From: Waterburya sp.
GTDB lineage: Bacteria > Cyanobacteriota > Cyanobacteriia > Cyanobacteriales > Xenococcaceae
Direction: 5' to 3'
DNA length: 64,000 bases
Assembly (NCBI GenBank): GCA_965217895.1
Contig: CBDCJV010000002.1
Coordinates: forward strand, 2,784,001 to 2,848,000
Below, piece after piece: positions 1 to 64,000 of this stretch; within the stretch, counting starts at the first letter, position 1; the number at the start of each line of letters is the position of its first letter. A program made the translations under genes and the position numbers. The notes under the pieces are model-generated. The model ran no database searches, was not told where the DNA came from, and saw nothing but the letters and a program-made list of their open reading frames with translations.

Positions 1-2
1 TG

Positions 3-1286
3 TTATTGCTCGACAAACACCCATAGGGTAGAAGCGATCGCAGCTATTAAGATCAAGCTCCAAACCACAAACAATATGGGAATAAATTTGTTTAGTGAGG
101 AATTATTTCCTAGCTTATCTTGATACCGAAACGGTAGTAAATCCCAGATGACTTTACGATTTGGTTCGTCTATTTGCCATTTCTGCTCTACTTTTGATAT
201 TTGAAAGTGGGGTTTAGAGTCAAGCATATAAGAGATGTTATACATTCTTTGGACAAGACGAAACCTAGAGCCAACGCCCAGTTCTTGCTGATTTGCTTCC
301 AATCCGTAGGGCAGAACTATTGATGTAAACTGAATTAATATCGCCATAACAACTATAATTTTGGCGATCGCGCTCAACAAAATTTTGGCGGGGGCTGTAC
401 TTTTGGTGATTCTTTTGGTAGCACCTATAATCAAAATGGGGATTAAAGGGATGAGCAACAAATGAATCGAGGTTATACGATACCTTGCCCCCCATTCTCC
501 TTGTTTTATCCACTCAGAAGTCCAGGAATAGATATACAAGTGCAGCAAAAAACTAACTGATATAGTTACTACATACCATCTAATATATTGAGACAAAGAT
601 TTCCAGCAGACAAACAATAGAATTAAGCATGGTAGTAATAAGGGATCGTAAATGAAAATACTTTTTTCTGGAGAAAATAGTGGTGCTAACAATCCCTCTG
701 GTTGGACTTTCGCCAGTAGCTTGAGAAAGGAAAAACCCTTGTTATCTCCTTGGGCGATCGCATTTGGGTCAATTAAACTATTTGCTCTGGCGTACACTTG
801 CAGATGAAGCGAAGTACTGGTTGCTACCCAGCTACCGTAACGGTAATAGGTTAGTATTCTTTCTAATAAAACGAAAGGAATAAAGCCAGTCATCCACAAA
901 GCTATCGATCTTAGAGATTGGGATACGGGTTTAAACTTATATTGACGAGCAACGCAGCCGATCATAAACATAAGTACGCCAACAGCGTATAGAATACTAG
1001 TAATTCTAGTTAAAAAAGCTATTCCCAAGGCTATTCCACTCAAGATCGCTAATCTTTTTTGGGCTTTGATGGCGTAAGCTAGAGCAGTTTGGTAGCTAAT
1101 TAAGACAAATAATAGTATTTGATTATTTTGTTGGTGGAAACTTGAGTAGAACAATACGCTAGTTCCAAGAAGCCAAACGATACTAGATAGTCCAGCAATT
1201 TTTTCTGAATAATTTAATAACTTTAAAAATCGAAAATAGGTAAGGTTGACGTTAGGGTACATCATCATAAAAACCGAACAGAGCAT
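3..1286 (-). CDS. Polytopic membrane protein, GT-C/mannosyltransferase-like; probably 5'-truncated
   Basis: Many TM segments with motifs AFLTR, LFSPEKSIFIYDP and WGARY; begins abruptly and lacks the N-terminal region I recall in homologs. Confidence 0.55.
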   Translation of the reverse strand: MLCSVFMMMYPNVNLTYFRFLKLLNYSEKIAGLSSIVWLLGTSVLFYSSFHQQNNQILLFVLISYQTALAYAIKAQKRLAILSGIALGIAFLTRITSILYAVGVLMFMIGCVARQYKFKPVSQSLRSIALWMTGFIPFVLLERILTYYRYGSWVATSTSLHLQVYARANSLIDPNAIAQGDNKGFSFLKLLAKVQPEGLLAPLFSPEKSIFIYDPLLLPCLILLFVCWKSLSQYIRWYVVTISVSFLLHLYIYSWTSEWIKQGEWGARYRITSIHLLLIPLIPILIIGATKRITKSTAPAKILLSAIAKIIVVMAILIQFTSIVLPYGLEANQQELGVGSRFRLVQRMYNISYMLDSKPHFQISKVEQKWQIDEPNRKVIWDLLPFRYQDKLGNNSSLNKFIPILFVVWSLILIAAIASTLWVFVEQ

Positions 1287-1899
1287 TTATTTCTATACGA
1301 AACCGAAACTTTATTCGCTTTGTTTTCAATTAAAAAAACAATTTTGATTAAATTACAAATTATCCCATTTAATTAAAATTAATACTGTATAAAAAGTAGC
1401 CAACATAGTAATCTTTTACTTACATCTTCAAACAGAAGAAACAAAAAATTACTTAAGATTTAGTTTTTCCTTAATATTTAAGTTTAATGCGAAAACATGA
1501 AATGAGTAACTTAAAAATACTCAATTTCACATAAACTTTATTTTATGCGGATAAAGCGGCTTCTTCTATAAAAGTTACATAAACTCAAGGCAACATAACT
1601 TACGAATCTATTTTTTGAACCTATAATTTAATTACTGCCAAAGTGTGAAAATACTTAGTTGGATGGTAAGATTAACATCATGATAATATCAAAAACATTA
1701 TTTACAAATGTCAGCAAGTTGGAATAAAGGCAGTTTCAACGTCTAAAAGACATTAATATCCAACGCTTATCAAATTATTTACCAGATCGCCAATCATCAT
1801 ATTTGCCTTAAAGGTTTTCTTGCCAAATTAATGATTGCCACTAAAAACAAGTCAGACATATTCATAATACAGTATAGAAATTATTTGCAGGCAATCATT

Positions 1900-3357
1900 A
1901 TGAATCAAATCCCCACAGTTGTTATTGGTGGTGGTCCTGCTGGTCTAACTGCTGCTTATGAACTAAGTAAGCACGGCAAGAAATCAGTTGTGTTTGAAAA
2001 AGCAGATCGCGTTGGTGGCATATCCCGCACAGAAACCTATAAAGGCTATCGCTTTGACATTGGTGGGCATCGATTTTTTACTAAAGTTGGAGAAGTAGAA
2101 CAGCTTTGGCAAGAAGTTATGGGGGATGAATTTATCAAAGTTCCTCGCCTGTCCAGAATCTATTATAAGAGCAAGTTCTTCAATTACCCTTTAGAACCTT
2201 ACAATGCCTTATCTAATTTAGGTCTAATCAATAGCACCCTAATTATGTGGAGCTATTTTAAAGCCAAAATCAAACCTAATCCCGTAGAGGATAATTTTGA
2301 GCAGTGGGTTTCTAATCGCTTTGGCAAACGCTTATTTAAAACTTTTTTTAAAACTTATACAGAAAAGGTTTGGGGTATACCCTGTACAGAAATTAGAGCA
2401 GATTGGGCAGCACAACGCATTAAAGGCTTGTCCCTTAAAAAAGCCATAACTAACGCCTTGTTTGGCAGTAATGATACTAAAACTTTAATTAAAGAATTTA
2501 ACTATCCCGTATATGGTCCTGGGCAAATGTGGGAGCGTTTTCAAGAAAAGTTAAATAGTAAAGGTTCACCCGTACATCTTAATACTGAGGTGGTTAAAAT
2601 AGAACGGGATGGTTACCGAGTCAATAGCGTTACCATTAAACAAAATGGTTCAACTAGCAAGGTTGTGGGAGAAAACTTTGTTTCTAGTATGCCTGTATCT
2701 TTATTACTAAAAAAACTCAATCCTGCACCTCCAGAAGCAGTGCTAAAAGCTGCTAACAGTCTTAAATATCGAGATTTCCTAATAGTTTCTTTAGTAGTAG
2801 ACAAAGCTGAACTATTTCCTGATAACTGGATTTATATCCATAGTCCAGAATTTAAGGTAGGCAGAATCCAAAACTTCAAAAACTGGAGTAAAGCAATGGT
2901 TCGCGATCAAAGTAAAACCTGTTTAGGAATGGAATACTTTTGTAACGAGGGTGACGAGCTATGGCAAATGTGCAACGAGCAATTAGTGGAATTAGCCAGC
3001 CGTGAAGTTAAAGCTCTAGGTCTAGTAGATCCAGAAGTTAATATTGAAGACGGTACGGTAATACGCCAGTTTAAAGCCTATCCTGTCTATGATGATGAAT
3101 ATCGTCAGAATGTGAAAATCATCCAGGAATACATTCAGAAATTTGAGAACCTACAAACGATAGGTCGCAATGGTATGCACCGTTATAATAACAGCGACCA
3201 TTCAATGTTAACTGGTTTATTAGCAGCGAAAAATATTCTGGGTGAAAAACACGATCTCTGGAATGTTAATGTTGAGCGTTCTTATCACGAAGATTTTACC
3301 AATAGCAAAGAAGCTTACTCTAAGCTGAAAAAAGAAGTTGTTGCTGTATCTAATTAA
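1900..3357 (+). CDS. FAD-dependent oxidoreductase (UDP-galactopyranose mutase/protoporphyrinogen oxidase-like)
   Basis: GGGPAG dinucleotide motif, DIGGHRFFTK, GRNGMHRYNN; likely start ATG 1900 (ORF open from 1831). Confidence 0.85.
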   Translation: MNQIPTVVIGGGPAGLTAAYELSKHGKKSVVFEKADRVGGISRTETYKGYRFDIGGHRFFTKVGEVEQLWQEVMGDEFIKVPRLSRIYYKSKFFNYPLEPYNALSNLGLINSTLIMWSYFKAKIKPNPVEDNFEQWVSNRFGKRLFKTFFKTYTEKVWGIPCTEIRADWAAQRIKGLSLKKAITNALFGSNDTKTLIKEFNYPVYGPGQMWERFQEKLNSKGSPVHLNTEVVKIERDGYRVNSVTIKQNGSTSKVVGENFVSSMPVSLLLKKLNPAPPEAVLKAANSLKYRDFLIVSLVVDKAELFPDNWIYIHSPEFKVGRIQNFKNWSKAMVRDQSKTCLGMEYFCNEGDELWQMCNEQLVELASREVKALGLVDPEVNIEDGTVIRQFKAYPVYDDEYRQNVKIIQEYIQKFENLQTIGRNGMHRYNNSDHSMLTGLLAAKNILGEKHDLWNVNVERSYHEDFTNSKEAYSKLKKEVVAVSN

Positions 3358-3428
3358 CGTTTGATATGAATTAGCTTTGTTAAAAGTTTATTGGTTGTTA
3401 GCTTTAAGCTATTAGCTATTAGCGTTTA

Positions 3429-3556
3429 ATACTAAATCCGATTGGAAAAAGTATCTTAAACATTAAGTTTGTAGTTCGTAGTCTGTGGTTTGTAGTCAGA
3501 ATTATATTACCAACTACCTAAAAGTATAAATAACCTACGCCAACAGGATTTAGTAT
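3429..3556. mobile_element. MITE-like element
   Basis: Terminal inverted repeats ATACTAAATCC(GA)TTGG / CCAA(CA)GGATTTAGTAT enclosing degenerate heptamers (TTGTAGT-like). Confidence 0.65.
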
Positions 3557-3600
3557 AAGAAGTTCTTGTTTGCAAACGGCTAGAGTAAATAATGTTTTAG

Positions 3601-3804
3601 CATTACACATTCAGTAACGCCTTAATTTTTTTGTTATCTAACCGTCAATTAGCGGTAGAAATGGGCAAAGCAGGAAGCGATCGCGCTATTAGTGAATTTA
3701 GCGAAAATACCCGTAATCAAAGGTTTTTGGAAATTTACAACCGCCTAAGAAGCAAATATGTAATTGCCAAGCCAATTATTAATGAATCATTGACCAAAAA
3801 TTAA
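3601..3804 (+). pseudogene. C-terminal remnant of a family 4 glycosyltransferase
   Basis: Frame reads FSNALIFLLSNRQLAVEMGKAGSDRAISEFS..., a typical GT4 C-terminus; in-frame TAG just upstream and no N-terminal part. Confidence 0.6.
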
Positions 3805-4073
3805 TTCTTATCTTGGATGATTCTAGTCCCTTCAGGCTTTAAGGTGAGTCAGAGCAGCTAGAATAGTAATATCAGTAAAGCAAACACGAGCATTAAAGGC
3901 GCGACGCGCCAACGTCCCAACTGTTATTAATTATTTCTGGTTAATTGCTTTGAGGAACCGTTTGCATCGATAATAAATTGCAGGTAATAATACTTGGTTT
4001 AAACAACGGCGATAAGTTTGATGACTTTTGCTAGCTTGGCGAGATCGCTCTTTTGAGGAGAATAAATTAAATA

Positions 4074-5135
4074 ATGTTGGATACACAATCGGTTTTAGAA
4101 GTATTACGTCCCGTACAAGACCCTGAGCTACAAAAAAGTCTTGTGGAGCTAAACATGATTCGTAATGTGGCGGTAGACGGGGGAAAAGTCAGCTTTACTT
4201 TAGTGTTGACCACTCCCTCTTGTCCTCTACGAGAATTTATTGTCGAAGATTGTCAAACTGCGGTCAAAACGCTTCCAGATGTAGAAACCGTAGACGTTGA
4301 AGTTACCGCAGAAACCCCCCAGCAAAAGTCGCTTCCCGATCGCACTTCTGTCCCAGGTATTAAGAATATTATTGCTATCTCTAGTGGCAAAGGTGGTGTA
4401 GGAAAAAGCTCGGTGGCAGCAAATGTAGCGGTTGCCCTGGCTGCCCAAGGCTCTAAAGTTGGTCTATTAGATGCAGACATCTATGGCCCTAATGCGCCTA
4501 ATATGTTTGGTTTAAGTAAAGCCAAAATCGCCGTTAAACAGGGCAGTAGTGGTGAGATACTCGAACCTGCATTTAATCATGGAGTTAAGCTGGTTTCTAT
4601 GGCGTTTCTGATCGACCCAGATCAGCCCGTAATTTGGCGCGGTCCGATGCTTAACGGTATTATTCGTCAGTTTCTTTATCAGGTAGAGTGGGGCGAACTT
4701 GACTACTTAATTGTGGATATGCCGCCTGGTACAGGAGATGCTCAATTAACCATGGCTCAAGCCGTACCAATGGCAGGAGCAGTAATTGTTACTACTCCTC
4801 AAACTGTATCGTTGATTGATGCCCGTCGTGGTTTGAAAATGTTCCAGCAGCTAGGAGTAAATCTACTGGGAATTGTGGAGAATATGAGCTACTTTATTCC
4901 TCCAGATATGCCTGATAAGAGTTACGATCTGTTTGGTTCAGGGGGTGGCGAAAGAACGGCCAAAGAACTAGATATTCCTTTGCTTGGCTGTGTTCCTTTA
5001 GAAATTGCCTTAAGAGAAGGAGGCGATAACGGAACGCCTATTGTAGTTGCCGATCCAGATTGCGCTTCTGCAAAAGCTCTAGTTGCGATCGCCGAACAAA
5101 TTGCTGCCAAAGTGTCTATTGCTGCTTTTGCCTAA
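4074..5135 (+). CDS. mrp: Mrp/NBP35 (ApbC) Fe-S cluster carrier ATPase
   Basis: N-terminal DUF59-like domain, SGKGGVGKS, DADIYGP, DMPPGTGD, ENMS. Confidence 0.95.
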   Translation: MLDTQSVLEVLRPVQDPELQKSLVELNMIRNVAVDGGKVSFTLVLTTPSCPLREFIVEDCQTAVKTLPDVETVDVEVTAETPQQKSLPDRTSVPGIKNIIAISSGKGGVGKSSVAANVAVALAAQGSKVGLLDADIYGPNAPNMFGLSKAKIAVKQGSSGEILEPAFNHGVKLVSMAFLIDPDQPVIWRGPMLNGIIRQFLYQVEWGELDYLIVDMPPGTGDAQLTMAQAVPMAGAVIVTTPQTVSLIDARRGLKMFQQLGVNLLGIVENMSYFIPPDMPDKSYDLFGSGGGERTAKELDIPLLGCVPLEIALREGGDNGTPIVVADPDCASAKALVAIAEQIAAKVSIAAFA

Positions 5136-5282
5136 GTTCTCAACTAAGCTTCCAATTGACAAGTAAGAGAAGTTAATAATTCTGTTACTTGTCTTTTCTA
5201 TTGGTGAGTAGATTTAGGTTAACTTTACTCAAGCTCACAATGGTAGTGTGTATTAAGAATAATTTATTTTATATATTAATTT

Positions 5283-5690
5283 ATGTCTCAGCTAGAACGG
5301 CTTATCATGATGGCAGAGGACGAGCTAACAGAATATAGTAGCGATGCTCGAAAAATAGAAAAACTACGACGCAAAATCGGTTTATCTGTACCGCCAGCAG
5401 AGCAAAAAGAAGTCAAAGCAGAATTATTAGAAGAAATGCCTAAAGGCTTTTTGGGTAAGTTGATTGAAGAACAGCGTCAGACTGTAGCCTTACCTTTTTG
5501 GGGAATTGCTGGATTAGGGCTACTATTTGGAATTTCTTTGCGTCAGCCAGTGGATTTTCTCGCTCCTGCTATTTGTATTCCTATTGCTTTTAATATTCAA
5601 AAATGGGGTTGGCAACTACAGGCAAAACGCATTTTGCTTAAAACTTTAGAAGAGATTGAAGAACAAAGCAAACAACCAATTAAAGATTAA
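5283..5690 (+). CDS. Hypothetical membrane protein
   Basis: 135-aa ORF with two hydrophobic segments. Confidence 0.7.
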   Translation: MSQLERLIMMAEDELTEYSSDARKIEKLRRKIGLSVPPAEQKEVKAELLEEMPKGFLGKLIEEQRQTVALPFWGIAGLGLLFGISLRQPVDFLAPAICIPIAFNIQKWGWQLQAKRILLKTLEEIEEQSKQPIKD

Positions 5691-5750
5691 ATAACTCCTA
5701 ACATTACAAATCAAAATTCGTCGGACGCTGATGTTAAGCACTTAAACAGC

Positions 5751-6356
5751 CTACTCACTTTTGATCACTATGTGTTTTTCCCCATCAATGTAAACTAATT
5801 CTTGACGTTGAAAATCTCCTAGAGTTCTGGTCACTGTAACTCTTGTAGTATTAATAGCTTCTGCCAGGTGCTGATGAGTAAAACGCACCTGTAAACGAAC
5901 ACCATCGCTCACGGGTTGCCCAATTTCTTGCTTCATCAATAACAACAAATTTTTTAAGCGATCTTCAACTTTTTTAATGGCGATAATTGCTAATAGCTGC
6001 TGCGACTTGATCAGGCGATCGCTAAATTGAGTCAAAAATTGTCGTCCTAGCTGAGGATATCTGCCGATATCTTGAGCCACATAACGTTTGGCATAAACAT
6101 CTCCCAAGGCAACAGCGCGATAGGAAATAAGTGAATCATCTAAACCACCGAAAACACCATTTGATGTTACCCAGCCGACAACTACTTCGGTGCCATCTAA
6201 CTGAACACGGCTTAACTGCACCACGCCTCGATAAACCTGCCAAATTGCTAAATCTAGAGTAACGATTTCGTCTCCTCTTTCATATCTTTGTAAAGGTAAT
6301 TCCTCAACGCTTTTTCCTAGATATAGTTTAGAGCTTGGCTTGTGACTCAGAAACAT
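5751..6356 (-). CDS. Crp/Fnr family transcriptional regulator
   Basis: cNMP-binding-like N-terminus; HTH FTHQHLAEAINTTRVTVTR. Confidence 0.9.
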   Translation of the reverse strand: MFLSHKPSSKLYLGKSVEELPLQRYERGDEIVTLDLAIWQVYRGVVQLSRVQLDGTEVVVGWVTSNGVFGGLDDSLISYRAVALGDVYAKRYVAQDIGRYPQLGRQFLTQFSDRLIKSQQLLAIIAIKKVEDRLKNLLLLMKQEIGQPVSDGVRLQVRFTHQHLAEAINTTRVTVTRTLGDFQRQELVYIDGEKHIVIKSE

Positions 6357-6446
6357 AATTTGATGGGTTATTATTACGTGAATATACTAACTTATAACTT
6401 ATTTTTTAATATAAGTTAGAAAAGTAAACAGAGAATGAGGATAGGG

Positions 6447-6977
6447 TTAAGCTTTGGATATGTCTAAAGGCTTTTGATACTTTTTTTTCAAGGAAATTAA
6501 AAACTGCATCCAAGCGATAGCAGGAAGATGGAAAAAAGTAAAAATATCTCCATAAGCTAAATTAACATTTTGATGATGCTGCCAATGTCGTTCTGGAGTA
6601 GTAATAAAACATAATTGACAGCAAAAGGCGATCGCCTTGGGAGTTTGCCAATTGATAATAGAAACGTGTCGCCAAATAACGTGTAATTCACCCAAAATAA
6701 GTCCAATAGCCGTACCAATTGGCGATATTTGCCAACCAAAAGGTATAAAAATAAAGTATGGCAATGCTCCCAAAAAGCCATCGACAATTACCAAGGGATT
6801 TCTGCTCAAAACTGCGTAATGGAAAAAACTACGATTTTTGCCATGATGAACTATGGTGTGAATTTTACCAAAAACGTGTTCTGGTACATGATAAGCAAAA
6901 GTAGATAGGAAATCTCCTATGAGGAGCAATAATCCTGCAACGGCAACAATTTTAATTAATAACAAAGCTAACTCCAT
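6447..6977 (-). CDS. Sterol desaturase/fatty acid hydroxylase family protein
   Basis: His boxes YHVPEH, HTIVHH, HWQHH; membrane segments. Confidence 0.8.
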   Translation of the reverse strand: MELALLLIKIVAVAGLLLLIGDFLSTFAYHVPEHVFGKIHTIVHHGKNRSFFHYAVLSRNPLVIVDGFLGALPYFIFIPFGWQISPIGTAIGLILGELHVIWRHVSIINWQTPKAIAFCCQLCFITTPERHWQHHQNVNLAYGDIFTFFHLPAIAWMQFLISLKKKYQKPLDISKA

Positions 6978-7051
6978 GAATACAGGAGCTAGCTTAATCT
7001 CTACAAGTTAAGGTTTTTTAAATAATAGCTTAAAGCTCTAGGTACTTAAAG

Positions 7052-7390
7052 TTAAATTGCCGTAATTCCTGTTTCTTTGGTTCTAATCCTGATAATTTGC
7101 TCGGCATTAGAAACAAAGATTTTACCATCTCCAATTTCTCCCGTACGACCAGCCAGAGATATTTGTTGCACCACCAGATCCTGCATTTCGTCTTCGACTA
7201 TGGTTTCAATTTTGACTTTGGTGGTAAAGTCAACTCGATATTCCGTACCTCTGTAACGAGTGGTTAAACCTTTTTTGTGTCCATATCCTTTAATCTCTGA
7301 GATAGTCATACCAATTACGCCTACAGAAATTAGGCTGGTTTTAACATCATCAAGTTTATGGGAATGAATAATTGCTTCAATTTTTTTCAA
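7052..7390 (-). CDS. PII family signalling protein (divergent GlnB paralog)
   Basis: TTG start at 7390 preceded by GGAG gives 112 aa; MKKIEAII, RYRGTEY, RTGEIGDGKIF, IRIRT. Confidence 0.9.
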   Translation of the reverse strand: MKKIEAIIHSHKLDDVKTSLISVGVIGMTISEIKGYGHKKGLTTRYRGTEYRVDFTTKVKIETIVEDEMQDLVVQQISLAGRTGEIGDGKIFVSNAEQIIRIRTKETGITAI

Positions 7391-7448
7391 TTTTGACTCC
7401 TGTTGTTTAGGGAGAAATTCAAGCCTGCTGACAAAACAATGATAAATG

Positions 7449-8918
7449 TTAACTGCTAAATGATTTGACGCTTTGATAAATCTTTTCGTTAGCTTTAACT
7501 GATTTAAAAAAGTCAACGACTGGGTGGGGATAATCTACACCTAAGCGTACTCCATAACGTTTTTGTTCATCCTGGCTTAGTTTCCACGGTTCACGAACTT
7601 TATCACCAGCCAGAGATGTTAATTCTGGTAGCCAGTGCTTGATATATTCTCCTTGAGGATCGTAATCTTTGGTTTGTTTAGGAATATTAAAATAGCGGAA
7701 GCCTCGTGCATCGTTGCCAACTCCTGCGGTGTAGTTCCAGTTACCCCAGTTGCTGCACACATCGTAATCAACCAAAAGTGATTCAAACCATTCTGCGCCC
7801 ATCATCCAGTTAATACCCAGATTTTTCGTTAAGAAACTAGCTACATTTTGTCTGCCTCGGTTGGACATAAAGCCTGTGGCTGCTATTTCTCTCATGTTGG
7901 CATCAATTAAAGGATAACCAGTTTTTCCCTCACGCCAGAGGTCGAAGCGTTGCCAATCTTCCTTCCAGGGTATTTCTAGCCCCTGCATTCCTGTAATTTT
8001 AAACACTTGATTGCCGTGTTTTGCCACAATAAAGCGAAAGAAATCACGCCAAATTAGTTCAAATATTAGCCAGTAGGTAGAGTTATTTTTTACTCTTTCA
8101 GCTTCGTATTCAATTACCCGATCGTTAATATAGCGTGGAGAAATACAGCCCAAAGCCAACCAGGGAGAGAATTTAGACGAATAGTTAGCACCCAACATTC
8201 CGTTGCGGGTTTCTTTATATTCTCGCAGACAATCTGATTGCCAAAAGTAGTCCTGTAAGCGTTTAATGGCTTCAGTTTCTCCGCCTTTAAATTTTAGCAC
8301 TGCTCTTTGGTCAAATTTTGGAGTTTCTAAGCCTAATTCGGCTAAGGTAGGAATATCTCCTATTTCTATTTCGGGAATGGCTGGTAACTTCTTGGGTGCA
8401 GGAATAGCCCTATTTATTTCTGCATTTTTTTCAACCTGCTTGCGAAAATTTGTATACAACTCTGGTGTCTCGTTAATCTCAAAAGGCAAATCTTCTGGTG
8501 CATATAAAGTTGCATCCCAATAAGTATTAACTTTAATTTTTTGGGCTGATAGGGCTTTTCTCAGCTTTTTCTCAACCTGTTTTTCCTCGGATGTAGCCTC
8601 TTGGCTATAGTGAACCCGATCTACATTTAGCTGTTGGGCGATCGCAGGAATGATCTCTTCTGGTAAACCTCGACGTACAATTAAGTTGCTCCCTAACTTC
8701 TGCAAAGAAGAACATAGATCGGCAACGCTTTCGACTAGAAATTGAGCGCGGAAGCTACCCGTTTTAGGAAAGCCAAAGGAAGTTTCGCCAAAGTTGCGAT
8801 CGTCAAAACAATAAACAGGAACTATTTCTGCCTGTTGTTGAACTGCCTCATCAAGAGCTAATAAGTCATGTACTCTTAAATCGTGGCGATACCAGATTAA
8901 AATACGTTGTTTGGTCAT
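7449..8918 (-). CDS. DASH family cryptochrome
   Basis: WYRHDLRVHD, YKETRNG, SSKFSPWLA, GFMSNRGRQNVASFL, DYDVCSNWGNW. Confidence 0.95.
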   Translation of the reverse strand: MTKQRILIWYRHDLRVHDLLALDEAVQQQAEIVPVYCFDDRNFGETSFGFPKTGSFRAQFLVESVADLCSSLQKLGSNLIVRRGLPEEIIPAIAQQLNVDRVHYSQEATSEEKQVEKKLRKALSAQKIKVNTYWDATLYAPEDLPFEINETPELYTNFRKQVEKNAEINRAIPAPKKLPAIPEIEIGDIPTLAELGLETPKFDQRAVLKFKGGETEAIKRLQDYFWQSDCLREYKETRNGMLGANYSSKFSPWLALGCISPRYINDRVIEYEAERVKNNSTYWLIFELIWRDFFRFIVAKHGNQVFKITGMQGLEIPWKEDWQRFDLWREGKTGYPLIDANMREIAATGFMSNRGRQNVASFLTKNLGINWMMGAEWFESLLVDYDVCSNWGNWNYTAGVGNDARGFRYFNIPKQTKDYDPQGEYIKHWLPELTSLAGDKVREPWKLSQDEQKRYGVRLGVDYPHPVVDFFKSVKANEKIYQSVKSFSS

Positions 8919-9088
8919 GAAAATACAAGCTGGAATATTATGCTACTTCTAATAATTAAAGCAATAATTGTTTTTAAATGAAGAGCAATTAAAGGCGATC
9001 GCCTTGTTCTTTGTCTATTTGGACTTTTTGACCAACTTTTAAATGATAATAAAAAAAGCCAACTTCAATTTTACTACTAAAAATTATC

Positions 9089-9373
9089 ATGTCTGAATCT
9101 ATTACCCCCTCTATTAGCGAGCGCATCTGTAAACACATGAACGAAGATCACTCTGAAGCGATCGCTCTATATGCAAAAGCCTTTGGCAATCAGCCCCAAA
9201 CAGAAATTGCTACGCTAGAATCCATCGATCCTCAAGGAATGAATATCTCGGCTCAAATTGCAGGGGAAACCGTTCCCGTCAGAGTAGAATTTGACCATAC
9301 TCTCAAAAATGCTGAAGATGCTCATCATACATTGGTAGCCATGATTAAACAGGCGCGGACAGCTTCAAATTAA
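9089..9373 (+). CDS. DUF2470 domain protein
   Basis: RICKHMNEDH motif. Confidence 0.85.
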   Translation: MSESITPSISERICKHMNEDHSEAIALYAKAFGNQPQTEIATLESIDPQGMNISAQIAGETVPVRVEFDHTLKNAEDAHHTLVAMIKQARTASN

Positions 9374-9377
9374 AGTA

Positions 9378-10427
9378 ATGAAATTAGCGGTTCAAACATT
9401 TACTGTTCACAAAAAATTTGCCTTGCAGATTAGTCGAGGGACAACGGCGCAAAGTAGCAATATTTGGTTGCGTATTCAACAAGACAATATTGAAGGATGG
9501 GGAGAAGCGTCGCCGTTCTCTATTGATAATCGGCCTCAGGATACTTCTGTCCTTGTGTCGCAATTAGAGCAGCTTATTCCATTACTAGAAACTTTTCATC
9601 CTCTACAAAGACAAGAAATCAGAGAAGAACTAGATAAATTAAAGGTTTTCTCTGGGATTCAAGCAGCCGTAGATATGGCTCTTTATGACTGGTTGGGCAA
9701 AAAAGCTGGTTTACCTCTGTGGCAAATTTGGGGTTTAAATTGCGATCGCATTGTACCTATATCTGTAACTATTGGCATCAGCACCCCAGAAGCAGCAGTT
9801 ACCAGGCTCAAAGACTGGCAAAGCACTTTAGAAGTTAAAATGATCAAGCTTAAGCTAGGAAATCCCCAAGGAATAGAGGCAGATAAGGCTATGCTGAGTG
9901 CAATTCGTCAAGCAGCACCCGAAACTAGGCTGATGGTTGATGCTAATGGTGGCTGGAGTTTTGATGATGCGGTTAAGATGTCTCACTGGTTGGCACAACA
10001 GGGAGTCGAATATATTGAACAACCTTTGCCTGTAGCAGACGATCATCTTTTAGCAGCTTTGTCAGCTAGCTCTTCCTTACCGATATTTGTCGATGAAAGT
10101 TGTTTTACCAGTGCAGACATTCTACGACTGGCAAATTCGGTGGCAGGAATTAATCTTAAAATTATGAAGACTGGAGGCTTAACGGGTGCGATGCAGGCAA
10201 TTCAAATTGCCAAAGCCTGCAATTTAAAGATTATGTTTGGCTGCTATTCAGATAGTAGCTTGGCTAATACAGCTATGGCGCAGCTTGCTCCTTGGGCAGA
10301 TTATTTAGACTTAGATAGTCATCTGAACTTAATAGATGACCCCTTCGCTGGAGCAACTATAGAATCGGGATGTTTGTTACCCAACGCTAAACCAGGATTA
10401 GGAGTAAGGTACAGTGCTGACAGCTAA
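9378..10427 (+). CDS. Dipeptide epimerase (enolase superfamily; DgcA-like)
   Basis: KLKLG, VDANGGW, EQP, DES, NLKIMKTGG, DLD. Confidence 0.9.
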   Translation: MKLAVQTFTVHKKFALQISRGTTAQSSNIWLRIQQDNIEGWGEASPFSIDNRPQDTSVLVSQLEQLIPLLETFHPLQRQEIREELDKLKVFSGIQAAVDMALYDWLGKKAGLPLWQIWGLNCDRIVPISVTIGISTPEAAVTRLKDWQSTLEVKMIKLKLGNPQGIEADKAMLSAIRQAAPETRLMVDANGGWSFDDAVKMSHWLAQQGVEYIEQPLPVADDHLLAALSASSSLPIFVDESCFTSADILRLANSVAGINLKIMKTGGLTGAMQAIQIAKACNLKIMFGCYSDSSLANTAMAQLAPWADYLDLDSHLNLIDDPFAGATIESGCLLPNAKPGLGVRYSADS

Positions 10428-11442
10428 AACCCGCGTAGCAATTTTATTAGAAGAGGGAATTAAAGGCGATCATGGTAAAACTGGACTAGCTTTTCTGCGC
10501 TATAGCAATACACAAATAGTTGCGGTAATCGATCGCGTCTGTGCAGGACAATCTTTAGCTGAGTTAACAAAAATTGCTCGAGATATTCCTATCGTCGCCG
10601 ATGTTCAAGCAGCATTGGCTTACAAACCCGATGCTTTACTAATAGGCATTGCCCCTTCAGGTGGTCAACTACCTGGGGAGCTTCAGCAAGAGGTAGAAGT
10701 TGCTATCAAAGAAGGTATATCAATTGTTAACGGTTTGCATACTCTACTTGCACCTCAGTTTCCTGATCTAAAGCCAGGACAATGGATTTGGGATATTCGC
10801 CAAGAGCCTGATGGGTTGAATATTGGCAGAGGTGAAGCAAAATCCCTTGCTGCACAGAGAATCTTAACTGTCGGTACAGATATGGCGATTGGCAAGATGT
10901 CTACTAGCTTGGAAATATATCGCGCAGCTTTGAGGCAGGGAATTAAAGCCCAGTTTGTTGCTACAGGACAAGCAGGAATTGCGATCGCCAGTCAGGGAAT
11001 TGCTCTAGATGCGGTGCGGGTAGACTTTGCTGCGGGGGCAGTTGAAAAAACCGTACTAGAATTAGGCAAAGATCGAGATTTAGTAATTATTGAAGGTCAA
11101 GGTTCGCTTCTACATCCAGGCTCAACAGCAACTTTACCCCTAATTCGTGGTAGCCAGCCTACGGGCTTAATTTTAGTCCATCGTGCGGGAGCAAAACATA
11201 TCCGCGATTTACCTGATATTCTGATTCCTCCTTTACCAGAGGTAATTAAACTCTACGAAACTGTAGCCAGTGCAGGAGGGACGTTTGGGGATGTGAGAGT
11301 AAAAGCGATCGCTCTTAACACTTTTGACATGGATACGACTGCAGCCCAAGAAGCAATCAAATTTACTTCAAAATTAACAGGATTACCCTGTAGTGATGTT
11401 GTTCGTTTTGGCGGAGAAACTCTGTTGTCAGTAATCATTTAG
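10414..11442 (+). CDS. DUF1611 domain protein (DgcN-like)
   Basis: VGTDMAIGKM, ATGQAG, IEGQGSLLHP; overlaps the epimerase stop. Confidence 0.9.
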   Translation: MLTAKTRVAILLEEGIKGDHGKTGLAFLRYSNTQIVAVIDRVCAGQSLAELTKIARDIPIVADVQAALAYKPDALLIGIAPSGGQLPGELQQEVEVAIKEGISIVNGLHTLLAPQFPDLKPGQWIWDIRQEPDGLNIGRGEAKSLAAQRILTVGTDMAIGKMSTSLEIYRAALRQGIKAQFVATGQAGIAIASQGIALDAVRVDFAAGAVEKTVLELGKDRDLVIIEGQGSLLHPGSTATLPLIRGSQPTGLILVHRAGAKHIRDLPDILIPPLPEVIKLYETVASAGGTFGDVRVKAIALNTFDMDTTAAQEAIKFTSKLTGLPCSDVVRFGGETLLSVII

Positions 11443-11527
11443 GAGTGATTTGCAAATCGCCCCTGCATCAGTAATCAGTAATCAAATTGTTTTTTCTGAA
11501 CTGTTTGTGTTATTGTTACTAAAGCGA

Positions 11528-11601
<74 letters not shown>

Positions 11602-11647
11602 TTTCTCTATAGCTCAATCTACAAGCGTCTTTTTATGACGTAAAATC

Positions 11648-11860
11648 TTAATTTCCTAAGATTAATTTTCTGAGACGCTCAACTAAAGAAATTACTTCCT
11701 GAATAATCTGCTCAGAACTAATATTAAAAACAATTTGTAATAAAATAACAATAACGGCGATTGCCAAAAAAGTCGTAATACTGGCTTTAAAAACTTTAAT
11801 TGACCAGGTAAGCAACAGCCACAAAATTAAAACCGCAGCGATGGGAATGATTATTTCCAT
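11648..11860 (-). CDS. Small membrane protein
   Basis: 70 aa, two hydrophobic helices. Confidence 0.7.
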   Translation of the reverse strand: MEIIIPIAAVLILWLLLTWSIKVFKASITTFLAIAVIVILLQIVFNISSEQIIQEVISLVERLRKLILGN

Positions 11861-11874
11861 AATTCTTAGCTTGT

Positions 11875-11901
11875 GTACGGGCGAACGGCTGTTCGCCCCT
11901 A
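11875..11901. repeat. REP-like palindrome
   Basis: GGGCGAAC-GGCT-GTTCGCCC-CTA; near-identical copy at 55043-55070. Confidence 0.7.
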
Positions 11902-11905
11902 ATAC

Positions 11906-12109
11906 TTATATTCCAAAAAAAAGAGAGAGATAATTATTTCTCTCCCTTTCTCTTCCTGTGTCCTTATTTGCTGCATTGCCTTTAAGTTTTTGGCGTAGCA
12001 TCTGTTCTCTTTTACGCAGTTGCCTTGCTCTGGCAGAGCCACCCTTTCCTTTGTCATTGCGTCCTCGCTGGCGAGGAGACTCCCAGCTTTTTAGTCTTTC
12101 AGCCATCAT
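11906..12109 (-). CDS. Small basic hypothetical protein
   Basis: 67 aa, Arg/Lys-rich (GRNDKGKGGSARARQLRK). Confidence 0.6.
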   Translation of the reverse strand: MMAERLKSWESPRQRGRNDKGKGGSARARQLRKREQMLRQKLKGNAANKDTGRERERNNYLSLFFGI

Positions 12110-12137
12110 TGTTATATTTTGACCTATACATACATAT

Positions 12138-12962
12138 TTATTGTAGCTTGCCGATCGCTGAATTTAATTTTCCACTACGATAACCTTCTAAATCGAGAGT
12201 GACGTAAACAAATCCCAAATCTTGAAAAGCCTTAACTAGTTGAGGCAAATTAACCTGTTGAACAAACTGAGCAATTTCTGCTGCGGGTAATTCAATTTTG
12301 GCGGTGTCTGATTGCGATCGCACTCGCAAATTTTGATAGCCCAACTGGCGGAGATAAATTTCGGCTCTTCCCACCCGTTGCAGCTTAGTAACGGTAATAG
12401 CCTCGCCATAGGGAAAACGAGAGCTAAGACAGGGTTGAGCGGGTTTGTCCCACCAAGCTAACCCCAGACTACGAGAAATTTCTCTCACTTCGGGTTTGCT
12501 AACGCCAATTTCTGCCAAAGGCGATCGCGCTCCTCTTTCTGTTGCTGCTTGAATTCCTGGGCGATAGTCTTGCAAATCGTCGGCATTAACTCCATCCACA
12601 ACATAAGGATAGCCTCGCTTAAGAGCCAGAGGTTTTAAAGTGTCGTGAAGTTCACTTTTACAAAAATAACAGCGGTTAATGGGGTTAGAAGTATAGTCGG
12701 GATTATCCATTTCATGAGTTTCGACTAGCTCGTGTTTGATGCCAATCTGCGCTGCTTGAGTTTGAGCATCGATCAATTCTTCAGGAAGTAAAGAAGGAGA
12801 TACGGCAGTTACAGCCAAAGCGCGATCGCCTAAAACATCATAAGCAAGTTTAGCTACCAGAGTACTGTCAACTCCACCAGAATAGGCTATCAAAGCCTTT
12901 TCCATTCCCTGAAATAAACTTTTCAACTGTTTTAATTTCTGCTCACTCATTAACTCAACCAA
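12138..12962 (-). CDS. larE: LarE family ATP-dependent sulfur transferase (PP-loop)
   Basis: AYSGGVDS, NRCYFCK, DYRPG, PCLSSRFPYG, DLEGYRSG. Confidence 0.9.
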   Translation of the reverse strand: MVELMSEQKLKQLKSLFQGMEKALIAYSGGVDSTLVAKLAYDVLGDRALAVTAVSPSLLPEELIDAQTQAAQIGIKHELVETHEMDNPDYTSNPINRCYFCKSELHDTLKPLALKRGYPYVVDGVNADDLQDYRPGIQAATERGARSPLAEIGVSKPEVREISRSLGLAWWDKPAQPCLSSRFPYGEAITVTKLQRVGRAEIYLRQLGYQNLRVRSQSDTAKIELPAAEIAQFVQQVNLPQLVKAFQDLGFVYVTLDLEGYRSGKLNSAIGKLQ

Positions 12963-13051
12963 CTATCTATTGCTTACTACTTTTATGGTAGCTAATCTCG
13001 ATCGCAGAAGTTACATAAGCAAAAAAAATTTCTGTATTCATTGTTCATTGT

Positions 13052-13191
13052 TATAGCAATACGTATTAATGTTAGGGCATTTTAAACTTGTTACTTGTTA
13101 CTTGTTACTTGTTACTTGTTACTTGCTACTTGCTACTTGCTACTTTCGAGCAGATATCTTATGTGTCCTGATTTAACTTTGTACGGCTATA
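13052..13191. mobile_element. MITE-like element with internal heptamer tandem array
   Basis: Imperfect TIRs TATAGCAATAC...TAGGGCA / TGTCCTGA...GTACGGCTATA; 5x ACTTGTT + 3x ACTTGCT at 13086-13141. Confidence 0.65.
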
Positions 13192-14398
13192 ACTGATACT
13201 GAGGTATGCAAAGCGTAAAACAACTACCCTCATCCAAGCTAGAAGTTACTTTAATCTTCCCTTGGTGAAGCTGAGCTATTTTTTTTGAGAGTGTTAAGCC
13301 TAAGCCAGTGCTTTCATGGTGATTAGTAATTTGCGGAAAAGGTTGAAATAGTTTGGTCTGGTTTTGAGGCGAAATACCTATTCCCGTATCAATTACTGAA
13401 AAATACAGCCAGTCTGCTTTCAGCTTAACTTCTAGAGTTACCGAACCGCGATCGGTAAATTTGATGGCATTATTAAGCAAGTTGACCAAAATTTGCTTGA
13501 GACGAACAGAATCGGCGGTACAAAAGTCAATATTATCTTCTAAATTAAAAATTAAATCTAATCCTTTTTGTTTGGCTTTTTCTGTAACTATGAATAAAGA
13601 TGCCTGACAAATTTCTGCTACAACAAGCCTCTCTATGTCTAATATCTGCTTGTTGGCATCAATTTTAACTAGATCGAGATAATTGTTGACCAGATCTAGC
13701 ATATATCCGCCTACACTAAGTAAGGCACTAACATACTGCATCTGCTTACAGTTGAGAGTGCCATAATATTGTTCTTTGAGCATTCCCGCAAAACCCAATA
13801 TAGATGAAATAGGATTACGCAACTCATGATTTAGATGGGCAATATGCTCTTGCTTTAGCTGTTCTCGATCCAGCCAGCTTTGTCTCTCTATTTCTAGCTG
13901 CTGGATCTTCCTTTGCTGCTGTTTAATTAGATTTTGTTGTTGATTAACAATATTTTGTTGCTTGGCAAAATTAGATACAGTTTTTGCTAGGATATCAGGT
14001 AATTGATACAGCTTTTGTTTTAGTACATAACCACTAACACCAGCCTGAATTAATTCTACTGCTCGTTCCTCACCTAAATAATTAGTGATCAAAATCAAAG
14101 GTGCATCTGGATATAAATGACACCACCACTGAAGATTCTCGACTAAAGTATCAGCAACATCCTCATTTGTAGCCTGGGCATAATTATAGATAACGGCACT
14201 ATATTGCCCACGAGGTAGATTAGTATCCCATTCATTTATAGTGATAATATCATAGGTAAAATCAATTTCGGCTGCATATAGAGAAGCTGTAATATCGTGA
14301 AAATCAGCAGGGTTAGCAGTAGCAATAAGAAGATTCACGTTGCTGAGTGCCGTTATTTTTGTTTGTAGCTGTAAAATAGACCCAGAACTATCGGACAT
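13187..14398 (-). CDS. Sensor histidine kinase with N-terminal pseudo-receiver domain
   Basis: HELRNP H-box, NLLNNAIKFT, DTGIGI, GLGL; receiver-like N-terminus. Confidence 0.9.
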   Translation of the reverse strand: MSDSSGSILQLQTKITALSNVNLLIATANPADFHDITASLYAAEIDFTYDIITINEWDTNLPRGQYSAVIYNYAQATNEDVADTLVENLQWWCHLYPDAPLILITNYLGEERAVELIQAGVSGYVLKQKLYQLPDILAKTVSNFAKQQNIVNQQQNLIKQQQRKIQQLEIERQSWLDREQLKQEHIAHLNHELRNPISSILGFAGMLKEQYYGTLNCKQMQYVSALLSVGGYMLDLVNNYLDLVKIDANKQILDIERLVVAEICQASLFIVTEKAKQKGLDLIFNLEDNIDFCTADSVRLKQILVNLLNNAIKFTDRGSVTLEVKLKADWLYFSVIDTGIGISPQNQTKLFQPFPQITNHHESTGLGLTLSKKIAQLHQGKIKVTSSLDEGSCFTLCIPQYQL

Positions 14399-14696
14399 AT
14401 TAATTAATGCTTGGTAAGGTCTTAATGTATGTTAGGCGGTTTTGCTCTTATAATACCGACAAACTTCTAATCTCGATCATAATTTTAGATAAACTTTTGC
14501 TCAGTATTTCTCGATAGAATTCTAGGTATTATTGTTGCATCAAATTGTATAGTAGCTAAAACCTTTCTTATCTTTCAGCCGCAGAAGCAAAAGCGGTTGT
14601 GTTAGTTACTCAATTCAAGAGTGGCGATAAATTTGCATAATTAAAGCATCAAGGATAATTTGCCCAGGAACAAAAATTGGATTAAAACGAAAATCA

Positions 14697-15470
14697 TTAA
14701 AATTCTTTTTGAGCAAAAATCATCATCGAAATAGTCAATAGTAAGGTGGTATAAAGCAAACCATATAAAGCATTACTTAAAAGCTCGGTAGGACTGGGGA
14801 GTAAACCATAAACTGCTTCATTTTTTAAATCTAGCCGCGAAAGATTAGGTAACACTAGATACAGACTGGTAGTTAAACTTTCGATACTGGCATTTTTGCT
14901 AAGTTTACCTAGCTCTACTAAGTCTTCGCTAAAGTGTCCCATTAAATAGACACCAAAGCTGAGCAGGGTAGCCAAAATTGAACTAGTAAATACGCCAAAC
15001 AGGATGGCTACAGCTACAATTAAAGCTAATTCTAAAAGCAGATAAGCCCCTGCCGTAAGCAATGCACCTGTAGGGTAGTTAATATCTGAAAAACTGAGCA
15101 TGGCTAAATAAATACCCATCATAATTGTAATCATCACAGCGAGTACCGCGCTCAGCCCTAAATGCTTACCTAATATAAGTTCTGCACGACTAATTGGCTT
15201 AGGAATTAACATTAACAAAGTACGCTTTTCTATTTCTTTGTTGATTAAAGCCGTACCGACAAAAATTGCCACAATCGCGCTTAAAATGGCGATCGCACCA
15301 ATACCAAAGTCTAAAAGAATTTTCTCATGAGTCCCCGCAGCAATCTCTGGAATTATTCGTTGAGCCAGGAGTAAGAGTAAAGTAAAGAAACCAATAAAAT
15401 AGAGAATGCGATCGCGCATGACTTCTTGAAAACCATTGTTGGCGATAGTAAAAACTCTGACTACGTTCAT
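14697..15470 (-). CDS. ABC-2 type transporter permease
   Basis: EIEKRTL..LIPKPISR..ILGK motif; multiple TMs. Confidence 0.85.
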   Translation of the reverse strand: MNVVRVFTIANNGFQEVMRDRILYFIGFFTLLLLLAQRIIPEIAAGTHEKILLDFGIGAIAILSAIVAIFVGTALINKEIEKRTLLMLIPKPISRAELILGKHLGLSAVLAVMITIMMGIYLAMLSFSDINYPTGALLTAGAYLLLELALIVAVAILFGVFTSSILATLLSFGVYLMGHFSEDLVELGKLSKNASIESLTTSLYLVLPNLSRLDLKNEAVYGLLPSPTELLSNALYGLLYTTLLLTISMMIFAQKEF

Positions 15471-15755
15471 CGACTTTAAAAAGATATTTCAGGGTTTACA
15501 CTGCTATTATTCCCAAATCGATCTCGAAAATTAACGTCACTTATTAAATTTGTCAGTGATCTCTTTGACTGAAAGAGAAATCAAGACGGAGAATACTTAA
15601 AAATTTAGACAAAAGCCAAACTTGTAAGAGTTTTTATTTAAGCCTCAAGATAGATTTAATCTAGCTGATACTCAATCAAATTAAGGAGTATGAAAGATGA
15701 ATATTTAACGCTTCACCTTTTTGAGTTACTTGTTAACGACCAATGAGCAATAAAA

Positions 15756-17042
15756 ATGCGACAGTTACTAATTGAGGTAAAGCTTGGAAAAGGAAAGAAA
15801 ATTATAGAATTAGCCGAACAAAAGTTTCAGGGAGCTAACTTAAGTCAAACAGCAGCAAAGACCTCCAGAGGAGAGATCGATTTAGTAATAGCCTATATTC
15901 CCAACTCTCAGGTAGAGGAATTTCTTGGAGAATTAGAAGACTTTGAAGACCTTCACGTTACTTTAATTCCCCGTGGGGTAATGCCTCTCCAGCCTCCTGT
16001 GGATGAAGTTCCTGATAAAGTAATTGATGTTGAACCCAAAAGTCCCTTAGAAGTATTTCTAGCTGGTTTACAAAGTGTAGGCTCTTGGAAAGGTTTTATC
16101 GCTTATGCCATAGCTGGCGGAATTATTGTCTGGATTGGTTTGTATACCAACAGTAGCTTTCTTTTGGTGGCAGCAATGTTAATTGCTCCTTTTGCTGGTC
16201 CAGCGATGAACTTTGCGATCGCGACTGCTAGAGGAGACGGTTTATTACTCAAAAAAAGTTTAGTTCGCTATGTAAGTGCAATCTTGGTAACTGCTACGGT
16301 GACTTGTTTGCTGAGCTTAATTTTGAGTCAAGATCTAGCTTCTAATTCAATGGTAGAAAGTAGCAAGGTTTCTGCTGTGTCGGTTTTGCTACCTTTAGTT
16401 GGTGGTGCTGCGGGAGCTTTAAATTTAGTGCAGTCAGAACGGAGTAGTTTAGTTTCGGGGACGGCGGTAGGAATGCTGGTTGCTGCTGCTTTAGCACCGC
16501 CTGCGGGAACTCTAGGAATGGCAGTTGCTTTGGGGATGTGGAGTATGACCCTTAACTGTGGATTTCTTTTGATTTTGCAGTTAATAGGGATTAACCTAGC
16601 AGCGGCGATTGTTTTTCGTATCTATGGATTGTCCTCTCAAGGAGCGCGTTACAAACGAGGAAGCAAGTGGATTTTTCCCGTCACCTTAGCTATTACATCT
16701 ACGGTATTAGCCATTTTGTTGAGCGTGCAGTTTTCTCTTGACCCAAATTTGCAGCGTTCTAGTTTGGAACAGCGTGCTAATGCTGAGGTGCAGAAAGTTA
16801 TTAACAATAGCGACTTAGGTAAGTTAGTTAAATCTAACGTTAGTTTTACTAGAGCCGATATTAAAGATCAAAATACTTTGTTGTGTTTAATTTATGTCCA
16901 ACGTCCACGAAATATTAGCTTATCCGATCGACAAATAAGCGATCGCCTAACAGAAAAAGTTCAAAATAGTCTTATACAAAAGGATTTTAAGGCGACACCT
17001 TTAGTCAACATCAGCGTATTAAAACCGCCGAGGTCTAATTAA
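15756..17042 (+). CDS. DUF389 domain membrane protein
   Basis: AAMLIAPF, GTAVGMLVAAALAPP. Confidence 0.8.
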   Translation: MRQLLIEVKLGKGKKIIELAEQKFQGANLSQTAAKTSRGEIDLVIAYIPNSQVEEFLGELEDFEDLHVTLIPRGVMPLQPPVDEVPDKVIDVEPKSPLEVFLAGLQSVGSWKGFIAYAIAGGIIVWIGLYTNSSFLLVAAMLIAPFAGPAMNFAIATARGDGLLLKKSLVRYVSAILVTATVTCLLSLILSQDLASNSMVESSKVSAVSVLLPLVGGAAGALNLVQSERSSLVSGTAVGMLVAAALAPPAGTLGMAVALGMWSMTLNCGFLLILQLIGINLAAAIVFRIYGLSSQGARYKRGSKWIFPVTLAITSTVLAILLSVQFSLDPNLQRSSLEQRANAEVQKVINNSDLGKLVKSNVSFTRADIKDQNTLLCLIYVQRPRNISLSDRQISDRLTEKVQNSLIQKDFKATPLVNISVLKPPRSN

Positions 17043-17207
17043 CGTCAATTCGGGTTAAGAACATTTATCTGTTGAGATAGCTATAGGCTATAAGCTTTAA
17101 GCCTTTGAAATATTTTTTCAACTAGCAAATTCTTAAATTCAAGCGCCAAAAGGCTTTCGTAGATTTCTTTATTTACAAGGGATTCAGCTTATCTCCAATT
17201 CACGTTA
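17040..17207. mobile_element. MITE-like element
   Basis: TIRs TAACGTCAATTCGGGTTAAG / CTTATCTCCAATTCACGTTA (16/20 identity). Confidence 0.7.
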
Positions 17208-17647
17208 ATTAAGAATTTGATTGTTTTGGTTTTAGAAAATTTCTACACCTACAATATTACAACCGATGATAGATATTTAAATTCGTTTTGTAATTCAAGA
17301 GATAGATTGATGTATCCCTAAAACAAGAGAATATATTTCTTATACCCGGCTTTATTTTCTAATCTAAAACCATAGCATAGGTATTTTGATTGAAAATGAT
17401 AAAAAAATGACAAAATATCAATTAATGATTAACCGAGGCTCAGTATTGTTATTAGCCTTAACTACGATTTTGATGGCGACAAAATATCAGAATACTCAAG
17501 AGAAGGATAATAACGCAACCAAAGAAATTGAGTTTTATCAAAAATGATTTTAAAAAACGTCTCGATACTACTGATATCTAATCTCAAAATAAACAGCCAG
17601 AAACTTATAAATACAAAAAAAGACAATCTATCTATACAAGTAAATTC

Positions 17648-18220
17648 ATGTACGAGCCATTAGAATCAAATAAAACTAATAATTTGCCCGATAAAAGCAA
17701 TTTCAGCCGTACTTTTCGCATTTTAAGCCGTATTAGCTACTGGATTCATTTGATTTTAGGGGTTATATCAGGAGTTACTTTACTACTGATTATTTTGAGC
17801 CGTAGCGCAACTAATAGTGGTACGGGAATTGGCATCTTTATCGCCGTGTTTAGCTTATTGGCTTTGGGTTTTAGAGTTTATTGGGCTTGGCGTTATCGTC
17901 AATTAGCTAAAAAATTGCAGCGAGTTAATCCTGATGTGCAACCTAGTAGAACAGAAATTATTGAAACGTTACGCATTGGACTTATAGCTAGTCTTATCGG
18001 ACTGTTATTGGCATTTGTAGCTTCAGAGATTAGCTTAGTGTCTTTGGTGGCAGGTGCGATCGCTCGTCCTCAAGGAGTTGCTGTTTACGAACGAGAACAG
18101 GTAATAAAGATTGCCGATCTACTTTTGGTTTTAGCGCAGTTAAATATTTTGGGCGCTCACTTTTTTGGTGCTGCTAATTCTTTAGGATTGCTTAGTTGGA
18201 TCTCAAAAGAAGAAGTCTAG
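17648..18220 (+). CDS. DUF3611 family membrane protein
   Basis: ISYWIHLILG, ARPQG, AHFFG. Confidence 0.75.
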   Translation: MYEPLESNKTNNLPDKSNFSRTFRILSRISYWIHLILGVISGVTLLLIILSRSATNSGTGIGIFIAVFSLLALGFRVYWAWRYRQLAKKLQRVNPDVQPSRTEIIETLRIGLIASLIGLLLAFVASEISLVSLVAGAIARPQGVAVYEREQVIKIADLLLVLAQLNILGAHFFGAANSLGLLSWISKEEV

Positions 18221-18241
18221 TTATATAAATTAATTTTAGTA

Positions 18242-19213
18242 TTGTTGGTTATGATTAAAAATCAAGAGTCTTCCCCAGCGGAATCGAGTTCTGCATCTAC
18301 AAAAACAAACTCAAACAGCAGCATCAAGAAAAAACTGCTTTGGGGTATTGCTGCTATTCCTTTGCTATTGATATTTTTAGTTGCTTGGGGTTTGATTGAG
18401 CCTTATATTTTAGATGATGAAGAAGAAAACGCAATCATTCCCAATCTTCCTACAGCTTGGTCAGGACAGAAAATTGGGCAGTTATCTGATTTTCAAGTAG
18501 GAATGTGGTGGGACAATGTTGATACTGTCGCTCAAAGCGTCAACAAACTAATTGAAGAACAACCCGCAGCAGTTTTTATTACAGGAGACTTTATTTATCA
18601 TGCCAACCCAGATCCAAATCCAGAAATCGATGAAGTAGCTGATCTGCTGAGTCCTTTAACTGAGGCTAACATTCCTACTTATGCCGTATTGGGTAATCAT
18701 GATTATGGAATTAACAACAGAGGCGCAAAGCCAGATACAAAATTAGCTGCACAATTAGAACAAGCATTGGAAAATATTGGAATTAAAGTATTAAACAATA
18801 AAGCAGTAAAAATGCCTCTGCAAAATAATGAATCTGATTTATACGTAGTCGGCATTGATTCCCATTGGGCAAATAAAGACCAAATCGAGCAAGCTTTGGC
18901 TCAATTACCTGATAATAGCCCAAGAGTAGTCTTAATGCACAATCCCGACTCTTTTAAGGCTTTTCCTGCTAATTCTGCTCCTTTTGCTATGGCAGGACAT
19001 ACCCATGGTGGACAAATTCGTCTCCCTTACTCACCCCAATGGTCATGGTTAGCTTTTGCAAAAGATAATCGAATTGTTGCAGATGGATGGGCAAAAGGTT
19101 ATGGAAATGCAGGAAATAAACTGTATATCAATCGCGGTATTGGTTTTAGTGATGTACCAATTAGAATTAATTGCGCTCCTGAAGTCACCTTTTTTACCCT
19201 AAAGTCAGATTAG
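18242..19213 (+). CDS. Metallophosphoesterase
   Basis: SDFQ, TGDF, GNHD, HNPD, AGHTHGGQ. Confidence 0.9.
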   Translation: MLVMIKNQESSPAESSSASTKTNSNSSIKKKLLWGIAAIPLLLIFLVAWGLIEPYILDDEEENAIIPNLPTAWSGQKIGQLSDFQVGMWWDNVDTVAQSVNKLIEEQPAAVFITGDFIYHANPDPNPEIDEVADLLSPLTEANIPTYAVLGNHDYGINNRGAKPDTKLAAQLEQALENIGIKVLNNKAVKMPLQNNESDLYVVGIDSHWANKDQIEQALAQLPDNSPRVVLMHNPDSFKAFPANSAPFAMAGHTHGGQIRLPYSPQWSWLAFAKDNRIVADGWAKGYGNAGNKLYINRGIGFSDVPIRINCAPEVTFFTLKSD

Positions 19214-19354
19214 TCATGAGTTTAACTTCAGGAAATTTCGATTGTTATTTATTTTCGTCTAAACTATTAGCAGAAGAACTCGATCATCAAATATGGCTTT
19301 TTTGATACCTTATAGCTTGATAAGTTAAATAAAATTTTTAGTAAAATTACTTTT

Positions 19355-19627
19355 ATGAGTTTACCAGAGGCAGACACCCCTTTATACAATCACACCTTAC
19401 CAAGTATCGAAGACTGGTTACGAAGTCAAGGGTGTAATCAAGATCGAGAAAATCTTCATTGCTGGTATCTTGACAAATTTGGTTGGAAAGCAGAAATTTG
19501 CTTAGATGTGGAAGAATTGACTGTACGCTATTACGATGCACAAGAGGCAAGTCAAAACCTTAGTCGTTCATTTAAATACTCTCTGAGTCGCCAAGATATT
19601 GAAGAGGCGGTTTTCTCAGGGCCATGA
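19355..19627 (+). CDS. DUF3143 domain protein
   Basis: TPLYNHTLPSIEDWL, RSFKYSLSRQDIEEAVFSGP. Confidence 0.85.
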   Translation: MSLPEADTPLYNHTLPSIEDWLRSQGCNQDRENLHCWYLDKFGWKAEICLDVEELTVRYYDAQEASQNLSRSFKYSLSRQDIEEAVFSGP

Positions 19628-19751
19628 TTTTGATAGACAAAAATCTAATTTGTTAACGCTACTCACCACATTTGATTAATATTTCTCGAACATCGAAATA
19701 TTAGCAGGGATGCCAAAGATTCACACTAATGTTTTTAATTTGTCTTGCTGT

Positions 19752-19865
19752 TTATTCTGTAGCTTCATCTTTTAACACAGGAATATCGGCGGTGAACTCT
19801 GGAAAGACTTCAAAAGGATCGCGAGTATCGTATCCCAAGGCTTCCATAAAAGGCATAATAAAAAA
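19752..19865 (-). pseudogene. Remnant of a type I restriction enzyme HsdR_N-like gene
   Basis: Reads FIMPFMEALGYDTRDPFEVFPEFTADI, bounded by stops. Confidence 0.6.
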
Positions 19866-20101
19866 TTAAAGAATACACATATCTTAATAATGTTCTCAAA
19901 ACAATACCTGTCATACAGAACATTGAAATTCTGCGCTTAAAAAAAATTTTACGGCGAATAACATAGACAGGTGCAAATGCTGGTTGAAATCGCGATCGGT
20001 CTACAGCATAGACTCGCTATGCAATTTTGCAACTATCGAAAGTTTCCTTAACAATATTTCAAACAATAAATCTAATTTCTAGTTCCTAAGACTTAAAAAT
20101 T

Positions 20102-22996
20102 ATGAAAAATTCCCAAGAAAATCTAAGTCTAAATAATCCTATTGTCACAATTTTGGATGACGAAGATGATGGAAACCTAGCTCCCAATGACATTTCCCTA
20201 CGAGAGGCAATTGTCCATAGTCAAGATGGAAGTACAATTAGCTTCGACAACAGCCTGAAGAATAAAACTATTTTGCTGACTCGTGGCGAATTAAGTATTG
20301 ATAAAAATCTAACTATTCAAGGTTTTAATAATGGTCAACTGACTATTGACGGTAATAATAAAAGTTCAGTTTTCAATATTAATAATCTCGATAAATCTGT
20401 AGATGTAACTATAGATAATTTAACTATCACTGGTGGTAATGCGAGGAATCAAGACGGTAGCGGCATCCGAAATACGGAAAATTTAACTATCAATAACAGT
20501 ATCATTACTGGTAATTCTACAACTGGATCTGGCGGTGGTATATCTAATTTTGGATCTGTCACGACAATTAACAACAGCGTTATTAGTAATAATTCGGCAG
20601 CAGAGAGAGGCGGTGGTATAAATATTGATTTTCCATATACAGTCAATAACAATCCTGCCGTAATAATCAACAACAGTCTTATTAGTAATAATTCGGCAGC
20701 AGGGGGAGGTGGTGGAATTTACAACAATTCTGGTGGATTAAGGATTAATGATAGTACTATCGATCAAAATACGGCATCAGGCTCTGGAGGTGGTATTAAT
20801 TCCGATAGTACAACCAAAATAATTGATAGTACAATTAGCAACAATCAAGCAGATTCTGGAGCAGGTTTCAATTCTAGCGGATTTGATAGCGATAGTACCT
20901 TTATCAACAGCACTATTAGTGGTAATACTGCTAAGGTTAATGGTGGTGGTATTTTCGTAAGTACTGAATATGGTTATCACACTGTTACTAATAGCACCAT
21001 TACTAATAATTCGGCTCCAGATGGTGCAGGAATAGATCAAAGTTCAGCTATTGCAAATATTACCAGCAGCATCATTGCAGGCAACGTAGATAACAATGAT
21101 GTAAATGGTGCAGGTATCATCTCTGGAGGTAATAACCTAATTGGCAATGGCGATGGTGCGCCAGATTTTGTCAATCTATTCAATGGCGATCTTGTCGGTA
21201 CTGCCAATAAGCCAATAGATCCTCAACTAGGTGAGTTAAAGGATAATGGTGGAAATACTTTTACCCATGCTCTGTTACCTGAAAGTATCGCGATTAATAC
21301 AGGTAGCAACCCTGAAAAACTAACTACCGATCAACGAGGAAAAGGGTTTGAGCGTGTTTTGTTTGATGCTTCTGATATTGGAGCTTTTGAAGCCGATACC
21401 GACTCAATTTACGATCTGCCATTTCTGCCGCCAGAGCCAACATCAAGGATAGTAACAACTCTAGATGATGAAGATGATGGTGATTTGAGTGCCGATGATA
21501 TTTCCCTGCGAGAAGCAATTCTAGAGAGCAATCCTGGAGATACCATTACTTTCGATCCTCGTCTCAGTGATGGCAAGATAACTCTAACTTTAGGAGAATT
21601 AGCAGTAGACAAAAGCCTGAACATTACTGGTTTGGGTGCAGATAAGTTAACCATAGATGCTGATAATAAAAGTCGAGTATTTAGTGTAGATAATGGTTCT
21701 GATACTGATGTTGATGTGGCGATCGCCAAACTAACTATTACTGGCGCAAATGCTGGCGAAGAAGGAGGCGGGGGGATTGATAATCACGAAAATCTGACAG
21801 TTAATCAATCAATTATTAGCGGTAATTCAGCTAAATACGGCGGTGGTGTATTAACGAATGACTTTGCCACAACAACTATTAATAATTCCACTATTAAGGA
21901 TAATTCGGCTGACAGTATCGGTGGTGGTGTGTCGAATCTCTCATCTTATACTATTATTAATAACTCTACTATTAGCGGTAATTCCACCAAAGGAAAAGGT
22001 GGAAGAGGTGGCGGTATTTCTAGCGCCAGTTCCGAGGGTGGGACAACCACAGTTAACAACTCTACTATTAGTGGTAATATTGCCAATGAAGTTGGTGGCG
22101 GTATTGATGCTTTTGATACCCGTTTAGAAGTTACCAATAGTACAATTACTGATAATACTGCTAAGAATAGTCGTAATTTTACTGGAGGTAATGGTAGTGG
22201 AGTTTCTGTTGATTTTGCAATCGGTACTTTTACTAGCAGTATTATTGCTGGCAATGCTGAGAATGATGATTTTACTAGCGGTGGAAATATAACTAGTGGT
22301 GGTAACAATCTAATTGGCAATGGCGAAAATACAGAAGCTTTTCAAGATGGCGTTAATCAAGATATCGTTGGTACTGCTGATGCTCCTGTTAAACCTCGCT
22401 TAGGTGAGTTAAAAGATAATGGTGGTCTTACCTTAACTTATGCTCTACTTCCCGACTCTTTAGCAATTAATGTAGGAAGCAATCCTGAAGAATTTACCAC
22501 CGATCAACGAGGATTAGAACGTTCAATTCAACAAACTGATATTGGTGCTTATGAAGTTCAATCAGGGTCAATTGATTTTGCCAATCTTAAGATTATTGAT
22601 GGCGATATAAATGATAATACGTTGACTGGTACTACTAAGAGAAATATCCTGAACGGTAAGGGTGGCAATGATACTTTAAACGGTGGTCAACAGTTTGATC
22701 GCCTTAATGGTGGCGATGGCGATGATGTTTTGATCGGTAAAGGAGGAATTGATGTTCTACTTGGTGAGGAAGGAGAGGATCTGTTTTATCTAGAAAATAT
22801 AAAAGGAAGTCTCGATTGGATTCGTGATTTTGAACTTAATCAAGATCGCCTTGGTTTAGCTGATAACATTACCTACGATGAACTGGAAATTAGTGGTAGA
22901 GTTAATAGCTTTATTAGTTATCAAGGTAAAGAGTTGGCAGTGGTGCTAGGTGTTAGTCCAAGCCAACTGACCATCGACCAGTTTAAAGAACTATAG
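20102..22996 (+). CDS. Secreted beta-helix protein with two SLREA/choice-of-anchor-Q modules and RTX Ca-binding repeats
   Basis: Two DISLREAI modules with GGG(I/V) repeats and LGELKDNGG.T...TDQRG..DIGA; C-terminal GGxGxD nonapeptides. Confidence 0.85.
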   Translation: MKNSQENLSLNNPIVTILDDEDDGNLAPNDISLREAIVHSQDGSTISFDNSLKNKTILLTRGELSIDKNLTIQGFNNGQLTIDGNNKSSVFNINNLDKSVDVTIDNLTITGGNARNQDGSGIRNTENLTINNSIITGNSTTGSGGGISNFGSVTTINNSVISNNSAAERGGGINIDFPYTVNNNPAVIINNSLISNNSAAGGGGGIYNNSGGLRINDSTIDQNTASGSGGGINSDSTTKIIDSTISNNQADSGAGFNSSGFDSDSTFINSTISGNTAKVNGGGIFVSTEYGYHTVTNSTITNNSAPDGAGIDQSSAIANITSSIIAGNVDNNDVNGAGIISGGNNLIGNGDGAPDFVNLFNGDLVGTANKPIDPQLGELKDNGGNTFTHALLPESIAINTGSNPEKLTTDQRGKGFERVLFDASDIGAFEADTDSIYDLPFLPPEPTSRIVTTLDDEDDGDLSADDISLREAILESNPGDTITFDPRLSDGKITLTLGELAVDKSLNITGLGADKLTIDADNKSRVFSVDNGSDTDVDVAIAKLTITGANAGEEGGGGIDNHENLTVNQSIISGNSAKYGGGVLTNDFATTTINNSTIKDNSADSIGGGVSNLSSYTIINNSTISGNSTKGKGGRGGGISSASSEGGTTTVNNSTISGNIANEVGGGIDAFDTRLEVTNSTITDNTAKNSRNFTGGNGSGVSVDFAIGTFTSSIIAGNAENDDFTSGGNITSGGNNLIGNGENTEAFQDGVNQDIVGTADAPVKPRLGELKDNGGLTLTYALLPDSLAINVGSNPEEFTTDQRGLERSIQQTDIGAYEVQSGSIDFANLKIIDGDINDNTLTGTTKRNILNGKGGNDTLNGGQQFDRLNGGDGDDVLIGKGGIDVLLGEEGEDLFYLENIKGSLDWIRDFELNQDRLGLADNITYDELEISGRVNSFISYQGKELAVVLGVSPSQLTIDQFKEL

Positions 22997-23036
22997 ACTA
23001 AAAAGCCGATTCTGATTCGACTTACTAAATAATATT

Positions 23037-23070
23037 AAAGAAAAGAGCGATCGCGATCGCTCTTTTCTTT
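23037..23070. terminator. Perfect 34-bp palindrome; likely bidirectional terminator
   Basis: AAAGAAAAGAGCGATCGCGATCGCTCTTTTCTTT, 40 bp after the stop of the beta-helix gene. Confidence 0.6.
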
Positions 23071-23139
23071 TGCGATCTAGCAAGCAAACTCAAGTTAAAA
23101 TAAACCTTAAAGCTATTTTTTGCGTTTAGGTAATTACCA

Positions 23140-24417
23140 ATGAATCCTGCTCTATCTCAATTTGGTTCGCAGATGTCTCAACTAACGGGAGTCAGAGCAA
23201 TCATGAAAGACATTATTGAAACCTTGAGCAATAGTGCAGGCAAAGAATTTATTAATCTTAGTGCAGGTAATCCTGTAATTTTGCCTGAAGTTGAACAGCT
23301 ATGGCGCGACTGTACCCAAGAATTGTTGGATAGTGATGAATACGGCGAAGTGGTTTGTCGTTATGGTTCATCTCAAGGCTATGCACCTTTAATTGACGCA
23401 GTAATTAACGATTTTAATGCTCGTTATGACTTAAACTTGAGCGATCGCAATATTCTGATTACAGGTGGTTCTCAGGCTCTATATCTCTATGCTGCTAATG
23501 CTTTTGGTGGCTATACCGCATCAGGAGAACTAAAGCAGGTTGTTCTACCTCTTAGTCCCGACTATACAGGCTATGGTGGCGTTAGTTTAACTCCAGAGGC
23601 GTTACTGGCATATAAACCCAATTTAGAAATCGACGAAGACAAACATCGGTTTAAATATCGTCCTGATTTTAGCCAACTGCAAATCAATGAGCAAACTGGC
23701 TGTGTAATTTTTTCTCGTCCCTGCAACCCTACAGGAAACGTAATCAGCGATGAAGAAGTAGCTAAAATAGCTGCCTTGGCTGCCAAACTAGATGTTCCTG
23801 TATTTATCGACTCTGCTTACGCACCGCCTTTTCCTGCCTTAAACTTTACAGAGATGACTCCCCAGTTTGGCGAGAATATTATTCACTGTATGAGCTTATC
23901 CAAAGCAGGATTACCAGGGGAGAGAATTGGTATTGCTATTGGCGATCCTCAACTGATTCAAATATTAGAATCTTTTCAAACAAATGCCTGTATACATTCT
24001 TCCCGCTATGGACAGGCGATCGCCGCTAGGGCGATCGCCTCTGGTAAACTAGCTAATATTGCCACAGATGTTATTCGTCCTCACTATCAGCGCAAAATCG
24101 AAGTTTTAGCCAATACTCTCGATGCCGCTATGCCCCAAGACATTCCTTGGTATCTTCATCAGGGAGAAGGAGCAATTTTTGCCTGGCTATGGCTTAAGGA
24201 TTTGCCGATGACAGACTGGGAATTTTATCAACAATTAAAAGCGGTGGGAGTGATTGCTGTACCTGGAAGTAGCTTTTTTCCTGGCTTAAAAGCAGATTGG
24301 CAACACAAGCAACAGTGTTTACGAATCAGCCTAACTGCAACCGAAACCGAAATAGCCGAAGCAATGCAGCGTTTAGCCAAAGTTGCTAGAAATGTTTATC
24401 AAACAGCGACAGTTTAA
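23140..24417 (+). CDS. avtA: Valine-pyruvate transaminase
   Basis: SQLTGVRAIMKDI, SRPCNPTGNV, SLSKAGLPGERIG (PLP Lys). Confidence 0.92.
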   Translation: MNPALSQFGSQMSQLTGVRAIMKDIIETLSNSAGKEFINLSAGNPVILPEVEQLWRDCTQELLDSDEYGEVVCRYGSSQGYAPLIDAVINDFNARYDLNLSDRNILITGGSQALYLYAANAFGGYTASGELKQVVLPLSPDYTGYGGVSLTPEALLAYKPNLEIDEDKHRFKYRPDFSQLQINEQTGCVIFSRPCNPTGNVISDEEVAKIAALAAKLDVPVFIDSAYAPPFPALNFTEMTPQFGENIIHCMSLSKAGLPGERIGIAIGDPQLIQILESFQTNACIHSSRYGQAIAARAIASGKLANIATDVIRPHYQRKIEVLANTLDAAMPQDIPWYLHQGEGAIFAWLWLKDLPMTDWEFYQQLKAVGVIAVPGSSFFPGLKADWQHKQQCLRISLTATETEIAEAMQRLAKVARNVYQTATV

Positions 24418-24431
24418 ATTAAGTATCAATA

Positions 24432-25091
24432 ATGAACAATCCCGAATTAACCATCAACCAAGAAATAGAATGGTTAGAAGTAGGAACTATCACCTCGCCT
24501 CAAGGTTTAAAAGGAGAGTTACGGGTATATCCAGACTCCGATTTTCCTGAACGTTTTACTAAAGCAGGTACTCGTTGGCTCAAACATCCTCAGACTTCGG
24601 CGATTACAGAAGTCCAGTTGCGAGGAGGCAGATACATTGCGGGCAAAAACCTGTATGTAATTAAATTAGAGGGAATAGAAGATCGCAGCCAAGCTGATGA
24701 ACTACGGGATTATAAACTGCTGGTGGATAAAAGCGATCGCCCAAAACTAAAGGCAGATGAGTATCATGTTGCTGATTTAGTCGGTTTAGAAGTCTATCAC
24801 CAAGAAACAGGGGAAAATATAGGAGTAGTTGTCGATCTGTATACAGCAGGGAATGATTTATTAGAAATCCAGCTACACCAACAGCCAGATACTAAAGCCA
24901 AAAGCGATCGGGATTTGTCTGAGATTAGCCGACGCAGCAAACGCAAAAAATACAGACCAAAATCGTCAAAACCTGTTACTGTTTTTGTTCCCTTTGTCAA
25001 AGAAATAGTTCCCGTAGTCGATCTTGACAACCAACGTCTAGAAATAACTCCACCTGATGGCTTGTTAAATATACACGAGTCCATAAGTTGA
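24432..25091 (+). CDS. rimM: Ribosome maturation factor RimM
   Basis: VGTITSPQGLKGELRV, EYHVADLVG, VPFVKEIVP. Confidence 0.95.
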   Translation: MNNPELTINQEIEWLEVGTITSPQGLKGELRVYPDSDFPERFTKAGTRWLKHPQTSAITEVQLRGGRYIAGKNLYVIKLEGIEDRSQADELRDYKLLVDKSDRPKLKADEYHVADLVGLEVYHQETGENIGVVVDLYTAGNDLLEIQLHQQPDTKAKSDRDLSEISRRSKRKKYRPKSSKPVTVFVPFVKEIVPVVDLDNQRLEITPPDGLLNIHESIS

Positions 25092-25124
25092 AAACACTTT
25101 GAGTTTTCTATCTAATGAATGAAG

Positions 25125-25601
25125 TTAAGCTTCAATATTTAGATGAAGAATATAAGAACCCAACTGAATTTTTGCTGACCATATTTCATATTCAAGGCGT
25201 AAATTTTTAGGAAAAGGATCGCTATTTACTTTCAAGTAACGGGTAAAATTACGAAAACGTAAGGAGTGACTGGGTTGTTCGGGATCGCTATTCAAACAGT
25301 ATCGACTCACGCCATACACTCCTCTTTCCCAAAAGTGTCGATAGCTCAACTTTCCTCGACTCTGCATGGTCATCACTACTCGATAAGGAGAGATTTCTAG
25401 CCAGAACAATCCTTGAGCGGATTCACTTTGATGATTAACAAAAGGCGAAGTAGAATGAGGCAGTTTTTGCTGGTCTAATAATAAATGAAATCTTTCTCGA
25501 TCTTTTTGGTATAACGATGCAGTTGCTTCAATTACATTCCAGATTGGTAAATCTGTGGAAATTAGGGAAAGAGAAACAGTTTGGTAGCGATTAACTTGCA
25601 T
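25125..25601 (-). CDS. Hypothetical protein
   Basis: 158-aa ORF (WLEISPYRV, SYRHFW, FRNFTR). Confidence 0.7.
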   Translation of the reverse strand: MQVNRYQTVSLSLISTDLPIWNVIEATASLYQKDRERFHLLLDQQKLPHSTSPFVNHQSESAQGLFWLEISPYRVVMTMQSRGKLSYRHFWERGVYGVSRYCLNSDPEQPSHSLRFRNFTRYLKVNSDPFPKNLRLEYEIWSAKIQLGSYILHLNIEA

Positions 25602-25746
25602 GAGGAGAATATCTAGTAGCTAAAGCTCACTTTCTTTCTAGGATATACTTAACCAGAAGCAAATCGGTAGACTCAAAATTAGTTTGCTGGGAAAACTTGC
25701 TAATTGTAAGAGTATTCGTTATTATTGCTAATGGTTACTAAAGCAA

Positions 25747-25818
25747 TCCTCAGTAGCTCAGTGGCAGAGCGGTCGACTGTTAATCGATTGGTCGTAGGTT
25801 CAAATCCTACCTGGGGAG
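25747..25818 (+). tRNA. tRNA-Asn (GTT)
   Basis: TCCTCAG/CTGGGGA acceptor stem, anticodon loop CTGTTAA, GGTTCAAATCC. Confidence 0.97.
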
Positions 25819-25860
25819 TATCATCTGCATATAATCGCGCATTCGCTACAGAAAATGGTT

Positions 25861-27303
25861 TTATTGTTGCGCTTCTGCGGGACGACTATCAGGGATAGAT
25901 TCGGCAGGAGTAGTGTCTAATTCTCCGCTTGTTTGCTCTCCTGGTATGGGTAAGCTTAAATTAGGGCCAGTACGAATGATACGACTAGCAAAGTAAAGAG
26001 CAAAAACAAATAAAATGCTGTAGACGATCGCAAAAACACTCAAAGAAGTCAATACATTGCTGGCTGGTATTTGAGAAGCTGCATCCACTGTGCGAATTTC
26101 CCCGTAAACTGTCCAGGGTTGTCTACCCACACAACGCACGATCCAGCCCGATTCAACGGCAATATAGCCTAACGGTGCAGCAAACATCCAAGCTCTGAGC
26201 AACCAACGTTGTTGATCAATGTTTTCAGCAGCTAATTTACCCCGTAACCACTGCAAAACTGTCAGTGCCATCAAGCCCGCCAAGATAAAGCCGATGGCAA
26301 TCATAATCCTAAAAGCATAGTAAATTAAGCCTATTTGATGGGGTCGATCTTCAGGAGCATATTCCTTTAAACCGATAACAGGTTCAGATAGCTGAGGTTT
26401 AATTTCTAGAATATAGCTCAATAGCCCAGGGATAGAAATTTCCCAGTCGTTTTGTTCTGCCTTATCGTTAGGTAAGGCGATCGCACTCCAAGAAGGCGAT
26501 TCTCCTGCGGGAATTGTTTCCCACTGTGCCTCCATTGCAGCCAGTTTTGTAGGCTGATAATGATAAACCTGCTCGCCGCTAAGGTGTCCGATGTAGAGTT
26601 GCAGAGGGGTAACGGCAATGGCGATCGCCAAGACAATTTTAAAAGACAGGCTAAAAAATTCTGAATTACGTTGATTAAGAATGTACCAGGCACTTATCCC
26701 ACCAATGACAAATAAAGAAGTTTCCATAGTGGCAAAAAACATATGGAGAACGCTATTGAGCATGAAAGGGTTGAAAATTGCCTGAAAGTAATCGCTGACT
26801 ACAAAATTGCCATCAATAAACTGTCCACCCGCTGGGGTTTGTAGCCAAGAGTTCGCGCTCAAAATCCAGAAAATAGATAAATTCGCCCCAATAGCAACCA
26901 TAATGGTGGCGAAATAGTGGACAGCAGGAGGAACTCGTTCCCAACCAAACAACATGATGCCCAAAAAGCCAGCCTCCAGGGCAAATGCCATAGAAGCCTC
27001 AAATCCTAAAACACTGCCAAAGAAATCGCCTACAGCTTGGGAAAAAGGAGCCCAGTTAGTACCAAATTCAAATTCCATTGGTAATCCTGATGCTACGCCA
27101 ATGCCAAAATTGAGGACATAAAGTTTTGACCAGAAACGAGCGTGATAGTAATAATTTTTGTTGTTAGTTTTTAGCCATAATCCTTCCACTACAATTAGAT
27201 AAATTGCCATACCCGTAGTCAAAACTGGCCACAACATATGAAAAATTGCGGTGAGAGCAAATTGCAAACGAGACAACACTACCGTATCAGATAAAAATTC
27301 CAT
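25861..27303 (-). CDS. cydA: Cytochrome bd ubiquinol oxidase subunit I
   Basis: SRLQFALTAIFH, FEFGTNW, QPTKLAAME, GRQPW. Confidence 0.95.
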   Translation of the reverse strand: MEFLSDTVVLSRLQFALTAIFHMLWPVLTTGMAIYLIVVEGLWLKTNNKNYYYHARFWSKLYVLNFGIGVASGLPMEFEFGTNWAPFSQAVGDFFGSVLGFEASMAFALEAGFLGIMLFGWERVPPAVHYFATIMVAIGANLSIFWILSANSWLQTPAGGQFIDGNFVVSDYFQAIFNPFMLNSVLHMFFATMETSLFVIGGISAWYILNQRNSEFFSLSFKIVLAIAIAVTPLQLYIGHLSGEQVYHYQPTKLAAMEAQWETIPAGESPSWSAIALPNDKAEQNDWEISIPGLLSYILEIKPQLSEPVIGLKEYAPEDRPHQIGLIYYAFRIMIAIGFILAGLMALTVLQWLRGKLAAENIDQQRWLLRAWMFAAPLGYIAVESGWIVRCVGRQPWTVYGEIRTVDAASQIPASNVLTSLSVFAIVYSILFVFALYFASRIIRTGPNLSLPIPGEQTSGELDTTPAESIPDSRPAEAQQ

Positions 27304-27670
27304 CAGTACTTTGTTTTGTATAGATAAGCTAATAAGTTATGACGAAATGATGTCATCGATCTTAATTACGATCGGGATTTTTAAATCCTCTGTTTCAGTG
27401 TAACGAGTCGTGTTGAGCTTTGCTATTTGTGTCTTTTCCCTTTTGTCTCAAAAAGCTTTGTGGCATTAGTTTTCTAGACATACTTCTATAAAAAAACTAT
27501 AGAGAACACCTGGCAGTTGATGTATTTATCCCTTTAATGTTTCTGTCAAACAGAAGAAGTCAGACATTCAGAAAATTTTTGAGCAATTTGCTAAAAATTA
27601 GGTTATTTATACCATTTCTCCTTGAAGTTGCACTTAATTATTTGAGCTTAAAACTCTCGCAAAGACGCAA

Positions 27671-27721
27671 AGCGGTGCGACCCCGCGTCGACGTAAGGCG
27701 CAAGGGAACGCGCACCAAGAC
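27671..27721 (+). repeat. 51-bp small dispersed mobile repeat, copy 1
   Basis: 50/51 identical to 59534-59584; GGTGCG...CGCACC stem. Confidence 0.85.
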
Positions 27722-27772
27722 AGACGCTAAGGGGTTAGATTTTATTTAGTGCATTGTCATAGAGAGTTGGTA

Positions 27773-28492
27773 TTAGGAATTTAAAACTTTCTCATCTGAG
27801 TTAGATGAAAATAGCCCCAACATTGGTCCGAGAATTGCTCCTGCTACAAATCCCCCTGCGTGCGCCCAATAAGCTACGCCACCGCTTTCCATACCGACAC
27901 TTGCAGTAACCTCAAAAGAGCTAATGCCGTTTAATGCCTGTTCGACAAACCAAAAGCCGAGAAAGTAGACCGCAGGTATTCTAAATAGCGGAAAAAAGAA
28001 GCCTAAGGGGATGACGGTGACAATTTTTGCTTGGGGAAACTTAAGAATATATGCTCCCATAACTCCAGCGATCGCGCCACTCGCTCCTAAAGATGGTACA
28101 GTAGACATGGCGGAAAAGAACCATTGCGCTAGTACGGCTATAACGCCACAGGACAAGTAAAACAAAACAAATTTGGCTCTTCCCAACTCTTCTTCAATGT
28201 TGTTGCCAAATATCCAGAGAAATAGCATATTAAAGCCAACATGAGTAAATCCCGCATGAAGAAACTGAGAGGTGATAGGAGTAACTATTTCGGGAATGCC
28301 CTGATGCACATCAACTCCATTAAAGCTAGCGGTTAACTCTTTGGGTACAACTGCAAACAAATGGAAGAAAACATCTAACTGATTTGAGTTTAAGCTTAGT
28401 TCATAAATAAAAACCAGAATATTAACTGCAATTAAGATGTAAGTAATATAAGGGACAATTTTGATCGGATTTTCGTCTTTTAAAGGAACCAT
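27773..28492 (-). CDS. Rhomboid family intramembrane serine protease
   Basis: SQFLHAG, FNMLFLWIFG, GASGA, AHAGG. Confidence 0.95.
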   Translation of the reverse strand: MVPLKDENPIKIVPYITYILIAVNILVFIYELSLNSNQLDVFFHLFAVVPKELTASFNGVDVHQGIPEIVTPITSQFLHAGFTHVGFNMLFLWIFGNNIEEELGRAKFVLFYLSCGVIAVLAQWFFSAMSTVPSLGASGAIAGVMGAYILKFPQAKIVTVIPLGFFFPLFRIPAVYFLGFWFVEQALNGISSFEVTASVGMESGGVAYWAHAGGFVAGAILGPMLGLFSSNSDEKVLNS

Positions 28493-28540
28493 TTTTTAAG
28501 GGATGAGGGATGAGAGATGAAGACAGGAGTTGGTCATAAT

Positions 28541-28637
28541 TAGACCTCTTGCATAAGTCCCATAAATTTCGGTTGAGTTTAGGGAAAAGGGAAAAGGGGT
28601 TAATTTAAATTCCTAATTTATTTTTGCAAGAGGTCTA
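28541..28637. mobile_element. MITE-like element
   Basis: Perfect 13-bp TIR TAGACCTCTTGCA / TGCAAGAGGTCTA. Confidence 0.75.
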
Positions 28638-28822
28638 TTGAACATTATTCTAGATTTTATAGTAAATGATTAACCGCTATTTTCAGTCAGTCTTTTGATA
28701 TGATTGTCAATCCCTATAATATTTTCTAAGAGCGATCGCAGTTGATCTGCCATAGTTTCTCTATTTGAGCCGATGCGGTGTGATGTTTTTGTCAGCACGA
28801 AAAATGCTTACTTTTATATCGC

Positions 28823-29734
28823 CTAATGTAATAATTGTGTAAACGCTTGAGAAATAAGAGTTTGAAATCGCTGTCGATGTTTTAGCTGAAAAAAGGAACG
28901 AGCAATTTGAGTCGAAGCTCCTAACTCTTCAATTTGAACTGGACGAAGACTGTTTAGCTGCAATTCTTTTTTAATCATTAGTTCAGAAATTGCTGTTACG
29001 CCAACTCCGTTTTCAACAACAGCCTTAACCATTTCACCGCTACTCATTGCTAGAACAACATTCAAGTCGCTAGGGTCAATACCCCATTTTCTTAAAGCCG
29101 GTTCAAATACTGCTCTAGTTCCCGAACCTGGTTCGCGCATTACCCATCTGGTTTGAGTAAATGCTGTTAGAGAAACTTGTGTAGTTGAAAACAAAGGATG
29201 AGATTGACCGACAACAATAAGCAAGCGATCGCTACCAATGGTTTCTATCTTTAGAGCATCAGCCACCAAGGAATTGACTTCTCCTTCGACAAAGCCCAGA
29301 TCGAATTGTCCATCCATTGTTCCCTTACTGATTTCTGCGGTATTCCCCAATGTACAGTAAATTTCAATACCAGGATACTGACGCTTAAATTCGCTAATTT
29401 TATCAGGAAGCCAATAGTTACCGATGGTCAGGCTTGCGCCTAATTTTAGTTCACCTCGGTGTAAGTTATTCAGTTCCCGCAAGCCGCGCTCGGTTAAATT
29501 AACCTGCTCTAAGATTTTTTGCGCCTCAATTTTCAGGAGTCTACCTGCTTCGGTAATCTCAATATGGCGACCAATGCGATCGAATAGCTTCAGCCCGTAG
29601 TGCTTCTCTAAATTCTGGATTGCCGAACTGACAGAAGATTGGGTCATGTAAAGCACTTCAGCAGCATGAGTAAAATGCATCTGTTCTACTACAGCAAGAA
29701 AGATTCGGAGTCGATCGAGTGTTATGCCTGTCAT
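28823..29734 (-). CDS. LysR family regulator (YeiE/CysL-like)
   Basis: LysR HTH, GASLTIGNY, REPGSGTR; divergent from a YeiH-family gene. Confidence 0.92.
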   Translation of the reverse strand: MTGITLDRLRIFLAVVEQMHFTHAAEVLYMTQSSVSSAIQNLEKHYGLKLFDRIGRHIEITEAGRLLKIEAQKILEQVNLTERGLRELNNLHRGELKLGASLTIGNYWLPDKISEFKRQYPGIEIYCTLGNTAEISKGTMDGQFDLGFVEGEVNSLVADALKIETIGSDRLLIVVGQSHPLFSTTQVSLTAFTQTRWVMREPGSGTRAVFEPALRKWGIDPSDLNVVLAMSSGEMVKAVVENGVGVTAISELMIKKELQLNSLRPVQIEELGASTQIARSFFQLKHRQRFQTLISQAFTQLLH

Positions 29735-29762
29735 TGTTTAAACACATTGAGTAAGAATCATT

Positions 29763-29779
29763 AATCGATTTTAACGATT
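29763..29779. promoter_or_regulatory. Putative LysR recognition box
   Basis: AATCG-N7-CGATT palindrome containing T-N11-A, between the divergent lysR and yeiH genes. Confidence 0.5.
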
Positions 29780-29842
29780 GAATTGACAGAAAAGAACGTT
29801 TGTTTCGATGAGTAAAACTTCTTAAGGTGAAGTTAATCTCTC

Positions 29843-30871
29843 ATGGTGCTACAGATAATGAATACTTCAAGAGCATTTAGACGTAATTTAGCGGTACAGA
29901 AAATACTACAGCGTTCTATAACATTGCAGTTTACACCGCAACAAGCGTTATTTTTGGGTATTGCAAGTACTTCTCTAACAACCTGGATTTCACCACCCCT
30001 AGCTCTGACATTGGGAATGGGGGTTGCATTAACGATTCAAAATCCGTTTCAGCGCACCAGTAGCCAGATGGCTCGACTGCTTTTACAAGTCTGCGTTGTC
30101 CTGCTCGGTTTTGGCATGGATTTAGCGGTTGTGCTACAGGCGGGTCAAAAAGGCGCATTGTTGGCAGCAATTAGCATTGGAATGACATTGTTGCTAGGGC
30201 AGTGGCTCGGCAAAAAGTTGAAGATTCCAGTGAAAACATCGGTATTAATTTCTGTAGGAACGGCGATTTGTGGCGGTTCGGCGATCGCAGCAGTTGCTTC
30301 AGTCATTGGTGCAGCAGAACAAGAAATTTCTATTGCCATCGGCACAATTTTTCTGCTTAATGCCGTTGCCTTATACATTTTTCCAATATTGGGACATCTT
30401 TTACACTTAACGCCAGACCAATTTGGTACTTGGGCAGGCATCGCAATTCACGACATTTCTAGCGTTGTGGGTGCAGCATCGCATTTTGGGGCGACAGCAT
30501 TAAATACGGCAACGGCGGTCAAACTATCTCGTGCGCTTTGGATCGTGCCAATTTCGCTCTTGTATTCATTTTTGTTTCAGCGTCGAGCAACAGAACAACA
30601 TAAAGCTCATACTATTCAAATTCCTTGGTTTATCGGTCTATTTTTACTAGCATCCCTTACGCGATCGCTCGTTCCCAATGTCGCTAACTGGTCGCCTATT
30701 TTAACGCTGTTCTCAGAAGCTGGATTGAAGCTAACCCTATTTTTAATTGGATCGGGGCTATCGATCCAGGCATTGAAAGTTGTGGGCTGGCAAGCGATCG
30801 CCCAAGGAATTGTGCTGTGGATTGTTATGAGTGTCAGTTCACTTGGCTTTATTTTGTGGATGATTCACTGA
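29843..30871 (+). CDS. YeiH family putative sulfate/sulfite exporter
   Basis: GTAICGGSAIAA, AGIAIHDISSVVGA, AVKLSRALWI. Confidence 0.9.
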   Translation: MVLQIMNTSRAFRRNLAVQKILQRSITLQFTPQQALFLGIASTSLTTWISPPLALTLGMGVALTIQNPFQRTSSQMARLLLQVCVVLLGFGMDLAVVLQAGQKGALLAAISIGMTLLLGQWLGKKLKIPVKTSVLISVGTAICGGSAIAAVASVIGAAEQEISIAIGTIFLLNAVALYIFPILGHLLHLTPDQFGTWAGIAIHDISSVVGAASHFGATALNTATAVKLSRALWIVPISLLYSFLFQRRATEQHKAHTIQIPWFIGLFLLASLTRSLVPNVANWSPILTLFSEAGLKLTLFLIGSGLSIQALKVVGWQAIAQGIVLWIVMSVSSLGFILWMIH

Positions 30872-30978
30872 ATGAGATATTAGATTGGTTTTTAGCTGTC
30901 AGTTTTTAGTTCTTAGTTTCGAGTTGTCTTTCTCGTCCCCCTAATTCCCTATTCCCTACCCTTTATTCTTTTTGCTTC

Positions 30979-32590
30979 TTAGTTTTGTTTTGCTGTTTGC
31001 AAAAATTCTGGCTCTATCCAGCGATTTAAGTCGATTTTACCTAAATGTTTGGTTGTGGGAATTAATTTGAGTTGAGCGATATGGCTTTCTAGCCAATCTT
31101 GACGGATTTGCCAATCGGTTATGAATAGATTTGAAGTCTCTGTTTGAGTAGAACTGAGAATACTTGCTAGAATTTGCGGCTTAATTTTTGTCCACTGGCT
31201 TACTAGAGAAAAGGCTGAGGGGTTGTTAGCTAGCCAATATTGAGCAGCCATCAAGGCTTTGAGATAACCAACTACTATTTCGGGATATCCTTCGGCAAAA
31301 GAGTGGCGCACTACTACACCATAAAATCCTGGTAAGCTACTGGCATTTTCGTCTTTTAAGTATTTAAAATTGCCGCGCTCGCTCGCTAGTTGGTGAAACG
31401 GTGAAAAATAAGCATATCCTGCCGCTATTTCTGGCTGTAGTGGTGCTTGAATCAGAGAATTTTTCAGAGGAAAAAGCTGTACTTGGGAAAGCAAATTGAG
31501 ATTGGATAAAGTTCTGAGTAACATTCCATGAGCCGAAGAACCAAAAGGTAGTGCCACGGTTTGTCCCTGCAAATCCTCAACAGTTTCCAGTTTTGATGTT
31601 TGAGGAACGATAATCGCACTGCCTTCGCCATTGGGAGCGATGGCAACAAAGCTGACTAGCAGAGTAGGTTCAAATTGCTCATTATCACGTTGAGTCGCAC
31701 TTTCAAGTAGGGGATAGTCTCCTAATATGCCAATATCTAATCTTTTTGAATGTAATCCTTTGACAATTGGCGTTCCCAAAGAAAAATCATGCCAGCGAAG
31801 CTCGTATTTGACTTGACTATATCGTCCAGTGCGGGGTAAAAAATGTTCGAGCAATCCCAAACGCTGCACGATTAATCCTGCTGTAACGGCAGGAATTGTT
31901 ACGTTTTGAATGCCAAGATTAATAGCAATAGTTTCTTGAGAAGATTGTGAGCGATTTACATAGCAACCAGGCGATCGCATTTTGGGAAACGGCAAGGAAG
32001 AATCAAGCTTATTGGTTTGGTTTGTAGGAGTAGAAAGCAAAGCCAGAAATCTATTAACCTGATTGTCGAGGGAGCTTTTGCTCAGTTGCGACTGAGATAC
32101 ATAGATTGCTGCTGCTAGAGCAAATTCTTGGAGAGTAATTGAGGTTAATATTTGCGAATCTAACTCTGCTTGAAATTCTAGATTAGAAGCAAATCCTAGG
32201 TAATTGCCTTGAGTAAGATAAGTTCGCATCAAACCAATTGTATCTACAGTCTCTAAGCGGGGAAAATCGGTTAGTTTTAAACCTAATTCTGACAGTCGAG
32301 ATTCAAAAACTTGACGGCTGGCAAAGCGATCGCTTAACAACACCAAAGGTTTTTGTTTGATATCTGCAAGAGAGAGCCAATTTTTTTTAGTTAGAGGTTG
32401 ACTGGATGCAGCTAATAAACCGTATTGAATAGTAGTAATTTCCTGCTGCCAAATTTCAGGACAATCGATAAATTTAGTTTCGTCAAAGCTAAGGTCAATA
32501 ATACCTTGGCTAACTGCTTGGCACAGTAATTTGCGATCGCTAAAAAGTTTTAATTGAGTTTCAATCTCAGGATATTTTTGTCGATAAGCC
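30979..32590 (-). pseudogene. LysR effector domain fused to an SsuA/NrtA-type substrate-binding domain; HTH deleted
   Basis: Homology begins at AYRQKYPEIE (LysR effector domain). The C-terminal half resembles the SBP at 37328. The annotated N-terminus is antisense of the flavoprotein gene. Confidence 0.75.
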
Positions 32591-34198
32591 GAAGTATTAA
32601 TTTTAGAAAAAGCTAATATACGACGTAGTGGCGCGATCGCCATGGGGATGGATGGAGTTAATACCGCAGTCATTCCAGGTAACTCTACTGCCGAACAATA
32701 TGTCCGCGAAATTACTATTGCTAACGATGGCATCCTTAATCAAAAAGCAGTTTATCAGACGGGAAACTTAGGCTACGAAGTCATTCAAGAGTTGGATAGT
32801 TGGGGGGTTAAGTTTCAAAAAGATACTTACGGTAACTACGACTTAAAACAGGTTCATCGCGTTGGTAAATACGTTCTGCCAATGCCTGAAGGTAAAGATC
32901 TTAAAAAAATTCTCACTCGTCAGGTTAAAAAGCATAAAGCCAAAGTTACCAATCGCGTGATGGCAACCCGCGTCATGGTCAAAGATGGTAGAGCGATCGG
33001 CGCAGTGGGTTTTGATGTCCGCAATGGCGATTTTGTGGTCATTCAGGCTAAAGCAGTCGTTCTCAGTACGGGAGCTTGTGGTAGATTGGGACTACCAGAA
33101 TCGGGGTATCTCTACGGCACTTATGAAAACCCCACTAACGCTGGTGATGGCTATTCGATGGCGTATCATGCAGGTGCAGAATTAACCAACATTGAATGCT
33201 TTCAAATTAATCCCCTGATCAAAGATTACAATGGTCCTGCTTGTGCATACGTTGCTAGTCCCTTTGGGGCATACACGGCTAATGCTGAAGGACACCGCTT
33301 CGTTAATTGCGACTACTGGAGTGGTCAAATGATGCTAGAGGTTTGGAAAGAGTTACACTCTGGCAAAGGTCCAATCCAGCTAAAAATGACCCATTTAGAT
33401 GAAGATACCATCTCCGAAATTGAAACGATCTTGTGGGCAAATGAGCGTCCTAGTCGAGAAAGATTTCATCAAAACAGAGGGGAAAACTACCGCACTCACG
33501 GGGTAGAAATGCACATTTCCGAAATCGGCTTGTGTAGCGGACATAGTGCTTCGGGAGTCTGGGTTAATGAAAAAGCCGAAACCACAGTAACAGGACTGTA
33601 CGCTGCGGGAGATATGGCTTCTGTTCCTCATAACTACATGATTGGGGCTTTTGTTTTCGGTCGTCTTGCGGGCATCAATGCGATGGAATACGTGGCAGAT
33701 GTAGAATATTTAGAACCCGATGCCGATTGGTTGGCAGCAGAAAAAGAGCGCATTTATAAACCGATGCAAAACCCTGATGGTGTCCCTCACACCCAGGTTG
33801 AATACAAACTGCGCCGTATTGTTAATGACTATTTACAACCGCCCAAAAATCCCCACAAAATGGAAATTGGCTTAAATAAATTTGTCAACTACTACGACAG
33901 TTTGAACATCATGGGAGCTAGAGATCCTCACGAATTAATGCGCTGTATGGAAGTTCATTTTATTCGCGACTGCGCGGAAATGGCAGCCAGAGCTTCTCTC
34001 TATCGTAAAGAAAGCCGTTGGGGTTTATATCACTATCGCATCGATTATCCAGAGAAAAACAATGAAGAGTGGTTTTGTCACGTCAATATAAAGAAAGAAG
34101 CTGACAACATGACTCTCTTTAAGCGTCCTGTAGAACCTTATATTGTCGATGTCAATTTAGAGCAAGAAGTCTACGACGTAAAAGTGACTACAGCGTAG
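32588..34198 (+). pseudogene. AprA/AsfA-like fumarate reductase/SDH-family flavoprotein, 5'-truncated
   Basis: Frame begins AEVLILEKANIRRSGAIAMGMDG right after TAA (32585-87); N-terminal GxGxxG FAD motif absent; STGACGR, GLYAAGD, RKESRWG present. Confidence 0.8.
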
Positions 34199-34332
34199 AA
34201 AAATTGCTTGCTGATAACAAATTATTGGCTACGAGCGCGATCGCATACGCATTTACAAACAATCGATAACGCAACCATCGCATTTGGCAAACAGCCGTTT
34301 GCTCTTAGCAAAACACAAATTAACCGAAAAAT

Positions 34333-34560
34333 ATGGCTTTAACTACTCAACGCGCTGACGTTCCTGTAATTGTAGACGAATCTAAATGTTTAGAAAAATG
34401 TCGTGCTTGCATTGAAGTTTGTCCTTTAGATGTCTTGGCAAAGAATCCAGAAACAGGCAAAGCTTACATGAAATATGACGAATGCTGGTTTTGTTTGCCT
34501 TGTGAAAAAGAATGTCCGATAAATGCGATTACGGTACAAATTCCTTTTTTATTGAGGTAA
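34333..34560 (+). CDS. Dicluster-type Fe-S ferredoxin (AprB/AsfB-like)
   Basis: CLEKCRACIEVCP and CWFCLPCEKECP. Confidence 0.92.
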   Translation: MALTTQRADVPVIVDESKCLEKCRACIEVCPLDVLAKNPETGKAYMKYDECWFCLPCEKECPINAITVQIPFLLR

Positions 34561-34770
34561 ATGATCGCCTACTTGACCAACTGTTAGAGCAGAAAGAACT
34601 TGTCCAAGCGGAGTAGATGCGGCTATATGCGGAGCGGTGACGCGAAGCTAATCATGCACGGAATCCTTTAGGAAAGCCTTTCTGTCAAGCGGGATGCGGT
34701 ATCCCTGATAGACGGCTAGGCTACGCCAATCGAGGTTATCTCTGACTATTTTAAAATTAGGATTATTTTC

Positions 34771-35739
34771 ATGTACGACGATATAAATGACGAATTGAAA
34801 CCATGGGTGGAAATGCTTCAGTCAACAGAAGTTGAAGATCGCTTGGTAGCAGTCAAGACTTTGCAACACATTGGAGACGAAGAGGCAATTATGCCTTTAA
34901 TTCAGGCTTTACAAGATGAAAATACGACTGTCCAAAAGCTTGCCATAACTGGTATTTGGGAACTTAACAATCCCATCGCCATCAAACCATTGATGACCTG
35001 TTTGCGATCGCCTAATGAAGAAGTCAGAAAAGAAGCATTATCGGCATTAAAAGAATTAATTGCACCAGCAGATCTCATGATGCTTCTAGATGCGGTTCAA
35101 GAAGACAACTTTTATATGCAGCTTAATGTATTAATTCTGCTGCGAAAGATACACGACGCGCAAGCATTACCTTATGTATTACCGTTTTTTGAATCGTCGA
35201 GAGATGAACTACGAGAAGCAGCTATTACTACCCTGCGCTACCTCAATCAGGTAGAAACCTGTCCCCCTGCTTTAGCTTTGATGAATGATAAAGCTCCAAA
35301 AGTGCGCCGAGAAGCCACTTTAACTTTAGGTCATCTAAAAGATGAGTCAGTAGTTAAACTACTTTGTCAAGCTTTAACCGACGACCCTGATTGGCAAGTA
35401 CGCGGTAGGGCTGCTCAATCTCTAGCTTTACACAAAGATGCTAGTTCAGTCTCATCTTTAGCCAAAGCCTTAACAGACGAACATTGGCAAGTACGGAAAT
35501 TTACGGCTCGAACCCTGCAAGTAGTTGCCGATGAGAGCGTTACCCCTGCTTTAGTCAGATGTCTTACAGATGAGTACTCCGATATCCGTCGCGATGCGGC
35601 GATCGCACTAGGAAATATAGGCAATCGAGATGTCTTAAATGCTCTCCAGCAAACCTTAGACGACCCTGATGCCGATGTACGGATCTTCTCTCAACGGGCG
35701 ATCGATCAAATTCGAGAAACAGAAGGTGTTGCTTCATGA
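34771..35739 (+). CDS. HEAT repeat protein
   Basis: Repeated L.D...VR..AA.AL units. Confidence 0.9.
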   Translation: MYDDINDELKPWVEMLQSTEVEDRLVAVKTLQHIGDEEAIMPLIQALQDENTTVQKLAITGIWELNNPIAIKPLMTCLRSPNEEVRKEALSALKELIAPADLMMLLDAVQEDNFYMQLNVLILLRKIHDAQALPYVLPFFESSRDELREAAITTLRYLNQVETCPPALALMNDKAPKVRREATLTLGHLKDESVVKLLCQALTDDPDWQVRGRAAQSLALHKDASSVSSLAKALTDEHWQVRKFTARTLQVVADESVTPALVRCLTDEYSDIRRDAAIALGNIGNRDVLNALQQTLDDPDADVRIFSQRAIDQIRETEGVAS

Positions 35740-36767
35740 ATGACAAAGAACAACAAACGATTCAACTGCTTAAACAAATTATCGAACCAAATCTGAACAA
35801 GGACATTGTTAGTTTAGGTATGGTGCGTAACCTCAAGCTAATAGATGAGTACGTCTACCTCAAGCTGTATTTAGGTTCTCATCAATCCGATTTAAAAGAC
35901 AAAGTTTCAACTACTTTATCTACTCTCGATTGGTGCAAAAAACCTTACGTTCAAGTCTGTACTATTCCTGGGGTCAAGATTACTTTAGCAATTTCTAGCG
36001 GTAAAGGAGGAGTAGGCAAATCTACCACCTCAGTTAATTTAGCAATGGCATTAAGTCAGTCTGGGGTAAAAGTTGGCTTACTCGATGCTGATGTCTATGG
36101 ACCTAATATCCCGCAAATGCTGGGATTAAAACAGTCTGAGGTTATGGCGATTGATACTCCCCTGGGACAAAAATTTATTCCCTTAGAAGCTCATGGAATC
36201 AAAGTAATGTCTGTAGGCTCACTTGTCGAACCCGAACGTCCTTTGGCTTGGCGTGGTCCCGTGCTTCACAAAATTATTACTCAGTTTATTAATGATGTGG
36301 AATGGGGCGAATTAGACTATCTGTTAATCGATCTACCTCCAGGTACGGGAGATGCTCAAATTACCATCGTCCAAGAAAGTCCCATCTGCGGTGTAGTTAT
36401 GGTAACTACTCCCCAACAGGTAGCCCTATCTGACGTGCGACGGGGAATCTATATGTTTCGTCAAGTAGGCGTTCCCGTTTTGGGAATTGTCGAAAATATG
36501 AGTTATCTAGAAGATGCAGCAGGAAAACGTACGCCGATTTTTGGTAGCGGTGGTGGCGAACAAATTGCTCAGGAATTGTCAGCACCATTACTCGGACAAA
36601 TTCCACTCGATCCGCGTATTTGTAACGGTGGAGATGAAGGAAAGCCTATTGCTATTAGTCAACCTGATTCTTTGGCTACTCAGATATTTAACCAAATTGC
36701 CGTTGCTTTGGGTCAAACTTTTAAAATAGCTTTGAATCAGACAATTAAATCTCTAACCAAAGTTTGA
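35736..36767 (+). CDS. Mrp/NBP35 Fe-S carrier ATPase, second copy
   Basis: SSGKGGVGKST, DLPPGTGD, ENMS; ATGA overlap with the HEAT gene. Confidence 0.92.
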   Translation: MNDKEQQTIQLLKQIIEPNLNKDIVSLGMVRNLKLIDEYVYLKLYLGSHQSDLKDKVSTTLSTLDWCKKPYVQVCTIPGVKITLAISSGKGGVGKSTTSVNLAMALSQSGVKVGLLDADVYGPNIPQMLGLKQSEVMAIDTPLGQKFIPLEAHGIKVMSVGSLVEPERPLAWRGPVLHKIITQFINDVEWGELDYLLIDLPPGTGDAQITIVQESPICGVVMVTTPQQVALSDVRRGIYMFRQVGVPVLGIVENMSYLEDAAGKRTPIFGSGGGEQIAQELSAPLLGQIPLDPRICNGGDEGKPIAISQPDSLATQIFNQIAVALGQTFKIALNQTIKSLTKV

Positions 36768-37253
36768 GAGGACGAAAATTAGATGCGATCGCGAATTGCA
36801 TAAAATAGTCTCTCATATTTTGGGAGGCTATTATCAATAAGTTTTATTTGTTGCTGACCAACGTTTATTACATTCTAAAAACAAAAATTTAAAGCTCAAG
36901 GTGTATAGAGCTATTTAACATTCAAAAAATTTATTTTACTAAGTTAGAAAAATAGGTATCTTGTTCTTAATTTATTTAGAATTATATAGTAGATTATCTG
37001 ACTAATTCATAATAACAAAAAGAATGTAAAGCCAAATTAAAAGTGTTTTTGGCTTTACATTTTAACTTTTATTCAATCTTGTACAATTCAATAGCATTAA
37101 TTAATCAAGATCGAGATTCAATTGTGTTAAGAATCGTTTTTTGTGCCTAATTTACCAGATAAAAAATCAGAAAAATGTATTACAATTTCAGCAAAAACAA
37201 TATAAAAAAAATCTATTAATCTATCAATTTTTTTGTTGATTGAATTAGTGTTG

Positions 37254-37296
37254 TGTAGCTTAAATTACAAAAAGCCTAAATTTTAACTATTAAATT
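37254..37296 (+). promoter_or_regulatory. NtcA-activated class II promoter
   Basis: TGTA-GCTTAAAT-TACA (37254-37269), exactly 22 nt after TAC, then TAAATT (TAN3T, 37291-37296). Confidence 0.7.
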
Positions 37297-37327
37297 TAGA
37301 GTAACAAAAACAATATAGAAAAACACT

Positions 37328-38866
37328 ATGGTTGCTCTTAGATATCGTTCTTGGAAGAAAAAAATAGTTATAACTTTTGTATTTCTAGGCATCACAATTT
37401 TCACTAATGGGTGTACTAGTAATAGCCCTTCAGCAAAATCAGGAACAACAGATGCAGCAGAAAACTCTGGTAAAAAAGAAACAATTCGCATTTCAATTGG
37501 TACGCAGGATCAGGTAATTAATACTGCCGTAGGCGGAGCTACAGTAAGAGAATTAAAATTATTGGAAAAGCATTTACCTCATACTGGTAAATATGCCAAT
37601 GTCAAGTATGACATTCAGTGGTCGAGCTATACATCGGGACCACCGATTACCAACAAAATGCTAGCAGATCAAATTGATATTGGTCTGATGGGTGACTTTC
37701 CTGCCGCTATTAACTTGATTAAGTTTCGCGAAGCAGGAGGAGATGTCAAGTCTATTTATATCGCTACCTTAGCTTACAGTCCTAGTGGGGCGGGTAATGC
37801 GGTAGTCGTTCCTAAAGATAGCGAAGTAACTTCTCTAGCCCAGCTTAAAGGCAAAGCGGTCTCGGTTCCTTTTGGTTCTGCGGCTCACGGTATGCTATTA
37901 AAAGCTTTGAAAGATAATGGAATCGATCCAGAAAAAGATGTTCAACTAATTTCGCAAGCTCCTGAAGTAGGTGGAACGAGCCTGCGTACTGGTCAAATTG
38001 ATGCTCACGCTGACTTTGTACCTTTTGGCGAACTATTTCCCTTCCGAGGCTTTGCCAGAAAGATTTATGATGGAGCGCAAACAGGGATACCAACTTTACA
38101 TGGAATTGTCGTGCGCTCGGACTTTGCCAAAAAGTATCCAGAATTGGTGATAGCTTATCTCGAAGCCGTGTTAGAAGCCAACCAAACCTTCAGGGAACAT
38201 CCCGAAGAAACCTCAGCCAAGATTGAGGAATGGTCGGGAATTGAAAAAGAAGTAGTCTATATGTTTTTAGGTCCTTCTGGTTTACAGCCTCTCGATCCGA
38301 CAATTCGTCAGGTTAATCTAGACGCACTCAAAAACAGTATTACAACTTTGACTGAGTTGGGCAAAGTAGAAGGAAAAGTCGATCCAGCAAAGGTTACGGG
38401 ATGGGTTGACGAAAGCTATTTAAAAACAGCGATGAAAGAGATGAAGCTCGATCGCCAAAAGGTAATCGCAACAGCCGAAAACTACAAAATTACGGGTAAA
38501 GATGCTTTAACGGGAGAACCAATAGAAGATCCCAAAAAGGCTGCTCAGTTATGGATTCAAGACGAACCAACCGTGACTAACTTTGCTTCAATTGCCAACA
38601 TGATGAAAATGCTAGGACAGTTACAAAAAGAAGGAAAAGCCGCAAGCGTCATGTTTGTACACGACAAAAACAACGGTTGGAAGCTATTTGCCGAGAATTC
38701 TTACTATGTTAACAACGGCGAGGAGGTTTCCGCTTTCTTGCTCAAACAAGATGCCGACCAGTTTGCAGCTTCTTCTGGGAGTCAAGTAACGGCATTTAAG
38801 GAATTACAGCAAACCTTAGCTCAGAAAACTACACCTGCATTAGTCGGTGCTGCTGGTAAAAAATAA
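37328..38866 (+). CDS. NitT/TauT (SsuA/NrtA-like) ABC substrate-binding lipoprotein
   Basis: Lipobox-like TNGC, IGTQD, GLMGDFP, VPFGSAAHG; C-terminal extension. Confidence 0.88.
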   Translation: MVALRYRSWKKKIVITFVFLGITIFTNGCTSNSPSAKSGTTDAAENSGKKETIRISIGTQDQVINTAVGGATVRELKLLEKHLPHTGKYANVKYDIQWSSYTSGPPITNKMLADQIDIGLMGDFPAAINLIKFREAGGDVKSIYIATLAYSPSGAGNAVVVPKDSEVTSLAQLKGKAVSVPFGSAAHGMLLKALKDNGIDPEKDVQLISQAPEVGGTSLRTGQIDAHADFVPFGELFPFRGFARKIYDGAQTGIPTLHGIVVRSDFAKKYPELVIAYLEAVLEANQTFREHPEETSAKIEEWSGIEKEVVYMFLGPSGLQPLDPTIRQVNLDALKNSITTLTELGKVEGKVDPAKVTGWVDESYLKTAMKEMKLDRQKVIATAENYKITGKDALTGEPIEDPKKAAQLWIQDEPTVTNFASIANMMKMLGQLQKEGKAASVMFVHDKNNGWKLFAENSYYVNNGEEVSAFLLKQDADQFAASSGSQVTAFKELQQTLAQKTTPALVGAAGKK

Positions 38867-38938
38867 TCTACCCTTTGTCTTGTCTCTACCGACTTTCATT
38901 AGAACGTTTACTATTAATCACAATTCAAAGGCTCTAAG

Positions 38939-39787
38939 ATGACTAGCTCTTCTAAATTAACTAGAACTCCTTTGATTCAAAGTTTTCGTCAGCTAATCAA
39001 CCCAATGTTTGGGAACACTAGCACTCATAAATTGGCGCGACGTGTCTTATCTTTGATCGTCTTTTTTGGAGTTTGGCAGTTTTTATGCCAGATCAAGTTT
39101 GATTTCATTATCAAGTTTAATCTTTTACCTTCACCCATAGAAGTAGTCGCAGCTACCTGGGAATTTTTTACTAGCGATCCTTGGATTCATTTCCAGTCCA
39201 GTATTACTAGGGTGTTAATCGGTTATGCGATCGCCTCTTGTTTGGGTATTATCTTGGGGATCTTTATTGGTGCGTTTCAACAAGTTGACGATTTTTTATC
39301 GCCTCCTTTGGAATTATTGCGCCCAATTCCCGCAGTAGCCTGGATTCCTCTGGCTATTTTAATGTTTCCCACCGCCGAAGCAGGGATGATCTTTATTACC
39401 TTTATAGGGGGCTTTTTTCCCGTTTTGATTAGCACCATCAAAGGAGTAGAAAGCACCATTAATGACACGCTTTTAATTCAGGTGGGACAGTGTTTGGGGG
39501 CAAAAACCCGACATACCTTTTTAGACATTATCATTCCTGGGGCATTACCTAGCATTGCTAGTGGTTTGGTTATCGGCATGGGTAATGCCTGGTTTTGTTT
39601 GGTAACGGCAGAAATTTTGGCAGGACGCTATGGCATAGGCTATATAACCTGGGAATCTTATGTTACCTCCAACTATCCACCAATTGTCATGGGAATGCTG
39701 CTAATTGGATTGATGGGTGCTTTTAGCTCTTGGGCAGTTAGTCGTTTAACTGCTGCATTGATGCCTTGGAGAACGATTAAAAAATAA
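38939..39787 (+). CDS. NitT/TauT ABC permease
   Basis: LLRPIPAVAWIP, IIPGALPSIASG. Confidence 0.92.
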   Translation: MTSSSKLTRTPLIQSFRQLINPMFGNTSTHKLARRVLSLIVFFGVWQFLCQIKFDFIIKFNLLPSPIEVVAATWEFFTSDPWIHFQSSITRVLIGYAIASCLGIILGIFIGAFQQVDDFLSPPLELLRPIPAVAWIPLAILMFPTAEAGMIFITFIGGFFPVLISTIKGVESTINDTLLIQVGQCLGAKTRHTFLDIIIPGALPSIASGLVIGMGNAWFCLVTAEILAGRYGIGYITWESYVTSNYPPIVMGMLLIGLMGAFSSWAVSRLTAALMPWRTIKK

Positions 39788-39814
39788 GTTAATTAAGGAA
39801 TTAGTCATAAAGTT

Positions 39815-40633
39815 ATGCAGGATATTGCGGTACAAACATCAACAACGGTGCAATCAATCGAAGGGTTGGTAGAGGTAGAAGGCTTGTCGGTTAGCTTTAG
39901 CGATCGCCATCGCACCGTTAAAGTATTAGATAATATAAATTTTCAAGTAGAACCTGGTTCATTTGTTTGTGTGCTGGGACCATCTGGCTGTGGCAAATCA
40001 ACTTTACTTAATGCGATCGCTGGATTTGTTCGTCCTACAACAGGCTGTATTTCAGTAGATAATCAAACTGTAACCAAACCTGGCTCAGAGCGCGGTTTTG
40101 TTTTTCAACAGTATTCATTGCTTCCTTGGAAAACTACTACCCAAAATGTCGAATTTGGCTTGCGGATTAAAGGTATGGCAAAAAAGCAGCGACGCGAGTT
40201 AGTCGATGAATATCTCAATCGAGTCGGTTTGTACAAGCATCGTCATGCTTATCCCCACCAGCTTTCAGGAGGAATGAAGCAACGAGCTAGTATTATCAGA
40301 GCATTAGTTAATTCTCCTTCAGTTTTATTGATGGATGAACCTTTTGGCGCATTGGATGCACAAACGCGACATATGATGCAGGAACTGTTGATGGAGATTT
40401 GGAGCGATTTAAGAACTACCGTTGTTTTTGTAACTCATGATATTGAAGAGGCAGTTTTTTTAGGCGATCGCGTTTTGATTTTGGGTGTAAATCCAGGGCA
40501 TATTAAAGAAGATATTTTAGTGGACTTCAAACGTCCGCGTCACATCGATGACACCATGACACCAGAATTTGTCCAACTCAGTCGTCAAGTATTTGAAGTT
40601 ATTCGCGAAGAAACTCTGAAAAGTATGGAATAA
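39815..40633 (+). CDS. NitT/TauT ABC ATP-binding protein
   Basis: GPSGCGKST, LSGGMKQR, MDEPFGALD. Confidence 0.95.
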   Translation: MQDIAVQTSTTVQSIEGLVEVEGLSVSFSDRHRTVKVLDNINFQVEPGSFVCVLGPSGCGKSTLLNAIAGFVRPTTGCISVDNQTVTKPGSERGFVFQQYSLLPWKTTTQNVEFGLRIKGMAKKQRRELVDEYLNRVGLYKHRHAYPHQLSGGMKQRASIIRALVNSPSVLLMDEPFGALDAQTRHMMQELLMEIWSDLRTTVVFVTHDIEEAVFLGDRVLILGVNPGHIKEDILVDFKRPRHIDDTMTPEFVQLSRQVFEVIREETLKSME

Positions 40634-40790
40634 TCACAACAGCGATCGCCCAAAGTTGCTATTAAAAAATTCCTAAGTGATCGTTTTTTTTCTGCTAGGC
40701 AAACGCCAAATAGAAAAAAACATGATACCTTACTGGCTCAAAATCAGTTTCAAATAGAGACATTAAGGTAAGCGCGAGGTTGTTTATAAC

Positions 40791-41657
40791 TTGAATTTAC
40801 GCACATTAAAAACTATTGCTTATACTTGCTTTTCTCTGATAGCTTTTGCAGGAAATTCAATCCTCTGTAGATTGGCATTGGGTGAAAATAAGCTTGATGC
40901 TGCTAGTTTTACAATCATTCGTCTGCTATCTGGAATTGTGATGCTGTTCCTAATGTCAAAAATATTTAATGTTAAAAATAGCTCTACTACGAAGAGAAAT
41001 TATATCTCTTCCTGTGTGCTGTTTTTGTATGCAGTAACTTTTTCTTACGCCTATATCTCTCTAGATACTGGTACAGGAGCATTGATTTTATTTGGAGCGG
41101 TACAAATTACCATGATTTTAGCTAGTCTAACCTTTGGAAACAGACTTCAGGTTTCTGAGTGGATGGGAATAGTTACGGCATTCTCTGGGTTTGTATATTT
41201 AGTTAAGCCTAGTCTGACGACACCCTCCTTGACAGGTTTTATACTCATGACTATTTCAGGTATGGCTTGGGGAATATATACCCTTAGAGGAAAAGGTTCA
41301 AAACAACCTATTCATGATTCGGCTTCTAATTTTTTGTATACGTTTCCATTCATTCTCGCGCTATTAATTATTGAATTTAAAAACACTAACCTATCTCAGC
41401 AAGGCATTATTTTAGCTTTAGTATCAGGTGCTATAACTTCAGGAGTTGGATATACGGTTTGGTATATGGCTGTAAGGAGACTTTCTACAATGCAAGCATC
41501 TGTTGTTCAGTTGTTAGTTCCAATTATTGCTGCAACTGGTGGTGTAATATTTGCCAATGAAGTGATATCAATGCGTTTAATCCTATCGTCTATTATGATT
41601 TTTGGAGGTATTGTGTTTGTATTATTTAAGTCCAACAAGAATAATTATGAGTATTAA
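40791..41657 (+). CDS. DMT/EamA family transporter
   Basis: About 10 TMs; AFAGNSILCRLAL. Confidence 0.85.
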   Translation: MNLRTLKTIAYTCFSLIAFAGNSILCRLALGENKLDAASFTIIRLLSGIVMLFLMSKIFNVKNSSTTKRNYISSCVLFLYAVTFSYAYISLDTGTGALILFGAVQITMILASLTFGNRLQVSEWMGIVTAFSGFVYLVKPSLTTPSLTGFILMTISGMAWGIYTLRGKGSKQPIHDSASNFLYTFPFILALLIIEFKNTNLSQQGIILALVSGAITSGVGYTVWYMAVRRLSTMQASVVQLLVPIIAATGGVIFANEVISMRLILSSIMIFGGIVFVLFKSNKNNYEY

Positions 41658-41900
41658 TACCAATTTTCAAAAGTGTCTAGATAAATGAGCAAATTATTAA
41701 TTACGCCTGATGTGAATTACTTTGTTTGGGGTAATGAGGTGTTTGTGGTGGTGAGGTGTTTGAGGTAATTACTCCAAAGATCGACCCTACTCCTCTATCT
41801 CCATCACTCCACCACTCCCCTATCTTTTATACTCCTTACTCACTACCCCATGACCCCATGCTGCGTAATATCAGTTCTTGAGTAAAAGTTCGCAGCAGTA

Positions 41901-43517
41901 CTAACTTGTTACTGATAGTTGCTCATTACTAAGCGAAAGTTGTTCAACTTCGGTGGTAATCTTCTGGATTTCTGCTTTGATAGTCTCTGCTTCAGTAGTA
42001 ATTGATTTACTGGTGGCTATTTTTTTAGCAATCTCTTCCTGTTTGGGTCGAATAACATCAGCAAACTGCTGTAAGCACTTATTTAACTCTGCTGCCAAGG
42101 TATCTTTTAAAGTGTTAGTGTAATTTTCTTGGAGATTACGATAGGTCTGCTCTAGTTCCGCTTTGACCTGTTTGCGCTTGCGAGGTAGAGCATTAAAGCT
42201 CATCAAGGCAAATAAACCAGCAATAAAAAATGCCGTCGCATCAGCAGAAGCTGCACTAAATAGAAGCTGCCCGCCAAACCCTGTCGCAGCAGCGGTGATG
42301 CCCAGTCGCCAAAAGCTGTCTAATCCTTCTTCGGCTGCTTCTTTAATTCTAGCTGCAAATTCATTAACCTCTAGGTGATTGGTATTAATGGACGGTAATG
42401 CTAAATCATTCTCAGATACGGTGATAGCGGTGGATAAATCTTCTCTAGCTTCTCTAACAATGCGATCGCGATATTTAAGAAAAGTAGAAGTGGCTTCTTT
42501 AAATATCTCTTGGAGATTTTTATCTAGCTGCACATCTTTGATTATTTTAGCCAGCCTTTCTTCAACAAAATCTTCTTCTTTGGTAATTCTTCTTTTGAGG
42601 ACAGTTAAAAAGCCAGTATTACTATCAATTAATTTATTTGTCTCTTGAATTAAGTTGGTAAATAAATCGTCGATGTTATCGCCAAAGATACCAAATAAAA
42701 GATTATACTCCTCAAGCCGTTCTTCGATGCGTCGAGAAGTGCGATCAAAAATAACTTTTTCCGCCTCTAATTTAGACTGTACAGACTGATTTTGCTTCTC
42801 CAGTTGATTTAAATAAACCAGCAAAGAATTTTGTGGTCCCTGTAGCTTTAATTTAACTTTTTCTCCATCTGCCAAAAATGCTAGTAAAAAGCTTTTTAAC
42901 TCGTCAATTCCTGCCCCTGTTTGCGCCGAAATAGCAAATACGGGGGGCATTTCGGCTAAAATTTTGCCCAAACCTTCGCTGACATATTCACGGATTTGTC
43001 TGGCTTCATCATCATTAACTAGATCTGTTTTGTTCATGGTAACGATAATTTTACGCGCCCAAGTTTGATCGACTAAAGTAAGAAAGTCCTGTTCCGATTT
43101 ACTTAAAGGGCGTTCAACTGAGGTAACAAACAAGATAATATCTGCCTGCTGTAGATAATTTTCGGTTAATTCTTGGTGTTGTTCAATAATAGAGTTGGTA
43201 CCAGGGCTATCAATAAATGCCAAGCCACCAAAGCCTTCGGGGTTGTAAGATTCAATTTCTTGGGTAGTAGGCAGAAAACCAACCCTAGCAATTTCCTGAT
43301 TATTAAGCTGATTGAGCAAGCTAGATTTACCTGCGTTAAACTCACCGCAAATAAAGATAGAGAAGGGATTGACTAGCTGTTTTTTGAGGACTTCGGTGTC
43401 GGGATGAAACTCAGGAAAAAGCACTTTTGCCTCCACAAAAAGACCTTCAACTTTTTGAATGGTTTCTAGGCTGCGATCGAAAAGTTGCTGTTGTTCTCCT
43501 GAAAGAGTTAGAGGCAT
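41901..43517 (-). CDS. Dynamin-like GTPase
   Basis: GEFNAGKSS, DSPG, NKTD, helical stalk with hydrophobic paddle. Confidence 0.85.
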   Translation of the reverse strand: MPLTLSGEQQQLFDRSLETIQKVEGLFVEAKVLFPEFHPDTEVLKKQLVNPFSIFICGEFNAGKSSLLNQLNNQEIARVGFLPTTQEIESYNPEGFGGLAFIDSPGTNSIIEQHQELTENYLQQADIILFVTSVERPLSKSEQDFLTLVDQTWARKIIVTMNKTDLVNDDEARQIREYVSEGLGKILAEMPPVFAISAQTGAGIDELKSFLLAFLADGEKVKLKLQGPQNSLLVYLNQLEKQNQSVQSKLEAEKVIFDRTSRRIEERLEEYNLLFGIFGDNIDDLFTNLIQETNKLIDSNTGFLTVLKRRITKEEDFVEERLAKIIKDVQLDKNLQEIFKEATSTFLKYRDRIVREAREDLSTAITVSENDLALPSINTNHLEVNEFAARIKEAAEEGLDSFWRLGITAAATGFGGQLLFSAASADATAFFIAGLFALMSFNALPRKRKQVKAELEQTYRNLQENYTNTLKDTLAAELNKCLQQFADVIRPKQEEIAKKIATSKSITTEAETIKAEIQKITTEVEQLSLSNEQLSVTS

Positions 43518-43692
43518 TATATTCTCTTCCTTGATCTTAGATTAGGTACATTCTTCATATTAATAGCAGTTTTTGAGCTAATCGACCTCAGACTTTAAGA
43601 TTAACTAAGATTATTTAGATTAAGAAAAAATTAAAATACGTTTTGCACTTTGTCCTGACATCAGCCTAATCTCTTAAAATAAGAAGACAAAT

Positions 43693-43709
43693 ATCAATAA
43701 ATTTTGATG
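43693..43709. promoter_or_regulatory. ArsR operator overlapping the arsR start
   Basis: ATCAA-TAAATT-TTGATG, same pattern as the boxes before acr3. Confidence 0.6.
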
Positions 43710-44027
43710 CAACAAGTTATTAACCAACAATCTAACCAAATCTGGGCTAGTTTTCGCGCACTTTCCGATCCTCTAAGAATCCAAATCATTGAATTACTGC
43801 GTTCTCAAGAACTCTGCGTGTGCGAATTATGCGAAAAACTGGAGGTGAGCCAGTCTAAATTATCTTTTCATCTCAAGAACCTTAAAGAAGCTAACCTCGT
43901 CCATTCTCGTCAACAAGGGCGTTGGATCTACTATCGCCCCAACTTAGCTCAATTTGTGGCTTTAGAACAATACTTAGCTGAATACAGGCGTTTTGGTGAC
44001 ATCTTACCAGCTAGAGGCTGCGAATAG
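43707..44027 (+). CDS. arsR: ArsR family repressor
   Basis: ELCVCEL metal-binding motif, SQSKLSFHL; heads the ars cluster. Confidence 0.92.
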   Translation: MQQVINQQSNQIWASFRALSDPLRIQIIELLRSQELCVCELCEKLEVSQSKLSFHLKNLKEANLVHSRQQGRWIYYRPNLAQFVALEQYLAEYRRFGDILPARGCE

Positions 44028-44065
44028 ACTATCTAATTCTCAAGAATCTTTCTTTAATCTAACAA

Positions 44066-44100
44066 ATCAAGATTATTTGATATATCAAGATTATTTGATG
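44066..44100. promoter_or_regulatory. Tandem ArsR operator
   Basis: Two 17-bp direct repeats ATCAAGATTATTTGAT(A/G), each internally palindromic, resembling the Synechocystis ArsR box. Confidence 0.8.
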
Positions 44101-44142
44101 TAAGATAAAACTACTCCTTCAATTTTTAGTGGAGTAGAAAAG

Positions 44143-45297
<1,155 letters not shown>

Positions 45298-45324
45298 TTT
45301 TGATTTAATACAGATTTCATAATA

Positions 45325-45948
45325 ATGACCAGTTTCAATCATCCACCAAGGATCTTATTTTTATACGGCTCATTAAGAGAGCGTTCCTATAGTCGTCTCG
45401 TAGCAGAAGAAGCAGCCCGAATCATTACTGACATGGGGGCAGAAGTTAAATTCTTTCATCCCCATGAATTACCCCTACGAGGACAGGTAGAAGAAACCCA
45501 TCCCCAAGTGCAGGAATTAAGAGAGTTAAGCCAATGGTCTGAAGGTCAGGTGTGGTCTTCTCCTGAAATGCACGGCAATGTTACGGGTATTCTTAAAAAC
45601 CAAATTGACTGGATACCTCTGAGTATTGGTGCAGTGCGTCCAACTCAAGGTAGAACTTTAGCGGTGATGCAGGTTAGTGGTGGTTCGCAGTCTTTTAATG
45701 CGGTTAATACTATGCGGATTTTGGGGCGGTGGATGAGGATGTTCACTATTCCCAATCAATCCTCAGTAGCCAAAGCCTATCAAGAGTTTCATGAAGACGG
45801 GACAATGAAAGATTCGCCTTATAGAGACAGGGTAGTGGACGTAATGGAGGAACTATATAAATTTACCCTGCTGTTGCGGGAACAGGTCGATTATTTGACC
45901 GACCGTTACAGTGAGAGAAAAGAAAAAGAAACAGCTAACAGTAAGTAG
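45325..45948 (+). CDS. arsH: Arsenical resistance flavoprotein ArsH
   Basis: [25 protein letters not shown]. Confidence 0.95.
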
Positions 45949-45962
45949 ACAAATATAAAGGA

Positions 45963-46400
45963 GTGTCGCATTCAAAATCGATGAAAATTTTATTTATGTG
46001 CGTTGCCAATTCTGCCCGTTCTCAGATTGCTGAAGCACTGGCAAAAGATATTTTAGGAGAACAGGTTACGGTGATGAGTGCGGGGATACATCCCGCAGTT
46101 ACCGTTCATCCAGGGGCAGTAGCCGTAATGGAGGAGATTGGTATCGATATCTCTTCTGCTAAACCCAAGCTGCATGGAGATTTACCACCGAGCTTTTTAG
46201 CTAATCTCGATTACGTGATTACCGTCTGCGAACAAGAACTTTGTCCCGAACTGACCACCAGAAAAGAACGTCTGCGCTGGTCTTTCCCTGACCCCGTATT
46301 GCTTCAAGGAGAAAAACAAGCAGAGGCTTTTCGCTCTGTCCGCGATGAACTAAAGCAAAAAATTCTTGCTTTTGGTCGTCAACAGCAACTTTTAGTTTAA
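45963..46400 (+). CDS. arsC: Arsenate reductase, LMW-PTP fold (thioredoxin-type Cys pattern)
   Basis: CVANSARS P-loop, VCEQELCP, W.FPDP. Confidence 0.8.
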   Translation: MSHSKSMKILFMCVANSARSQIAEALAKDILGEQVTVMSAGIHPAVTVHPGAVAVMEEIGIDISSAKPKLHGDLPPSFLANLDYVITVCEQELCPELTTRKERLRWSFPDPVLLQGEKQAEAFRSVRDELKQKILAFGRQQQLLV

Positions 46401-46428
46401 TCACCATATATTATCTGGAGTAAGAACC

Positions 46429-46824
46429 ATGAAAAAAGTTATGTTTGTCTGTCGTCGTAATTCTTGCCGTTCCCAAATGGCGGAAGGTTTTGCCAAAACA
46501 CTAGGGAAAGACAAAATTGAAGTCACATCTTCTGGGCTAGAAGCTAGTCGAGTAAACCCTACAGCCAAAGAGGTCATGTCAGAAATTGGCATTGATATTA
46601 GTAATCAAACCTCAGACCCCTTGAGTAACTTTAAGGCCGAGGACTACGATGCGGTAATTTCTATGTGTGGCTGTGGTGCGGGTCTACCCCCTGAATGGGT
46701 AACTCAAGAAGTGTTTGAAGACTGGGAGTTAAACGATCCTGACGGACAACCAATAGAGACGTTTCACCGCGTTCGAGATGAAATTAAAGAACGAGTAGCT
46801 AAACTAATCGACCAACTTAGTTAG
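46429..46824 (+). CDS. arsC: Arsenate reductase, cyanobacterial glutaredoxin-coupled type
   Basis: CRRNSCRSQMAEG, MCGCG. Confidence 0.9.
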   Translation: MKKVMFVCRRNSCRSQMAEGFAKTLGKDKIEVTSSGLEASRVNPTAKEVMSEIGIDISNQTSDPLSNFKAEDYDAVISMCGCGAGLPPEWVTQEVFEDWELNDPDGQPIETFHRVRDEIKERVAKLIDQLS

Positions 46825-46970
46825 TGTATTGAGATAATATGCGATTCTGAAAGTAGTTTCCAAAAGGAGAATTACCAGAAAAAGCGATCGCTCTTGTTTG
46901 AGAAGCACGACCAACAGCTAAAAACAAATAAACTTAAATGAAATAATATACATCAGACGTAAAATATCAT

Positions 46971-49010
46971 TTGGCTATGAGTTCTCGTTGGCAATTCTGG
47001 ATTGATCGCGGTGGTACATTTACCGATATTGTGGCGCAAACTCCCGCAGGAGAAATTGTAGTTCATAAGTTGTTATCAGAAAATCCCGAACAATATGAGG
47101 ATGCGCCAATTCAGGGAATTAGAGACATAATGGGCATTGCTCACAATCAGCCCATTCCTACAGCCGAGATAGAAGCGATCAAGATGGGAACAACAGTGGC
47201 AACTAATGCCCTGCTAGAAAGAAAAGGCGATCGCACTGTTTTAGCCATCACCAAAGGGTTTAAAGATGCTCTGCGTATTGGCTATCAAAACCGCCCCGAT
47301 ATTTTTGCCTTAGAAATTATTCTGCCTGAAATGCTTTACGAACAGGTAGTAGAAATTAACGAACGTTATGATGCCCAGGGCAATGAATTAATTCGGGTAG
47401 ATACATTTGCAGCAAAACAAGATCTACAGGCTGCTTATAATACTGGAATACGCAGTTGCGCCATTGTTCTGATGCACAGCTATCGCTATCCCCACCATGA
47501 GTTAGAAGTCGCCGATATTGCCCGTGCAATTGGCTTCACCCAGATATCTATTTCCCATCAGGTTAGCCCGTTAATTAAATTCATCTCGCGGGGAGACACT
47601 ACCGTCGTCGATGCCTATCTTTCTCCTATTCTGCGTCGTTATGTCAACGAGTTTACTAAAAACTTAAAACTAACAACTAAAAACTCATGCAAACTTATGT
47701 TTATGCAGTCCAATGGCGGACTAGTCGATGCAGACTTATTTCAAGGCAAAGATAGCATTCTTTCTGGCCCTGCGGGGGGCATTGTGGGGGCAGTTAAAAC
47801 CTGTGCTTTAGCTGGCTACGACAAGATAATTGGCTTTGATATGGGGGGAACGTCTACCGATGTCAGTCACTATGCAGGAGAGTATGAACGCAGCTTAGAA
47901 ACAGAAGTGGCTGGGGTCAGATTGCGATCGCCGATGATGTCCATCCATACTGTAGCAGCGGGAGGCGGTTCAATTCTCTACTTTGATGGTAGTCGCTATC
48001 GGGTAGGCCCTGAATCAGCAGGGGCAAATCCTGGTGCTGCTGCCTATGGCAAAGGTGGCGATTTAACCGTGACTGACTGCAACGTGATGGTAGGAAAACT
48101 CCAGCCAGAGTTTTTCCCTAAAGTATTTGGCATCAATGGTGATGCACCTTTAAATCGAGAAATTGTTAAAGAAAAATTCCAGACTCTAGCTAACCAAATT
48201 CAAGACGGTAAAACACCTGAACAAATTGCCTCTGGCTTCTTGGCGATCGCTGTTGCCAATATGGCAAATGCGATTAAAAAAATATCTTTGCAAAAGGGTT
48301 ACGATGTTTCCACCTACACTCTTTGTTGCTTTGGTGGTGCGGGAGGACAGCACGCCTGTCTAATTGCCGATGTATTGGGCATCAAGCGAATTTTTATTCA
48401 TCCCTATGCGGGAGTCTTATCGGCCTACGGTATTGGGCTAGCAGATATTAGAATTATGAAGGAAAAATCTATTGAAGCAGAATTAAAACCAGAGTTACTA
48501 GCAACTTTAGAACAGGCTTTTCAAACATTAACTACTCAAGCCGAAACCGAATTAGCACAACAGGTTGAAACTCCAGAAACCCAAATTTTATTGAAAGTAC
48601 ATCTTAAATACAGTGGCGTAGACTCTAGCCTAATTGTCGATTTTGCCGATATTCCAGCAATGCGATCGCAGTTTGAACAACAATACACTCAACGCTATGG
48701 CTTTGTAGTTGCTAACAAAGATCTGGTGGTAGAAACCATTTCTATCGAATTAATTTGTCCTACATATAGTCCCAAATCAAATTTAATTCAACGGCAAAAC
48801 AACAATCCACCCCAAGCAGTTACATCTGTCTCTATATACACTGCTGATGTTTGGCATGATGCCCGTATATATCAACGAGAAAGTTTACAGCCAGGAGATA
48901 TAATAGACTCCTCAGCTATTATTATTGAACCTACAGGCACAAATATCATTGAGCCAGGTTGGCACGGAAAAATTAGCGATCGCCTTAATTTAATTCTCGA
49001 AAAAATTTAG
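46971..49010 (+). CDS. 5-oxoprolinase/hydantoinase A subunit
   Basis: IDRGGTFTD, GTTVATNALLE, DMGGTSTD, HTVAAGGGS. Confidence 0.9.
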   Translation: MAMSSRWQFWIDRGGTFTDIVAQTPAGEIVVHKLLSENPEQYEDAPIQGIRDIMGIAHNQPIPTAEIEAIKMGTTVATNALLERKGDRTVLAITKGFKDALRIGYQNRPDIFALEIILPEMLYEQVVEINERYDAQGNELIRVDTFAAKQDLQAAYNTGIRSCAIVLMHSYRYPHHELEVADIARAIGFTQISISHQVSPLIKFISRGDTTVVDAYLSPILRRYVNEFTKNLKLTTKNSCKLMFMQSNGGLVDADLFQGKDSILSGPAGGIVGAVKTCALAGYDKIIGFDMGGTSTDVSHYAGEYERSLETEVAGVRLRSPMMSIHTVAAGGGSILYFDGSRYRVGPESAGANPGAAAYGKGGDLTVTDCNVMVGKLQPEFFPKVFGINGDAPLNREIVKEKFQTLANQIQDGKTPEQIASGFLAIAVANMANAIKKISLQKGYDVSTYTLCCFGGAGGQHACLIADVLGIKRIFIHPYAGVLSAYGIGLADIRIMKEKSIEAELKPELLATLEQAFQTLTTQAETELAQQVETPETQILLKVHLKYSGVDSSLIVDFADIPAMRSQFEQQYTQRYGFVVANKDLVVETISIELICPTYSPKSNLIQRQNNNPPQAVTSVSIYTADVWHDARIYQRESLQPGDIIDSSAIIIEPTGTNIIEPGWHGKISDRLNLILEKI

Positions 49011-49201
49011 CAAAATTCACGCATAATTTTACAATCACATCTTGAGCTTATCTGCCTTAAACTCTGCTAGGGAAAGTAATGAAGCCTATTCTGCTGCAAT
49101 CTAATTAAAACTGTTCAATTAAGAAATTATCGTAACTTCGCGATCGCTTAAATAGCGTATACTCAACAACGCTTACTTAATTATTTTTAATTAATTTAAC
49201 G

Positions 49202-50275
49202 ATGGTTCGCCAAATAACCAGGAAAAAAGGTGGCTTTTTAGCTTTGATTGCAGCTTTACTAATTTTAGGAGCTTGTGCTAATCAAGATATACAAGCAAAT
49301 GCTGCTAACAATAATCTATCTCAAACGAATTCAAATCATCTAGATCTAGTTAAAGAAAGAGGCAAATTAATCTGCGGAGTTAGCGGTGAACTACCAGGAT
49401 TTAGCTTTGTCGATGCCAACGGTAACTATGCAGGCATGGATGTCGATCTCTGTCGGGCGATCGCCGCAGCCATATTTGATGACCCTAAAAAAGTTGTTTT
49501 TCGTGACCTAAGTGCAGCAGAAAGGTTTGATGTGCTTAAGTCTGGAGAGATTGATTTACTCAGTCGCAACACAACTCAAACCCTAAGCCGTGATACCGAG
49601 GCGAACTTTGATTTTACGCCTGTCGTCTTTTATGACAATCAGGGAATATTAGTCAGTCAAGACAGTAAGATTAAGAGCGTTGCTAATTTAAACAATAAAT
49701 CAATCTGCGTTGCCGATCAAACTACTAGCTACGACAATTTGCGAGATTATATGGCTCAGAAAAAGATTAAATATCAGGCTGTAGCATCATCAGATATAGA
49801 TTCTTTATATAACTCTTATGAACACAATCGTTGCCAGGCTATAACAGGAGATATTTCTCAATTGATTGCCCGCAAATCGGTGTTGGCAAACCCCAAAGAA
49901 CACCATATTTTACCGCAAAAAATATCTCAAGAACCTTTAGCACCAGTTTTGTTAAATCAAGATTCCCAATGGTTTGATGTAGTTAAATGGATAACTTTTG
50001 CCTTGGTTGAGGCTGAAGAGTTGGGCATTGATTCAGAAAATCTCAGCACCTATAAAAATAGCAAAGATTCAGAAATTAGGCGTTTTCTAGGTCTAGAAGG
50101 CAATTTGGGGGCAGAGATGAGTTTATCTAATGACTTCACCGCCAAAATTATTAAGCACGTTGGCAACTATGGGGAGATATTTGAACGTAATGTTGGTCAG
50201 CCTTTTGGTCTATCTAGGGGATCAAATGCGCTGTGGAAAGACGGTGGCTTGATGTATTCTCCGCCATTCAACTAA
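49202..50275 (+). CDS. Amino acid ABC substrate-binding protein (AapJ/BztA/NatF-like)
   Basis: RGKLICGV, DLCRAIAAA, VGNYGEIF, YSPPF. Confidence 0.92.
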   Translation: MVRQITRKKGGFLALIAALLILGACANQDIQANAANNNLSQTNSNHLDLVKERGKLICGVSGELPGFSFVDANGNYAGMDVDLCRAIAAAIFDDPKKVVFRDLSAAERFDVLKSGEIDLLSRNTTQTLSRDTEANFDFTPVVFYDNQGILVSQDSKIKSVANLNNKSICVADQTTSYDNLRDYMAQKKIKYQAVASSDIDSLYNSYEHNRCQAITGDISQLIARKSVLANPKEHHILPQKISQEPLAPVLLNQDSQWFDVVKWITFALVEAEELGIDSENLSTYKNSKDSEIRRFLGLEGNLGAEMSLSNDFTAKIIKHVGNYGEIFERNVGQPFGLSRGSNALWKDGGLMYSPPFN

Positions 50276-50336
50276 AAAATCCGCCTCAATTTACAGTCTA
50301 TATTAATACATTTTTTTAACTCAAGAATTGTAGATA

Positions 50337-51416
50337 TTGCAAATGTTCAACTGTTCAATTCAACCTAAAATCTGTTGCCTGCTCTTAATTTTGCTGCTTT
50401 TGACAACTGGTGGATGTAATATTAATCAAACTTTTTCAGAAGATAATAATAATCAAATAAAACAGCAACTAGGCGATCGCCTGAAGATTATCAAACAACG
50501 GGGTAAGCTGATTTGTGGCGTAAGCGATCAAATACCTGGATTTAATTTTAAAGAGAAAAACGGCGAATACACAGGAATTTCTGTAGATTTGTGTCGGGCT
50601 TTGGCGGTAGCTCTATTTGATGAGCCTTCTATAGTAGAATACCGTAATCTCAATGCCGAAGAACGCTTTACAGCAGTAGCGTCAGGACAGGTAGATTTGC
50701 TCAGTAGTAATACAACGTGGACTCTAAACCGCGATACCACTGATGGTTTAGAGTTTGCGCCGACAACTTTTTACGATGGACAGGGATTATTAGTTGGCAA
50801 GAATAGTAACATTGAAAAATTAGCAGACATCAATGGAAAATCAGTCTGTGTAGCTTCAGGAACTACATCTGAGCAAAATTTAGCCGAACAAATGCGTAAA
50901 CTTGGTTTAAATTACTCTCCCATCCTTTTTGAAGATACCGATAAATTATATAATGCCTACGAATCTAACCGTTGCGATGCGGCTACTAGCGATCGCTCTG
51001 AATTAGTTGCTCGTCGTGTTGGTTTTACCAACCCTAATGCCCACGAAGTTTTAGACTTGGTTCTATCAAAAGAACCATTAGGAGCGGCAATTGCTGATGG
51101 AGAACCTAAATGGTTTGATGTGGTTAAATGGACAACTTACGCGACGATAAAAGCCGAAGAGTTGGGCATAAATTCGCAAAATATTGACAGCTATGCCCAA
51201 ACTAATAATCCTGAGATTAGACGCTTTTTGGGAATAGAAGGAGGTTTGGGCGCAGATCTAGGACTAGCCAATGATTTTGCTAAAGAAATAATTCAGCAGG
51301 TAGGTAACTATGGAGAAATATACGATCGCAACATTGGCAAACCCTTTAGTTTAAAACGAGGAAAAAATGCGCTGTGGAAAAACGGTGGTTTGATCTATTC
51401 TCCTCCCTTTAGATAG
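50337..51416 (+). CDS. Amino acid ABC substrate-binding protein (AapJ/BztA/NatF-like), paralog
   Basis: Same motifs as the preceding gene. Confidence 0.92.
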   Translation: MQMFNCSIQPKICCLLLILLLLTTGGCNINQTFSEDNNNQIKQQLGDRLKIIKQRGKLICGVSDQIPGFNFKEKNGEYTGISVDLCRALAVALFDEPSIVEYRNLNAEERFTAVASGQVDLLSSNTTWTLNRDTTDGLEFAPTTFYDGQGLLVGKNSNIEKLADINGKSVCVASGTTSEQNLAEQMRKLGLNYSPILFEDTDKLYNAYESNRCDAATSDRSELVARRVGFTNPNAHEVLDLVLSKEPLGAAIADGEPKWFDVVKWTTYATIKAEELGINSQNIDSYAQTNNPEIRRFLGIEGGLGADLGLANDFAKEIIQQVGNYGEIYDRNIGKPFSLKRGKNALWKNGGLIYSPPFR

Positions 51417-51590
51417 AAGACGTTTTTGAATTTTTCCTCATCTCGTGCCTTTTATCCCTTACCTTTCATCTCTTAAAAAATGGTATTCTGGAATTTATAG
51501 TAAAAATACTTAACGCTTAATATCATTAGGATTAAAGCAGATTTTAAAATTATTTTAGTTTGGTTAAAAAGTTTTTTAGGCTGAAAAATT

Positions 51591-52145
51591 ATGTCACCAT
51601 CTCAGTTTAATCGGGACGAGGGATACGAAGAGGAAACTCTAATTATTGTGGATGAAGTTGGGCGATCGCTGCCATGCTACATTGAACAGTCTTTAGAAAT
51701 CGACGATATGACTTACCTGCTGTTGTTTCCCGTTGATATCCCTGTGGTGATTATGAGCATCAGCAGCGACAGCGATGAAGAATTAGAAGCAGCATTGCTG
51801 GATGATGATGAAGCGATCGCCGAAATTTTTGATAATGCTAAAGCCGTATTAGCAGAACAAAACCTGGCACTACATCATACCGCTTATACTCTAACGGCAA
51901 TAGGAGAACTTCCGCCCATCGAAGAAGAGCAGATTTTAACCCTCGAAGATGATGGTGACATGGAAGAAGAAGAATTACAGTCTTTGGCGTATTTCTATCA
52001 CGACGAACAAAAATACGGGATCTATACACCCTTAACTCCCCTCTTGTTTTTTGCTAGATACGACTTTGAAAACCATCTAGAATTAGTTTCTCCCGATCAG
52101 GAAAATTTAATGCCCATTCTCGAAGAATTGTTGTCAGAAGATTAA
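51591..52145 (+). CDS. DUF3727 domain protein
   Basis: Acidic protein; GRSLPCYIE, AYTLTAIGELP. Confidence 0.8.
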   Translation: MSPSQFNRDEGYEEETLIIVDEVGRSLPCYIEQSLEIDDMTYLLLFPVDIPVVIMSISSDSDEELEAALLDDDEAIAEIFDNAKAVLAEQNLALHHTAYTLTAIGELPPIEEEQILTLEDDGDMEEEELQSLAYFYHDEQKYGIYTPLTPLLFFARYDFENHLELVSPDQENLMPILEELLSED

Positions 52146-52314
52146 ATAACGAAAGTCCAGTATAGATTTTTGGTATAGATATGACAAAGATTGGGCAATT
52201 CTCAAAAAAGCAAGGTAAGATGAAGCGCGATTAGCTACGCTACCCTTGCGATCGCACTCCTTGCTCACGGATTATTAATAACTTTACCGAACTATTTCAA
52301 TATATCTATCCAAA

Positions 52315-53409
52315 ATGATGACTCGTAATAGATCGAACAATAAAAAAGCTGTTAGAAAAAAGATAAGAGGTAATTTAGCTGCTAAACTAATCCCTGCAAG
52401 TGTTGGGGTTTTGTTACTCGTGGGCTGGGCTGGTTGGCATAGTTTAACCGCACCAGTAGAAACCCAAGGTGAACAACTCAACCAAGAAAAACAGGTTAAG
52501 TTTACAGTTAAGCCTGGCTCTTCTGGCAATCAAATTGGTGGTGAATTGGCACGCTCTGGTTTGATTAAATCTAATAATGGCTGGAAGCTTTGGACAAAGC
52601 TAAAGCAGCTCACAGATTCATCTGGTGATTTTAAAGCGGGTACATATTTAGTATCCCCTGAAGAATCTTTACCAGATATCGCCAGCAAAATTTGGAATGG
52701 AGACATTATGCAGACTACCTTTACTATTCCTGAAGGTTGGTCTACAAAGCAAATGGCGAAATATTTTGAGTCTTTGGGCTACTTTTCTGCCGAGGAATTT
52801 GCTAGCGCAGTTAAGAAAATTCCCTATGATAAATATCCCTGGCTGCCACCAAACTTGCCTATCTTAGAAGGATTTTTATATCCTGATACCTATAAAATTT
52901 CTAGCGATCGCCTTAACAATCCCCAAGCAATAATTAACACAATGCTAGACCGCTTTGAGAAATATGCCCTGCCCGTTTACGAGGCTGCCAAACCCAAAAT
53001 GAGCCTTTTAGACTGGGTAACTCTAGCTAGTATCGTCGAAAAAGAAGCAGTAATTGGTAAAGAGCGTCCTGTAATTGCAGGCGTATTTACCGCCAGACTT
53101 AAACAAGGAATGAAGTTAGAGTCCGATCCCACCGTAGAATATGGTTTAAATATTAGACAAACAGCAGATCGACCTTTGACCTATTCTCAAGTAGGAACAC
53201 CATCTCCCTACAATACCTACATGAACACTGGCTTAACCCCTACTCCTATTGCCTCCCCTGGCATAGCCAGCCTAAAAGCGACCTTGAACCCTGAAAAAAG
53301 CGATTATTTGTATTTCGTGGCTCGTTATGATGGTACTCATGTCTTTAGTAAAACTTTGAGTGAACATGAAGCAGCTACCCAAGAAATTCGTCGCCAAAGA
53401 AACGAGTAG
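52315..53409 (+). CDS. mltG: Endolytic transglycosylase MltG
   Basis: TIPEG, LEGFLYPDTY, ASIVEKE, SPYNTY, YLYFV. Confidence 0.95.
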   Translation: MMTRNRSNNKKAVRKKIRGNLAAKLIPASVGVLLLVGWAGWHSLTAPVETQGEQLNQEKQVKFTVKPGSSGNQIGGELARSGLIKSNNGWKLWTKLKQLTDSSGDFKAGTYLVSPEESLPDIASKIWNGDIMQTTFTIPEGWSTKQMAKYFESLGYFSAEEFASAVKKIPYDKYPWLPPNLPILEGFLYPDTYKISSDRLNNPQAIINTMLDRFEKYALPVYEAAKPKMSLLDWVTLASIVEKEAVIGKERPVIAGVFTARLKQGMKLESDPTVEYGLNIRQTADRPLTYSQVGTPSPYNTYMNTGLTPTPIASPGIASLKATLNPEKSDYLYFVARYDGTHVFSKTLSEHEAATQEIRRQRNE

Positions 53410-53554
53410 GCAATAAGCAATTATTACAGTCCTGTGAAAAATTCAGAAAAGATCTATATTTGTATGGGTATAACCAATTAAACCTATTTGTTACTCTTAA
53501 AAGGATAAATGCGTATTTCCTCATCTCTTATCCCTCATCATTTATCCTTTTAAA

Positions 53555-54508
53555 ATGGATTTATTGCGATCGCTTCCTATTGGTTCATATCTCGAACAGC
53601 CTGTCACTTGGCTACATCAGATCGATCCGCGAGTAAAATTAGTCTGGTTAATGACTTTTTTGATTGCTCCGCTGTTGGGCAATCCTTTTTGGCGTATTGG
53701 TCTGGCTGCATCTTTAATTGTGTTAACTATCGTTGCGGGCATTCCCTTTAGGGCTTGGAGTAAGCAGATGGGTTGGTTACTGTTGCTTTGTTTGTTTATG
53801 TTTTTGTTTGCCAGCGTTGCCCCTGACTCCTTGGCAGCTAAACACCAGCCTAGAGTGCCTGAGTTTTGCGCTGATGTAGCTACCAGCAGTAGTACAGCCG
53901 AAAAGCCAAGTAAGCAACTTGAGTGCAAATCCCAGTTGCCACAACCGACAAGCTACCGTTATGTTTATTTGGATCAGCCTAAGTTTGTTTTTATTCCTCG
54001 TTTAGTAGTTACCCGACGCTCTTTAGATGTAGCAGTACGAGTTTCTACTTTAATTTTCACTTTGATTTACAGTACGAGCCTGTATCTTTTAACCACCGCT
54101 CCTGAAGAAATTACTGCAGGTTTAGAAGATCTGATGAGTCCTCTACGCCGTTTCAATCTGCCAATCTCCGAAATTACTCTGACTCTAACTCTTTCTCTAC
54201 GTTTTATTCCCCTTGTCTTAGAAGAAGTTCAAAATTTAGTTCGCTCTATCCGTACCAGGGCGATAGACTGGAAGAAACTAGGTATACGTCGTAGCACCCA
54301 GCTATGGTTAATTGTCTCGGAGAAGCTATTAGAAAATTTGTTATTAAGAGCCGAACAAATAGCTACAGCCATGGATGTTCGCGGTTTTACTACCCCAAAT
54401 GAACATCGGGTTCAATGGCATCAGCTACGGTTGCGGTGGCGTGACTGGCTAGCTTTAGGAATTTTGATTCCTTTTTGGTGTGCGCGTTGGTTTGTGGGGG
54501 GAATCTAA
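53555..54508 (+). CDS. ECF transporter transmembrane component T (CbiQ family)
   Basis: DPRVKL, SLRFIP, AMDVRGF. Confidence 0.9.
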   Translation: MDLLRSLPIGSYLEQPVTWLHQIDPRVKLVWLMTFLIAPLLGNPFWRIGLAASLIVLTIVAGIPFRAWSKQMGWLLLLCLFMFLFASVAPDSLAAKHQPRVPEFCADVATSSSTAEKPSKQLECKSQLPQPTSYRYVYLDQPKFVFIPRLVVTRRSLDVAVRVSTLIFTLIYSTSLYLLTTAPEEITAGLEDLMSPLRRFNLPISEITLTLTLSLRFIPLVLEEVQNLVRSIRTRAIDWKKLGIRRSTQLWLIVSEKLLENLLLRAEQIATAMDVRGFTTPNEHRVQWHQLRLRWRDWLALGILIPFWCARWFVGGI

Positions 54509-54510
54509 GC

Positions 54511-55974
54511 TTGATCGATAAAACAGCTACACCCCCAGCAACAAAAATACAGTCATGGCATTGGCGATCGCTGGCTCTAGAAAATCGCACCGCTTCAGAT
54601 ATATTTACTGCCTTATTTGCCGATGAAAAAATTGCCACCCTGCTTGAAAGCCCCGCTATAGCCGATCCAGAATATCCCCAGCTAGCTCGCTATTCTATCT
54701 GTGCAGGTTCTCCCCGCACTGTTCAAGGCAATCCTCAATTATGGACTCCTGAAATTGGTAAAATTCTACCTTTTTTGCGATCGCGCCTGCAACAACCTAC
54801 TATAGATAATCCTGAAGTTGCTCACTTGCCTTTTACGGGTGGTTGGTTAGGTTGGTTGGGTTATGATTTAGCCTGGGAAATTGAACGTTTACCTAGTTTA
54901 AATCAGGATACTCTACCCTTTCCTGTCGCCTATTGGTATGAGCCAGATTGTTTTGCTGTCCTCGATCATGTAGAACAAATCCTCTGGTTAGCTGTCGGTG
55001 AATCTCAAGAATTAGATAATTTAGAAAACCGACTGGCTTTATGTAAGGGCGAACGGTCGTTCGCCCCTACGTCTTCAAAAATATGTTTTTTAACCAACAA
55101 ACAACAATATCAAAACGCCGTCAAAAAGGCTAAACAATACATTCAGGCGGGAGATATCTTTCAAACGAATTTATCCTTGCGTTTTCAGACAGAAACTACC
55201 GCTAATAGCTGGACAATTTATCGTCAGCTACAGCAGATAAACCCTTCTCCTTTTGCTAGTTATTGGCGATCGCCTTGGGGAGATATGATTAGCTGTTCTC
55301 CTGAGAGACTAGTATTGTTAGAAGGAAAAAAAGCCCAGACTAGACCCATTGCAGGGACAAGAAGCAGAGGTAAGAATCAAGAAAGCGATCGCGCTTTGGC
55401 AGCAGAATTACTTAGTAATACTAAAGAAAAAGCCGAACACATTATGCTTGTGGACTTAGAACGCAACGATCTCGGTAGAGTCTGTCAATGGGGTTCAGTG
55501 AAAGTAGATGAATTATTAGCAATAGAACGCTACAGCCACGTAATGCACTTAGTAAGTAACGTCAAAGGAATTTTACAGCCTGATTATGATGCCGTAGATT
55601 TGATTCGGGGCATATTTCCAGGAGGAACAATTACTGGTTGTCCCAAGGTACGCTGCATGGAAATCATTGAAGAATTAGAGCCAGTGCGTCGCAGCCTATT
55701 TTATGGTTCTTGTGGCTATCTCGATCAGCGAGGCAATTTAGATCTGAATATTCTTATCCGTACTTTGCTATACGTCAAAACTGCTGATTGTGATCTAGCT
55801 CAAGTATTTGGACAGGTTGGGGCTGGCATTGTTGCCGATAGCGATCCAGAACAAGAATGGTACGAGTCTTTAAATAAAGCCGAAGCACAGATAGCCGCTC
55901 TATCAATGAACAATAAACCTACAACTGCTCTAACTGCTCTAACTGTCGAAGCGGGTGTGGAACAAGCTTCTTAA
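54511..55974 (+). CDS. Anthranilate synthase component I / PabB family protein
   Basis: LLES, GDIFQTNLS, SPER, TRPIAGT, EHIMLVDLERND, FPGGTITGCPK; start uncertain (ORF open from 54475). Confidence 0.88.
   Translation: MIDKTATPPATKIQSWHWRSLALENRTASDIFTALFADEKIATLLESPAIADPEYPQLARYSICAGSPRTVQGNPQLWTPEIGKILPFLRSRLQQPTIDNPEVAHLPFTGGWLGWLGYDLAWEIERLPSLNQDTLPFPVAYWYEPDCFAVLDHVEQILWLAVGESQELDNLENRLALCKGERSFAPTSSKICFLTNKQQYQNAVKKAKQYIQAGDIFQTNLSLRFQTETTANSWTIYRQLQQINPSPFASYWRSPWGDMISCSPERLVLLEGKKAQTRPIAGTRSRGKNQESDRALAAELLSNTKEKAEHIMLVDLERNDLGRVCQWGSVKVDELLAIERYSHVMHLVSNVKGILQPDYDAVDLIRGIFPGGTITGCPKVRCMEIIEELEPVRRSLFYGSCGYLDQRGNLDLNILIRTLLYVKTADCDLAQVFGQVGAGIVADSDPEQEWYESLNKAEAQIAALSMNNKPTTALTALTVEAGVEQAS
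55043..55070. repeat. REP-like palindrome inside a coding sequence
   Basis: GTAA-GGGCGAAC-GGTC-GTTCGCCC-CTAC. Confidence 0.7.
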
Positions 55975-56013
55975 ACACAAAGGCTTTAGCCAGATGTAGC
56001 GTTTCCACCCGCT

Positions 56014-57231
56014 CTAACTGCCCTTCTCAGGCAAATCTCTTTCTGTCTTTAGCCATCTGCTTTGGGGTTTAACTAAGAACTTAAAATAAATAGGAATTTT
56101 GCCCAGGATATAAAAGGGAATAGCAATTAAATTTTTGAGAGGCAAATCAGAACGACCAAATTTAAGCCAGGCGAGTAATACTCCCGTCATTAAAAACCCT
56201 CCCGCAATGCTGACAAGAATTGCAGGAGTGCTAGAGATTCCGCCGACAATGGCTGCTAAGCAAGTAATAATCATGCTCACCATCCAAGCCATTACCAACA
56301 AAGAAAGAGGTGGAACAGAGATATCTAAAGCTAATCCTAACGCTGCAAAATTACCTGTTTTCAAGAAGGCTCTGAGGAGTCGGGGAACTTCTACTAAAAT
56401 CATTTCTAAATGTCCGTGTTCCCAGCGCGATCGCTGACTTGCAGCGTCTTTATCTTTCATTAGGCGACCAACCACAAAAGCATTCTCACAAAACACAGGA
56501 GTAGATCCAGCCAAGGCTAAATCTACCGTTAGCTGCATATCATCAGTGGTTTTGCTTCCTGCCAAAGAAACCTCATTAATTAATGACCAGGGAAAGGCCA
56601 TTCCCGAACCTGTGAGTAAACAGTGCCAACCAAGACGATTTAAACCCAATAATCGAACTAGGTTTTTTACCTTAATCGAAAACATCGAAATATTATCTTT
56701 GAGGCTAGGATCTTCTGGCTGTTGCATCAAATAGGTAGATTGTACTGGTCTACCTGTGGCGATCGCTTTACAGGTAATGTTTTTGATAGTATTAGGTTCG
56801 ATAATGCAGTCCCCGTCTAAAATTACTAATACTTCAGGAGGATTATTTTTAATTTGCTGCATTGCATAATCTAGAGCATATCCTTTACCGCGCTTAGTTA
56901 AGTGCTTCCTTTCTAATACTGTGACTCCTGCTGCTCTAGCTAATTCTGCCGTATTATCATGACAATTATCAGCAATGACAATGACTCGATCTTGTTCTGT
57001 AATTTGTGGCAGTAATACTTCTAATACTTCTTTAATTTGTTCGGCTTCATTATGAGCAGGAATTAAAACCGTTGTTTTTGGTCGTTCTGATTCTTCTATA
57101 TTTGCTAAATCTGAATTAGATGAGCCAGAAACAAAAGCAGCCAGGCATTCTATAAAAAAAATCAGACAGGGAATAATTAAAACTCCTCCTGTCAACAGTA
57201 AAGCGATATTAATAATGTATAAAAGATTCAT
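56014..57231 (-). CDS. Glycosyltransferase family 2
   Basis: IPAHNE, ADNC, GKGYAL, LDGD, QRSRW. Confidence 0.9.
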   Translation of the reverse strand: MNLLYIINIALLLTGGVLIIPCLIFFIECLAAFVSGSSNSDLANIEESERPKTTVLIPAHNEAEQIKEVLEVLLPQITEQDRVIVIADNCHDNTAELARAAGVTVLERKHLTKRGKGYALDYAMQQIKNNPPEVLVILDGDCIIEPNTIKNITCKAIATGRPVQSTYLMQQPEDPSLKDNISMFSIKVKNLVRLLGLNRLGWHCLLTGSGMAFPWSLINEVSLAGSKTTDDMQLTVDLALAGSTPVFCENAFVVGRLMKDKDAASQRSRWEHGHLEMILVEVPRLLRAFLKTGNFAALGLALDISVPPLSLLVMAWMVSMIITCLAAIVGGISSTPAILVSIAGGFLMTGVLLAWLKFGRSDLPLKNLIAIPFYILGKIPIYFKFLVKPQSRWLKTERDLPEKGS

Positions 57232-57546
57232 TTGAATATTTATTTATAATTCGATAAATTTAAACGCCTATCAATTAGCAATACCATGTTAACCTTTAAC
57301 CCCTAATAAAGTTGTAAATCACTTTTTTAAACAGCTTTGTATTCACGGTAGGTATCTTATGAAAACCGTGTTAAGTTTGGTGAGATAGATAATAGGTAAT
57401 CTAGATAACATAAATTTAGCAATTAACCATATTTGTTTGAGGTCAATGCTTATCGTTAAATTATGCAATTCAACTGCTTCTAGGTTTAGTGAATTAATAT
57501 ATCGTTCGACCAAGCTTGCTTTTATAACTCGCAATCTAAACAAATT

Positions 57547-58491
57547 ATGCTAATTTCTATTTGTGTTATTACTCTTAAGCGTCCTGAAGGATTAAAGCGT
57601 CTTTTAGAAAGCGTCAATCAGTTAACATTTGAAACCATGGAAGCTCCAGAAATTGAGATGATTGTGGTAGACAATGATACTTGTGGTGTAGCAGAAGAAG
57701 TTTGCAACAAAGTAAAACCAAATTTTAAGTGGTCACTAAAAACTGACGTACAGCCACAAAGAGGAATTACCTACGCTCGTAATAAATCACTCAACTTGGC
57801 TTCAAAAGAAGCAGACTTTATTGCTATTATTGATGATGACGAAGTAACAGAGCCATCTTGGCTGGAAAAATTGTTGTTGACACAGCAGAAATATGATGCA
57901 GATGTAGTCACTGGTCCTGTTGTACCTCACTTTCAAGATAGCGATGTTCCTGACTGGATAATAAAGGGAAGCTTTTTTAATACTCCTCGCTACACAACTG
58001 GAGAACAGCGTCATGTTGCCTTTACCAATAATGTCATGATTCGCGGTGAAATTATTCGTCAGCAAGAGCAGGTTTTTGACGATCGCTTTGCGATTACGGG
58101 AGGAGAAGATTCTCACTTTTTTCTTACCCTCAATAAAGCAGGATACAAAATCATTTGGGCAGATGAAGCAGTAGTCTATGACTGGATTCCTTTATCACGT
58201 ACTAACTCAAAATGGATTTTAAATAGAGGTTATCGTACCTGGGGGAGTCATAGCCGATTAGAAAAAGAACTATATCCTTCATTGTGGGTGCAATTTATCA
58301 GAGCGTTGAAAGGATTAGCATTAGTTTTGATTGGGAGCATTAAATTGATCCCTGCCTTGTTGATAGGTAAACAGGCAACGGTTAATGCCTTACTCTATAT
58401 TTATCGTGGTGCAGGTACTTTTGCAGGTTTATTAGGAATTGATTATCAAGAATATAAAACAGTTCATACTGATTTGGGACTTAGTAAATAG
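57547..58491 (+). CDS. Glycosyltransferase family 2
   Basis: VVDND, GITYARN, IIDDD, GGED. Confidence 0.9.
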
Positions 58492-58557
58492 TATCCTTAA
58501 TAACTGATGTTACCATCGCTCTGGGTTTAAAGCCTTGCCCTTATAGGGCGACTTCTC

Positions 58558-58680
58558 GTTAGCTTTTAGCTGTTAGCTATTAGCTTTTAGCTTTAAGTCC
58601 CTGCGTAGCGCAACTTAACTAATTAACTACGCTTCAACCGAAGGTAAGCTCTGAAGCTCAAAGCTAAGAGCTAAGAGCTT
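58558..58680. repeat. Heptamer STRR-like tracts in inverted orientation
   Basis: (TTAGCTN)x5, then (AAGCTNN/GAGCTAA) units. Confidence 0.6.
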
Positions 58681-58778
58681 GTTCCACTCCGCTGTTGGGG
58701 ACTAGCCCTGTTCTGTCACTCTCCGATAATTAAACTACAATAGAAAAAGTTTTTATTGGTTGTGAGATAGATAGGGTA

Positions 58779-60005
58779 ATGGATGTAGAATTACAGATTC
58801 TTAAACATTTGAAAAGAGATGCTCGACCAACAGTTTCTGTCATCGACAAATATTGCTCTGCTTACAATGACTTGTTTTCTGATGTGAGAAGTTACGAATG
58901 TTTCAAATATTTACATCAAGGAATCATCTCACCAATCAAAAGGAAATCACTACCAGAGATAGCAAAGGTAGTAGGGATAAACTCACCGCAATCATTACAT
59001 CATTTTTTAGCCAATTCACCTTGGTCAGCAACAAAATTAAAAGAAAAAAGATTAACTCTAACTTTAGAAGCTTTAAAAAATCAAAAAATTAAAGTCATAA
59101 TCGATGAAACGGGAGACAGAAAGAAGGGAAAGAGAACAGATTATGTAGCTAGACAATATTTAGGTAGTGTCGGCAAAATAGACAACGGAATAGTATCAGT
59201 AAATGCTTATGGAGTTTATGAAAATATAACTTTTCCCTTGATTTTTAAAGTCTTCAAACCCAAAGGAACATTGAAAGAGGTAGACAACTACAAAACTAAA
59301 ATTCAGCTAGCCTCATCTATTATTACAGAACTAGTGGAATTTGGATTTAATATTGATTTGGTATTAGCGGATAGTTTGTATGGCGAAGCTAGTTCATTTA
59401 TTAGAACATTGGATAAACACGACCTACCTTGGGTTCTAGCAATTAGAAGTAATCACGGTGTTTGGCTGTCTTCTGAGCAAAAGGTTAGAGCCAATAAGTG
59501 GTGTAAATTCAAGAGAATTTTTAGTGACCAAAAAGCGGTGCGACCCCGCGCCGACGTAAGGCGCAAGGGAACGCGCACCAAGACATCTGAAATCAGATAT
59601 ATCAGAGAGATAATTTATGGCAAACGAAATAGAAAAACTTATTGGGAAATAACTACTGACACTGAAACTATGCCAGAGAATTCTACTTCTTTCGTAATGA
59701 CCAATATTCAAGCAACCCGAAGTCAAATGAAAAAGACTTTGGGCAATTTATACAGATTAAGAACGTGGGTTGAATATGGATTTAGACAATGTAAACAAGA
59801 ACTGGGATGGACTGATTATCGATTTACTAATTTTTCAGAGATTAATAAGTCTCTAAATAACTTCCGTTTAATCATTCAGCCAACAATTCTTTTCTGGATG
59901 ATTGTTCCTTGGTTAGAAGTCTTTCCCAACCGTTCTTTATTACTTGGTTTTCATCAATTGATTGCTGTAATGAATCAATTTTATTTCTCTTTTCCTGATG
60001 GGTAA
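58779..60005 (+). CDS. IS701 family transposase, probably defective
   Basis: IIDETGDRKKG, QYLGSVGKIDNG, LADSLYG, VEYGFRQCKQELG; carries a 17-aa insertion and an apparent C-terminal internal deletion. Confidence 0.88.
   Translation: MDVELQILKHLKRDARPTVSVIDKYCSAYNDLFSDVRSYECFKYLHQGIISPIKRKSLPEIAKVVGINSPQSLHHFLANSPWSATKLKEKRLTLTLEALKNQKIKVIIDETGDRKKGKRTDYVARQYLGSVGKIDNGIVSVNAYGVYENITFPLIFKVFKPKGTLKEVDNYKTKIQLASSIITELVEFGFNIDLVLADSLYGEASSFIRTLDKHDLPWVLAIRSNHGVWLSSEQKVRANKWCKFKRIFSDQKAVRPRADVRRKGTRTKTSEIRYIREIIYGKRNRKTYWEITTDTETMPENSTSFVMTNIQATRSQMKKTLGNLYRLRTWVEYGFRQCKQELGWTDYRFTNFSEINKSLNNFRLIIQPTILFWMIVPWLEVFPNRSLLLGFHQLIAVMNQFYFSFPDG
59534..59584 (+). repeat. 51-bp small dispersed mobile repeat, copy 2 (in-frame in the transposase)
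   Basis: Near-identical to 27671-27721. Confidence 0.85.
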
Positions 60006-60017
60006 ATTCTGTTTTTG

Positions 60018-61057
60018 CTACTCCTTGATTTCGGAGAGTGACAGAACAGGGTTAAGTACCTGGGCAAAATTAATTGTATATTTTGTGCCGAAATTTTTTA
60101 AAACCTTTTCGACATACTCAACTAAATTTTTCCAGCTCAAGTATGCCTCCGTTTCAATCCACTCATATTTCATAAATCTCCAGAGAATCTCGCTCAAATT
60201 AAGTTGTGGTGAATAGGTCGGAAACCAGAATATTTCCAATTTTTTCTGTCTCCATTCTGTGATTTTTTTCTGAAAAGCTTTGCTTCGATGAATGGGAGCA
60301 TTATCTATAACTATTACTGTGAGTTTTTTGATTTTTTGAACATATTGGTCGAGAAATTTTATCACGATATCACTATTGATTTTGCATTCAAAAATATAAG
60401 ATTCTAATTCATTATTTCTATTGAGTAAACCTAGGACATTTAATCGTTTACTTTGTTGACTTTTTAAAGCTTCTTTCTCTCTAGATGCTTGCCAGGCGTA
60501 AGGTACATATGGTGTCAAACAAAACCCAGTCTCATCCAAATATCTTAAGTCTAGAGTTCCTTGTTCTGATAGTCTTTTTAAGCCTGCCAATATCTTTTTT
60601 TTCTCTCGTACAACTCTGGTTCAGGTTTTCCTCGAACTGTTTTTCTCAATCTTTTCCATTTCATTCCCAGACACTTTAAAACTCTCTTAATTGTGTCTTT
60701 ACTTGCTCTGATACCCCATTTGCTGCAAATTTTTTCTTGAACCACTACTAAGTTTTTAGGGGTTTCTTTTACCCAGTCTTTAATAATTTTCTGTTGCTCT
60801 TTATCAAAGATTTTTTTTCGTCCTTGACCTTCACGATTATATAGTCCAACTAAGCCTAGCGATTCCCAATTATTCAGCCAATTGTAAATTGTGTTCCGAC
60901 TGACTTTAAATATTTCCATCAACTCGCAAATTCGATATTTTTGATGAGAAAGTAAAATACAATGGCTTCTTTGCCTTACTTGATAGTATTTACTCTGTTG
61001 GTAAATTCTTTTTAAGAGTTTAATAGTATCTTTTGTTAAACCTTTGATATATCTCAT
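60018..61057 (-). CDS. IS630 transposase split in two ORFs (HTH 60578-61057; DDE 60018-60590) joined by a -1 frameshift
   Basis: YLDETG, VIDNA, YSPQLN..E; A8G run at 60594-60602 at the ORF junction. Confidence 0.85.
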
Positions 61058-61191
61058 TTAAGATTTATTCTCCTTTTCACTTTCTTGAGCGATCGCCACA
61101 GAACATTTGGCGATCTTTCGAGGATAACTCCCTCAATATAATCCTCTCAAACTTTCTTAAAAATATACAAATAATTTTGTTTGAGTACTTA
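60053..61191 (-). mobile_element. IS630 family insertion sequence
   Basis: TIRs TAAGTACCTGGGCAAAATTAAT / (revcomp) TAAGTACTCAAACAAAATTATT with TA ends. Confidence 0.85.
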
Positions 61192-61242
61192 TTTAGTTAC
61201 ACAGCACTGATAATCTTTTTGGCTTAAATCTAGATACCTTAA

Positions 61243-61419
61243 TATCAGATAGGCGATCGCATTCCTGGAACTATAGGAAAGGTTGTCAGCAAAACTTATT
61301 CATATCAAGGTAAATGGGTTTACTGCATTGCTTTTGATGAAGGCTTTTTAACCATCACAGAAAATGATATTGATGTATCAATCATCTCCCGTATTAAAGC
61401 CAAAAAAATAACCGCCTGA
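61243..61419 (+). pseudogene. Small gene remnant (SH3/KOW-like start P*YQIGDR)
   Basis: 58-codon open frame YQIGDRIPGTIGKVV...W.Y preceded by in-frame TAA; next to the IS630 end. Confidence 0.35.
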
Positions 61420-61700
61420 TGAGTATCGTCATGTGGACAGGCGATCAAAACATTTAGATGTATGAATGTCGCGGTGGTGTCCAAAGCCAACGTATGGGTA
61501 TAGTTTGGGCTTTTGTACGGAAATAAGCCAGTAGTTTATTAACTGTATTTAAGCAGTTGACTCAGAGCTTTCAACTTTCATAAGCCAAGATACTCATTAA
61601 AAATCGCGAGAATAGCGTGCTTTTAGAGGGAAGAAAGCTTGATGTATCGAGCTTTCGGGAGTTTCGTAAGCCAGACCGCGATTATTTTTCCTTAACTCTT
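61410..61700 (+). ncRNA. Candidate IS110 bridge RNA region
   Basis: Nested stems around an internal loop containing TTAGAGGGAA, identical to 62925-62934; three GRGCTTTY-N7-9-RTAAGCCA units. Confidence 0.55.
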
Positions 61701-61707
61701 AGTATAT

Positions 61708-62928
61708 ATGAATCGAATAGTAGGTTTAGATGTCGGTCGTGGATCGGCTGTTTTCTGCTGCCTTGATGAATTTCCCAGCAATATTCTACAGCATTACCAA
61801 AAGTTAGTTAAAGAGAAAAAATTTTATAAAGCTAATTGTTCTAGAACTGGTGTAGAAAAACTACTTTCACTATTGCCTGATGGCATAGTAATTGAACCAA
61901 CGGGCTATTGGTATTCAGAATTTTGGGTGACGGTCGCCAAAGCCAACGATCTTAAAATCTATTGGATAGGACACACAGATTTGAAAGGTCAACGCACTCA
62001 TTACGAATTCACCAACAAGCGGGATGAAGAAGACGCGCTGTGTTTGGCAGCTTGCTATTTCGATCCTAGCTTTATTGACATCAACGGCAACAAAAGGTTT
62101 CTTAGGCTTACCCACAACGAAACAATTAATCTTGTTCGACAATTGTTCCACCAAAAAGAGCAACTGCAAAAATTACGAACTAGTTTAATTCTTCATTTGC
62201 GTCAGAGATTAAGCTTAGAATTTCCAGAGGCAGCGCGTCACACGATGAAAATATCTGACTCAAAAGGCTACACTCCTATCATTTACTGGCTAGCTACCGA
62301 ACAAAAAAATAAACGATACGAGAATAAATATAGTCAGTCAATTGCACCAGAACTAGGAATTAACATTACTAATTACACTCGCGCTCACGCTCAAATTATT
62401 ATTAAAATTGAGGTTCGCATTGTTAAAACCATTTCTCAAATTGCCAAGACAATCGCTTTACCTGAGTTTGATGACTATAACCGCGTGTTTAATAGGTTTT
62501 GTTTTGGGCTTAATACTCGTGCCATACTCCTAGTTCACGTTTTCCCTATCAATAGATTTTTAGTTAATGAAAAACCATTGGTAGAATATGAACCACGTAA
62601 AGGCAAATTACAAAAGCGTAATCGCTCCTTACGTAAGTTTCAGGCTTATTTGGGATTGTCTTTCAGTTATGAAATATCTGGCAATAGCAAAAAGCGTAAA
62701 TTTCATGGCTCATCTTTAGTTCGTTCTCATCTTTATGGATGGGCTTTATGTTTGGTTACTCGCCAAAAAAATATTATTGGTGGTCAAATTGGTCAAAAAA
62801 TTAGCGATCGCTATCATCATCTAAAGCAAACAGTAAAAGGTAAAGATAGTATCACCAGAATATTGTTCAAGGTAACGCGAATGCTTTTCTATGAATTAGT
62901 AAATGAAATTTATAACAAAAAAGATTAG
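61708..62928 (+). CDS. IS110 family (DEDD RuvC-like) recombinase, divergent
   Basis: IVGLDVG, IEPTG, KRDEEDA acidic motifs; C-terminal AYLGL...EISG putative catalytic Ser region. Confidence 0.8.
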
Positions 62929-62950
62929 AGGGAAAAGTTTCACAAATACA

Positions 62951-64000
62951 ATGGCAATCAAAAGATCTTCTGACTCATCTAACTCAACCCCAAAACAGCC
63001 ATTTTCGACCCGCCAACGCCAATCTGAACCAGACTTGATGTTGGCACAGGCAAATCAGGAAGAAAGGGAAAATACTGAAGATAAAATTCGTCCTCAGCGA
63101 TTATCAGACTATATCGGACAAAAGGATCTTAAGGGAATTCTTAATATTGCGATCGCAGCAGCCAAAGGTAGACAAGACTCTTTAGATCATCTGCTGCTGT
63201 ATGGTCCTCCTGGGTTAGGTAAAACCACCATGTCTTTGATCTTAGCCACAGAAATGGGAGTCAACTGCAAAATAACCTCCGCACCAGCCTTAGAACGTCC
63301 CAGAGATATCACAGGACTACTGGTAAATCTTCAGCCAGGAGATATTTTGTTTATCGATGAAATTCATCGCCTAAATCGAATGACGGAGGAATTACTTTAT
63401 CCTGCTATGGAAGATTTTCGTCTTGACGTTACTATTGGTAAGGGACAGACCGCCAAAACCCGCAGTATTCCTTTATCTCCCTTTACTCTTGTGGGTGCAA
63501 CCACTAAAGCTGGTTCTCTTTCTTCGCCATTGCGCGATCGCTTCGGTATTATTCAAAGACTCCGCTTTTATGAGCTTGATGAACTAACTTTAATTGTTAA
63601 ACGCACTGCAGAAATTATTAGTACAACGATAACAGAATCAGGGGCGATCGAAATTGCTCGTCGTTCTCGCGGCACACCCCGTATTGCCAATCGCCTGTTA
63701 AGAAGGGTTAGAGACTATGTAGAGGTGCAAAAAGCCGAAATCATTACCGCAGAATTGGCAGCCACGGCAATGGATCTGTTTGATGTGGATCGAGAAGGTT
63801 TAGATTGGACAGATCGCTTGGTATTAAACACTATTATCAAACAGTTTAATGGTGGACCTGTTGGCTTAGAAGCGATCGCTGCTGCTACAGGAGAAGATCG
63901 CAAAACTATCGAAGAGGTTTATGAACCATATCTGTTGCAAAACGGTTATCTGAGTCGCACCCACCGAGGCAGAATGGTTACTGCTAAAGCCTACGAACAT
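62951..64000 (+). CDS. ruvB: Holliday junction branch migration helicase RuvB (runs off the window)
   Basis: Not in the ORF track; ATG 62951, [48 protein letters not shown]. Confidence 0.95.

Follow-up and report, generated by a model that had tools for sequence, protein, structure and literature searches.

What kind of RNA precedes the IS110-family recombinase gene near the end of the window, and how would it be made inside a large element? The window is the whole stretch of DNA that was analysed, 64,000 nucleotides of contig C2 of a Waterburya sp. genome (G000). A preliminary description had listed three repeated units with constant flanks and variable cores upstream of the gene, at 61507-61530, 61565-61587 and 61649-61673. 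It had read them as a three-loop or mini-array guide RNA, possibly with two target specificities, in a divergent cyanobacterial clade. Here a different reading is preferred, with a probability of roughly 0.7. A two-loop bridge RNA and its recombinase, located at the right end of each member of a family of prophage-like elements of 10-16 kb, would form a module for RNA-guided integration and excision, and the transcript would be cut by a hammerhead ribozyme.

The best reference systems are IS621 and ISCro4 (PMC11208160, PMC11208158; PDB 8wt6, 9t56). The present locus resembles them in the RuvC DEDD and Ser-Gly site, in a two-loop RNA upstream of the gene with the target loop before the donor loop, and in the 2-nt core. 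The variable target loop, the conserved donor loop, the discontinuous pairing of the right donor guide and the circular intermediate are also alike. In contrast, the protein studied here has 406 aa, the core is AA and the element measures 10-16 kb. Its RNA is internal, far from the left end and without a junction promoter, a natural hammerhead lies 5' of it, and in the close family the right end is at or just after the stop codon.

Four guide half-units and a divergent recombinase

The unit pattern GCTTT-N9-12-AAGC occurs at 489 sites on contig C2 (248 + 241), and the window locus is the only place on the contig with at least three such units inside 200 nt. The three units are thus real and cluster beyond chance. 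Their count was nonetheless too low, as a fourth unit of the same type at 61617-61640 had been overlooked. Its core, TTAGAGGGAA (61623-61632), has an identical copy at 62925-62934, across the stop codon of the recombinase gene. When the RNA is folded with the four cores kept unpaired, two stem-loops are obtained, each with one internal loop that holds two cores. Each unit is therefore half a loop and not a loop of its own. Without the constraint, the folding shows modest stability (z -2.2).

On this basis, the units are read as the four guide half-units of a standard two-loop IS110 bridge RNA. The predicted RNA (61471..61683, plus strand, as are all features of the module) starts at the predicted ribozyme cut and is drawn as far as the base of the donor-binding stem. 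Units 1 and 2 make up the target-binding loop, within a stem-loop at 61494..61597 that has a basal helix (61494-501/61590-97) and two inner helices (61508-12/61582-86 and 61525-28/61567-70). The core of unit 1 is the left target guide (61514..61522), which ends in the AA core and is supported by junction matches in homologs, and the core of unit 2 is the right target guide (61572..61579), whose reverse complement matches the right flank in homologs. The fourth unit and unit 3 make up the donor-binding loop, within a stem-loop at 61602..61683 with a basal helix (61602-08/61677-83) and a hairpin (61634-42/61647-55). The fourth unit provides the left donor guide (61623..61632). The core of unit 3 is the almost invariant right donor guide (61656..61664), which pairs with the left end of the element with one base bulged. 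The right donor guide GGGAGTTT goes with element ends beginning ACCCC, and GGGAGATT/GGGTGATT go with ends beginning TCCCC. The basal helix of the target loop is retained despite sequence change in 15 homologs. Covariation of the handshake guides, inspected by eye, gave no consistent pattern.

The preliminary description had also pointed to a perfect 9-bp pair (61419-27/61589-97) enclosing units 1 and 2. The pair exists, but it is no conserved helix. When the bases of this region were shuffled 500 times, 11.8% of the shuffles had a long-range perfect pair of at least 9 bp, and the 5' arm (61419-27) is the catalytic core of the hammerhead described below. In the 15 homologs, the 3' arm pairs with its local strand over 7.1 bp on average and with the hammerhead core over 4.3 bp, reaching 9 bp with the latter in the window only. 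The long-range helix was rejected on these three grounds.

The three-loop or mini-array reading, with its two target specificities, now appears highly improbable. The clustering of the units speaks for it, and one distant phage locus has five units before an IS110-like gene. Yet there are four units in the window, and each core corresponds to one half of one junction, which leaves neither a third loop nor a second target specificity. A regular-expression count over 56 loci found two left-type units to be the rule and a third guide pair at no locus.

The five-unit locus belongs to a viral contig (L090:8001-9575). In L090 and in a second viral contig, L125, which are larger phages with head-like genes, a hammerhead, an RNA and an IS110-like DEDD gene lie mid-operon and not at an end. 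The units of the L090 RNA are of the form CTT-N9/10-AG; two cores are identical, and none matches the available L090 DNA. L090 could possibly be a real mini-array at a single locus.

Some further features of the RNA were observed. In the window (61690-61700) as well as in homologs, a sequence complementary to the right donor guide (ACTCCC or ACACCC) is often found some 10 nt upstream of the start codon of the recombinase, and it varies together with the guide in L004 and L022. RNA-RNA pairing at this site may possibly couple guide folding to translation. Among decayed copies, a duplicate of the right target guide unit has taken the place of the right donor guide in L030, and most of the RNA is replaced in L027.

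The recombinase gene (61708..62928) encodes a 406-aa IS110-family bridge recombinase. D8, E63, D106, D109 and S324-G325 are invariant in the 16 aligned homologs, and the DEDD and Ser-Gly residues correspond to those of IS621 (PMC11208158); the catalytic Ser was assigned by motif and not by structural superposition. Both Pfam matches are just below the cut-offs (PF01548, 26.2 bits against 29; PF02371, 21.2 bits against 21.3). The structure model has a pLDDT of 88.8, and its best Foldseek matches are ISCro4 and IS621 (E 4e-8 to 2e-7), at 15-16% identity. A sequence search of the PDB with the protein gave no match. Homologs were found in 21 of 61 genomes of the family and in 40 of 401 genomes of the phylum. 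The 208 homologous proteins include named ones from Pleurocapsa, Xenococcus and other cyanobacteria, so that the clade is indeed divergent and cyanobacterial. A related-locus search of genome contigs and viral contigs found none.

TIGR-Tas was considered as another candidate. In TIGR-Tas systems, dual-spacer repeats form an array, and the Tas protein lacks the recombinase serine. The candidate was rejected, since the locus has a single four-unit RNA, the Ser-Gly is kept, integration junctions are present and TasR ranks below IS110 in Foldseek.

Guides and junctions of the homologous elements

The assignment of the guides was examined in 21 sequences, i.e., 20 homologous regions and the window. 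Six were dropped because the 5' part was missing or the RNA layout different, and 15 were parsed. The left donor guide matched near the stop codon at 6 of 6 positions plus the AA core in all 15 loci; the right junction was placed by this guide alone, so the match is partly by construction. The right flank agreed with the element's own right target guide at 4-5 of 5 positions in 12 of the 15 loci (mean 4.2 of 5), compared with a mean of 1.58 for the guides of other elements. None of 100,000 permutations was as good, a count that overstates the significance because the 15 loci are related. The misses scored 0, 2 and 3 of 5, the score of 2 being that of the window. The complementarity between the core of unit 2 and the right flank, already noticed in the preliminary description, is thus real in kind, as it is that of a right target guide, but it is imperfect in the window copy (2 of 5 in the register of the homologs, 4 of 5 with one A of an A-run slipped).

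The left junction was placed by AA and the right-donor motif with one bulged base; this bulge rule was read from the same data before use and is also known from IS621. The left flank agreed with the left target guide at 6-7 of 7 nt in 10 of 15 loci, compared with a mean of 3.0 for non-own guides. These ten junctions are among the 12 loci with at least 11 kb of upstream sequence and lie 9.8-12.8 kb from the right junction. Three of the misses have less than 5 kb upstream, while L063 and the window are true misses. Two of the ten elements have one target in common.

The pattern extends beyond the close family. From 20 regions of distant cyanobacteria (about 30% protein identity), 15 were parsed. 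The left junction was present in 10 of the 11 parsed loci with 17 kb upstream, and a right junction matching both guides in 8 of 15; the others were parse failures or had no junction within 250 nt. In metagenomes, 16 of 25 loci were examined, and six of the 16 contigs, two of which represent one element, had a closed donor junction directly behind the stop codon. Three of these contigs were terminally redundant with units of 11.9, 12.2 and 14.1 kb, i.e., single-copy circles. A circular intermediate with abutted ends is therefore seen in homologs, other than the window copy.

An empty site was found for paralog B, an intact element of the same chromosome (G000:C2:3,922,313-3,933,790). In the runs X1 and X2, one contig lacks 11,500 bp of paralog B; its sequence resumes at the AA core, and the predicted TTCAA comes next. 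This empty allele stems from one sample, which is possibly the source, and is not identical to the reference flank, so it marks the boundary rather than an excision event. For nine other elements of G000, the search for empty sites gave one that was syntenic but too diverged and three with flanks megabases apart.

Altogether, the four cores predict in homologs both junctions, the closed donor junction and one empty site. These agreements between guides and junctions show that the predicted target loop specifies LT7-AA-RT5, different for each element, and that the predicted donor loop specifies LD-AA-RD. They likewise show that integrated ends read as LT-AA-RD and LD-AA-RT and free circles as LD-AA-RD. 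The check proposed in the preliminary description, namely that flanks should be conserved in homologs while cores vary and match insertion sites, thus came out in favour of a guide RNA for the IS110-family recombinase. The family offers dozens of natural sets of guide, target and donor with a very short donor site.

Two regularities accompany the guides. The base at position -7 is T in each of the ten targets, even where, as in four cases, the guide carries C, and all donors begin with TTA or CTA. Both may reflect a motif read by the protein beside the guides. Moreover, the four guides of a circular contig (L256) are identical to those of an integrated copy from another record (L003/L068), which shows one element in both states.

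The carrier elements and the copy in the window

Judging from gene content and order, the carriers are conserved 10-16 kb prophage-like elements of cyanobacteria. Paralog B has the recombinase, the RNA, the ribozyme and four small genes on one strand, and a Cro-like gene and genes of 245 aa and 120 aa on the other. Its ribozyme, of the G12 type, and its RNA are found near 3,923,815 on the minus strand. It also has a short tyrosine-recombinase gene, as the elements generally do, and a block of unknown genes of which lysozyme is the last. The tyrosine-recombinase gene is a point against the preferred reading. This gene order recurs in homologs, with a Cro-like HTH, lysozyme or M15 peptidase, and collagen fibre. 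The lysis genes match PF00959 in paralog B and PF08291, an M15 peptidase in the place of lysozyme, in the four other elements scanned, and a repressor-like gene matches HTH_3. Another prophage of G000 has structural and lysis genes in common with the carriers and a 469-aa gene at its end, which is read as a tyrosine integrase.

IS110/Piv transposases are known as integrases of filamentous phages, i.e., Neisseria Nf and Thermus Zuza8, Zuza27 and phiOH16 (PMC11437467). In those phages too, an IS110-family gene lies at the provirus end and is thought to integrate and excise it (PMC11437467). In the present elements, a guide RNA is mapped together with the matches of its four guides, and an endolysin is present, whereas inovirus genes were not recognised; in the text available, the filamentous-phage source mentions neither ribozyme nor bridge RNA (PMC11437467).

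Small temperate cyanobacterial viruses, undescribed, widespread and without a recognised capsid fold, may have swapped their integrase for a bridge recombinase with a hammerhead-matured guide, which would be the first ribozyme-matured recombinase guide. For this wider reading, the odds are put at about even. No capsid protein or packaging ATPase was recognised in the carriers, which is why the term virus is an interpretation. A candidate coat protein was folded and gave no clear fold match; a weak atlas lead pointed to the N-terminus of the PRD1 P5 spike (32% of cluster members), and a 221-aa protein had no atlas match.

It is quite unlikely that the carriers are cargo-expanded IS110 elements or helper-dependent satellites and not viruses, in which case the module would work as described. 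Large IS110 elements with cargo have been described, and they share with the present ones the distant ends and the circular forms (10.64898/2026.08.14.744561). The lack of a recognised capsid fold is in line with this explanation, as is the fact that a search of viral contigs by protein patterns gave none. However, the cargo of those published elements is accreted and mostly plasmid-derived (10.64898/2026.08.14.744561), while gene order and content are conserved across families here. The endolysin and the Cro-like gene, the structural genes in common with a prophage that has another integrase, and the single-copy, unit-length circles also argue for viruses. The main text of the cargo study does not contain the words cyanobact-, promoter or ribozyme (10.64898/2026.08.14.744561).

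If bridge recombinases are indeed the dedicated, naturally retargeted integrases of phages, they would handle 10-16 kb of DNA, and each phage would pick its attachment site by altering a dozen RNA bases. The finding further suggests that there is an unclassified group of prophage-like elements in cyanobacteria. For instance, L061, L256, L261 and L068 contain conserved structural genes without family or fold match, and a helix-plus-sheet protein of 76 aa, or 164 aa in doubled form, folds confidently in them and matches nothing clearly. These 10-16 kb carriers are possibly an undescribed virus group.

The copy in the window is best read as a decayed remnant. Its right junction (62925..62941) consists of the left-donor sequence over the stop codon (62925-32), the AA core (62933-34) and the right flank from 62935. 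On the left, a 5'-truncated remnant of a 68-aa gene (61237..61411), which precedes the hammerhead in many elements, abuts the ribozyme with its stop codon. It is joined to 51 bp (61190..61240) of the 120-aa gene that the intact paralogous element carries, which indicates an internal deletion. The lost left part is replaced by DDE transposase genes (58779..61191), one of the DDE_5 type (58779-60005) and a DDE_3 and HTH pair (60018-61057). A genome-wide search for the left junction, with and without the bulge, gave no convincing site. The left donor guide is the only guide of this copy with a full match, and the recombinase frame is open. Relatives have other sequence and another neighbour before the downstream gene, and so provide no empty site for the window copy. 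From its motifs, we take this downstream gene to be ruvB.

A 256-bp transposon piece (window 60936-61191) is duplicated at C2:3,905,668-3,905,923, where it adjoins a gene that in relatives precedes ruvB. Further remnants of elements are found in G000:C2 near 410 kb, 722 kb, 841 kb, 1,762 kb, 2,739 kb, 3,764 kb and 4,439 kb. For three elements, the pair of flanks seen in relatives is separated by 2-2.9 Mb in G000, and remnants occur at several of these points, which suggests that the elements seed chromosome rearrangements. In addition, a 13.7-kb prophage is present twice in G000 (C2:1-15,300, at the contig start, and 3,468,000-3,483,500) with 99.5% identity, either by duplication or as an assembly effect.

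The predicted hammerhead ribozyme and the proposed making of the guide

In IS621, the bridge RNA is transcribed from a promoter that is formed at the circle junction (PMC11208160), and weakly also by read-through (PMC13626964). The IS621-type layout, with the bridge RNA in the left end and a circle-junction promoter, does not occur in the present elements. The right end is about 1.5 kb away from their RNA and the left end 9-14 kb, which is why a junction promoter of this type cannot drive it. Moreover, the junction is downstream of the recombinase and the left end lies behind opposite-strand genes; the RNA would consequently have to come from the small-gene operon. Promoter scans gave nothing above shuffles (8 found, 11.4 expected).

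According to the proposed mechanism, the bridge RNA would be read through from the co-directional operon of small genes. A type I hammerhead between the last stop codon of the operon and the RNA would cut the transcript, and through the cleavage the 5' ends of both bridge RNA and recombinase message would be fixed. The gene switch of the element itself would then govern recombination. If true, this shows how a bridge RNA is made away from the element end, and it means that the genetic switch of the phage controls RNA-guided integration and excision.

The predicted hammerhead fold of the window (61412..61474) rests on consensus and covariation. It comprises stem I (61412-15/61471-74), the core CUGAUGA (61416-22), stem II (61423-46), positions 12-14 (61447-49) and stem III (61450-69), with a predicted cut after C 61470. 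A pseudoknot (61434..61483), based on covariation, joins loop II (61434-39) to the strand 3' of stem I (61478-83). Within the family, the core (C3 U4 G5 A6 N7 G8 A9, G12 A13 A14 A15, U16 H17), three stems and an open stem I are all found. Using a loose pattern, a hammerhead was detected in 46 of 54 upstream regions of homologs, immediately 5' of the RNA, and in 0 of 270 control windows; two further loci, found via the hammerhead pattern itself, were excluded from the 54. A stricter detector that requires pairing found 28 of 42 loci and 0 of 204 controls. Pairs 5 and 6 of stem III, which the filter does not require, are formed in 27 of 27 and 24 of 27 cases with four to five pair types. For the loop II pseudoknot, the mean longest Watson-Crick match across 48 loci was 4.69 nt with the own strand and 3.63 nt after permutation, and 0 of 20,000 permutations reached the own value, bearing in mind that kin are not independent among these loci. 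Loop contacts of this type speed hammerhead cleavage (PMC3088659). In a scan of 12 loci with Rfam, RF03152 scored 35.8, 29.8 and 26.3 bits in three, below the gathering threshold of 56.3, and gave no hit for the window copy.

Type I hammerheads of prophages (PMC3088659; Rfam RF00163, RF03152) have the same core consensus, three stems and a pseudoknot. They, too, are found at the borders of genes in phage operons, in many cases close to an integrase gene (PMC3088659). The present ones differ in scoring below the Rfam cut-offs and in being a single copy fixed before the guide RNA of a recombinase. Stem-I-type hammerheads were indeed common in phages before unrelated small genes (125 stretches), with an IS110-like gene behind them in 2 of 80 loci. 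It could therefore be argued that the ribozyme is an inherited processor of phage mRNA, which tunes the stability or translation of the recombinase message, and that the bridge RNA needs no defined 5' end in order to work. We consider this unlikely. Besides the published and present abundance of such hammerheads, it is favoured by the finding that IS621 can excise from read-through transcripts (PMC13626964). Furthermore, eight of the 54 loci have no detectable hammerhead, and two of these (L212/L237 and L224/L243) keep both junctions, so the ribozyme is not indispensable. On the other hand, 19 of 24 whole elements contain one hammerhead, always before the RNA (none in the other five), and it is always 180-310 nt upstream of the recombinase start, at the 5' side of the RNA. 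The related G000 prophage with the 469-aa integrase-like gene has no hammerhead. Finally, the covarying pseudoknot strand falls within the first 15 nt of the predicted released RNA. These points argue for a ribozyme that serves the guide RNA, which would give one class of prophage hammerheads, so far of open function, a concrete candidate purpose.

Each part of the module has a separate precedent. Natural hammerheads cut the guide RNAs of another RNA-guided phage system, VIPR, but its protein and guide code are unrelated, and it consists of arrays and not of a bispecific recombinase RNA (10.64898/2026.04.26.720920). The processing of seekRNA has been ascribed to the transposase (PMC11187229). 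One paper treats hammerhead, IS110 and bridge RNA in separate sections (10.64898/2026.10.21.760802). No paper that joins a natural hammerhead to a bridge RNA was found in the literature searched; supplements, ISfinder and subscription papers lie outside it and may list members of the clade. Within that literature, the combination of both in conserved 10-16 kb elements appears to be new. The predicted self-processing cassette, with ribozyme, guide RNA and recombinase on one transcript, might be of use in genome engineering, especially in cyanobacteria.

The ribozyme of the window itself deviates at position 12. G12 is present in 45 of 48 loci, including all ten family elements with both ends, while A12 is found in the window (A at 61447), in L002, in L010 and in paralog C. 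The change G12A slows hammerhead cleavage about a million-fold (PMC2553840), and the window ribozyme is probably nearly dead. The window and paralog C have A12 in common though their recombinases are 28% identical, another point for the reading of the hammerhead as an mRNA processor. The A12 copies in the window, in paralog C and in L010 have upstream sequence in common and may go back to one event. In the window (61441-61447), the change from G12 to A turns CGATCG into CGATCA. This would fit deamination at a methylated cyanobacterial CGATCG site, presumably the substrate of a methylase for such sites.

What the first reader, a model, noticed from the sequence alone, without database searches (positions are those of the whole stretch)
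61600..62940. Bridge-RNA-like loop carrying a copy of the IS110 element's right end
Seen: an outer stem AATCGCG (61602-08)/CGCGATT (61677-83) and an inner hairpin GAAAGCTTGA/TCGAGCTTTC (61633-56) enclose a large internal loop. The 5' side of the loop contains TTAGAGGGAA (61623-32), identical to the sequence spanning the recombinase stop codon (62925-34). The reverse complement of the 3' side (GAAACTCCC) overlaps it by GAA. Known: IS110 elements encode bridge RNAs whose donor-binding loop matches the circular element junction. Inference: this is a donor-binding loop predicting the junction TTAGAGGGAAACTCCC, with the right end 16 bp upstream of ruvB.
Basis: partly seen in the sequence, partly recalled or inferred. 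Interest (0 to 1): 0.85.

Follow-up and report, generated by a model that had tools for sequence, protein, structure and literature searches.

The report
Prophage bridge RNA with hammerhead ribozyme
This is the leftover right arm of a small virus-like element of cyanobacteria that appears to use an RNA-guided recombinase as a retargetable integrase, with a self-cutting ribozyme motif placed directly in front of the guide RNA.

Summary
The loop is real and is the donor-binding loop (DBL) of a bridge RNA. Its 8-nt guide matches the element's right end in 13 of 13 close homologs (7 distinct guides; 0 of 130 non-cognate pairs). (1) An upstream target-binding loop (61507-61586) predicts both genomic flanks. 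Its left guide plus ACCCC marks the left end 8.5-11.6 kb upstream in 8 of 10 loci, so these are 10-13 kb prophage-like elements (endolysin, repressor, jelly-roll proteins), not compact IS110s. (2) A type I hammerhead ribozyme motif precedes the RNA across cyanobacteria (21 of 66 loci by strict scan, 0 of 793 controls). (3) The right donor guide pairs with one base bulged: the junction is ...GAGG-GAA-ACCCC, not ACTCCC, seen as such in three contigs. The bulged base instead covaries with the recombinase's translation-initiation region (46 of 58). The window copy is a remnant: no left end in its genome, IS630/IS701 upstream, hammerhead G12 replaced by A, right target guide one base out of register. 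No RNA or activity data exist. New variant of bridge recombinases.

The parts
61190..61240 (-). 50-nt relic of the element's ~120-aa early-region gene
   Evidence: 90% identical to C2:3926677-3926627 inside the complete paralogous element
61241..61419 (+). 3' part of the small ~65-aa early gene that precedes the RNA; its stop codon TGA (61417-19) lies inside the hammerhead core
   Evidence: 91% identical to two paralogous loci; family found in 10 loci; frame read
61412..61474 (+). Type I hammerhead ribozyme motif: stem I CCGC/GCGG, CUGAUGA 61416-22, predicted cut after C61470; position G12 (61447) is A in this copy, so probably inactive here
   Evidence: no Rfam hit in the window, sub-threshold hammerhead hits in homologs
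61507..61586 (+). Target-binding loop: left target guide GTACGG-AA 61515-22, right target guide strand 61571-81
   Evidence: guides predict left and right flanks in homologs; closing stems in 13 of 13
61602..61683 (+).
61695..61700 (+). Segment 13 nt before the start codon that is complementary (with G-U pairs) to the right donor guide including its bulged base
   Evidence: 6 of 6 pairs in 12 of 13 close loci; compensatory A-U/U-A change in 46 of 58 loci
61708..62928 (+). IS110-family bridge recombinase, 406 aa, intact; D8, E63, D106, D109 and S324 invariant
   Evidence: NCBIfam NF051857 389.8 bits, cut-off 180; alignments; model pLDDT 92.5, best fold matches ISCro4 and IS621
62925..62934 (+). 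Right end of the element: left-donor sequence overlapping the stop codon, plus core GAA 62932-34
   Evidence: cognate match 13 of 13; 3' remnants elsewhere in the genome stop at the same place
62935..62950 (+). Right target flank, the 16 nt leader of ruvB; matches the right target guide only with a one-base shift (2 of 5 in register)
60054..61191 (-). IS630-like element lying where the rest of the virus-like element should be (flanking, not part of the system)
   Evidence: Pfam DDE_3 and HTH; inverted ends and partial second copy

Best explanation
The locus is the orphan right arm of a 10-13 kb prophage-like integrative element of cyanobacteria whose integrase is an IS110-family bridge recombinase. 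An early-operon transcript is inferred to run through small genes into a hammerhead that cuts after GUC and frees the 5' end of a two-loop bridge RNA. The target loop reads a chromosomal site of 6 nt + AA + 5-6 nt; the donor loop reads the circle junction LD-AA-ACCCC with one guide base bulged. Recombination at a 3-nt [G/A]AA core inserts the circle, often into the leader of a host gene; the target loop differs from element to element. While still joined to the recombinase message, the right donor guide can pair with the translation-initiation region, which would couple translation or RNA maturation to protein binding. Shown by sequence comparison: all four guide-DNA matches, element boundaries, donor joins, hammerhead and guide-leader covariation. 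Inferred: transcription, cleavage, recombination activity, regulation, virus particles. The window copy has lost its left arm and probably cannot excise as a unit.
For: Left donor guide at own right end 13 of 13, non-cognate 0 of 130; right target guide 54 of 60 positions against a permutation null of 23.0 +/- 4.3 (max 45 in 100,000); left target guide + ACCCC upstream in 8 of 10, non-cognate 1 of 118. The one other miss and the one non-cognate hit are explained by a reciprocal arm swap between two elements of G020. Donor joins in L091, L093, L094; L093 (11.1 kb) lists only element-type genes in permuted order. Bounded elements 9.8-12.8 kb share a gene set with endolysin and HTH repressor; 21 of 28 loci with 8 kb or more upstream carry two or more markers. 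Hammerhead 21 of 66 strict against 0 of 793, 40 of 65 tolerant against 3 of 780; stems covary. Protein evidence.
Against: For the window itself: no left end (no exact GTACGG-AA-ACCCC in the genome; two one-mismatch hits are not at element ends), right target 2 of 5 in register, and no empty target found near ruvB in relatives. Only 1 of 8 reconstructed empty sites aligned across the junction in the window's genome, at about 68% identity. In the distant clade my pattern parser gave 25 of 44 cognate against 89 of 1772 non-cognate donor matches and one further left end (L139; flanks limited to 10 kb). The three join contigs have no terminal overlap, so circle or tandem is undecided. The elements also encode a small tyrosine recombinase. 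No capsid or packaging ATPase was identified. The 13 close loci come from 10 genomes of one genus and are not independent.
Confidence: 0.86

Rival explanations
1. One reading: a compact stand-alone IS110 whose left end begins (G)AAACTCCC near the RNA.
For: The reverse complement of the guide reads GAAACTCCC; the window has no cargo genes upstream.
Against: No LT-AA-ACTCCC with fewer than two mismatches in the genome. Real left ends read ACCCC and lie 8.5-11.6 kb upstream. Relics of cargo genes at 61190-61419.
Confidence: 0.03
2. The small tyrosine recombinase is the element's integrase and the IS110 module is a passenger at its end.
For: Phage_integrase domain with R, K, HxxR and Y motifs, upstream in 17 of 28 long loci.
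Against: Both boundaries are specified by the RNA guides; the junctions share only 3-5 nt and no common string longer than 7-10 nt within 60 nt; the donor join is exactly LD-core-RD. It is a ~190-aa catalytic domain; a role in resolving circle dimers or helping excision is open.
Confidence: 0.05
3. Bridge recombination is right, but the cargo is not a virus: a satellite, integrative plasmid or tailocin-like module.
For: No capsid, terminase or packaging ATPase hit among 17 ORFs of the complete paralog; fold matches of the 212-aa protein are middling and mixed, top Z 9.2 to spore appendages; no match in 50,697 phage records; only 2 IMG/VR contigs.
Against: Endolysin, repressor, a divergent late-type operon, a collagen-like long protein, a two-jelly-roll protein whose matches include PM2 P1, SH1, STIV A223 and PR772 at Z 7.8-8.1 and virus-dominated Atlas neighbours (weak by the tool's own scale).
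Confidence: 0.25
4. The hammerhead is a generic prophage transcript-processing ribozyme and the guide-leader complementarity is incidental; neither serves the bridge RNA.
For: Hammerheads near prophage integrases are known (PMC3088659, passages); many homologs have no detectable motif (25 of 65); the window copy lacks G12; the guide-leader conformer is not the MFE (-21.9 against -25.1 kcal/mol).
Against: Fixed position, cut site about 180-300 nt before the start codon and directly 5' of the RNA's first stem, across distant cyanobacteria; the RNA lies 8.5-11.6 kb from the left end, so a junction promoter cannot make it; the compensating base is the one that does not pair with donor DNA.
Confidence: 0.25

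Closest known systems
IS621 / ISCro4 bridge recombinases (Durrant et al. 2024, PMC11208160; sections 5, 6 and passages read; PDB 8wt6, 9t56)
   Same: DEDD plus serine recombinase, RNA upstream of the gene, 5' stem then target loop then donor loop, top strand of each loop 8-9 nt, bottom strand 4-7 nt, short core, circular donor junction.
   Different: 15-16% identity, 406 aa; [G/A]AA core instead of CT; RNA lies 8.5-11.6 kb from the left end and cannot come from a junction promoter; natural hammerhead motif at its 5' end (the ribozyme passages I saw in that paper concern an engineered HDV); bulged right donor guide; guide-leader pairing; prophage-like cargo.
Neisseria Nf and Thermus filamentous proviruses with an IS110-family transposase (PMC11437467, passage read)
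   Same: A virus-like element with an IS110-family gene at one end, thought to act as its integrase.
   Different: Those are inoviruses; here there is an endolysin and no Zot/pI hit. The passage I saw describes no guide RNA, no retargeting and no ribozyme.
Expanded cargo-bearing IS110 elements (bioRxiv 10.64898/2026.08.14.744561, abstract and passages read)
   Same: IS110 elements far above 1.5 kb, with whole-unit mobility under about 20 kb.
   Different: Described as progressive accretion of mostly plasmid DNA with half-matched boundaries; here a conserved gene order with all four guides matched. The text has 0 occurrences of 'cyanobacteri' and 'ribozyme'.
Prophage-associated hammerhead ribozymes (Perreault et al. 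2011, PMC3088659, passages read)
   Same: Consensus core and three stems, in prophage transcripts near integrase genes.
   Different: Here it sits at the 5' end of a guide RNA; that text has 0 occurrences of 'transposase'. Its supplementary alignment was not opened and may contain some of these motifs.
NCBIfam NF051857 transpos_IS110_2
   Same: The window protein passes the family cut-off over its whole length.
   Different: The model names only a transposase; it says nothing of RNA, cargo or targets.

Membership tests
IS110 bridge recombinase system | [quoted passage not shown] | tested here: met
   D8, E63, D106, D109 invariant in 63 sequences; Pfam PF01548 E 7.9e-6, just below cut-off; fold match
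IS110 bridge recombinase system | C-terminal domain with conserved serine | tested here: met
   S324-G325 invariant; aligns to the ISCro4 SG motif
IS110 bridge recombinase system | Non-coding RNA with two internal loops closed by stems | tested here: met
   closing stems on both loops in 13 of 13 close loci
IS110 bridge recombinase system | Donor loop covaries with donor junction | tested here: met
   13 of 13 against 0 of 130; right donor constant, matched with one bulge
IS110 bridge recombinase system | Target loop covaries with target flanks | tested here: met
   family: 54 of 60 and 8 of 10; window copy alone: left flank missing, right flank shifted by one base
IS110 bridge recombinase system | Short shared core and circular intermediate | tested here: inconclusive
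   3-5 nt shared at junctions; LD-core-RD joins in 3 contigs, no terminal overlap, so circle or tandem
IS110 bridge recombinase system | RNA expressed, bound by the protein, directs recombination | not testable with these tools
Classical compact IS110 insertion sequence | About 1.5 kb, recombinase only, RNA in the left end under a junction promoter | tested here: not met
   elements 9.8-12.8 kb, RNA far from the left end
Type I hammerhead ribozyme | Core C3 U4 G5 A6 N7 G8 A9, G12 A13 A14 A15, U16 H17 in homologs | tested here: met
   G12 present in 11 of 16 loci parsed (2 A, 3 not parsed)
Type I hammerhead ribozyme | G12 (general base, PMC12192606 passage) in the window copy | tested here: not met
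   A at 61447; the strict genome scan also missed this copy
Type I hammerhead ribozyme | Three stems with covariation | tested here: met
   98.6% of cells paired, 9 of 15 pairs with two-sided change, 0 of 500 shuffles; rows were 18 of the 21 strict hits plus the window, so selected for pairing
Type I hammerhead ribozyme | Reaches an Rfam hammerhead gathering score | tested here: not met
   no hit in window; best 23-29.8 bits, below cut-offs, in homologs
Type I hammerhead ribozyme | Self-cleavage | not testable with these tools
   needs in vitro transcription
Temperate phage | Lysis gene and repressor | tested here: met
   PF00959 and HTH_3 in the complete paralog
Temperate phage | Major capsid protein and packaging motor | tested here: inconclusive
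   no profile hit; one of the late proteins folded, two jelly-roll domains, middling Z; the others were not folded
Inovirus (Nf type) | Zot/pI morphogenesis ATPase, no lysis | tested here: inconclusive
   no hit among 17 ORFs, endolysin present; remote homologs not excluded

The most novel reading that the evidence does not exclude
A widespread, undescribed group of small non-tailed temperate viruses of cyanobacteria uses an RNA-programmed integrase. The guide is cut from the early transcript by a natural hammerhead ribozyme, is retargeted between lineages to the leaders of different host genes, and is held inactive by pairing of its donor guide with the recombinase's own ribosome-binding region until the protein binds. 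Repeated insertion and recombination between resident copies leave right-end scars before core genes and shuffle the chromosome.
Probability: 0.45. Interest if true: 0.92.

Novelty: new variant of a known kind. Interest (0 to 1): 0.8.

Why it matters
It shows a bridge recombinase naturally moving 10-13 kb with all four guides readable, and gives many natural guide-target pairs for one enzyme family: a ready test set for large-cargo programmable insertion, with a [G/A]AA core and a bulged guide, in cyanobacteria. It offers a natural answer to how a bridge RNA is made when it lies far from the circle junction, and a testable model for how guide activity and recombinase translation are coupled. 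It also points to an unclassified group of cyanobacterial proviruses that annotation reduces to 'IS110 transposase'. I found no description of this combination in nine searches of the held library; subscription papers and preprint supplements were not searched.

Tried and rejected
Single-protein scans of genome contigs and viral contigs found nothing; alignments did. The window's predicted empty target as a 12-mer: 25 matches in 17 of 39 genomes against 20 for the reversed control, none beside ruvB. Rfam has no bridge RNA or hammerhead hit in the window. Unconstrained folding does not favour the open loops. Promoter scan at chance level, none upstream of the RNA on +. Sequencing runs: no RNA holder listed; two runs of one sample, possibly the source, cover the RNA region and the ruvB junction in single contigs and show no excision joint, which contigs cannot exclude. 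The 16-sequence profile missed IS621 in the PDB; the 63-sequence profile found it. ESM Atlas on a second late protein gave nothing above 0.85. Earlier findings of this scan: none. The idea that the ACTCCC-like leader segment is a DNA left end was rejected: it lacks the AA core and true ends lack the extra base. Loci left out of the 13-locus test because the fixed flanking patterns did not apply or the RNA was absent: L013, L014, L015, L011, L030 and paralog B; G005 was left out of the right-target test because its right end is joined to a left end. Outputs were cut in the middle, so rows there were seen only in part; totals were printed.

Full report
Observation. Alone they are weak: the 10-mer occurs 26 times in the genome, 509 of 20,000 random 300-nt windows share some 10-mer with the region around the stop codon, and the region folds no better than shuffles. 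The downstream gene is ruvB.

The protein. 61708-62928 scores just under the two Pfam IS110 cut-offs but 389.8 bits on NCBIfam NF051857, cut-off 180. D8, E63, D106, D109 and S324-G325 are invariant in 63 homologs. The AlphaFold model (pLDDT 92.5) has ISCro4 and IS621 recombinases as its ten best matches (E 7e-9 to 6e-8, 15-16% identity). Relatives occur in 26 of 61 related genomes and, by profile, in 79 loci, nearly all titled as cyanobacteria.

The donor loop covaries. I parsed 13 close loci from 10 genomes of one genus; six others were left out (see Tried and rejected). The 8-nt top strand of the loop occurs at the element's own right end in 13 of 13, with 7 distinct sequences, and in 0 of 130 non-cognate pairs. 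The closing stems form in all 13 with changing sequence. None of 29 relatives has the 10-mer or 8-mer within 300 nt upstream of ruvB, and none has a recombinase remnant there. Kin are not independent, so these counts overstate the statistics, but the guide changes track the end changes.

A second loop. Upstream lies a loop of the same build (61507-61586). Its bottom strand predicts the five bases right of the core at 54 of 60 positions in 12 loci (permutation null 23.0 +/- 4.3, maximum 45 in 100,000). Its top strand followed by ACCCC is found 8.5-11.6 kb upstream in 8 of 10 loci with 20 kb of flank, against 1 of 118 non-cognate pairs. One miss, G020a, carries the left end of another G020 element, and its own left end lies about 10.5 kb upstream of that other element's recombinase: the two have swapped arms. 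The other miss is the window. This order, target loop then donor loop, with 8-9 nt on the 5' side and 4-7 nt on the 3' side, is that described for IS621 (PMC11208160 section 6).

The junction. All 8 left ends begin AA-ACCCC whether the guide reads GGGAGTTT or GGGTGTTT, so the fourth guide base is unpaired (inference). L091, L093 and L094 show LD-AA-ACCCC directly. L093 (11,143 nt) lists only element-type genes in permuted order; L094 (11,092 nt) carries element markers on both sides of the join. None has a terminal overlap, so free circle and tandem are both possible. One of 8 reconstructed empty sites aligned across the junction in the window's genome, with the 8-nt left and 6-nt right parts identical in a 68% alignment. 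In the wider set my pattern parser was cruder: 25 of 44 cognate against 89 of 1772 non-cognate donor matches, and one further left end, L139.

The element. Bounded elements span 9.8-12.8 kb with a shared order: a leftward operon of lysis and unknown genes, a small tyrosine recombinase, a ~240-aa protein, an HTH repressor, small rightward genes, the RNA and the recombinase. The complete copy in the window's genome (C2:3922313-3933790) has an endolysin, a Phage_integrase domain and an HTH_3 protein; 14 of 17 ORFs have no meaningful hit. 21 of 28 loci with at least 8 kb upstream carry two or more marker genes (some of these loci repeat those used to build the markers). A conserved 212-aa late protein folds into two jelly-roll domains (pLDDT 74) with middling matches that include PM2, SH1, STIV and PR772 proteins but are led by spore appendages. 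A virus is likely but not shown. The tyrosine recombinase is the main rival integrase; the junctions share only 3-5 nt and are defined by the RNA guides.

The hammerhead. Directly 5' of the RNA lies CCGC-CUGAUGA-stem II-GAAA-stem III-UH-GCGG. A strict scan finds it upstream of 21 of 66 recombinases and in 0 of 793 control windows; a tolerant pattern in 40 of 65 against 3 of 780 (at least two of these matches began at a chance site upstream of the true motif). On 18 of the 21 strict hits plus the window, 98.6% of cells pair and 9 of 15 pairs show two-sided changes (rows selected for pairing). Rfam scores stay below threshold. All 8 bounded elements and G005 keep G12; the window and the broken paralog B have A, and by eye L002 and L009 also have A with a damaged core. 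G12 is the general base (PMC12192606 passage), so the window's ribozyme is probably inactive; whether A12 is decay or a shared lineage variant is open. Because the RNA is far from the left end, the junction promoter of IS621 cannot serve it; cleavage from an early transcript is the simplest source of its 5' end (inference). The upstream gene's stop codon lies in the core.

Guide-leader pairing. The right donor guide is complementary to a segment 9-17 nt before the start codon (6 of 6 pairs in 12 of 13), often through G-U pairs, which suggests RNA-RNA pairing. With the register chosen without using the fourth base, that base is matched A-U in 15 of 20 and U-A in 31 of 37 loci, with 3 more U-G; one C locus gave no register (58 loci in all). 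This is the base that does not pair with donor DNA. The paired form is predicted at -21.9 kcal/mol, between the MFE (-25.1) and the open loop (-18.5). I read it as a switch linking recombinase translation or guide maturation to protein binding; the direction is not known.

The window copy. Upstream of the RNA are relics of two cargo genes (61190-61419), then IS630-like and IS701-like elements and a host glycosyltransferase gene. The genome has four AA-ACCCC left ends, none with this guide. The right target matches 2 of 5 in register, 4 with a one-base shift in an A run. It is an orphan right arm with an intact recombinase. Seven further 3' scars end at the same motif, four of them 7-36 nt before hemE, cysK, a SUI1/YciH gene and psbQ. 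Their retention suggests the right end supplies expression signals to the host gene (inference only).

What is known. Bridge RNAs are established (PMC11208160). Filamentous proviruses with an IS110 transposase are known (PMC11437467, one passage). Large IS110 elements were reported in 2026 (passages). Hammerheads near prophage integrases are known (PMC3088659, passages). The one paper holding IS110, bridge RNA and hammerhead together (10.64898/2026.10.21.760802; passages and sections 8 and 9) treats them separately; it gives no gene context for its hammerhead cluster, its supplements were not seen, and an overlap cannot be excluded. I found no report of the combination in nine searches.

Verdict. 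New variant of a known kind; interest 0.8.

Noticed in passing
G000:C2:3922313-3933790 (L081), minus strand: Complete 11.5-kb prophage-like element with intact hammerhead, both loops and cognate left and right ends; the best experimental template in this genome.
   Followed up: yes
G000:C2 near 721.7k, 915.8k, 1590.5k, 1828.1k, 2268.2k, 3001.5k, 410.5k: Seven short 3' remnants of the recombinase gene ending at the donor motif, four just before hemE, cysK, a SUI1/YciH gene and psbQ; similar remnants in many relatives.
   Followed up: partly
G000:C2:4439493, 2739411, 3749081: Orphan left ends (AA-ACCCCAC). The one at 3749081 is preceded by a donor-like TTAGATAG; the one at 4439493 is 99.6% identical to the complete element over 694 nt; 2739411 adjoins the left flank of the psbQ site, whose right scar is 2.3 Mb away, implying rearrangement.
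   Followed up: partly
G020:C1:5153961 and G020a left part (L063, L102, L201): Reciprocal arm swap between two resident elements.
   Followed up: yes
G000:C2:839768-840972 (paralog B): Broken, distant recombinase copy (29% identity) with the same upstream small gene and A12 hammerhead as the window, ending just before a probable peroxiredoxin gene (label recalled from the translation, not scanned).
   Followed up: partly
G000:C2 near 4.9-10.2k and 3473-3481k: Two further partial copies of the late operon without a recombinase nearby.
   Followed up: no
window 58779-61191: IS701-like transposase followed directly by an IS630-like element split into two ORFs; a 60-nt insertion-like palindrome near 59532-59585 has very high depth in the runs, probably a MITE.
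   Followed up: no
L143, L146, L152, L161, L210: Hammerheads with a long branched insertion in stem II or III, missed by both scans.
   Followed up: no
L104, L106: Homologs that lack the hammerhead and have a GC-rich hairpin at its place; L013 and L149 have tandem duplications inside the RNA.
   Followed up: no
L091, L027, L028, L009: Short palindromic insertions (GGCGCG...GCCGCC type) inside or beside the bridge RNA stems, apparently tolerated.
   Followed up: no
L033-L055 upstream of ruvB: A conserved GTAC-containing motif upstream of ruvB in several relatives, resembling a cyanobacterial LexA box (motif recalled, not tested); the window copy lacks it.
   Followed up: no
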